NCBI GenBank assembly: GCA_046497275.1
Contig: JAWOFX010000057.1
Coordinates: 1 to 32,000, forward strand
Source: Promethearchaeia archaeon
GTDB lineage: Archaea > Asgardarchaeota > Lokiarchaeia > Sigyniarchaeales > SOKP01
Direction: 5' to 3'
Length of the DNA stretch: 32,000 bases
The notes under the pieces were generated by a model. It had not been told where the DNA came from. It did not search any database and saw only the letters and a program-made list of their open reading frames with translations. The position numbers and the translations under genes are program-made. Positions 1 through 32,000 of this stretch are shown here, one piece after another (position 1 is the first letter of the stretch; each line of letters opens with the position of its first letter).

Positions 1-165
1 AGTAAAGCAATTAAAGTAGTAAATGAATCGATTAATACGCATATAAATAAGTTATATCGAGTTCAATGCGGAATGCGCACAATTGAAAACCTTCAAATGC
101 GTATCTCTCAGCGTCTCTCATGCCCTATCATCGTCTCACCATCGTTAAAGGAAAAACTACAGTAA
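1..165 (+). mobile_element. 3' end of a probable DDE transposase (ISL3-like C-terminal motif), truncated by window edge; not in ORF track
   Basis: Frame +1 is open from base 1 to TAA 163-165 and reads SKAIKVVNESINTHINKLYRVQCGMRTIENLQMRISQRLSCPIIVSPSLKEKLQ. ESINxxIxxxxRxxxGxRxxENxxxRI matches the spacing of the ISL3 motif EGxNxxIKxxKRxxYGFRNxxNFxxRI. Confidence 0.6.
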
Positions 166-191
166 TGATCTAAATTTCAATGATCATAGTC

Positions 192-208
192 AAAAAAAAA
201 AAAAAAAA
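192..208. other. A17 homopolymer between convergent genes; possible U-tract terminator of the minus-strand MFS gene and/or IS target site
   Basis: 17 consecutive A directly after ...GATCATAGTC; reads as T17 just downstream of the MFS stop at 221. Confidence 0.4.
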
Positions 209-220
209 TAAAATTTTTTT

Positions 221-1630
221 TTAATCAAGTAATTCTGGATATTCTTCTAGCTTTTTTCTCATATTCTCCAAATTTTCACCGTGAAGAGTATAATACTTGA
301 AGAATAAAATTGCTATACAACATCCAATAGCCGGAAAGATGAATATTATTAATTTAAGTGCCAAAACAACAGTTCCTTCCTCATATATAGGAGTATAACC
401 GCCAGCCCAAGATGTCCCCGAGAAAACTATAAATATTGTTAGCATCGTTAATATTGTAGAAATTCTATGAATAAATGCATTAATTCCATAGAAGCACCCT
501 GATCTTTTTACTCCATGTTTACAGGCATCCTCATCAATAATATCTCCATGGATTATATCTACATAAAAAAGGGCCCCCCCTAATCCAATCCCTTGTATAG
601 CAGTGACAATTAATCCAAAATAATACATCCCATCGAATAGAAAGAAATAAGGAACCAATAATAGAATCCAGATACCCATAGTAATCATTAATGCTTTACG
701 CATTCCCACTTTCTTACCTAACCATTTATGAAACGGAAGAACTAAAGCTGCTACGATTAAGGCCAATAATAATGATACTGTTTTTAAGAAGGCTAAATCT
801 TCTGGGACTTTTAATACATGTTCGAAATATAAGGGAAATATTGTTATTAAAGTGTTAAAAACATACCATATCATCGTATTAGCAATAACAAATTTTACAA
901 AATTCTTATTCTTTAAAGTTATTTTCAGAGATTCTATGAAGCCAGGTCTTTTTTCAAATTGTTCTTCTAATTCCTCTTTTTCTTTAATTCCCTTTAAAAT
1001 AAAAGGAATAGCAAAAATAATTACGACAATAGCGAGATATAATCCCCAGAAAGGAAACAGATTCCGTAATTGTGTCGCGGTCACACTACCTTTTGGTGAT
1101 TGTGGCCCTAATGTTGGGATTGATGCTAAAATAATTCCAAAAACAGTTAATCCTTTTACATATACGTTTGTTTGGGCTCTTTTAGATTCAGTTGTAAATT
1201 GTTCGGGAAAAACAGCGTTTACATTTACATCAAATAATGTGTAGAAGAATTCGAATAATATGATCACAATCAAAAAATAAATGAATTCTGGAATTTTTGT
1301 CGCTGTATTAAAGGGTACGTAGAATAAGAAAAACATAGAAATGGCTAAAGGAAATATTGAAATAATCAGAAAAAATCTTCTTTTTCCTAACTTTCCTTTC
1401 TGTCTTGTTCGTTCTGATAATGCTCCCAATATAGGATCATTAATCATATTCCAAATACTCCAAATAAAAAATCCAATCCACACAAAATGTCCTGTCCCCT
1501 CTCCGAATATTACGGAGAAATAAAATGTGAAAACTAATAAAGAAAACGCTTGATATGTTGTTTGATCTGGTATCGCACTAATTCCGAATAAAAATTTTTC
1601 TTTAAATGGGACTTTCTCTTCTTTACTCAT
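221..1630 (-). CDS. MFS transporter, glycoside-pentoside-hexuronide (MelB-like) family
   Basis: 469 aa, about 12 hydrophobic segments, motifs WNMINDPILGALSERT and GRRRFF-like GKRRFF, DIIHGDIIDED typical of GPH symporters. Confidence 0.85.
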   Translation of the reverse strand: MSKEEKVPFKEKFLFGISAIPDQTTYQAFSLLVFTFYFSVIFGEGTGHFVWIGFFIWSIWNMINDPILGALSERTRQKGKLGKRRFFLIISIFPLAISMFFLFYVPFNTATKIPEFIYFLIVIILFEFFYTLFDVNVNAVFPEQFTTESKRAQTNVYVKGLTVFGIILASIPTLGPQSPKGSVTATQLRNLFPFWGLYLAIVVIIFAIPFILKGIKEKEELEEQFEKRPGFIESLKITLKNKNFVKFVIANTMIWYVFNTLITIFPLYFEHVLKVPEDLAFLKTVSLLLALIVAALVLPFHKWLGKKVGMRKALMITMGIWILLLVPYFFLFDGMYYFGLIVTAIQGIGLGGALFYVDIIHGDIIDEDACKHGVKRSGCFYGINAFIHRISTILTMLTIFIVFSGTSWAGGYTPIYEEGTVVLALKLIIFIFPAIGCCIAILFFKYYTLHGENLENMRKKLEEYPELLD

Positions 1631-1783
1631 TTTTTTTAAGTAATATAGTTTTATTAATTAGAATTCTATTACTAAATATTTAAAGATTTAGATCTTATGG
1701 CTTTTAATATTAAATTTACAATAAAAAACTTTAAAAATATAACTAAAATCAAAATCTATTTTATTTAAAAATGATTATTTTTA

Positions 1784-2725
1784 ATGGAAATGGACTATAT
1801 TTATGGACCTGTTCCGAGTAGGAGATTAGGACGTTCATTAGGGATAGATCCACTTCCAAGTAAAACATGTAATTATCAATGCATTTACTGTCAATTGGGA
1901 AGAACTACTAATTTTACTAATGAGAGAAGGAATTATTGTCTAAAGAAAGACATTTTAAACGAGATTGAAACGGTCTTAAATGATGAAACTCAAGAATTTG
2001 ATTATCTTACTTTTGTTGGGAGTGGAGAACCTACCCTCTATAAGGATTTGGGAGAATTGGTTCAATTTTCAAAGCAGAGAACAAAAAAGCCAATTTGCGT
2101 TATAACTAATGGCTCGCTTTTATCTAATCAGGATGTTCGAGAAGATCTTTTTGATGTCGACTTAGTTTTACCAACCTTAGATGCAAGTAATGAAAAAACC
2201 TTTAGATTAATAAATCGCCCCCATCCTCAAATCACTTTCAACAAATTAGTTCAAGGCTTTCTTGATTTTAAAAATTCTTATTCTAAAAAATTCTGGATTG
2301 AGATAATGCTAGTACGAGATGTAAATGATTCAAAAGAAGAAATTTTAGGGATTAAAAGATTGTTAGATAAAATTCAGCCTCAAAGAATAGATATAAATGT
2401 ACCAATTAGACCTCCAACTGAGGATTGGGTGAAAATTCCAAAAAAATCTGTTTTAACTCTTTTAGATGAGGTTTTTGGAGAATATGAGAATATCAACTTC
2501 CCTGAGATGGGAACTTTTGGAAAATTTTCTGCAGAATTTGAAAAAGAATTGCTTGCTATCATCGAAAGACACCCAATGCGTGAAGAACAAATTGTTAAGA
2601 CATTCCAAACTTCTGAGCTTACGGAATCAGATATACTTAGTAGATTGAATTTATTGAACGAGGAATCTATTATCAAGAAAATCGAGTATCAAGGGAAAAT
2701 CTTTTGGAAATTAAACGAACCTTAA
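1784..2725 (+). CDS. Radical SAM protein of unknown function (YGPVPSRRLGRSLG-type)
   Basis: CNYQCIYC (CxxxCxxC), TFVGSGEPTL, VITNGSLL; short C-terminal helical extension. Confidence 0.9.
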   Translation: MEMDYIYGPVPSRRLGRSLGIDPLPSKTCNYQCIYCQLGRTTNFTNERRNYCLKKDILNEIETVLNDETQEFDYLTFVGSGEPTLYKDLGELVQFSKQRTKKPICVITNGSLLSNQDVREDLFDVDLVLPTLDASNEKTFRLINRPHPQITFNKLVQGFLDFKNSYSKKFWIEIMLVRDVNDSKEEILGIKRLLDKIQPQRIDINVPIRPPTEDWVKIPKKSVLTLLDEVFGEYENINFPEMGTFGKFSAEFEKELLAIIERHPMREEQIVKTFQTSELTESDILSRLNLLNEESIIKKIEYQGKIFWKLNEP

Positions 2726-2879
2726 GTATTAATTCCTCAATATTATCTCTTTTATATATATGATAAATTATTGAATTAAGGTAAAATAATGCTTTTAATG
2801 ATTGAATAAAGTTTTAAAGCTCTTATTTATTTTATAAAACGAAGCTCTCATTGCTCTGAAAATTTTTAAAGGTAATAAT

Positions 2880-3380
2880 ATGGCAAATAAATTACAAAAT
2901 CATAGAAAATATGATATTAAACTATTAAAAGGAATCGTTATCTGTAAAGAATCGGGTGAATATTTGTTGGATTTGATTCTTGATTCTGATATCAATCCTA
3001 TTCTTTTATCTTCCTTTGTAGGCGCTCTTTCATTATTTGGAAAAGATAGTTTGGGAAAGATTGAAGAGATAAATATAAAAGGATTAAATGTTGAAATGAT
3101 CATTGTAAGTAAACATAATCTCATATTTATTGCAATTTTAGATAAAGGTTTTGCTAAAGAGAGCATAAGGGAAGAAGCAGAAAAAGCATTGGATAATTTT
3201 TATACTCTCTATGAGGACGAAATTGATGAATGTATGGATGTCTTCAAATTTGATTCATTTAAAAAAATCCTCCTTATGCAAATAAAGGAATATTTCTATA
3301 ATTTAGAAAGCAAAAAAGAAGAAGCGATGGATGATTTTGGATTTTTTACGGAAGCTATAAAAAAAATGCGTGAAAATTAA
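2880..3380 (+). CDS. Longin/roadblock-like domain protein (Asgard-type)
   Basis: Pattern IVICKESG...LLSSFVGALSLFG...IEEINI...LIFIAI...ALDNFYTLY fits the longin-like fold pattern seen in Asgard proteins. Confidence 0.6.
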   Translation: MANKLQNHRKYDIKLLKGIVICKESGEYLLDLILDSDINPILLSSFVGALSLFGKDSLGKIEEINIKGLNVEMIIVSKHNLIFIAILDKGFAKESIREEAEKALDNFYTLYEDEIDECMDVFKFDSFKKILLMQIKEYFYNLESKKEEAMDDFGFFTEAIKKMREN

Positions 3381-3407
3381 ACCAAAATTATCATAATTAG
3401 GTATTTT

Positions 3408-4331
3408 TTAATTTCGTAATGCTTTGATTTTTGGTTTTTGAGATTCATCTTTTTCAACTTTACGTTTTTTGAATATGAGACTACCAACCTCCACATTAAA
3501 TATACGCTTCATAAGAATACATTTCGCTTTCAATAGATAGAAGAGATCCTCATTAGGAATCTGAACTCCCTTAATAGTTTCAAAATTTCCTTGTCCTTTC
3601 GATAATATTACATATTCCTTAGAGGAGAAGTATTTTTCAAATTCTGGAGTAATATCATTCCAATCAATACCAGGTGCATTACTCGATTCTATTACTTTTA
3701 CAAGGGAAGTTAGACTGATCTCTTCAGCATCTTCCATTGTAGCATCATTTATAATGGGACTGCTTCTTACCGCATATATAATTTCTAAATCTGGATATAC
3801 CCCCAAGAGGATTTCAATCATCAATTTATCGAGGACAATTTCTCCACAATTATCTCCCAATATTAACAATTTCTTTTTTTTTTCCAATAATTCCTTAAAT
3901 TTTGGATAATCGTTTATCGCAAGGTTATCTACAGAAAAATTTTCGATATCATGCACTAAATCAATTTTATGATTAGCAGCAAAATCAATAGTATTTCCAA
4001 GAGCAGATACAATTAAAGCTTCAAATACGGGATCTTTTTGTTTCAATACAAATCGTTTTAGTTTATCATAGTATTTTAACGCCAATTGATTATAATGCTG
4101 TTTCAATTCTCGGTAAGGGTCATTAGTATTTAATATTTTTCCAATCTGAGAATAAAGGAATTTTCCAACTATAGGTGCAGAAACTTCACTAATATCTTGT
4201 TCTATTAGAAATTCCATAACTTTTTTCTGCGTTTCAATTATTAAATTTCTATCAGATTCTATTTTAAGTAGTTTGAAGGCTTTAACAACCTGATTGAATA
4301 AGCATCCAACACATTCGGGTTCCAGTTTCAT
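3408..4331 (-). CDS. DUF89/ARMT1-like damage-control phosphatase
   Basis: N-terminal CVGC, DPY, GNTIDF, DNCGEI, PIINDAT, SKGQGNFET motifs. Confidence 0.9.
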   Translation of the reverse strand: MKLEPECVGCLFNQVVKAFKLLKIESDRNLIIETQKKVMEFLIEQDISEVSAPIVGKFLYSQIGKILNTNDPYRELKQHYNQLALKYYDKLKRFVLKQKDPVFEALIVSALGNTIDFAANHKIDLVHDIENFSVDNLAINDYPKFKELLEKKKKLLILGDNCGEIVLDKLMIEILLGVYPDLEIIYAVRSSPIINDATMEDAEEISLTSLVKVIESSNAPGIDWNDITPEFEKYFSSKEYVILSKGQGNFETIKGVQIPNEDLFYLLKAKCILMKRIFNVEVGSLIFKKRKVEKDESQKPKIKALRN

Positions 4332-4416
4332 AGTGAATAGTATATTCTTTATATAGAAAAAAGAAGGAAATAGTATAAAGTCTACTAATTAAAAAATAAA
4401 AAAAAAGATAGAGATT

Positions 4417-5751
4417 TTATATTCTCTGCATCGCTTTTTCTTTTGCAATTTTTTCTTCTTCTGTTAGTTCAACTTCTCCGCGTTTGACGAAAAACATTAA
4501 TACTAGAGAGATTAAAAAGAAAATTCCACAGTTTAGGAACATTGAAGCAATTCCGAACAAATCCATTAATGCCCCAATAAAGAAAGGTCCCAATATCGCA
4601 GCTAAAACGCTAAAGAAATAATAAACACCAGTATATGTCCCGATTTTTTCTGCAGAAGGAGCCAATTCCCAAACAATTACAATAGAATTTATATTTACGC
4701 AAGCCCAGCCTATTCCGAATACTACTAACCCGATTAATAATAATATTAAATTAGTACCTACAATAAAGGAATAAACCATAGCACATAATATTATTACTAA
4801 TCCAATTTTAATAGTTAACCTTCTTCCTATTTTTCCAGCTATTATACCAGCGGGGAGAGCAAACAAAATGAATGGCCCAGCAACGAAAAATAAAAGGAAA
4901 CCTGCTGTTCCTTCAGAACTGACAATATTTAATCCTTCTGGTCCTGCATAAACTGTAAATAATCCCTCTGCTCCTTGATATGCGATAAACCATGCAAAAA
5001 TTGCTAGTAAAATAAACAATGTACTTTTATCCTTTTCTGTAACAATATCTTTAAGACTTTCAATCAATTTTGGTCTCTCAATTCTCGGTTGAATATCAGC
5101 AATAGTTCCCTTGCCTCCTTGTTCTGCCTTGAGTATCAGTTGGTAAGAAAATGCATCCTTTTCTTTAACTTTCACCAATAAGACGCCTAATGCTATAAGC
5201 ATTAATAAAGAGACTATAATAAACCCTAATTGAAGCCCAATATAATTAGACAAAAGACTAATTATTGTCGCAATAAGTGTTCCTAACCCTCCCATTAGAT
5301 TTATTATTGCGTTAGCTTTACTTCGATTATAAGGTCTTATAAAATCAGGCATTAATGCAACTGCTTGAGAACGATAAAAACCCATGCTTAAACCAAATAA
5401 AAACATCCATAGAATTAATATCCAGAGTTGTGAGTCGAATCCAGTAGGAATAAGTGCAAAAAAGATTGCCGCAGATATAGTCCCTATTAATATATAGGGC
5501 ATACGTCGTCCTAATCTTGTACGTGTTGAATCTGAAAAAGACCCCATTATTGGTTGTATAATAACTCCAAGCATATTATCAAGAGCCATTAAGATACCAA
5601 CTATAGAGAGTAATAACCCATATCCTCTGAGAGCTTGATTGACTTGAGTGTTATAGAGACTCCATGAGATTCCCGTGGTAAAGAATGCCAAACCAATATA
5701 GAATGTTAATTTCAGATCTAATTTTTCTCTTTTCTGTGTTTCTTCTGACAT
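4417..5751 (-). CDS. MFS sugar transporter (maltose/sucrose-type); ATG at 5751 preferred over TTG at 5760
   Basis: DNMLGVIIQPIMGSFSDSTRTRLGRRMPY, ALMPD, GTYTGVYY; about 12 TM segments. Confidence 0.85.
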   Translation of the reverse strand: MSEETQKREKLDLKLTFYIGLAFFTTGISWSLYNTQVNQALRGYGLLLSIVGILMALDNMLGVIIQPIMGSFSDSTRTRLGRRMPYILIGTISAAIFFALIPTGFDSQLWILILWMFLFGLSMGFYRSQAVALMPDFIRPYNRSKANAIINLMGGLGTLIATIISLLSNYIGLQLGFIIVSLLMLIALGVLLVKVKEKDAFSYQLILKAEQGGKGTIADIQPRIERPKLIESLKDIVTEKDKSTLFILLAIFAWFIAYQGAEGLFTVYAGPEGLNIVSSEGTAGFLLFFVAGPFILFALPAGIIAGKIGRRLTIKIGLVIILCAMVYSFIVGTNLILLLIGLVVFGIGWACVNINSIVIVWELAPSAEKIGTYTGVYYFFSVLAAILGPFFIGALMDLFGIASMFLNCGIFFLISLVLMFFVKRGEVELTEEEKIAKEKAMQRI

Positions 5752-5901
5752 GTGAATCAATTATTAAGATAATTATTTCTATTAAAATTTTTCCAATCTA
5801 GGAAAAAGTTGTAAACTATAAAAAGCCTTATTTTAATTATTGAAAAGAGAATGAATTAATAATAAGAAAAAATTAATAAATCTCTCAAAAGAAAAAGATA
5901 A

Positions 5902-6054
5902 TTATAAATTAATCTCTATATTAATTGTTTTGATCTCCTTTGGTATCCCTTTAATCGATTTGAGATAACCTAAGATAAGATTATTGAGCATAGAATCCAT
6001 TATTTCATTTAAAGGAATTTCTTTTTCATTAATTTTTAATTTTATATCAGCCAT
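5902..6054 (-). CDS. Small 50-aa protein missed by ORF track
   Basis: ATG 6054 to TAA 5902: MADIKLKINEKEIPLNEIMDSMLNNLILGYLKSIKGIPKEIKTINIEINL. Resembles the LxVNGKxIPLNxFVxxxxxNxxxG-type small domain that I recall at the C-terminus of some MobB proteins. Confidence 0.7.
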   Translation of the reverse strand: MADIKLKINEKEIPLNEIMDSMLNNLILGYLKSIKGIPKEIKTINIEINL

Positions 6055-6161
6055 AATTAAAGTGTATCTCTAATTTCTTAAAAACTTTAATCTTTTAAAA
6101 GGAAGATAAGATAATAATTCTAAAAATAGATTCGTCTGTATTTATAAAAATCAATTAAGGA

Positions 6162-6545
6162 TTATTGAATAGTACCATTTAATTGATATAGTGCTTCTGA
6201 AACTTCATTTGTTAGATGATGTTCAATCTTACAGCATATATCATCAATAGATTCATCATCATCCAATTTCAATACATTTACAAAAAAATTTTTGAGGACT
6301 TTATATCTCTTTACCATATTTTTAGCAATTACTTTCCCTTTTTTAGTCAATCTCATCGATTTTCTTGGTTCCCAATCAATCAGATTTAGTTCTTTGAGCT
6401 TATATAACATACTGGTAACAGATGATGGTTTTACACCTAAAGCTTCAGCAATCTCAGAATTAGACACCCATCCCCCTCGATTCGTTTTTGAAATAAGATA
6501 GATTGCTTTTAAGTAGTCTTCTTGACTTTCCTCTATTTTCTTCAT
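6162..6545 (-). CDS. DtxR/MntR family metal-dependent transcriptional regulator (short form, no FeoA/SH3 domain)
   Basis: EDYLKAIY, HTH IAEALGVKPSSVTSMLYKL, LTKKG, CKIEHH. Confidence 0.9.
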   Translation of the reverse strand: MKKIEESQEDYLKAIYLISKTNRGGWVSNSEIAEALGVKPSSVTSMLYKLKELNLIDWEPRKSMRLTKKGKVIAKNMVKRYKVLKNFFVNVLKLDDDESIDDICCKIEHHLTNEVSEALYQLNGTIQ

Positions 6546-6588
6546 GTTTAAAAAAGAATTAATCGGTTAGTAATAAAATAAAAAAAAA

Positions 6589-6972
6589 TTATTTTTGTTC
6601 TAAATCTGAAATTCTCCTGGAGATATCCTCAAGCGCACCCTTTAAATTGTCCATTTCGGACTCTAAATAATTTTTTTCTTGTTTTAACATATTTAGCTGA
6701 TCTTCCTCGCTTACAGGTGCTGAAGGCACTCCAGAATATGCAGGAACCGCAGGTCTATACGGAGGATATACAGGGGCTCCAAATCTACCTCCTCGTCCCC
6801 AAGCCATACCTCTACCAGCTCCCCACCAACCTCGTCCTCGACCTCTGCCCCATCCTAAACCTAAGCCTGCACCTTTTGTGTATCCAGGAGAGCTATATCC
6901 CGAACAATATCCTAATGCACGACCTGTCATGGGACCTTGACCTCCGGGTCCTGTTCCATCTCCACCAGGCAT
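6589..6972 (-). CDS. DUF5320-family protein (Gly/Arg-rich, C-terminal coiled coil)
   Basis: Characteristic MPGGDGTGPxGxGPMTGRxxGYC start, GRGRGRG tract, LKQEKNYLESEMDNLK coiled coil; SD-like AGGAGTTGA at 6984-6992 (minus). Confidence 0.85.
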   Translation of the reverse strand: MPGGDGTGPGGQGPMTGRALGYCSGYSSPGYTKGAGLGLGWGRGRGRGWWGAGRGMAWGRGGRFGAPVYPPYRPAVPAYSGVPSAPVSEEDQLNMLKQEKNYLESEMDNLKGALEDISRRISDLEQK

Positions 6973-7037
6973 TTTTTACATTATCAACTCCTTAAAATGT
7001 ATTTTGAATTTTTCTATGTAATAATAAGTATTGGGGT

Positions 7038-7064
7038 TTTATAAGATTTATGAATGATTATTCA
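7038..7064 (-). promoter_or_regulatory. TATA box (CTTATAAA) with abutting near-palindrome TGAATAATCATTCA, upstream of DUF5320
   Basis: Minus-strand GTGAATAATCATTCATAAATCTTATAAAACCCC; palindrome 7051-7064, TATA 7038-7045. Confidence 0.5.
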
Positions 7065-7132
7065 CTAGACTAAAAAAAAGCCTAATTGGGAGATAAAACG
7101 CTTTCTTAACGAATTATATTATGAATGATTAT
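7048..7132. repeat. 14-bp exact direct repeat TTATGAATGATTAT (7048-7061 and 7119-7132)
   Basis: Both copies read directly from the sequence, 71 bp apart, in an intergenic region. Confidence 0.75.
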
Positions 7133-7188
7133 CCAAAACCGAATAGACTCCCTCTAATAAAGAATTTTTAAGAGTTTGGTATCTAATT

Positions 7189-7608
7189 TTATAGAAACGC
7201 TTTTCTATATTCCATCAATCTAAGCTTTTCTTGTATTGATTCGAATTGATTCTCTTTAATTCTTGGAAGAATATCTCTCCAAATTTTCCTATAGGGATAA
7301 AAATATTCCGAAATTTCAAGAGCATCCCCAAAAATAGTTTTATAATTTTGGATTATATCTATTTGTATATAAAGAGGAAACAATTCAAAGACTCGAACAT
7401 CGTAATTAGAAGGAGCTTTAGCCAATAAAGCATCCCATGTTTCAATATTTTTTGCTTTGTTTTTAATTTTCGTGATAATAGCAATATCTATATCAGATCT
7501 ATTTACTATATAATTGTCGCTAAGAAATCTACCATAAATTATTGTCCAATATTCATTGCAAAATTTTAAATCGTTTTTGATTTTTTCAAGGTTTTTAGAA
7601 TTTTTCAT
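7189..7608 (-). CDS. MNT-type minimal nucleotidyltransferase (MntA-like antitoxin), with GS>GR change
   Basis: IIYGRFLSDNYIVNRSDIDIAI, YDVRVFELFP; overlaps the end of the upstream HEPN gene. Confidence 0.85.
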   Translation of the reverse strand: MKNSKNLEKIKNDLKFCNEYWTIIYGRFLSDNYIVNRSDIDIAIITKIKNKAKNIETWDALLAKAPSNYDVRVFELFPLYIQIDIIQNYKTIFGDALEISEYFYPYRKIWRDILPRIKENQFESIQEKLRLMEYRKAFL

Positions 7609-7995
7609 TGATAATAATATCCCCTTTTTTCACAAATAAATTTAAATTTTCTCTAATATCTTCCTTTTGTTGGAGAATTAGATCCTCCTGAACTTTATTG
7701 TTTTTATGCACTAAGGCATTTCGTAAACCATTAAATTTTCGTAAATTCTTCACCAATTCGGGGGAAAATATATTTAATTCTTTTATTTTTTCTCTATTTG
7801 TATAATCATCTCTTACTTTTATTCCTAAATCCTTACAGAGCATCGCTATCACATCCATAGATGCATCGATTGCCAATTGGAGTCGATAAAATAATGCATC
7901 AATATAAATCTTGTCTTGATTTTCCACGTTTGGGAGATTATGTATTTTTTCGATTATGAAATCTAATTTTTTTTTATACTGTTCTTTCTATTCAT
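7595..7995 (-). pseudogene. HepT-like (DUF86/HEPN) RNase toxin, interrupted by a 1-nt frameshift near the 5' end
   Basis: GLRNALVH (Rx4H) and RLQLAIDASMD. ATG at 7995 meets TAG right after an A9 run, while the adjacent frame continues LDFIIEKIHNLPNVENQD into the 7595-7927 ORF. Total 401 nt, one short of 402. Confidence 0.75.
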
Positions 7996-8194
7996 ATCTA
8001 AAATCTATGTCTTTTTATTATTAAAAAATTTAAGATTCATTTTTCCACCTTATATAGTAAAAGAAAATTTTTATATTATCAGAAAAGAAATATTAACATT
8101 GTTATTGATTTTAATAATTAATAATTATGTGAATTATTAGAATTACACTTAATTTATCAAATAATAAATAAGATTGAAAATTGGAGTAAAAAAA

Positions 8195-11161
8195 ATGAAT
8201 GAAGCAGAGATAAATGAAAACTTGGAACGATTTAAACAATCACTTTCTCTTTTAAATGTAGTTTTTAGCCGTAAAAGATATCGTAAAGAAATTGTGAATG
8301 AAGAGACAGGCTACACATTTAATGCGAAGTATCAATTTAGTACTCGAGATGGAGAGTTTGATTTCTATTTAATATTCCAAGATGGAGAAATTAGTACGGG
8401 GGAGGGAAAAATTGAAGACCCTAATATAACGATTTATTATAAAAATAGAGCTACTTTAGCGGAAACATGGAATAAGAGTGCGGACGAGACTTTAGAATAT
8501 TTACTCGATAATAGAATGTCTTATAAAGGCAATATGACCTATTTAACGAAATTTTCCTATCTTACTTCGGTAGCTACTGGAGCGAAAATAAAAGGATATA
8601 AAGGACCTGAAAATCAATTAATTTGTTCTATAGAGGAGATATTAGAAGGAGAAGCCAAGAGAATACTTAAAAATGAGAGTCTTGACAGAAAAATTGATAA
8701 TGTAGAATACTTAGATGATCCCTATTTATCGAAATATACCATCAACGATTTTCCGCGATTAAAATATCTAAAAGCAAGACGTCGGGCGTTAAAACCAGCA
8801 ATTTGTGTTGAGAGAGCAAAATTAGTGACTGATTATCACAAAAAGAATGGATTTGAAACTGATCCTAAAGGAAACCCAATCGATCCAGAGCTCCGTCAAG
8901 CGAACGCTGTTAATTATATTATGAGCAATAAGAAACCGATTATCCATGAAAATCATCTTGTAGCAGGTTCAACCACTTCAAAAGAAGTAGGTGTTCCAAT
9001 ATATCCCGAACTAATTGGTACTGCAGTTTGGCCTGAATTACGAAGCATAGGAAATAGAAAGCTAAATCCCAATGATATAGATCCAAAGGATGCGGATATT
9101 CTTAGTCAAGAAGTATTTCCTTATTGGATGGAAAGAAATGTGCGGGAATATTGCCGTGCTAAATTTGATGATCCAATTTCTCAGTGGCTTGAGGAATGCT
9201 GGGTATTTTATTTTATGATGAAGAATAATGCGATATCTCACACCGTTCCAGGATTTCCTATAATTTTAGAAAAAGGATTAAAAGCCATTAAAGAAGAAGC
9301 TTTTGAAAAGGAACAGAAAGCAGATTCGCCTGATAAAAAGAATTTCTATAAAGCAATTCAAATCTCGATTGACGGCGCTATAAATTATTCTAATCATTTG
9401 AGTGAAGAGGCTTTAAGAATCGCAAATGATTTAGATCCAAATATTCCTGAAGAGGCTATTCGAAAAAAGGAATTAGAGGAAATTTCAAGAATTTGTGCAA
9501 AAGTTCCTGCAGAACCTGCTGAGACTCTCCAAGAGGCAATTCAATCAATTTGGACAAGTTTTGTATGTATACATTGTGAAAATGCTAATTCTGCTATGAG
9601 TATTGGCAGATTGGACCAGATGTTACAACCCTATTTTATGAATGATATTAAAAAAGCGAATACAGATAACGAAAAAGAACAGATGATTGAAAAAGCAATA
9701 GAGTTAGTAGGATCCTTATTTTTAAGAAGTAATGATCATGATCCATTAGTCCCATCTATAGGGAATAAATTGTTTGGAGGTTCCTCATCGGATGACACTG
9801 TTACGGTAGGAGGTGTGGACAGGGATGGTAATAATGCTGTTTGTGATATGACTTTTATTATCTTAAAGACAAATGAAATGCTTTGTTTTCAGGATCCCAA
9901 TATGAATGCAAGATATCATCCCGGTGTTAACTCAGAAGAATACTTACGAAGATTAGTTGAGGTAAATGTAAACATGATATCCTCACCTGCAATTCATAAT
10001 GATAAAACTATGATCGAAGCTCTTGTCAATGAGGGTTTCAAATTAGAACACGCAAGAGACTGGGCAGCAACAGGATGCGTGGAACCTACAATAGTCGGAA
10101 AACACTATGGTCACACTAATTGTATGTTGTTAAATTTAGTTGCACCATTAGAAATGACATTAAATGACGGAATTCATCCTTTAATTGGAGAACAAGTCGG
10201 ACCTAAAACAGACATTCCTTCTTTAGAAAAGTTTCCTACTTTTGAGGATTTTTACAAGGCATATAAAACTCACTTGGCTTATCTAATCGAAAAATCCATA
10301 GAAATTAATAACTTTTTAGGCATGACTCATCAATATATTCATCCTACACCGTTTCTATCTGCTTTCTATGAAGGAACTTTAGACTCGGGAAAAGATATAA
10401 TATATGGTGGAGCGCTTTATAACACTTCAGGAGTAGCTTTGGTTGCCTTAACGGATGTTATCGATAGCTTGCTAGTAATAAAAGATTTAATTTATGATAA
10501 AAAAGAATTAGATTTTTCTACTTTGCTTTATGCATTAGAAGATAATTTTGAAAACGGTTCGGCAGAATTATTGAATAAAATTGATCAAGTAGATAAATTT
10601 GGTTCTGATGAACCTGGAACTAAAGATATTGCAGATAATCTCTTAGAATTTTGCTATAATGAATACAAGAAGACTAAAAATTATCGAGGCGGAGACTATC
10701 TTGTAGGCTATTGGTCTATAAGTTATCATGTTGGATACGGAATGCTTACTGGAGCATTACCATCAGGAAGAAAAGCGGGAGAATCACTAACACACGCGTT
10801 AACACCTGCCCCTGGCAGATCTGATATGTTGTTACAAAATATTCGCACTATCGCAAGCTTAGATCATCTCAAAATGCCAAATAATGCCTCATATAATGTA
10901 AAACTTGTACCTCACGCTAATGATACTCACACAGAGACTTTGGATCTTTTTACAAGCTATGTAGAAAGCTTTTTTGATTTGGGAGGAATGCTATGGCAAT
11001 TTAATATTGTAACCTCAGATACTTTAAGAGATGCGATGGAAAATCCAGATAATTATAGATGGTTAATTGTTAGAGTTTCGGGTTATAATGCATATTTCAC
11101 CCAAATCAATGAAAATATGCAAAGAGAAATAATCGAAAGAACAGAATTCCATTCAAGATAA
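8195..11161 (+). CDS. Glycyl radical enzyme (PFL2/eliminase-like) with N-terminal SCP2-like domain; ATG 8195 preferred over TTG 8174
   Basis: Cys loop WAATGCVEP (Cys codon 10076-10078), Gly loop IVRVSGYNAYF (Gly codon 11081-11083), SIGRLDQ, TVTVGGVD, GALPSGRKAG; GGAG at 8183-8186 upstream of ATG. Confidence 0.95.
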   Translation: MNEAEINENLERFKQSLSLLNVVFSRKRYRKEIVNEETGYTFNAKYQFSTRDGEFDFYLIFQDGEISTGEGKIEDPNITIYYKNRATLAETWNKSADETLEYLLDNRMSYKGNMTYLTKFSYLTSVATGAKIKGYKGPENQLICSIEEILEGEAKRILKNESLDRKIDNVEYLDDPYLSKYTINDFPRLKYLKARRRALKPAICVERAKLVTDYHKKNGFETDPKGNPIDPELRQANAVNYIMSNKKPIIHENHLVAGSTTSKEVGVPIYPELIGTAVWPELRSIGNRKLNPNDIDPKDADILSQEVFPYWMERNVREYCRAKFDDPISQWLEECWVFYFMMKNNAISHTVPGFPIILEKGLKAIKEEAFEKEQKADSPDKKNFYKAIQISIDGAINYSNHLSEEALRIANDLDPNIPEEAIRKKELEEISRICAKVPAEPAETLQEAIQSIWTSFVCIHCENANSAMSIGRLDQMLQPYFMNDIKKANTDNEKEQMIEKAIELVGSLFLRSNDHDPLVPSIGNKLFGGSSSDDTVTVGGVDRDGNNAVCDMTFIILKTNEMLCFQDPNMNARYHPGVNSEEYLRRLVEVNVNMISSPAIHNDKTMIEALVNEGFKLEHARDWAATGCVEPTIVGKHYGHTNCMLLNLVAPLEMTLNDGIHPLIGEQVGPKTDIPSLEKFPTFEDFYKAYKTHLAYLIEKSIEINNFLGMTHQYIHPTPFLSAFYEGTLDSGKDIIYGGALYNTSGVALVALTDVIDSLLVIKDLIYDKKELDFSTLLYALEDNFENGSAELLNKIDQVDKFGSDEPGTKDIADNLLEFCYNEYKKTKNYRGGDYLVGYWSISYHVGYGMLTGALPSGRKAGESLTHALTPAPGRSDMLLQNIRTIASLDHLKMPNNASYNVKLVPHANDTHTETLDLFTSYVESFFDLGGMLWQFNIVTSDTLRDAMENPDNYRWLIVRVSGYNAYFTQINENMQREIIERTEFHSR

Positions 11162-11225
11162 AAGATATTCTTCAGATTCCTATATTTTTAATTCTTTATT
11201 TTTTTTTATTTCTTAATTCTTTATC
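11162..11225 (+). terminator. U-rich archaeal-type terminator region after the GRE
   Basis: Multiple T-tracts (TATATTTTTAATTCTTTATTTTTTTTATTTC) immediately after the stop. Confidence 0.45.
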
Positions 11226-11293
11226 TAAGAAGTCAGTTGTGAATATTTTACTTTAAAAAGGAAAAAGAGAGAGATTATGAACAATCCAAGATT

Positions 11294-11485
11294 TTAGCTG
11301 GCTTTTTTTTCCCATAAAGAACCGAAGATTAATCCTATCACTAAAAAAACCCCAATTAAAATAAAACTCAGCGCATTATTTGTGTAAATAAAAGCTAGGA
11401 TCGCTAAAATCGAACCGAAAATAATACCAAACAACATTCCTAAATTGGTTCTCGAAATCTTCTTATCTTTAGTTTCTGCTACCAT
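11294..11485 (-). CDS. Small two-TM membrane protein
   Basis: 63 aa, two Gly-rich hydrophobic helices, basic N-terminus; SD-like GTGA upstream. Confidence 0.7.
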   Translation of the reverse strand: MVAETKDKKISRTNLGMLFGIIFGSILAILAFIYTNNALSFILIGVFLVIGLIFGSLWEKKAS

Positions 11486-11649
11486 TCTTTATCACTTTAA
11501 ATATTTATTTAAATTTGGAAGTATAAAATTAAAATTACATTTTTATATAATTTTTCTGTTTTTAGGTAATAAACAATTTATGGTCTCATTTTATTAGGTT
11601 TAGTGTCTAAATATAATTTAATATAATTTTAAAAATGAGTTGAAAATCA

Positions 11650-12516
11650 TTGGATTATAATTTCGAAACAATTAATTTTGAACTAAAAGAGAATGGAATT
11701 GGCATTTTAACTCTGAGTAGGCCAGATAAACTGAATGCAATGTCTTTTCAGATGATTGAAGATTTACATGAATTATTAGACCATTTGATGGTAAATCTTA
11801 ATTGTCGTGTAGTAATTTTGAAAGCATCGGGCAGGGCATTTTGCGCAGGATTGGATTTAAAAGAATCTGTGGTTCTCCAATCCAAGAAAAAACCAGATGA
11901 TTTGAAAGAAAAATTTTATTTTATAGATGTACCAGAAAAGGATATAATTAAAGCAAAGATGTATGGACAATGGAGGACTGGTCAATTGATTCTTAAAATG
12001 AGAAAGATAAATCAACCTGTTATTGCTTTAATACAAGGGGCAGCTTCAGGTGCAGGATTTGCCTTTTCATTAGCAGCTGATATAAGAATCGCGGGAGAAA
12101 ATGCAAAATTTAATAATGCTTTCATAAAGGTTGGTTTTTCTGGAGCAGATATGGGAAGTAGTTACCATTTACCGAGATTGATAGGGATGTCAAGAGCAGC
12201 TGAAATTCTGTATACAGGGCGTTTTATTGAAGCGGAAGAAGCAGAAAGAATAGGCTTAGTACTTAAAATCATAAAAGGAGGAGATGAAGAATTATATAAT
12301 GCTGGATTAGAACTTGCTAATAATATGCTTCATAAAAGTCCTTTGGGCTTACGAATGACAAAAGAAGCGATAAATCTTTCGATGGATGCTCCGAGTTTAG
12401 AAACAATGATACAATTAGAAAATCGAACACAGATGCTTTGCTCAACTTCCTCAGATGTTATGGAAGGGGTAAAAGCATTTTTCGAAAAAAGAGATCCAGA
12501 ATATCCATTAAAATAA
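11650..12516 (+). CDS. Enoyl-CoA hydratase/isomerase (crotonase) family protein, TTG start
   Basis: LSRPDKLNAM, GRAFCAGLDL, GAASGAG, AADIRIA, LPRLIG, EAERIGLV, AFFEKRDP. Confidence 0.95.
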   Translation: MDYNFETINFELKENGIGILTLSRPDKLNAMSFQMIEDLHELLDHLMVNLNCRVVILKASGRAFCAGLDLKESVVLQSKKKPDDLKEKFYFIDVPEKDIIKAKMYGQWRTGQLILKMRKINQPVIALIQGAASGAGFAFSLAADIRIAGENAKFNNAFIKVGFSGADMGSSYHLPRLIGMSRAAEILYTGRFIEAEEAERIGLVLKIIKGGDEELYNAGLELANNMLHKSPLGLRMTKEAINLSMDAPSLETMIQLENRTQMLCSTSSDVMEGVKAFFEKRDPEYPLK

Positions 12517-12626
12517 TATTTATTTCTTTTTTCTCTAAAAAACTTTATTTTCATCTTTCTTTTTAACAAATTTTTTATCAGATATTAGCGAAATTTAAAT
12601 ATCATTATAAATCTATATTTTACATA

Positions 12627-13253
12627 ATGTCAGACGAAGACTTGGAGAGTAAGATATCAATTCTAAGAAAGCGAGTCCGAGGGTTATTTTCGAATATCCA
12701 GAAGGGATTGACTGACATTTATCAAGAAGATGAGAATTACATTAAATTAGGTCTTTCAATTTTTAAAGCTAAAGAAATTGCTGTGAACAAGTTAGAAAAA
12801 TACATAAAATCACATAAGACAGACGTGAAAATTCGAGAGGCAGAAAAAAAAGATATAGCCAGGATTAATCAGATTTATCATGAGTCTTGGAATGCTTCTC
12901 ATTTACCTATGAAAGAAGTCACAGAAGATTTATTTATGGAAATTTTTGAAGATGATGATACTAAATTTATTATCGCAGAGTTAGATTCTAAAGATGTGGG
13001 ATTCATATTAGTAGAATTCAATAAATTAAATAAAGAAATCGGATTAATTTCTGGGTTAGGAATTATTCCAGAATATCAAGGTAGAGGCTTAGGGAAGTAT
13101 CTCGCCTTTGAAGCATGGAATTTTTTTAGAGATAAGGGAATAAAAGAATTAAGATGCGAGGTTTACAAAGAGAATAAAATAGCCATTTCCTTTATTAAAT
13201 CTCTTGGATTTGAGGAATATGGGACTTCAGAGGGGATATATACCCTAAAATGA
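12627..13253 (+). CDS. GNAT family N-acetyltransferase with N-terminal helical extension
   Basis: Acetyl-CoA-binding motif A IIPEYQGRGLGK; ENKIAISFIKSLGF. Confidence 0.9.
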   Translation: MSDEDLESKISILRKRVRGLFSNIQKGLTDIYQEDENYIKLGLSIFKAKEIAVNKLEKYIKSHKTDVKIREAEKKDIARINQIYHESWNASHLPMKEVTEDLFMEIFEDDDTKFIIAELDSKDVGFILVEFNKLNKEIGLISGLGIIPEYQGRGLGKYLAFEAWNFFRDKGIKELRCEVYKENKIAISFIKSLGFEEYGTSEGIYTLK

Positions 13254-13254
13254 T

Positions 13255-14571
13255 CTATTCTTGATTAGTATCAAACTTACTTTTCTTTTTTCTATTTTCA
13301 TGAGCATAAAGTTCAGGATGCATTTTTAAATCTATTACCCCTAATAACAACAGAACACCTCCAAAAATTGTAGCTGTATATCCAATTAATTCATATGCAT
13401 TAAGAGTAATGAAAGCTAATGAAAAATAACCAATTTGCAAATAACTTGTTGCTATGAGAGGCATGATTGACTGTGCAATAGATTGAAAATTGGTGGAGTA
13501 TCCCGATGCTGTTCCTTGTTTATCTGATTCTACTGCCTTTGTGATGTTTGATTGAATTAATGGTGGCAGAAAAGCCATTATAAAACCAAAGGGAATAACG
13601 AAAATAAAAACCATCCAATATTCAAATAGAAATGGATAAAATGTTGATACAATTACTGCCAAAGATAATGTGAATAAATATACTGCTTTCTCTCCAAACT
13701 TTTTAATTACTTTTTTCATGAGAAATCCTCCATAAAGCATTACAAAACTAGCTCCAAAAGTCATAACAATACCGATTGCTGATGGACCTGCGCCATACCT
13801 TTTATCCATAACTAAAGCAAGACTTGAATTAAATAAGACTGTGATACTGAACCCAATGAATAATTGTGTAAGTCTAAATATTAATCCTTTGTTCCATATA
13901 GATTTCCTTCCTTCTAATTCATATTTTTTTATTAATTCTTTCTTTATATCCTCTCTTCTTTTAGCTGGCATACTTTCAACTACAACTGTATATGTTAAAA
14001 TTATGCTTGTTGTTGCCATACCGCAAGCAACAAATGCTGGATATCTCCAATTGATTGATCCCAAAAATCCACCTAAACTGGGACCAAAAATCATTCCCAA
14101 AGCATAACTAACAGTAATTTTTCCTATTTCTGCAGATCTTGTTTTTGGAGTTGTAATATCTGTAATATAAGCTCTAATAACAGGTATCTGCCCTCCAAAA
14201 ATTCCATCAAGAATTCTTGATAAAAATATTATGAGGATAGAATCAGATAATCCTAGAACGAGAAAGGCTGCGAATGTACCTGCTTGAGAAATAACTAATA
14301 TCGGTTTTCTTCCATAAATATCACTTAATTTACCCCAAATCGGCCCAAATATTAGTGCTGTGAAAGCATTTGATGATATAAGTATCCCGACAATGATATC
14401 TTCCGCGCCATATATTTGTGCAATCTCTGGCAAAAGTGGTAGGACCATACTATAACCTAAAACATCCACAAAAATACTCAACATTATTGTAAAAAAGGCG
14501 ATCCTTATATTCACATTATATTTTTCTAGTTCATGTCCATTGGTTTTACCTTCAGAAGATTCAATATTCAT
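13255..14571 (-). CDS. MFS transporter, DHA1/TetA-like
   Basis: GKLSDIYGRKP motif A, RILDGIFGG, AYITDIT, GMIFGPSLGG. Confidence 0.9.
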   Translation of the reverse strand: MNIESSEGKTNGHELEKYNVNIRIAFFTIMLSIFVDVLGYSMVLPLLPEIAQIYGAEDIIVGILISSNAFTALIFGPIWGKLSDIYGRKPILVISQAGTFAAFLVLGLSDSILIIFLSRILDGIFGGQIPVIRAYITDITTPKTRSAEIGKITVSYALGMIFGPSLGGFLGSINWRYPAFVACGMATTSIILTYTVVVESMPAKRREDIKKELIKKYELEGRKSIWNKGLIFRLTQLFIGFSITVLFNSSLALVMDKRYGAGPSAIGIVMTFGASFVMLYGGFLMKKVIKKFGEKAVYLFTLSLAVIVSTFYPFLFEYWMVFIFVIPFGFIMAFLPPLIQSNITKAVESDKQGTASGYSTNFQSIAQSIMPLIATSYLQIGYFSLAFITLNAYELIGYTATIFGGVLLLLGVIDLKMHPELYAHENRKKKSKFDTNQE

Positions 14572-14624
14572 AATGCTAGTACTAGATTATAATATAAATT
14601 AAATTTTAAAATAGTTTAATATAT

Positions 14625-14931
14625 TTAAATTATATTAATCTTAAAGAAATTTAAGAAAGGGGCAAAGCATATATTATAAAAGTCTTTAGCGAAAATTATA
14701 TTCCAAATAATTGAAAAGAACATAAAGATTAATAATATAGTAAAGGATAATCGACAAAAATTGCTAAAATTATCAATTAAGAATAACACAATAAATAAGC
14801 CTTTAATAAGGTTCAGAGATCTCTTTTGTTTCTTTGACTTTTTCTGAGCCCTTATCAATCAGAATTTTTATAGTATCTTCACAGTATTTAAGCCAGATTT
14901 CTATGGGGTTTCCTTTATTTTTATTTTCCAT
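14625..14931 (-). pseudogene. Possible fragmented small membrane-protein gene
   Basis: A 42-aa ORF at 14931-14803 (MENKNKGNPIEIWLKYCEDTIKILIDKGSEKVKETKEISEPY) overlaps, in another frame, the hydrophobic 14625-14858 ORF. Confidence 0.25.
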
Positions 14932-15087
14932 AATAATCTATTTTGGCTTGTTATTTAATAAATAATTAAATTTTCACAATATAAAAGTCTTTTTAATACG
15001 GGGTTTTATGTTCTATCTAGAATAAAAAAATAGAAAATACTTAATATTTAAAAGTAAAATAAAACAATAGATTCCATAAAAATTTCA

Positions 15088-16062
15088 ATGTCCTTTACTC
15101 CTACAACATTATATTCTAATTATTTAAATCAATATATTTCTTTCTCTAAAGCAGTAGATTTATTACTGAATTTTATAGAGAATAATTGTGATCCATCAAT
15201 ACGGTTAGATTCTTTGGATATTTTGATAAAAATTGCCCCTCAAGTTCCTGAAACATATAATATCTTAGAAAGATGTTTAATATCTGAAGAGGAAGAAATA
15301 ATTAGAGCGAGAGCAGCAGAGCTATTATCTACTTATTTTTTGGAAAAAAGTCTAAAATCTCTAATATGGTCTATTAGAAATGAAAAATCTTTCCTTGTAT
15401 TGAGTACATTTCGACATATTATTAATGAGATAGATAATCCTCTTATTTTTGATGAATTCCAAAAGAGAATTGATAAATTATCATATAGAATGAGTATAGA
15501 TACTAAAGATTTTGTTTTTGTATTAGATCAATCTAATACTATTGATGATATTCGCATTTTGAGAAATAAAGAAATGAATTTATTATTTTTAAACCAAAAT
15601 ACCATTACATTAGTTAAGAAAGGTAGAATAAGAGGTGTTGTTTTCTCCCTTTTAAAAAAAGTACCAAAAACACTTTATCGATTAGAACGAGTAGATTATT
15701 TAGATTTAAGTTTTAATTATCTAAAAAAATTATCTTCTGAAATATTTAAATTGCGTGAACTTCAATTATTAAATCTGAAAGGAAATGAATTCAATCATTT
15801 TCCCACAATCTTTAGATCCTTTAAAATAAAAAATCTATTATCTTTAAATTTATCATATAATTATATCAATGAAATTCCGGATTGGATTGGTGAGCTCTAC
15901 AGTTTAAAATCATTAGATCTTAGTTATAATGAACTTAATTCTCTCCCCAAATCTATTTCCAATTTAATTAATCTTGAATCTCTCAATATAGAACATAATA
16001 AGTTGAGAGAAATTCCAGATGAAATCTATAATATGAAATCATTGAAGAAGCTGATTATTTGA
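15088..16062 (+). CDS. HEAT-like repeat plus leucine-rich repeat protein
   Basis: N-terminal EEEIIRARAAELL HEAT-like segment; at least five LRRs (LDLSFNYLKKL, LNLKGNEF, LNLSYNYINEIP, LDLSYNELNSLP, LNIEHNKLREIP). Confidence 0.9.
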   Translation: MSFTPTTLYSNYLNQYISFSKAVDLLLNFIENNCDPSIRLDSLDILIKIAPQVPETYNILERCLISEEEEIIRARAAELLSTYFLEKSLKSLIWSIRNEKSFLVLSTFRHIINEIDNPLIFDEFQKRIDKLSYRMSIDTKDFVFVLDQSNTIDDIRILRNKEMNLLFLNQNTITLVKKGRIRGVVFSLLKKVPKTLYRLERVDYLDLSFNYLKKLSSEIFKLRELQLLNLKGNEFNHFPTIFRSFKIKNLLSLNLSYNYINEIPDWIGELYSLKSLDLSYNELNSLPKSISNLINLESLNIEHNKLREIPDEIYNMKSLKKLII

Positions 16063-16108
16063 ACTTATCAGAAATTTAGAAAATATTTTTCGCTAATAGA
16101 ATTAATAA

Positions 16109-17230
16109 TCAATTTTTATTCGATTTGAATTTTTGATATTTTTCTTTTAATTGATTTTTTTTAGCTAAAATAGAACTATAAAGTTTGGTTGATGTTTCGG
16201 GTGGTTTTTTAATATTTTTGATAATATTCAGGGATAAAGCTTCAGATGGACATATATAAACGCAATTTCCACATCCAATGCATCGCTTTTTATTTATTTG
16301 AGCTCTATCTTCTTCAAGAGTTATTGCGTCCATTTGACATCTGTCAATACAAGTTCCACATCCAATGCATAATTCTGAATCTACTTGAGCATAAAAATTA
16401 TTATGTGCAAGTTTAGAAGGATTATGAAGTTTTCTTAAACCAGCTGTCAAACCACAGCAACATGTACAGCATCCACAGAAGAAAAGGGGTTCTTGAGTAT
16501 TTTCAACATTTAATATTAATCCATCTTCTTCATTTTTCTTCAAAATGTTTAAAGCTTCTTTCTTAGAGATTTCTCGTGCCCATCCTTGATCTATATATAA
16601 CTGAGCCATCCAGTCGACCGCCATACATATTTCTCTTCGATCAGTAATTTTGCACGGTTTTCCAATCATATCTGTTGCTTTCTTACATATACAATCCGTT
16701 ACGGCAAAAGGAGGGTTTGCTTTTTCAAAAATCTCTTTTATATTATCATAAGTAGATATTTTAATCTCTGATTCAATACTTTGTTCAATGGGAACCGTCC
16801 TAAGTTGTGAAATTTTAGTTCTCATTATCTCAAATCCGAATGCTTCCGTGATATAATGAAATACGTCTTTTACTAATTGCTTATCTAAACGTTTTAATTG
16901 ATACTCATAAAATCCTACTACTAATGGTGCGTTTGCATAGAATTTTGTATTATTCTCGTATTTATAATTAATAAGACCATCTTGAACCATTTCATTTAAA
17001 ACAGATTCGAGTTGATTGATCGAAATTTCATCGATATCTATAGTTTTATATATTTCTTCCAATTTCTGCCACTTCCATGATAGAAAAGTGGCAATATGAG
17101 CTTGATCGGGTTGGAAAAGTTGTTTAAGGATTTTTATTTCAATCCCAGATTTGGTTGCAGGGTATCCAATAGGCATTCTATCAAGATGTTCCCTTAATTC
17201 ATTATAAACATTTTCCTTATTTTCTTTCAT
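16109..17230 (-). CDS. Cys-rich 4Fe-4S dicluster protein (paralogue A)
   Basis: CICKK...C...C, CGCCTCCC cluster, two ferredoxin motifs CIGCGTCIDRC and CIGCGNCVYICP. Confidence 0.9.
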   Translation of the reverse strand: MKENKENVYNELREHLDRMPIGYPATKSGIEIKILKQLFQPDQAHIATFLSWKWQKLEEIYKTIDIDEISINQLESVLNEMVQDGLINYKYENNTKFYANAPLVVGFYEYQLKRLDKQLVKDVFHYITEAFGFEIMRTKISQLRTVPIEQSIESEIKISTYDNIKEIFEKANPPFAVTDCICKKATDMIGKPCKITDRREICMAVDWMAQLYIDQGWAREISKKEALNILKKNEEDGLILNVENTQEPLFFCGCCTCCCGLTAGLRKLHNPSKLAHNNFYAQVDSELCIGCGTCIDRCQMDAITLEEDRAQINKKRCIGCGNCVYICPSEALSLNIIKNIKKPPETSTKLYSSILAKKNQLKEKYQKFKSNKN

Positions 17231-17452
17231 AACAAAATGTATTCATTTTATTGATTATAAATGTGATAATCAGATTTATAAGAATTTCTATTTTTGAAAA
17301 TATTTTTTTTCGAATATTGGAAAACCTACTTTAGAAAGGATTGGTATTCTAATTTATATTTATGCATTTTAGTTCACATTCTTAAAATTTGTAAAAGATT
17401 TTATTTATGGATATCAAATTATCTTTTAACAATTAAAAAAAATGTGTGAAAT

Positions 17453-18304
17453 ATGAATAATGAATATACTACCATCAAATTTGAGTTAAGAGAAGACGGA
17501 ATAGGTATTTTAACTCTTAATAGACCCGAAAAATTAAACGCGATCTCTTTTCAGATGGAAGAAGAACTTCATGAAATATTCGATAATTTATCAACTAATT
17601 TAGATTGCAGAGTTTTAATTCTAAGAGCAGAGGGTAGAATATTTAGCGCTGGTACTGATCTACAAGAAGGCTTAATATTAAATTCCAAGAAAACACCTTC
17701 TGGATACGAAAATTTTTACTATTTAGATATGCCTGAACCATTAAAGCGAAAGATATACCACCAATGGAGGATAAGTGAATTAATAATGAAATTGAGAGAA
17801 ATCAATCAACCTATAATCGCATTAATTCATGGATCCGCTGCAGGTGGAGGATTAGGATTCATATTAGCTTCTGATATTAGAATTGCGACTCCTGAGGCAA
17901 AATTCATTAATGCCTCCATTAATATTGGACTAACTGGAGCAGATATGGGTTCTAGCTATTTTCTGCCACGTCTTATAGGAATGTCTAAAGCTGCAGAGAT
18001 ACTTTATACTGGGAAGGCTTTAAATGGACTAGAAGCGGAAAAACTTGGACTTGTTTCAAAAATAGTTAATAAAGAACATTTATTAGATTCTGGGTTAGAT
18101 TTAGCAAAAGAAATGCTAACCAAAAGCCCATTAGGTTTAAGATTAACAAAACGAGCAATCAATTTAACCCTTGATTCACCATCGCTCAATAATGTCATTC
18201 AATTCGAAAATAGCTCAATCATTTTGGCATTTTCATCTAAAGATATGATGGAGGCTTCTACAGCCTTTTTTAAAAAAAAGAAGCCTAGTTATCCATTAAA
18301 ATAA
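17453..18304 (+). CDS. Enoyl-CoA hydratase/isomerase (crotonase) family protein, paralogue of 11650
   Basis: LNRPEKLNAI, FSAGTDL, GGGLG, ASDIRIA, GADMGSSYFLPRLIG. Confidence 0.95.
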   Translation: MNNEYTTIKFELREDGIGILTLNRPEKLNAISFQMEEELHEIFDNLSTNLDCRVLILRAEGRIFSAGTDLQEGLILNSKKTPSGYENFYYLDMPEPLKRKIYHQWRISELIMKLREINQPIIALIHGSAAGGGLGFILASDIRIATPEAKFINASINIGLTGADMGSSYFLPRLIGMSKAAEILYTGKALNGLEAEKLGLVSKIVNKEHLLDSGLDLAKEMLTKSPLGLRLTKRAINLTLDSPSLNNVIQFENSSIILAFSSKDMMEASTAFFKKKKPSYPLK

Positions 18305-18436
18305 CATTAATGAAACCTATTCCTTTTTTTATTATTTTTTATTTAAGAAGAACATAATAGTTTTAGTTTTATTGACAATTAAACTAGATGATATTAATAA
18401 AGTGTAAATTTGGTTTATAATCGGGAGTGAATTAAT

Positions 18437-18685
18437 ATTACTGAAACTTGTGCTAAATGCGATAAACCTGCTATAGGCAAATGCGCTAATTGTAATATAC
18501 CACTTTGTAAAAATCACGCGGAATATGCTTTTTCTTTTAGACCAAATCCTACAAAAATAAAATGTCATAAGTGTAATAATGAGCACAAAAGAAAGATGAG
18601 AATAATAGGATTAACAATCAGTATTATTTTAGTATCTGGAATAATTTCATTATTTCTTTATTTAGCGTCGCTTTTACCTTTATAG
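18437..18685 (+). CDS. B-box-like zinc finger protein with C-terminal TM helix; probable ATT start; missed by ORF track
   Basis: ITETCAKCDKPAIGKCANCNIPLCKNHAEYAFSFRPNPTKIKCHKCNNEHKRKMRIIGLTISIILVSGIISLFLYLASLLPL*; SD-like GGGAGTGA at 18423-18430. Confidence 0.75.
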   Translation: MTETCAKCDKPAIGKCANCNIPLCKNHAEYAFSFRPNPTKIKCHKCNNEHKRKMRIIGLTISIILVSGIISLFLYLASLLPL

Positions 18686-18920
18686 TTATAGATTTTTAAG
18701 ACAATTATTATTTCTCCCATTTTAAAAAGAAAATTCCTTTCTATGTACATATATAATAAATTTCTTGATTGTTTTAAGATGTATTAGAATAAATATTAAT
18801 TTCCCAACCTTAATATTCATCAAGTTATTGATTTAGGTTTTTTTCATTAAAAAGTTTAAATTTTAATAGAGTAAAGACTATTTTTTAGATAAGAGCAATC
18901 ACATTAATTCTTATTGAAAA

Positions 18921-19205
18921 ATGGATATAAATTATCTTGTACTTATTTTCATAATTGCTATGATGATATTAGAAATTCCTGTAATAAACTTATTATTAGA
19001 CAACTTTCCCTTAAGTTCTAGAATCCTTATAACAATTACAATTGAAGCGTTATTTATAACTTTATTATCTTTTTTATTCTGGTTGTGGGAAATTTTCTCT
19101 AAAACATTGGGGTTAGGGATAGCAATTATTACTGGTGCAATAGCAATAATTACATTCTTAATTAGCTTATTAATCTTAAAAAAAAAGCACCAATTAAATA
19201 ATTAA
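18921..19205 (+). CDS. Small membrane protein (about 3 TM)
   Basis: 94 aa, highly hydrophobic, basic C-terminal tail. Confidence 0.65.
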   Translation: MDINYLVLIFIIAMMILEIPVINLLLDNFPLSSRILITITIEALFITLLSFLFWLWEIFSKTLGLGIAIITGAIAIITFLISLLILKKKHQLNN

Positions 19206-19245
19206 AGATATAATAAAAAAAGAGAATAGTTAAAAATTATTTTGT

Positions 19246-19740
19246 TTATTGAATTTGAACCTTAGGTTCGATTGGAGTTGCACCTTCGAAGTTTGTAATA
19301 ACTGGGCAGTGAGTAAGGACTTGGTCCATCATTTCTTGTACTTTTTCTTTAGGTGCATTTGCTTTGATTCTGATTACAGGCTCAAGGGATGTATATCCTG
19401 GTAATTCATCGTCATCAAGTCCAAAAATACCAGATAAATTGATTTTCCCTCTGGAAAATACAGTCATCTCTTCTATTTCGATATCCATTATTTTTGCCCA
19501 GAATCTAGTAACTGCTATCAAACAAGAGCCTATACAAGCTAAGATAGCCAGTAAAGGACTTGGGCCTTCATCAGTGCCGTCTAAACCTGCTGGAGCATCA
19601 ATTATAAACTCATGATTTGAAGCCCCCATTGTGGTTTTACATTGCATTCCTTTTGATAACATTTCACATTTTACGTTAAAATTCTTCTCTCCTGCTTTAG
19701 GATCATTCTTTATTGCTTCATATGTTTCTCTAAAACTCAT
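19246..19740 (-). CDS. OsmC/Ohr family protein
   Basis: IDAPAGLDGTDEGPSP, ACIGSC, HCPV. Confidence 0.9.
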   Translation of the reverse strand: MSFRETYEAIKNDPKAGEKNFNVKCEMLSKGMQCKTTMGASNHEFIIDAPAGLDGTDEGPSPLLAILACIGSCLIAVTRFWAKIMDIEIEEMTVFSRGKINLSGIFGLDDDELPGYTSLEPVIRIKANAPKEKVQEMMDQVLTHCPVITNFEGATPIEPKVQIQ

Positions 19741-19912
19741 AATTTTTCAACCTTTATTGTTTGTTTTATAACTAATTTTAATTATGAATAGAAATTCATT
19801 ATTGATTAAGGAAATTATCATTCTAATAAAAATTTTATTTAATAATATGAAAATCTTTATGATTGTATTGGTTTAATTTTTTATAGATTATCCTAAAACA
19901 AAGTGATTTAAA

Positions 19913-20419
19913 ATGGAACCTAAACCAGTTTCAGATTCTCAAGTTGAGATCTCTCAAATTATGATGCCTCCAGATGCGAATCCCGCTGGAAATGTATTTG
20001 GAGGAGTAATTATGAACATAATTGACAGTTGCGCCCTCATTGTAGCATCGCGCCACACACATCTTAATTGTGTCACTGCTTCAGTCGACAGATTAGATTT
20101 TCTCTCGCCAGTATTTATTGGAAATGTAGTAATTGCAAAAGGTTCTCTCAATTATGTTTCCCGAACCTCCATGGAGGTAGGAGTAAGTGTTGATGCCGAA
20201 TGTTTAGTGACTGGCAGAAAAGCTCACGTAGCATCAGCATATCTCACATATGTTGCTTTAGATGAGAATGATAAGCCAACTAATGTTCCGGGATTAGTTC
20301 TTGAAAATGATGAACAGAAGAAACGATTTAAAGAAGCGGAAGAGAGAAGAAAAAATAGAATAAAGAAAGTAAATAAAAAAGAACCTCAAGGCCCTTGTCT
20401 TATGAGAGTTGAGAGATAA
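19913..20419 (+). CDS. Acyl-CoA thioesterase, hotdog fold (YciA-like), paralogue 1
   Basis: PPDANPAGNVFGG, VTASVDRLDFLSPV, SRTSMEVGV, YLTYVALD. Confidence 0.92.
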   Translation: MEPKPVSDSQVEISQIMMPPDANPAGNVFGGVIMNIIDSCALIVASRHTHLNCVTASVDRLDFLSPVFIGNVVIAKGSLNYVSRTSMEVGVSVDAECLVTGRKAHVASAYLTYVALDENDKPTNVPGLVLENDEQKKRFKEAEERRKNRIKKVNKKEPQGPCLMRVER

Positions 20420-20491
20420 ATTATTATTAATATTATTTCTATATTTTTTTACAATCTTTATAGAAAAGAAATAAATTAAATGGATTTATGC

Positions 20492-21760
20492 TTAGTTTTG
20501 ATTATTTGGATTTGAAGCTAATTGCTTTTTTTCAAAGTTATCAATTTTTCTTAAATCTGTGGACACCCAGATAATAATAGTGAAGAGTATTCCTAGTATT
20601 CCATATAATAACCATAGAGTAGCTATTCCGATTATTTTAGACAGAGGTCCTGCGAGGAGTATTGAAATAGGAGTTATTGCTGAAGATATCAAAAATACTA
20701 TTGAAATCACTCTTCCTTGTTTATCGGTTGGAACTTTTGTTTGTATTAAAGTAAGGAACATAGTGTTTACAATAGGTAAGAAAATGCCATGTATAAACGC
20801 ACCAACCATCATCATAGAAAATAATTGATAAGGTGATAAAGCTATTATCAAACAACCAAAATTTTGAACAAGAATTCCAAGAAAAATTATCAAAATTTTT
20901 CGATCCCACTCCTTCTTAATAGTTACTACAATGGCACCGATTAAAATCCCAAAACTCATCGATCCGGATACAAATGCATATATTAATCCCGTACCTGAAT
21001 TATCTACGAGAATATAATTTGATAAAAGCGTTTGCAATGGCATTATGAAGAAATTTGCGAATGTTGCTAAAAGAAGTAATATTAATAGTCCAGGCATTAC
21101 CCTTATAATTTTTATTCCTTCTTTAATATCGCTTCTAAAATTAGAAGCATTAACTTTTTTCTCTTCTTCTTTCCGAATATCTGGGATTTTAATAAGGATA
21201 AGAGGGATTATGGCAATTACAAAAGTTATTACATCTATCGATAAAGCAATTTCAATCGGAAAAATAGAAACAAACACACCCCCAACTATTGGGCCAATAA
21301 TATGTATGAAGCTAGTAAATAAATAATTAATTCCATTAACTCTACTTAGATGTTCTTTTGGGACCATTGTAGGGATAATAGCATTTGAGGGAGGTAAATG
21401 AATAAATTGAAATATGGATCTTAATAAGCTAATTATCAAAATTAAGTAAAAATTTTCCAAGTTTGTCAAGAAAAATACGATTAAAATTAAAGTTGTAATT
21501 GCTTGAGATGTATCCGCAAAAGCAATCATCTTTTTTCTGTTCAATTTATCTGCGTATACTCCAGCAATTGGGCTAATGATTATAGGAGGAAGGAAAGAAA
21601 CGAAATAGATCAAAGATGTCAATATTTCATCTTGATAAATATCAGTAATCCACAAAGGTATAACGAATTGAACAATAGATGATCCTAATAATGAAAATAT
21701 TTGTCCTATCCAAAAATAGATGTAACTATTAAAGGTCTTTCTTGTAGGATGATTTTCCAT
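20492..21760 (-). CDS. MFS transporter, DHA3/MefA-like
   Basis: WIGQIFSLLGS, AGVYADKLNRKK, VPKEHLSRVNG, QTKVPTDKQGRV. Confidence 0.9.
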   Translation of the reverse strand: MENHPTRKTFNSYIYFWIGQIFSLLGSSIVQFVIPLWITDIYQDEILTSLIYFVSFLPPIIISPIAGVYADKLNRKKMIAFADTSQAITTLILIVFFLTNLENFYLILIISLLRSIFQFIHLPPSNAIIPTMVPKEHLSRVNGINYLFTSFIHIIGPIVGGVFVSIFPIEIALSIDVITFVIAIIPLILIKIPDIRKEEEKKVNASNFRSDIKEGIKIIRVMPGLLILLLLATFANFFIMPLQTLLSNYILVDNSGTGLIYAFVSGSMSFGILIGAIVVTIKKEWDRKILIIFLGILVQNFGCLIIALSPYQLFSMMMVGAFIHGIFLPIVNTMFLTLIQTKVPTDKQGRVISIVFLISSAITPISILLAGPLSKIIGIATLWLLYGILGILFTIIIWVSTDLRKIDNFEKKQLASNPNNQN

Positions 21761-22001
21761 ATAAAGAAAAATAAATTTTAAGTGATAAATATTTTCATTC
21801 GAAGCAATTTTAATATTCTTAAGAAAAAAATCATTTGTTTTTGCATTAAAAACATAAATATCTCATCTCAAAATATCTTCTTAATTCAGATTTTCGAAAA
21901 GGAATTTTTAATTATAATATTTTTATAAAGGATAAACAGAGTTTATTTAAATTAGGTTTGAATAGTTTTAATAATAAAAATAAAAAAAGATGATATAAAA
22001 A

Positions 22002-22538
22002 GTGGAAAAAGAAGAGAAAACCGTATCAGAATCTAAGACTACCATTTCTCAGCTAATGATGCCGTCTGATGCTAATCCAGCTGGAAATGTGTTTGGAGGA
22101 GTTGTATTAAAGCTTATAGATCAAGCAGCGGGGATAGTGGCTTCTCGTCATACACATAGAAATTGTGTAACAGCATCTATGGATCAAGTAAGCTTTCTAA
22201 ATCCTGCCTATGTTGGTAATGTGGTATTTGTAAAAGCTTCTTTAAACTATGTTGGTAATACTTCTATGGAAATAGGAGTCCGTGCTGAGGATGAATGTTT
22301 ACTTACTGGTAATACGGGTCATATCGCCTCAGCATACTTAACTTATGTCGCTTTAGATGAAAATGATAATCCCGTTAATGTTCCAGGATTGATACTAGAG
22401 AATGAGGAGCAAAATCGTCGTTGGAAGGAAGCAAAACAGAGAAGAGAAGAACGTTTAAAGAGGATGCCTAAAAATGTAGAAAAAAAACAAGGCTCTTGTA
22501 TTCAAAGACCTGAAAAAATTAAAAAATGTACTAAATAA
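22002..22538 (+). CDS. Acyl-CoA thioesterase, hotdog fold (YciA-like), paralogue 2, GTG start
   Basis: PSDANPAGNVFGG, VTASMDQVSFLNP, GNTSMEIGV, YLTYVALD. Confidence 0.92.
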   Translation: MEKEEKTVSESKTTISQLMMPSDANPAGNVFGGVVLKLIDQAAGIVASRHTHRNCVTASMDQVSFLNPAYVGNVVFVKASLNYVGNTSMEIGVRAEDECLLTGNTGHIASAYLTYVALDENDNPVNVPGLILENEEQNRRWKEAKQRREERLKRMPKNVEKKQGSCIQRPEKIKKCTK

Positions 22539-22622
22539 ACCAAATTATCTATCATAGCTAAATTTAATAATTACATTTTTGAACTTTTATGATTATTTAG
22601 ATAATAAATCAAATGATAAATT

Positions 22623-22644
22623 ATTAAACCTAAAATGGTTTAAT
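22623..22644. promoter_or_regulatory. Perfect inverted repeat ATTAAACC-TAAAAT-GGTTTAAT, candidate operator
   Basis: 8-bp arms with 6-bp spacer, about 57 bp upstream of ATG 22701. Confidence 0.4.
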
Positions 22645-22700
22645 TTTCAATATATAATAAGACTTCAAGTAAAACACATTCCTTATTAATAGGATTACAA

Positions 22701-24176
22701 ATGACATTTCAAGGATTATTTAATATATTAGATTTGTATTTCACTGAAAGTGGATTATTATACGATTATATTGATTCATTTTTTCAAAAACAAATTACTG
22801 TGTTATTCAAAAATAATGAACAACCTCTTGAAGAAAGATTTCATGTGATACTTGATTTTGTTATTAAAGAATTAGTTGGTTTGGGATTTGATAAAAAATA
22901 TTTAGAATTGAAATTGGCTGATCCTTTTTTAAATTTTAGAAAAGGGGAAAGAGATAGGATTAAGAATTTGATAGATTTATATGAGATAAAAATCGCCCCA
23001 ATTATATATGAAGTTTTCTTGGAAAAAATCGTAGATTATTTTGTGAGTGATAATGTTAGCCGACTAATTCTTAGTTTAAAATCTAATGGATTAATTCCCC
23101 TTGAATATATTATAGAAATGAGAGAATTAAAAAATCTGTTAGAAGAAAATCCAAATAAACAGGAGAATCTAAGAAGATATGTTCATATTCGAGATAATAT
23201 TTTTTTTAAATTTAGTGAAAGTAAGTGTGATATTGAGGATCTCGAAGTACTTAGAGACCCAAAAGATAGACTTCAATTGACATATCTGGTTTTCCGGATT
23301 ATTGATTTCTTTCATATGGAAAGTTTTTTTAACTTTTCTCATATTAAACAATATTTAAAAGAAAATGTTGATGAATGGCTAGTCGATGTACCATTAATTT
23401 CCTTAAAAAATCCAGACATTTATTTTTGTGGAATATATTTAGCTAAGCATTTTAATTTATCAGTGGATGACCAAAAAATAAAAGATTTTCTTTCAAATTT
23501 GATTGAAGAGGCAATTGATGAATTTGATAGCCCATTAATAGAGGCTACTGATGGAACTTATTATTTTTTAAAAGCAAAAGAACTTATGGATTATAAACTA
23601 ACCTCTGATCAATTAAATAAATTATTTTTAGCAGAATCAAAATATTTTGAACCTAATTATTTAAAAAATTTAGAAACATCTCAATTGGTAGTTATTCTAA
23701 AAATTCTCAATCTGTATAATTATTTAAATAAATATGAACCCGAGAAGATAAATGCAATTCTAAGCGAGATAGAGCTCAGAATGACCGATGAAGGTATTAC
23801 TCAATATCGGGATGGATTCATTTCCTCCGAAGCAACTTATTATGTTCTTTTTCTAAATTATTTTCGAGACACATTAGAAAAATTAGAGAAATATCCATTA
23901 CTAGATAATATTATATCAAGAATATTCAGAAATTTAGAAATCTTAGATTTCTGCAGTGAAACAAATAATGATCTTATATCAGAACTATTTTATTCATGTG
24001 AAAGTCTTAAATTACTGAATTGTATAGAGAATAAAGAGATGATTATTCATTTAACAAAATATCTCTTTCCTAATCAAGTTAAAGAAAATATCACAAAATC
24101 AGAGAAATTCCCTCAATCTGATGCAAAATTCAGACATCTCAAAGTTAATAAAATGACAGGAGAGACAATTTATTAA
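22701..24176 (+). CDS. Hypothetical all-helical protein; C-terminal half has repeats reminiscent of prenyltransferase/terpene-cyclase alpha-alpha barrels
   Basis: 491-aa ORF with recurring helix motifs (DGTYYFLKAKEL, SEATYYVLFL, SELFYSCESLKLL); fold assignment is tentative. Confidence 0.6.
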   Translation: MTFQGLFNILDLYFTESGLLYDYIDSFFQKQITVLFKNNEQPLEERFHVILDFVIKELVGLGFDKKYLELKLADPFLNFRKGERDRIKNLIDLYEIKIAPIIYEVFLEKIVDYFVSDNVSRLILSLKSNGLIPLEYIIEMRELKNLLEENPNKQENLRRYVHIRDNIFFKFSESKCDIEDLEVLRDPKDRLQLTYLVFRIIDFFHMESFFNFSHIKQYLKENVDEWLVDVPLISLKNPDIYFCGIYLAKHFNLSVDDQKIKDFLSNLIEEAIDEFDSPLIEATDGTYYFLKAKELMDYKLTSDQLNKLFLAESKYFEPNYLKNLETSQLVVILKILNLYNYLNKYEPEKINAILSEIELRMTDEGITQYRDGFISSEATYYVLFLNYFRDTLEKLEKYPLLDNIISRIFRNLEILDFCSETNNDLISELFYSCESLKLLNCIENKEMIIHLTKYLFPNQVKENITKSEKFPQSDAKFRHLKVNKMTGETIY

Positions 24177-24203
24177 TAATTTAGTAGAATAGAGCCCTTT
24201 TTT

Positions 24204-25427
24204 ATGAAAGAAGCATACATAATTGACGGTGCAAGAACCCCCATCGGTCACTTTGGAAAATCATTAAAAGATATTCCTGCTGTTGAGTTAGGGGCAATCG
24301 CTATAAAAGAAGCTATTAAAAGATCTCATATTCCTGAAAATCTTGTTGAAGATGTTATAATGGGTTCGATTCATCAAGAAGGGATGGGAAATAATCCTGC
24401 ACGAATTGCTTCTCTAAAATCTGGAATTCCACATACATCAGGGGCATTAACTGTTAATAATGTTTGCTCATCTGGCATGAAATCTATTGAGATTGCTTAT
24501 AGGCAAATTGCAATGGGCGAAAATAATCTTGTTGTCGCAGGAGGAATGGAAAGTAATAGCCAATGCCCTTATATGTTGATGAATGCCAGATGGGGGAGTA
24601 GATTACGAAATCAAAAATTAGTGGATGCCCTTTTTTACGATGGCTTCGAAGATACTTATGGGGTTTATGGAAATTATAGTCATGTCGGTGAAACTGCTGA
24701 AAATATTATTGAAAATGCTGAGGTTATATGTAATTATTATAATTTAGACAACGTATCTTTGAGTTTTGAAGATATCAATAAATTTGCTCTCAGTAGTCAT
24801 AGGAAGTATTTTCAAGCCAAAAATAATGATTTTTTTGAGGAAATCATTCCCATCGAATTTAGCTTTAAAAATGGGGAGATAAAACTTTATCATGATGAGA
24901 GCCCCAGAGAAGATATAACCTTAGAAAAATTGAATAAATTGAAACCCATATTTAGAAAGAATGGTTTTGTAACTGCTGGAAATACTTGCCCTTTAAATGA
25001 TGGAGCTGCGGCAATAGTGATTGCTTCACGAGAAAAGGTAAAAGAGCTAGGGTTAACTCCAAAAGCGAAAATAGAAGCATTTTCACAAGGGAATGTTCAA
25101 CCAGAATATATGGGCTTAGGACCAATTCCCGCAATTCGAAATTTATTAAAAAAGACGAATAAAAAATTATCTGAAATAGATATATTTGAAATAAACGAAG
25201 CACAAGCACAGCAAGCATTATTTTGCATTAAAGCATTAAATATCAAAGAAGAGAGAGTTAATATTAATGGTGGAGCTATAGCAATTGGTCATCCTCCTGG
25301 AATGACTGGTACAAGATTGATCCTTACAACATTATATTCGCTCAAAGCTAATAATTATAAATATGGTATATGTTCTCAATGTGCTGGGGGCGGAACAGGT
25401 ATGGCAAGCCTATTAAAACGTTATTAA
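24204..25427 (+). CDS. Thiolase (acetyl-CoA C-acyltransferase)
   Basis: RTPIG, NNVCSSG (catalytic Cys), NDGAAA, EINEA, GHPPG (His), CAGGG (second Cys). Confidence 0.95.
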   Translation: MKEAYIIDGARTPIGHFGKSLKDIPAVELGAIAIKEAIKRSHIPENLVEDVIMGSIHQEGMGNNPARIASLKSGIPHTSGALTVNNVCSSGMKSIEIAYRQIAMGENNLVVAGGMESNSQCPYMLMNARWGSRLRNQKLVDALFYDGFEDTYGVYGNYSHVGETAENIIENAEVICNYYNLDNVSLSFEDINKFALSSHRKYFQAKNNDFFEEIIPIEFSFKNGEIKLYHDESPREDITLEKLNKLKPIFRKNGFVTAGNTCPLNDGAAAIVIASREKVKELGLTPKAKIEAFSQGNVQPEYMGLGPIPAIRNLLKKTNKKLSEIDIFEINEAQAQQALFCIKALNIKEERVNINGGAIAIGHPPGMTGTRLILTTLYSLKANNYKYGICSQCAGGGTGMASLLKRY

Positions 25428-25662
25428 AAGGTACATTTAAATTATCATTACAGAATAATCTTTACAAAATTATTGATTTTTCTCACAATTTAAAAAAAGA
25501 TCGTGAAAGGCTGATTTCAAGTTCTTAGTTAAATATAGAGATATTATATCATTTTAAAAAGAGATTTTTATTTTCAGTTTATTTTTGGACTTTAGAACTT
25601 TAAAACTTTAAATTTTAAAAATAATGAATAAAATTATAAAATAATCTAATTTTGATAATACA

Positions 25663-26784
25663 ATGACTCAAGAAAATAACGATGTTTATAAAACATTAAA
25701 AGAACATCTTGATACACTTCCAGTTGGCTATCCATCTACGGAGTCTGGAGTAGAATTAAAAATTTTACAAAATTTATTTACTCCCCAACAAGCTAAAATA
25801 GCTACAAAGCTTGATTTTATTGCGAAACCTTTAGAAAAAATTCATAGAAAGTTACGTAAAGAAAATCTATCGATTGAAGACTTGGAACAGATTTTAGATA
25901 AAATGTATTCTGAGGGGTTAATCAATAGAGGTGTGAATGAGGAACAAGGAAAAAAGGTTAAATATTACGCAAATGCTCCCTTTGCAATTGGGATTTATGA
26001 ATATCAATTAAATCGTCTAAATAAAGAATTCATTAAGTTGGCTGACCAATATTTTGAAGAGGCATTTATTGATGAATATAATACCTCGGGTATTCCACAA
26101 TTAAGAACAATTCCGATTGAACAAGCAGTTGAGACTACAAGAAGCGTAGCTACATACGATAATTTCAAGCAAGTTATTGAAGATTGTGGAGGTCCAATTG
26201 CAGTTGCAGAATGTATTTGTAAAAAAGAGAGAGATCTAATAGGCGATCCGTGTAAACAGACAGATCTTAGAGAAATTTGCTTTTCATTCAGAGGCGCTGC
26301 TAAACTATATGAAGAAAAAGGTTTAGGAAGATTTATTTCTAAGGAGGAAGCACTAGAGATTTTAGACCAGGCACAAAAAGATGGACTCGTTCTCCAACCA
26401 GGTAATTCTCAAAGACCAATGTGTATTTGTTGCTGTTGCGGATGTTGTTGTGGGATTTTAAGAAACCAAAAGAAATATGATGCGCCAGCGAAATTCTTTG
26501 CGACAAATTATTATGCTCAAGTGGAACCTGAATTGTGTATTGGATGTGGAGTTTGTGAAACTAGATGTAATATGGATGCAATAACAATCATAGATGAGAT
26601 TTCACATATAAATTTAGACCGATGTATAGGTTGCGGTGTTTGCGTTCCAACATGTCCAGAAGAGGCAATTTCATTACTCAAAAAGGAAGAAGAAATAATC
26701 CCTCCCAAAAATACAGTAGAAACTTACCAAGCTATTATGCATGGAAAAGCGAAAAAAGCGAGAACAGAAAAAAGAAATAATTAA
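25663..26784 (+). CDS. Cys-rich 4Fe-4S dicluster protein (paralogue B)
   Basis: CICKK...C...C, CCCCGCCC, CIGCGVCETRC and CIGCGVCVPTCP. Confidence 0.9.
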   Translation: MTQENNDVYKTLKEHLDTLPVGYPSTESGVELKILQNLFTPQQAKIATKLDFIAKPLEKIHRKLRKENLSIEDLEQILDKMYSEGLINRGVNEEQGKKVKYYANAPFAIGIYEYQLNRLNKEFIKLADQYFEEAFIDEYNTSGIPQLRTIPIEQAVETTRSVATYDNFKQVIEDCGGPIAVAECICKKERDLIGDPCKQTDLREICFSFRGAAKLYEEKGLGRFISKEEALEILDQAQKDGLVLQPGNSQRPMCICCCCGCCCGILRNQKKYDAPAKFFATNYYAQVEPELCIGCGVCETRCNMDAITIIDEISHINLDRCIGCGVCVPTCPEEAISLLKKEEEIIPPKNTVETYQAIMHGKAKKARTEKRNN

Positions 26785-26815
26785 AGCAATTAAATAATCT
26801 GTTATAAACTAAAAA

Positions 26816-28321
26816 ATGAGTGAAAAACCTAATATAATATATATTCTGCAGGATCACCATGCATGGTATGGGCATGGAAAGATGGTAGATGGTCCAGAAA
26901 TTCAGAGGCCAAATTTAAAGCGATTTGCTAAAGAGGGTGTGAAATTCACTCGAGCATATACTGCATGCCCTTTATGCGGACCAGCTCGACGTACTATGCT
27001 TACAGGATTATATCCTCATATTCATGGGGAAATCAAGAATGAAACAAATCATAAATATGATAAAGAACTTTATTTTGAGAAATTAAAGGAAGAAGGTTAC
27101 GATCTCTATTATTTTGGTAAATGGCATGCTGGAAGAGGTGTACCAATGGATTTCGGATGTAAAGGATTTTCAGTTCCAGGATATGGCAACCCTTATATTA
27201 CTCTAGAATATAAAGAATATTTAGAAAATAATAATTTACCACACTTCCAAGTGAAAATAGAACATAGTCTACTTGATCCAGATCATAATTATACCAAAAT
27301 TCTTGATGTATATGAAGGGCAAACTCATTCACCACATTTTGTTAGTTCATCAGAACATGCGAGCGGTCCAATGATCACTCCAAAGGAAACACACGAGGCA
27401 TTTTTTCTTTCGGATCTTGCTTGCGAACAACTTGAAAAGATTGCGAGAGCGGGAAATAAAGCACCTTTTCACATGAGAATTGATTTTTGGGGTCCCCACG
27501 AACCTTATTATGCTGCGCAAGAATTTATAGATTTATATGACCCAGAATCTATACCTGAACATCCTAGTTTCAGAGATGATTTGAGAAATAAACCAGAAAT
27601 ATATAAAAAAGATGTGAATTACCCAACCTCCGAAAACGGAGAATTAATTTATCCTAATCCATTACCATGGTCGGTTTGGCAAGAAATATTAGCTGCAAAT
27701 TATGGACAACAAACATTAATGGATGAAGCAATAGGAAAAATTCTCGATAAATTAAAAGAACTTGAATTAGATGAAAATACCATGGTGATCTGGACCTCTG
27801 ATCATGGCGATGCCGTGGCAAGTCATGGTGGGCATTTTGATAAAGATGCATACATGCCCGAAGAAATGATTCACATTCCATTCTTTATTCGATATCCTGG
27901 TAAATTACCTCAAGGAATCAAATCTGAGTATTTAATAAGTAATATCGATGTTGCCCCCACTATTCTGGATGCTGCGGGAACGGAATTTTCTGAAGCAATT
28001 CATGGAAAAAGTCTCTTATCTCTTTTTAATGAAGATGAGGTTAATTGGCGTGAAGATATAATGTGTGAAACTAATGGACATATTACAAAGCATTTAGGAC
28101 GTGCTCTAATTTATAAGAAATATAAATATATTTATAATGAAAATGATTTAGATGAACTTTATAACCTTGAGGAAGATCCTTATGAACTCAATAATCTAAT
28201 CAACAAACAAGAATATAAAGAGATCCTAAGTGATATGAAATCTCGATTGGATCGATGGAGAAACAGAACTAATGATACTGTGACTTTGGATATGATTAAA
28301 GGAAAAAAACTTAAAAGATGA
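26816..28321 (+). CDS. Formylglycine-dependent sulfatase-like hydrolase (Cys-type)
   Basis: PNIIYILQD, CGPAR (CxPxR) followed by MLTGLYP, GKWH, TSDHGD, HIPFFIRYP, ELYNLEEDPYEL. Confidence 0.93.
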   Translation: MSEKPNIIYILQDHHAWYGHGKMVDGPEIQRPNLKRFAKEGVKFTRAYTACPLCGPARRTMLTGLYPHIHGEIKNETNHKYDKELYFEKLKEEGYDLYYFGKWHAGRGVPMDFGCKGFSVPGYGNPYITLEYKEYLENNNLPHFQVKIEHSLLDPDHNYTKILDVYEGQTHSPHFVSSSEHASGPMITPKETHEAFFLSDLACEQLEKIARAGNKAPFHMRIDFWGPHEPYYAAQEFIDLYDPESIPEHPSFRDDLRNKPEIYKKDVNYPTSENGELIYPNPLPWSVWQEILAANYGQQTLMDEAIGKILDKLKELELDENTMVIWTSDHGDAVASHGGHFDKDAYMPEEMIHIPFFIRYPGKLPQGIKSEYLISNIDVAPTILDAAGTEFSEAIHGKSLLSLFNEDEVNWREDIMCETNGHITKHLGRALIYKKYKYIYNENDLDELYNLEEDPYELNNLINKQEYKEILSDMKSRLDRWRNRTNDTVTLDMIKGKKLKR

Positions 28322-28341
28322 TATATCTTTCAACCATAATT

Positions 28342-29478
28342 TTATCCAACAATTTTCTTAAAAACTCTAAGAAAATTCTCTCCCGTTATTTTTTGTATTT
28401 CCTCGTCGGTATAACCTCGTTTTATTAATCCTTTAATCAGATTGGGAAATTTTGTATAATTTTCAAAATCTTTCATTTTAGTGAGGAAACTTGCTTTATG
28501 TTCCGGTCGGAAGCCTAATTTCTCTATGAACTCCCCAATCTTTATAGCTAAATTATCAGGAACAGAGAATCCATAAAAATCAGTTCCTACCCCAACGTAA
28601 TCAATTCCCACGAGATTTTTTATATAATCAATATGATTTAACCAATGATCGATTGTTATTTCGGGATCATTACCAATAAATCCTGGCACCGTCAAAACTC
28701 CGATATATCCACCTTTATCTGCTATTTTTTTAATAATATCATCATTCTTCCCTCTATCATGTTCATAAAGCTCTTTTGCAAAAGTATGAGAAGCTATAAC
28801 TGGATCTTTTGAAACTTGAATCGCATCCAATGTAGTCTGGATACCACAATGCGATATATCTACAACACAGCCTAACTTATTAATTTTATTTACTACCATT
28901 TTTCCAAATTCGGTTAATCCTCTATCTCTTCTCGCTATACATCCGGTTCCTACTGGATTTTTAGTATTGTAAGTTAATTGCATTATTCGGACCCCCTTCA
29001 TATAATACAATTCAACCATATCAATGTTTTCTCCAATATGTTGCATACTTTGAAAGTTTAAGATTATAGCCTTTTTTCCTTCCTCTTTAGCAGATGTTAT
29101 ATCTTCAGTTTTTAATACTTTCTTGAAAAAATTATTTCGATGATCAAAGAGATAGGTCATTATTGCATAGTTATGAAATACACCTTCAAATGAATATGGA
29201 TTAGAATATAACGGACCAATCGTCCAACTTACACAATTTACGCTCGATTTTTCCCAAGCCTTTTTATACATCTCGTAATAATCATTATCTTCAACTATTT
29301 TTTTCGCAAATTTTGTAAGAATTTTTGGAATAATATCCCACGGGTTTATCCCTTTCGCAATCATATCATCGGAAAATTTTACTAAATCTTCACTCCAAGG
29401 CATCGGACCATGACTCAGTGAATCAATTATTACAGAGGAATCCAATATTTCTTTTAATTTTGTTTCAATTTCATTCAT
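28342..29478 (-). CDS. Membrane (renal) dipeptidase family M19-like amidohydrolase
   Basis: RIMQLTYN, GLTEFG, VDISH, ASH, GGYIG, VGVGTDF, KITGENFLRV. Confidence 0.88.
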   Translation of the reverse strand: MNEIETKLKEILDSSVIIDSLSHGPMPWSEDLVKFSDDMIAKGINPWDIIPKILTKFAKKIVEDNDYYEMYKKAWEKSSVNCVSWTIGPLYSNPYSFEGVFHNYAIMTYLFDHRNNFFKKVLKTEDITSAKEEGKKAIILNFQSMQHIGENIDMVELYYMKGVRIMQLTYNTKNPVGTGCIARRDRGLTEFGKMVVNKINKLGCVVDISHCGIQTTLDAIQVSKDPVIASHTFAKELYEHDRGKNDDIIKKIADKGGYIGVLTVPGFIGNDPEITIDHWLNHIDYIKNLVGIDYVGVGTDFYGFSVPDNLAIKIGEFIEKLGFRPEHKASFLTKMKDFENYTKFPNLIKGLIKRGYTDEEIQKITGENFLRVFKKIVG

Positions 29479-29620
29479 TTCTTATTTATAACTCTTAATG
29501 ATTAATTATAATATTATTTTAAACCAATTCTATTTATAAATTTTGGAAAAGATTTATAGGTCTTCTGAAATTGTAGATTAAGTAATTATATTTTCAAATT
29601 TAAATTATCGTTAGATATAT

Positions 29621-30025
29621 ATGAGAAATGAACACTCAACTGCCGCTATTGTTTTTCATGGAAATGAATATCTTTTGTTGAAATATGAAATGGGGCATTG
29701 GGGACTTGTAAAAGGCAATGTTGAAAAAGGAGAATCAGAAAAAGAAACAATAATTAGAGAATTAGAAGAAGAAACTGGAATTAAAGATGCGGAGATTATA
29801 GATGGGTTTAAAGAGACTTATGAATACTACTATAGGTTAGAAGGAAACCTTATCCATAAAACAGTTAATTGTCTTCTTATGGAATCTCATCAAAAAAAGA
29901 TAGAATTGAGTTATGAACATGTAGATTACGAATGGTTACCCTATGAAAAAGCTTTAGATCGACTAACTCATAAAAACACAAGACAAATTCTCAGAAAGGC
30001 ACATAAATTTATATCGGAGAGATAA
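29621..30025 (+). CDS. NUDIX hydrolase (Ap4A hydrolase-like)
   Basis: Nudix box GNVEKGESEKETIIRELEEETGI; LSYEHVDYEW. Confidence 0.92.
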   Translation: MRNEHSTAAIVFHGNEYLLLKYEMGHWGLVKGNVEKGESEKETIIRELEEETGIKDAEIIDGFKETYEYYYRLEGNLIHKTVNCLLMESHQKKIELSYEHVDYEWLPYEKALDRLTHKNTRQILRKAHKFISER

Positions 30026-30127
30026 GACAAAAGCTAAGAGTCTGGATCTTAATGGAGAAACCCATTTGTTTTAATGCAATTAATCTTTATTTCAATTTAA
30101 ATTAATAATTTAAACCATTACTATAAA

Positions 30128-31090
30128 ATGAAGAGAAATATCCAAGAGAGATATTTAAGCATTGATATTTTTAAAGGATTAATAATCTTGTTAATGGTGT
30201 TTGTTAATACTTTATCGATTTTTGATAATGTACCATCTTGGACCAAACATGCTCCAGATTACGGTCTTACTTATGTTGATTTAATTGCTCCGTTTTTTAT
30301 ATTTATGATGGCCTTAAATTCAAATATCTCTTTTGAAAAAAGAATCGAGAGAGACGGCTCAAGAAAAACATATTTTCATTTTATTCAACGTTACTTGATA
30401 ATAACTGGGATTGGATTGCTCTTGACTATGAATCCTGAATCAATTTTTCTATTTCGTTGGGGGATTTTGCAAGTTCTTGGGATTTCAGGATTAATTTTAA
30501 CGGTATTTATCAAGTTTAAAATTATAATCCAATCTGTTGTAGCTTCTATCTTTATTCTAATCCATCAATTAATAATATTATATTTTTTTGGGAACCATAT
30601 CTACAATGCCATTGAAGGCGGATTTTTCAGCTCACTGGGGTGGGGATCAATTATACTCTTCTCTTCGGTGTTGACTAAACATTTCTCATTTGATTCGAAA
30701 AACAAATATTTCATAATAGGAGGAATCATCTCTCTCTTGATAGGGATGTTCACATCATTAATATGGGGAATAAGTAGGTTTCGAATTACACTCCCTTTCG
30801 TTTTTATAAGTATTGGAGCATCTTCTTTATTATATTATTTATTTTATTTAATATTTGATAGATGGGAAAATAATTATGATTTTTTTAACCAAGAAAATTT
30901 TCTGAGTATTATGGGAAAAAATTCTTTTATCTTATTTATCCTTCATATCATCATTATTAATATTTTATATTATGTAATACCGCTTAATATTGATACTTGG
31001 CTTGTTTTTATCATAGGATTTTCCCATGGAGCAACAATTTGGCTTTTTTCTTATTTTCTCCATAAATTTGAGATCTATATAATTCTTTGA
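30128..31090 (+). CDS. HGSNAT-like (DUF1624/DUF5009) multi-TM acyltransferase
   Basis: RYLSIDIFKGLIILLMVFVN, WTKHA, TYVDLIAPFFIF, WGILQ. Confidence 0.85.
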   Translation: MKRNIQERYLSIDIFKGLIILLMVFVNTLSIFDNVPSWTKHAPDYGLTYVDLIAPFFIFMMALNSNISFEKRIERDGSRKTYFHFIQRYLIITGIGLLLTMNPESIFLFRWGILQVLGISGLILTVFIKFKIIIQSVVASIFILIHQLIILYFFGNHIYNAIEGGFFSSLGWGSIILFSSVLTKHFSFDSKNKYFIIGGIISLLIGMFTSLIWGISRFRITLPFVFISIGASSLLYYLFYLIFDRWENNYDFFNQENFLSIMGKNSFILFILHIIIINILYYVIPLNIDTWLVFIIGFSHGATIWLFSYFLHKFEIYIIL

Positions 31091-31217
31091 TCTATTATTC
31101 TCTCAATTTTTATAAAAAGAAAAATGAAAGTTGTTCGCAATACTATAACAAACAAGTAAAAAAAAAGATCTACTTTTTAGTATTTATTATTTTTTGTAAA
31201 CTAAAGAGGTTAAGAAT

Positions 31218-31484
31218 TTGTTTAACTCAAAAATAACTCAACCAGATTTAACCGAAAAAGCATTGAAAAATTTTGATAATATTAAGGAAGCAATCAAAGG
31301 AATTTATGAAATTCTAAAAATTTCTATTCCAGAAAAAGATTTTTATCTAAAAGTGGGTGTAGATAATATCACAGCATTATATCAAAATATTCTTGAATTA
31401 GCCTCTAATGAGTTAGGATTAAGAGAAATAATGCAAAGATTAGAGAATTCTGAAATTGAGCTTGATATTCCGTTGGATCTCTAG
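31218..31484 (+). CDS. Hypothetical protein, TTG start
   Basis: 88-aa ORF with SD-like GAGGT upstream; fills the gap between neighbouring genes. Confidence 0.65.
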   Translation: MFNSKITQPDLTEKALKNFDNIKEAIKGIYEILKISIPEKDFYLKVGVDNITALYQNILELASNELGLREIMQRLENSEIELDIPLDL

Positions 31485-31523
31485 TTCTGAATAATAAAAA
31501 AATATTAGTAGATTTATTAAAAA

Positions 31524-32000
31524 TTATTTTAAAATTTTGCCTGTTTCTAAGTACCATAAATATAAATCTAATTCCGCCATATTTAACTCTAGAGTTTCTC
31601 CGAGTTCTTTTAATACCTCTTCTATTTGTAAATAATTCTTTTTTGTCATTGTTTTAGGGCGTCTTACTAATTCATGGCGCTCAAGCAAATCTACAATGTG
31701 AAAATCTACAATGGCATAATCTTTATAACCGATATTTCTTAGAAAATGACTACTTTCTTTATATCCTAAACCTTTAATATTTTTTACAACCCAAGATCGT
31801 AATTCATCTCCTCTTAAAGAAATTAAGGCATCCTCTAATTGTTTGATATAATTTCTGGATTCGGTTATATAATTTGCACGTACATTTGGAAATCGATAAC
31901 CTAAATCTTTGAAGGTAGCAGAAAGTTCCTCCTCAGATAGAGTGAGAAAATCTTCTCCTATTGTTTCATGGATTTCGATACAACGATCAGCAGGGCAATT
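31524..32000 (-). CDS. ogg: N-glycosylase/DNA lyase (archaeal 8-oxoguanine DNA glycosylase), 5' end beyond window; not in ORF track
   Basis: Open frame ...LGYRFPNVRANYI...KGLGYKESSHFLRNIGYKDYAIVDFH...ELDLYLWYLETGKILK*; HhH Lys and downstream Asp present. Confidence 0.92.
   Translation of the reverse strand, partial: NCPADRCIEIHETIGEDFLTLSEEELSATFKDLGYRFPNVRANYITESRNYIKQLEDALISLRGDELRSWVVKNIKGLGYKESSHFLRNIGYKDYAIVDFHIVDLLERHELVRRPKTMTKKNYLQIEEVLKELGETLELNMAELDLYLWYLETGKILK

Follow-up and report, generated by a model that had tools for sequence, protein, structure and literature searches.

A glycyl radical enzyme with an SCP2-fold N-terminus in a Lokiarchaeial genome belongs to a large uncharacterised clade

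A complete gene in the genome of a Promethearchaeia archaeon, located on the forward strand at positions 8195-11161 of the window (the whole 32,000-nucleotide stretch of DNA that was analysed), encodes a 988-aa protein that is a glycyl radical enzyme (GRE) with an SCP2-fold N-terminus. The protein is a member of a large uncharacterised clade of SCP2-linked GREs, for which an accessory module of this fold is the distinguishing mark. We favour, at a probability of about 0.6, the reading that this is a functional GRE with an obligatory SCP2 module that docks on it, and that the module likely holds an amphipathic substrate for chemistry of the eliminase or isomerase type. GREs are used for chemically hard reactions that proceed free of oxygen. 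Every PFL-like GRE characterised so far is bacterial, and in a review of June 2026 the archaeal GREs are treated as an open gap; the small subunits that it describes, in three enzymes, are only HiPIP-like and rubredoxin-like, that is, of the Fe-S type. The first-pass annotation of this DNA had held that no characterised GRE carries an SCP2 fusion, which agrees with that account, and a literature search on SCP2 or sterol carrier protein together with glycyl radical found no SCP2-type GRE accessory and returned one unrelated fungal genomics paper only.

The gene was delimited from the list of open reading frames and from Pfam matches. The enclosing frame spans 8174-11161, and the likely start codon is the ATG at 8195, which lies 8 nt after a GGAG at 8183-8186 and yields the 988-aa product. 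The PFL-like domain is preceded by some 185 residues, of which 1-130 (8195-8584) make up the SCP2-fold module and are followed by a linker (residues 131-189, 8585-8761), modelled at low confidence, in which conserved YKGPEN and DDPYLxxY motifs run into the GRE core. The core consists of a PFL-like barrel domain (PF02901, residues 189-849, 8759-10741; E 5.5e-162, 541 bits) and a glycyl radical domain (PF01228, residues 869-969, 10799-11101; E 1.7e-20, 74 bits), both of which score above the Pfam threshold. The full-length AF2 model has a mean pLDDT of 65.9, with the linker and many segments of the core below 50, too low for use in docking.

The earlier view that the N-terminus is SCP2-like was upheld by fold comparison. 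In the AF2 model of residues 1-130 (pLDDT 81.8) the elements follow in the order helix, four strands, two helices, strand, helix, and the five-stranded sheet with its flanking helices matches solved SCP2 domains along the full length of the domain. The top 43 Foldseek matches of this model in the PDB were all of the SCP2 type (UbiJ at E 5e-6), and VIA-align paired the module with human SCP2 at Z 10.1 (rmsd 2.9 Å over 112 residues), the next fold reaching Z 4.8; its top 10 matches were all SCP2-type as well (Z 5.3-10.1, 106-115 aligned residues). Judged by its sequence, the module is a remote member of the family. Assignment to the Pfam SCP2 profile (PF02036), to which the first-pass annotation had pointed, came out divided: the window sequence alone reaches 14.9 bits, below the gathering score of 21.3, but 38 of 40 orthologues match at E < 1, the best at 6.9e-5. 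As a profile of the N-terminal domain gave no significant match among PDB sequences (best E 0.22), the kinship with SCP2 is visible by fold comparison only. Mean column identity of the domain among the 40 orthologues is 74%, so that the N-terminus is to be regarded as a conserved domain and not as a chance pattern, and the hallmark motif G112-N-M-T-Y-L-T-K-F-S-Y122 (8528-8560), in the form GNMxYLxKF, is nearly invariant in fused and stand-alone modules alike. An encapsulation peptide, as in the long forms of CutC, was also considered for the N-terminal extension and was ruled out, as the domain is a globular SCP2 fold; a preprint on Asgard microcompartments names no GRE among its listed core enzymes.

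Both radical loops are intact, as had been claimed from the letters of the sequence, with the codon of Cys628 at 10076 within the Cys loop G627-C628-V629-E630 (10073-10084) and the codon of Gly963 at 11081 within the Gly loop R960-V-S-G963-Y964 (11072-11086). The Gly-loop fingerprint RVxG[FWY]x6-8[FL]x4Qx2[IV]x2R, which was taken from the June 2026 review, is matched at residues 960-982, with Ile971 standing at the [FL] position where most orthologues have Leu. C628 aligns with C433 of glycerol dehydratase (GDH), and of the 111 SCP2-linked GREs compared only the divergent P0155 lacks the catalytic Cys, which the other 110 have. The same review describes a CxE motif together with a His for GRE eliminases and isomerases; the window protein has C628-V-E630 and, as the counterpart of GDH His164, His349 (9239-9241), which confirms the initial remark that its core is typical of GRE eliminases and indicates, from motif residues, an active site of the eliminase/isomerase type. 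Assignment to a known enzyme does not follow, as the NCBIfam equivalogs for CutC, HypD, HpsG/HpfG and GDH score 362-408 bits, far under their cutoffs of 1000-1100, and the best NCBIfam score is that of TIGR01774 (540 bits, cutoff 678). Within the clade the pocket varies: the Asgard forms have D533, D534, H637, H640 and N642 at positions that in the bacterial forms are occupied by V, P, S/D, A and S, and substrates may therefore differ from one part of the clade to another.

These residues also bear on the suggestion that the protein is an X-succinate synthase (alkyl- or benzylsuccinate synthase) that adds hydrocarbons to fumarate, in which case the alkane would be bound by the SCP2 module. Ass/Bss labels have been given in the literature to Asgard GREs, Hermodarchaeota ones among them, from identities of 29-33%, two orthologues of the family come from Hermodarchaeota, the best PDB match (PFL2 of Archaeoglobus fulgidus) has been proposed in the literature as an alkylsuccinate synthase, and a module for hydrophobic ligands would suit alkanes. 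However, the fumarate-binding Arg that lies 15 residues past the catalytic Cys (C493/R508 in BSS, C477/R492 in MASS) is absent, its place, as judged by residue spacing only, being taken by Cys643 and by C, S or A across the clade. The CxE motif, which sets the protein apart from the X-succinate synthases, and the His are features of eliminases and isomerases, and the BSS and MasD chains score 185-212 bits where the dehydratases score 326-389 bits. The window gene has no small ORF of HiPIP-like or rubredoxin-like type beside it, a search of 11161-11650 and of the region upstream for a Cys-rich small ORF having found none, and no such gene was called beside the GRE at the six orthologous loci. 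Fumarate addition is thus very improbable for this protein.

The fusion is not peculiar to Asgard archaea, being one form of a widespread pairing of a GRE with an SCP2-like module. Orthologues of about 988 aa fall into about 74 sequence clusters, of which all the named ones are Asgard, across several lineages, and the window copy shares 65-86% identity with them; these names bear out the earlier suggestion of an Asgard archaeon. A search with the N-domain profile retrieved 269 proteins, among them other fused GREs of 985-1024 aa and about 100 stand-alone proteins of about 150 aa; a 12-sequence alignment recovered 182 relatives of the stand-alone module among species-representative genomes. [quoted passage not shown] The N-terminal fusion is the form found in Asgard archaea and a few bacteria, and in most anaerobic bacteria the module is a separate protein. 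The clade extends over Desulfobacterota, Bacteroidota, Nitrospirota, Acidobacteriota, Spirochaetota, Fibrobacterota and several Asgard lineages, and the split form has cultured hosts such as Desulfoluna spongiiphila AA1 and D. limicola. In a tree of 12 N-fused GREs, 30 split GREs and the four other GREs of the window's genome, a set that included no characterised GREs, the fused and split enzymes form one clade (100/100) apart from those four. Sequence similarity follows the same lines, the window core being 40% identical to the split bacterial GREs (630-664 bits) and 29-32% identical to the other GREs of its own genome, against 389 bits for the best PDB chain.

Complex prediction suggests how module and enzyme may be joined. 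For module plus core an ipSAE of 0.91 was obtained, the best of three controls giving 0.00; of 80 solved complexes 58 attain that mark, as do 2 of 110 mismatched pairs. Agreement between runs was at least 94% of contacts, and partner pLDDT was at least 85. The module is predicted to dock, by way of its GNxxYLxKF motif, on the helices that precede the barrel: the hallmark segment G112-Y122 forms the centre of the modelled interface, where SCP2 residues 115-122 are touched by W279-P280-E281-L282 (9029-9040), a segment recognised from the comparison of the clade and from the complex model. W279 is invariant in all 111 of the SCP2-linked GREs compared and P280 is kept in most, whereas both are missing from the other four GREs of the genome, and the position of W279 is taken by Ile in the A. 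fulgidus enzyme (PDB 2f3o) and by Gln in glycerol dehydratase. No solved complex resembling this combination of module and GRE core was found.

In canonical GREs the helices preceding the barrel form the dimer interface, and the module could for this reason have its role in assembly or regulation and not in delivering the substrate. We regard it as unlikely, but worth weighing, that the module does not carry lipids and has a structural or regulatory function: its most conserved residues lie at the predicted protein-protein interface, its predicted docking site falls in the region of the canonical dimer interface, the known small subunits of GREs work in gating and radical control (June 2026 review), and the Asgard pocket is polar. 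Weighing against this role, most of the solved SCP2 modules among the top fold matches have lipids or other hydrophobic ligands in their descriptions, and the glycyl radical domain is not among the parts that the module is predicted to contact.

The genome of the window encodes six GREs and only three activases (TIGR02494), none of which adjoins the window gene. An activase is adjacent to the GRE at five of six orthologous Asgard loci, so the window copy might be a redundant or silent paralogue, the functional unit being the paralogue of the SCP2-GRE that is found together with an activase elsewhere in the genome (locus C117). Yet within the widespread 988-aa family the window copy counts as the true orthologue, its catalytic and interface residues are all intact, and the orthologue at L015 is likewise without an adjacent activase; we consider it improbable that the window copy is redundant or silent. 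Activation in trans is common among GREs. With the activases that adjoin orthologues the C117 activase shares 56-59% identity, and it can on this similarity be named as the candidate cognate radical-SAM activase available in the genome.

The wider neighbourhood of the gene is not kept among the Asgard orthologues (six loci examined). The crotonases, thiolase and thioesterases of the window were rejected as a pathway with the GRE, since they are not present at any of these six loci. Fe-S proteins of 373 aa recur near orthologues (L016, L017); they were not counted as linked partners, as the window's genome holds at least eight paralogues. Conserved neighbours at the bacterial loci comprise DUF6765, an 800-aa protein and small membrane proteins, which in some cassettes are multi-pass; look-ups of the 800-aa protein and of DUF6765 gave no functional lead, and DUF6765 was sought in the window's genome and is absent. 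In one group of Lokiarchaeial orthologue loci there are genes for an aldehyde:ferredoxin oxidoreductase and CrtI-like FAD oxidoreductases, and one of these loci also has a UbiA prenyltransferase and a geranylgeranyl reductase.

The candidate substrate of the clade is probably greasy, that is, hydrophobic or amphipathic. Specific candidates put forward in the first-pass annotation are hydroxyacyl-CoAs and glycerol ethers. By analogy with UbiJ/UbiT and with the SCP2-like domain of alkylsulfatases, the module most likely grips an amphipathic substrate by its hydrophobic part and would turn the polar end with the hydroxyl towards the buried active site. Once the activase from the paralogous locus had activated the enzyme in trans, the thiyl radical of Cys628 would abstract a hydrogen atom, Glu630 would take the proton from the substrate hydroxyl, and His349 could aid the departure of a neighbouring leaving group, as in 1,2-eliminases or ring-opening isomerases. 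It is conceivable, though unlikely, that the SCP2-docked GREs are anaerobic lyases of ether lipids, or of other glycerolipids or isoprenoid alcohols. Alkyl or isoprenoid chains would then sit in the SCP2 module while the GDH-like site abstracted hydrogen from the glycerol-backbone carbon that bears the free hydroxyl, and the neighbouring alkoxide would be expelled to leave a fatty or isoprenoid alcohol and an aldehyde. The oxidoreductase and prenyl-lipid genes at the Lokiarchaeial loci and the membrane proteins at the bacterial ones are weak hints in this direction. If the proposal were true, it would amount to an oxygen-independent breakdown of archaeal or bacterial ether lipids by Asgard archaea and sediment bacteria.

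More generally, the clade adds a new kind of accessory module to the GREs, with a lipid-carrier fold as its hallmark, and corrects the "formate acetyltransferase" or "Ass/Bss" labels that these Asgard genes routinely receive. An uncharacterised anaerobic reaction in sediments is indicated, with a molecule of hydrophobic or amphipathic nature as its substrate, for which the cultured Desulfoluna hosts of the split form are tractable entry points.

Among solved structures the closest relative is PFL2/PflD of A. fulgidus (389 bits over residues 196-983), an archaeal GRE whose function is debated. It has in common with the window protein the GCVE loop, a His corresponding to GDH H164 and an Ala where GDH has S282, but it is a protein of 776 aa that lacks both the SCP2 module and W279, its pocket differs (D in place of N642, NQ in place of D533-D534), and its score is far under the 630-664 bits of the SCP2-linked bacterial GREs. 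B12-independent glycerol dehydratase (PDB 1r8w) and the other GRE 1,2-eliminases (CutC, HypD, propanediol dehydratase) follow at 326-360 bits and are without the extra module, and the substrate-contact residues of glycerol dehydratase are changed in the window protein (Y339 to D533, S282 to A467, D447 to N642, Y640 to W840).

BSS (alpha-beta-gamma) and also MASS (alpha-beta-gamma-delta) are likewise GREs that depend on small accessory proteins and act on hydrophobic substrates, and in the X-succinate synthases an accessory subunit lies over the substrate channel; those subunits, however, are Fe-S proteins of HiPIP-like or rubredoxin-like type and not SCP2. For the module itself the top structural matches are UbiJ/UbiT from the biosynthesis of ubiquinone and the C-terminal domain found in the alkylsulfatases SdsA1, Pisa1 and YjcS (Foldseek E 5e-6 to 3e-4, VIA Z 8.6-10). 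Although these are 10-18% identical to the module and none partners an enzyme of the GRE superfamily, they provide a precedent for an SCP2 module associated with an enzyme whose substrate is hydrophobic.

The glycyl radical enzyme (GRE) gene lies in an ORF at 8174-11161 of the forward strand, in a window of about 30% G+C, and its probable start is the ATG at 8195, with GGAG (8183-8186) lying 8 nt upstream, giving a product of 988 residues. About 185 residues come before the PFL-like domain (residues 189-849; Pfam E 5.5e-162), which is followed by a Gly_radical domain (residues 869-969; E 1.7e-20). The cysteine loop is G627-C628-V629-E630 and the glycine loop R960-V-S-G963-Y964, and residues 960-982 match the GRE superfamily fingerprint except at a single site, where Ile replaces Leu/Phe. 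The first-pass annotation had placed the two motifs at codons 10076 (GCVE) and 11081 (RVSGY), correctly in both cases, and had also read the N-terminus as SCP2-like, a view borne out by the predicted fold and by the orthologues. The window copy alone offers weak sequence evidence (Pfam SCP2 E 0.034, 14.9 bits, under the 21.3-bit cutoff); among 40 orthologues scanned singly SCP2 was by far the commonest match, in 38 of them (best E 6.9e-5). Residues 1-190, modelled with AF2 from a 40-sequence alignment, have a mean pLDDT of 81.8, with blocks across residues 1-90 at about 84-96, and the elements run helix, four strands, two helices, strand, helix. The first 43 Foldseek PDB matches of this model are SCP2-type domains, the matches including UbiJ-SCP2 (E 5e-6), AF1534, the C-terminal domains of the alkylsulfatases SdsA1, Pisa1 and YjcS, and animal, yeast and insect SCP2. 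A second aligner, independent of Foldseek and run over 48,161 representative chains, likewise returned only SCP2-type domains in its top ten, with human SCP2 first (Z 10.1, rmsd 2.9 A, 112 residues) and the best non-SCP2 fold at Z 4.8. Moreover, G112-N-M-T-Y-L-T-K-F of the window protein resembles GNMxLAxKL, the hallmark that canonical SCP2 has near its C-terminus.

The fused form is widespread in Asgard archaea. A word-indexed search seeded with residues 1-185 retrieved 74 clusters, almost all of 982-1000 aa, whose named sources are Lokiarchaeota/Promethearchaeota, Hermod-, Thor-, Odin- and Freyarchaeota, and the mean column identity of the N-domain is 74%. An exhaustive profile search with the N-domain gave 269 proteins at E up to 0.001, among them further GREs of 985-1024 aa and about 100 stand-alone proteins of about 150 aa without a Pfam match. 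One divergent N-fused member, the metagenomic P0155 (985 aa), has Ala for the catalytic Cys and Gln for the Glu, has lost the Arg of RVxG, and is probably a non-catalytic derivative.

In bacteria the module also occurs as a separate gene, as in a Bacteroidota genome where the gene for the stand-alone protein P0093 sits between GRE and activase genes. Scanning prokaryotes with a single genome for each species yielded 182 relatives of this protein, and for the best 80 of these 182 loci six-frame ORFs were searched with HMMs for GRE core, activase and module. In all 76 of these best 80 loci that have upstream sequence, the SCP2-like gene comes directly after the end of a GRE of about 830 aa, and the activase then follows in 71 of the 80, seven being without it despite the sequence being present and two lying at a contig end. 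Hosts of this split form include, among the Desulfobacterota, the cultured Desulfoluna spongiiphila AA1, D. limicola, Desulfobacterium sp. N47 and Desulforhopalus, together with members of the Bacteroidota, Nitrospirota, Acidobacteriota/Aminicenantes, Spirochaetota, Fibrobacterota, Ignavibacteriota, Deferribacteres and Clostridia. Three bacterial loci (L051, L069 and L094) are C-terminal fusions, in which a stop-free GRE frame runs through a Pro/Ala-rich linker into the module; bacterial N-terminal fusions are known too, for instance a Desulfobacterales protein and a 988-aa AlphaFold DB entry. That the module turns up at either end of the GRE and also as a separate gene beside it is evidence of a classic kind for a physical and functional partnership with the GRE. 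The bacterial cassette is joined by DUF6765 in 43 of the 80 loci, by an unannotated protein of 700-800 aa in 26, and by tandem 190-aa proteins with four to five predicted membrane helices and a GWPAWE motif in 11 (examples of cassette neighbours are L022:1120-3465 and L063:1017-3437). Database look-ups for DUF6765 and the 700-800-aa protein gave no functional lead, and the window's Asgard genome has no DUF6765.

The cores of the fused and split enzymes belong together. The window core is 38-43% identical (median 40%) to bacterial GREs with a separate module, with best matches at about 630-664 bits, as against 29-32% and 240-376 bits for the four other GREs of its own genome and 389 bits for the best solved structure, A. 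fulgidus PFL2 (2f3o). A maximum-likelihood tree (46 sequences) places the 12 N-fused GREs and the 30 split ones in one clade (100/100), within which the two forms are sister groups (100/100 each). Since characterised GREs are not among the 46 and the outgroup branches are long, the case for separation from the characterised families is made by the score gap and by NCBIfam, where the window GRE approached no equivalog cutoff.

Complex prediction for the core (residues 160-988, with an alignment of 62 rows) and the module (residues 1-135, with one of 61 rows) scored 0.91, the best of three controls reaching 0.00. Of 80 solved complexes 58 attain that mark, as do 2 of 110 mismatched pairs, counts that apply here only roughly because custom alignments were supplied for core and module. 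Contact agreement between docking runs was at least 94% and partner pLDDT at least 85, and no solved complex like a GRE core with an SCP2 module was found, which makes a pass from the predictor's memory unlikely. As a prediction, the model supports binding of the module to the core. The predicted interface is centred on module residues 111-126, the conserved motif included, and on core residues 276-284, 301-337, 521-525 and 663-666 in full-length numbering. W279 is invariant in the 111 SCP2-linked GREs compared, and P280, M312, E318 and R321 are kept in most of them, whereas other GREs of the window's genome mostly differ at these five positions, and the W279 position is Ile in 2f3o and Gln in glycerol dehydratase. 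Such co-conservation supports a real and ancient interface. The main rival to a carrier role for the docked module is that it is purely structural or regulatory, and a carrier role stands at about even odds.

In an alignment with B12-independent glycerol dehydratase (GDH; 1r8w), C628 and E630 correspond to C433 and E435, and H349 to H164; in the family protein P0202 a Glu replaces His349. Other substrate contacts of GDH, namely Y339, S282, D447 and Y640, differ in the window GRE, where they are D533, A467, N642 and W840. Common across the SCP2-GRE clade are K343, S348, H349, E462, A467, G-C-V-E, G635, Y638, W840 and H845. The main Asgard family has S531-S532-D533-D534, H637, H640, N642 and Y844, where the bacterial counterparts have G-T-V-P, S/D, A, S and N; the Asgard pocket is thus polar or acidic and suits a polar head group, and to judge from these residues substrates may differ between subclades. 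The Asgard literature reads such GREs as X-succinate synthases. For the window enzyme this is unlikely, since the fumarate-binding Arg at catalytic Cys +15 of BSS and MASS is Cys, Ser or Ala in the SCP2-GRE clade, no Fe-S small-subunit ORF flanks the window gene, scores to BSS and MasD chains are lower than to dehydratases, and the CxE motif is present, which is retained in 1,2-eliminases and GRE isomerases (June 2026 GRE review). The preferred reading is an eliminase- or isomerase-type radical reaction, in which the module would hold a hydrophobic or amphipathic substrate and the enzyme would act on its polar end. As a whole, a widespread SCP2-docked clade acting in this manner has a probability of roughly 0.6, the architecture and the clade themselves being close to certain.

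The window gene stands alone after a 270-nt AT-rich spacer, with no activase adjoining, and an activase directly follows the orthologue in five of six Asgard loci (L015 is without one). The window's genome (98.9% complete) holds six GREs and three GRE activases. One GRE is a paralogue that has this N-domain too and a core 51% identical to that of the window enzyme; it is encoded with its activase at C117:3174-7102 (a 996-aa ORF, then a 297-aa activase). This activase is 56-59% identical to those beside the orthologues and the other two are 37-43% identical, so that activation of the window enzyme in trans by the C117 activase is likely. A Peptidase_U32 gene is convergent to the C117 pair; O2-independent ubiquinone hydroxylation involves U32 proteins together with UbiT, an SCP2 protein, and the proximity may be coincidence. 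The four GREs without the module lie at C172:81969-84368, C65:12776-15196, C100:113-2458 and C111:18940-21441, and an activase adjoins two of them. The C65 enzyme has an Arg at Cys+15, the position where X-succinate synthases bind fumarate, and an unusual Gly loop, K-V-G-G-Y.

Immediately upstream of the window GRE gene, on the opposite strand, is a toxin-antitoxin-type pair of a HepT-like HEPN ribonuclease and a nucleotidyltransferase (MNT; 7189-7927), and just downstream is a 63-aa ORF for a predicted small two-helix membrane protein, without annotation support (11294-11485, reverse strand). Four MFS transporter genes, all on the reverse strand, fall within 22 kb (221-1630, 4417-5760, 13255-14571 and 20492-21760), and two crotonases, two hotdog thioesterases, a thiolase and a sulfatase are scattered between them; orthologous GRE loci do not share this context, and neither the transporters nor the crotonases, thiolase or thioesterases recur in the six examined. 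The Lokiarchaeial loci L016, L112 and L113 all have Ldh_2 pairs, a cation-efflux gene, DUF1848 and a FAD_binding_4 protein, with CrtI-like FAD oxidoreductases and an FNR-like partner in L016 and L113, aldehyde:ferredoxin oxidoreductase in L016 and L112, SnoaL in L112 and L113, and, in L113 only, UbiA and geranylgeranyl reductase. These neighbours hint weakly at aldehyde products and isoprenoid lipids, the three loci being related and together amounting to roughly one observation. Two 373-aa paralogues in the window, 47% identical (16109-17230, reverse; 25663-26784, forward), carry a 2x[4Fe-4S] domain at the C-terminus, and their N-terminal part is unassigned; their family numbers at least 8 copies in the genome, with members also near the SCP2-GRE in L016 and in another Asgard locus, L017.

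The fusion noted in the first pass is real and proves larger than claimed: the window gene belongs to a widespread GRE clade, hitherto uncharacterised, whose defining feature is a docked SCP2-fold module. The contention that no characterised GRE has an SCP2 fusion also holds, as the words sterol and SCP are absent from the June 2026 GRE review and a full-text literature search for SCP2 or sterol carrier protein with glycyl radical gave nothing relevant; an SCP2-type GRE accessory module is undescribed in the literature searched. According to that review, every functionally characterised PFL-like GRE is bacterial, the one structurally characterised archaeal example is A. fulgidus PFL2, whose function is still debated, and small subunits are known in three GREs only, HPAD, BSS and MASS, all of them HiPIP-like or rubredoxin-like.
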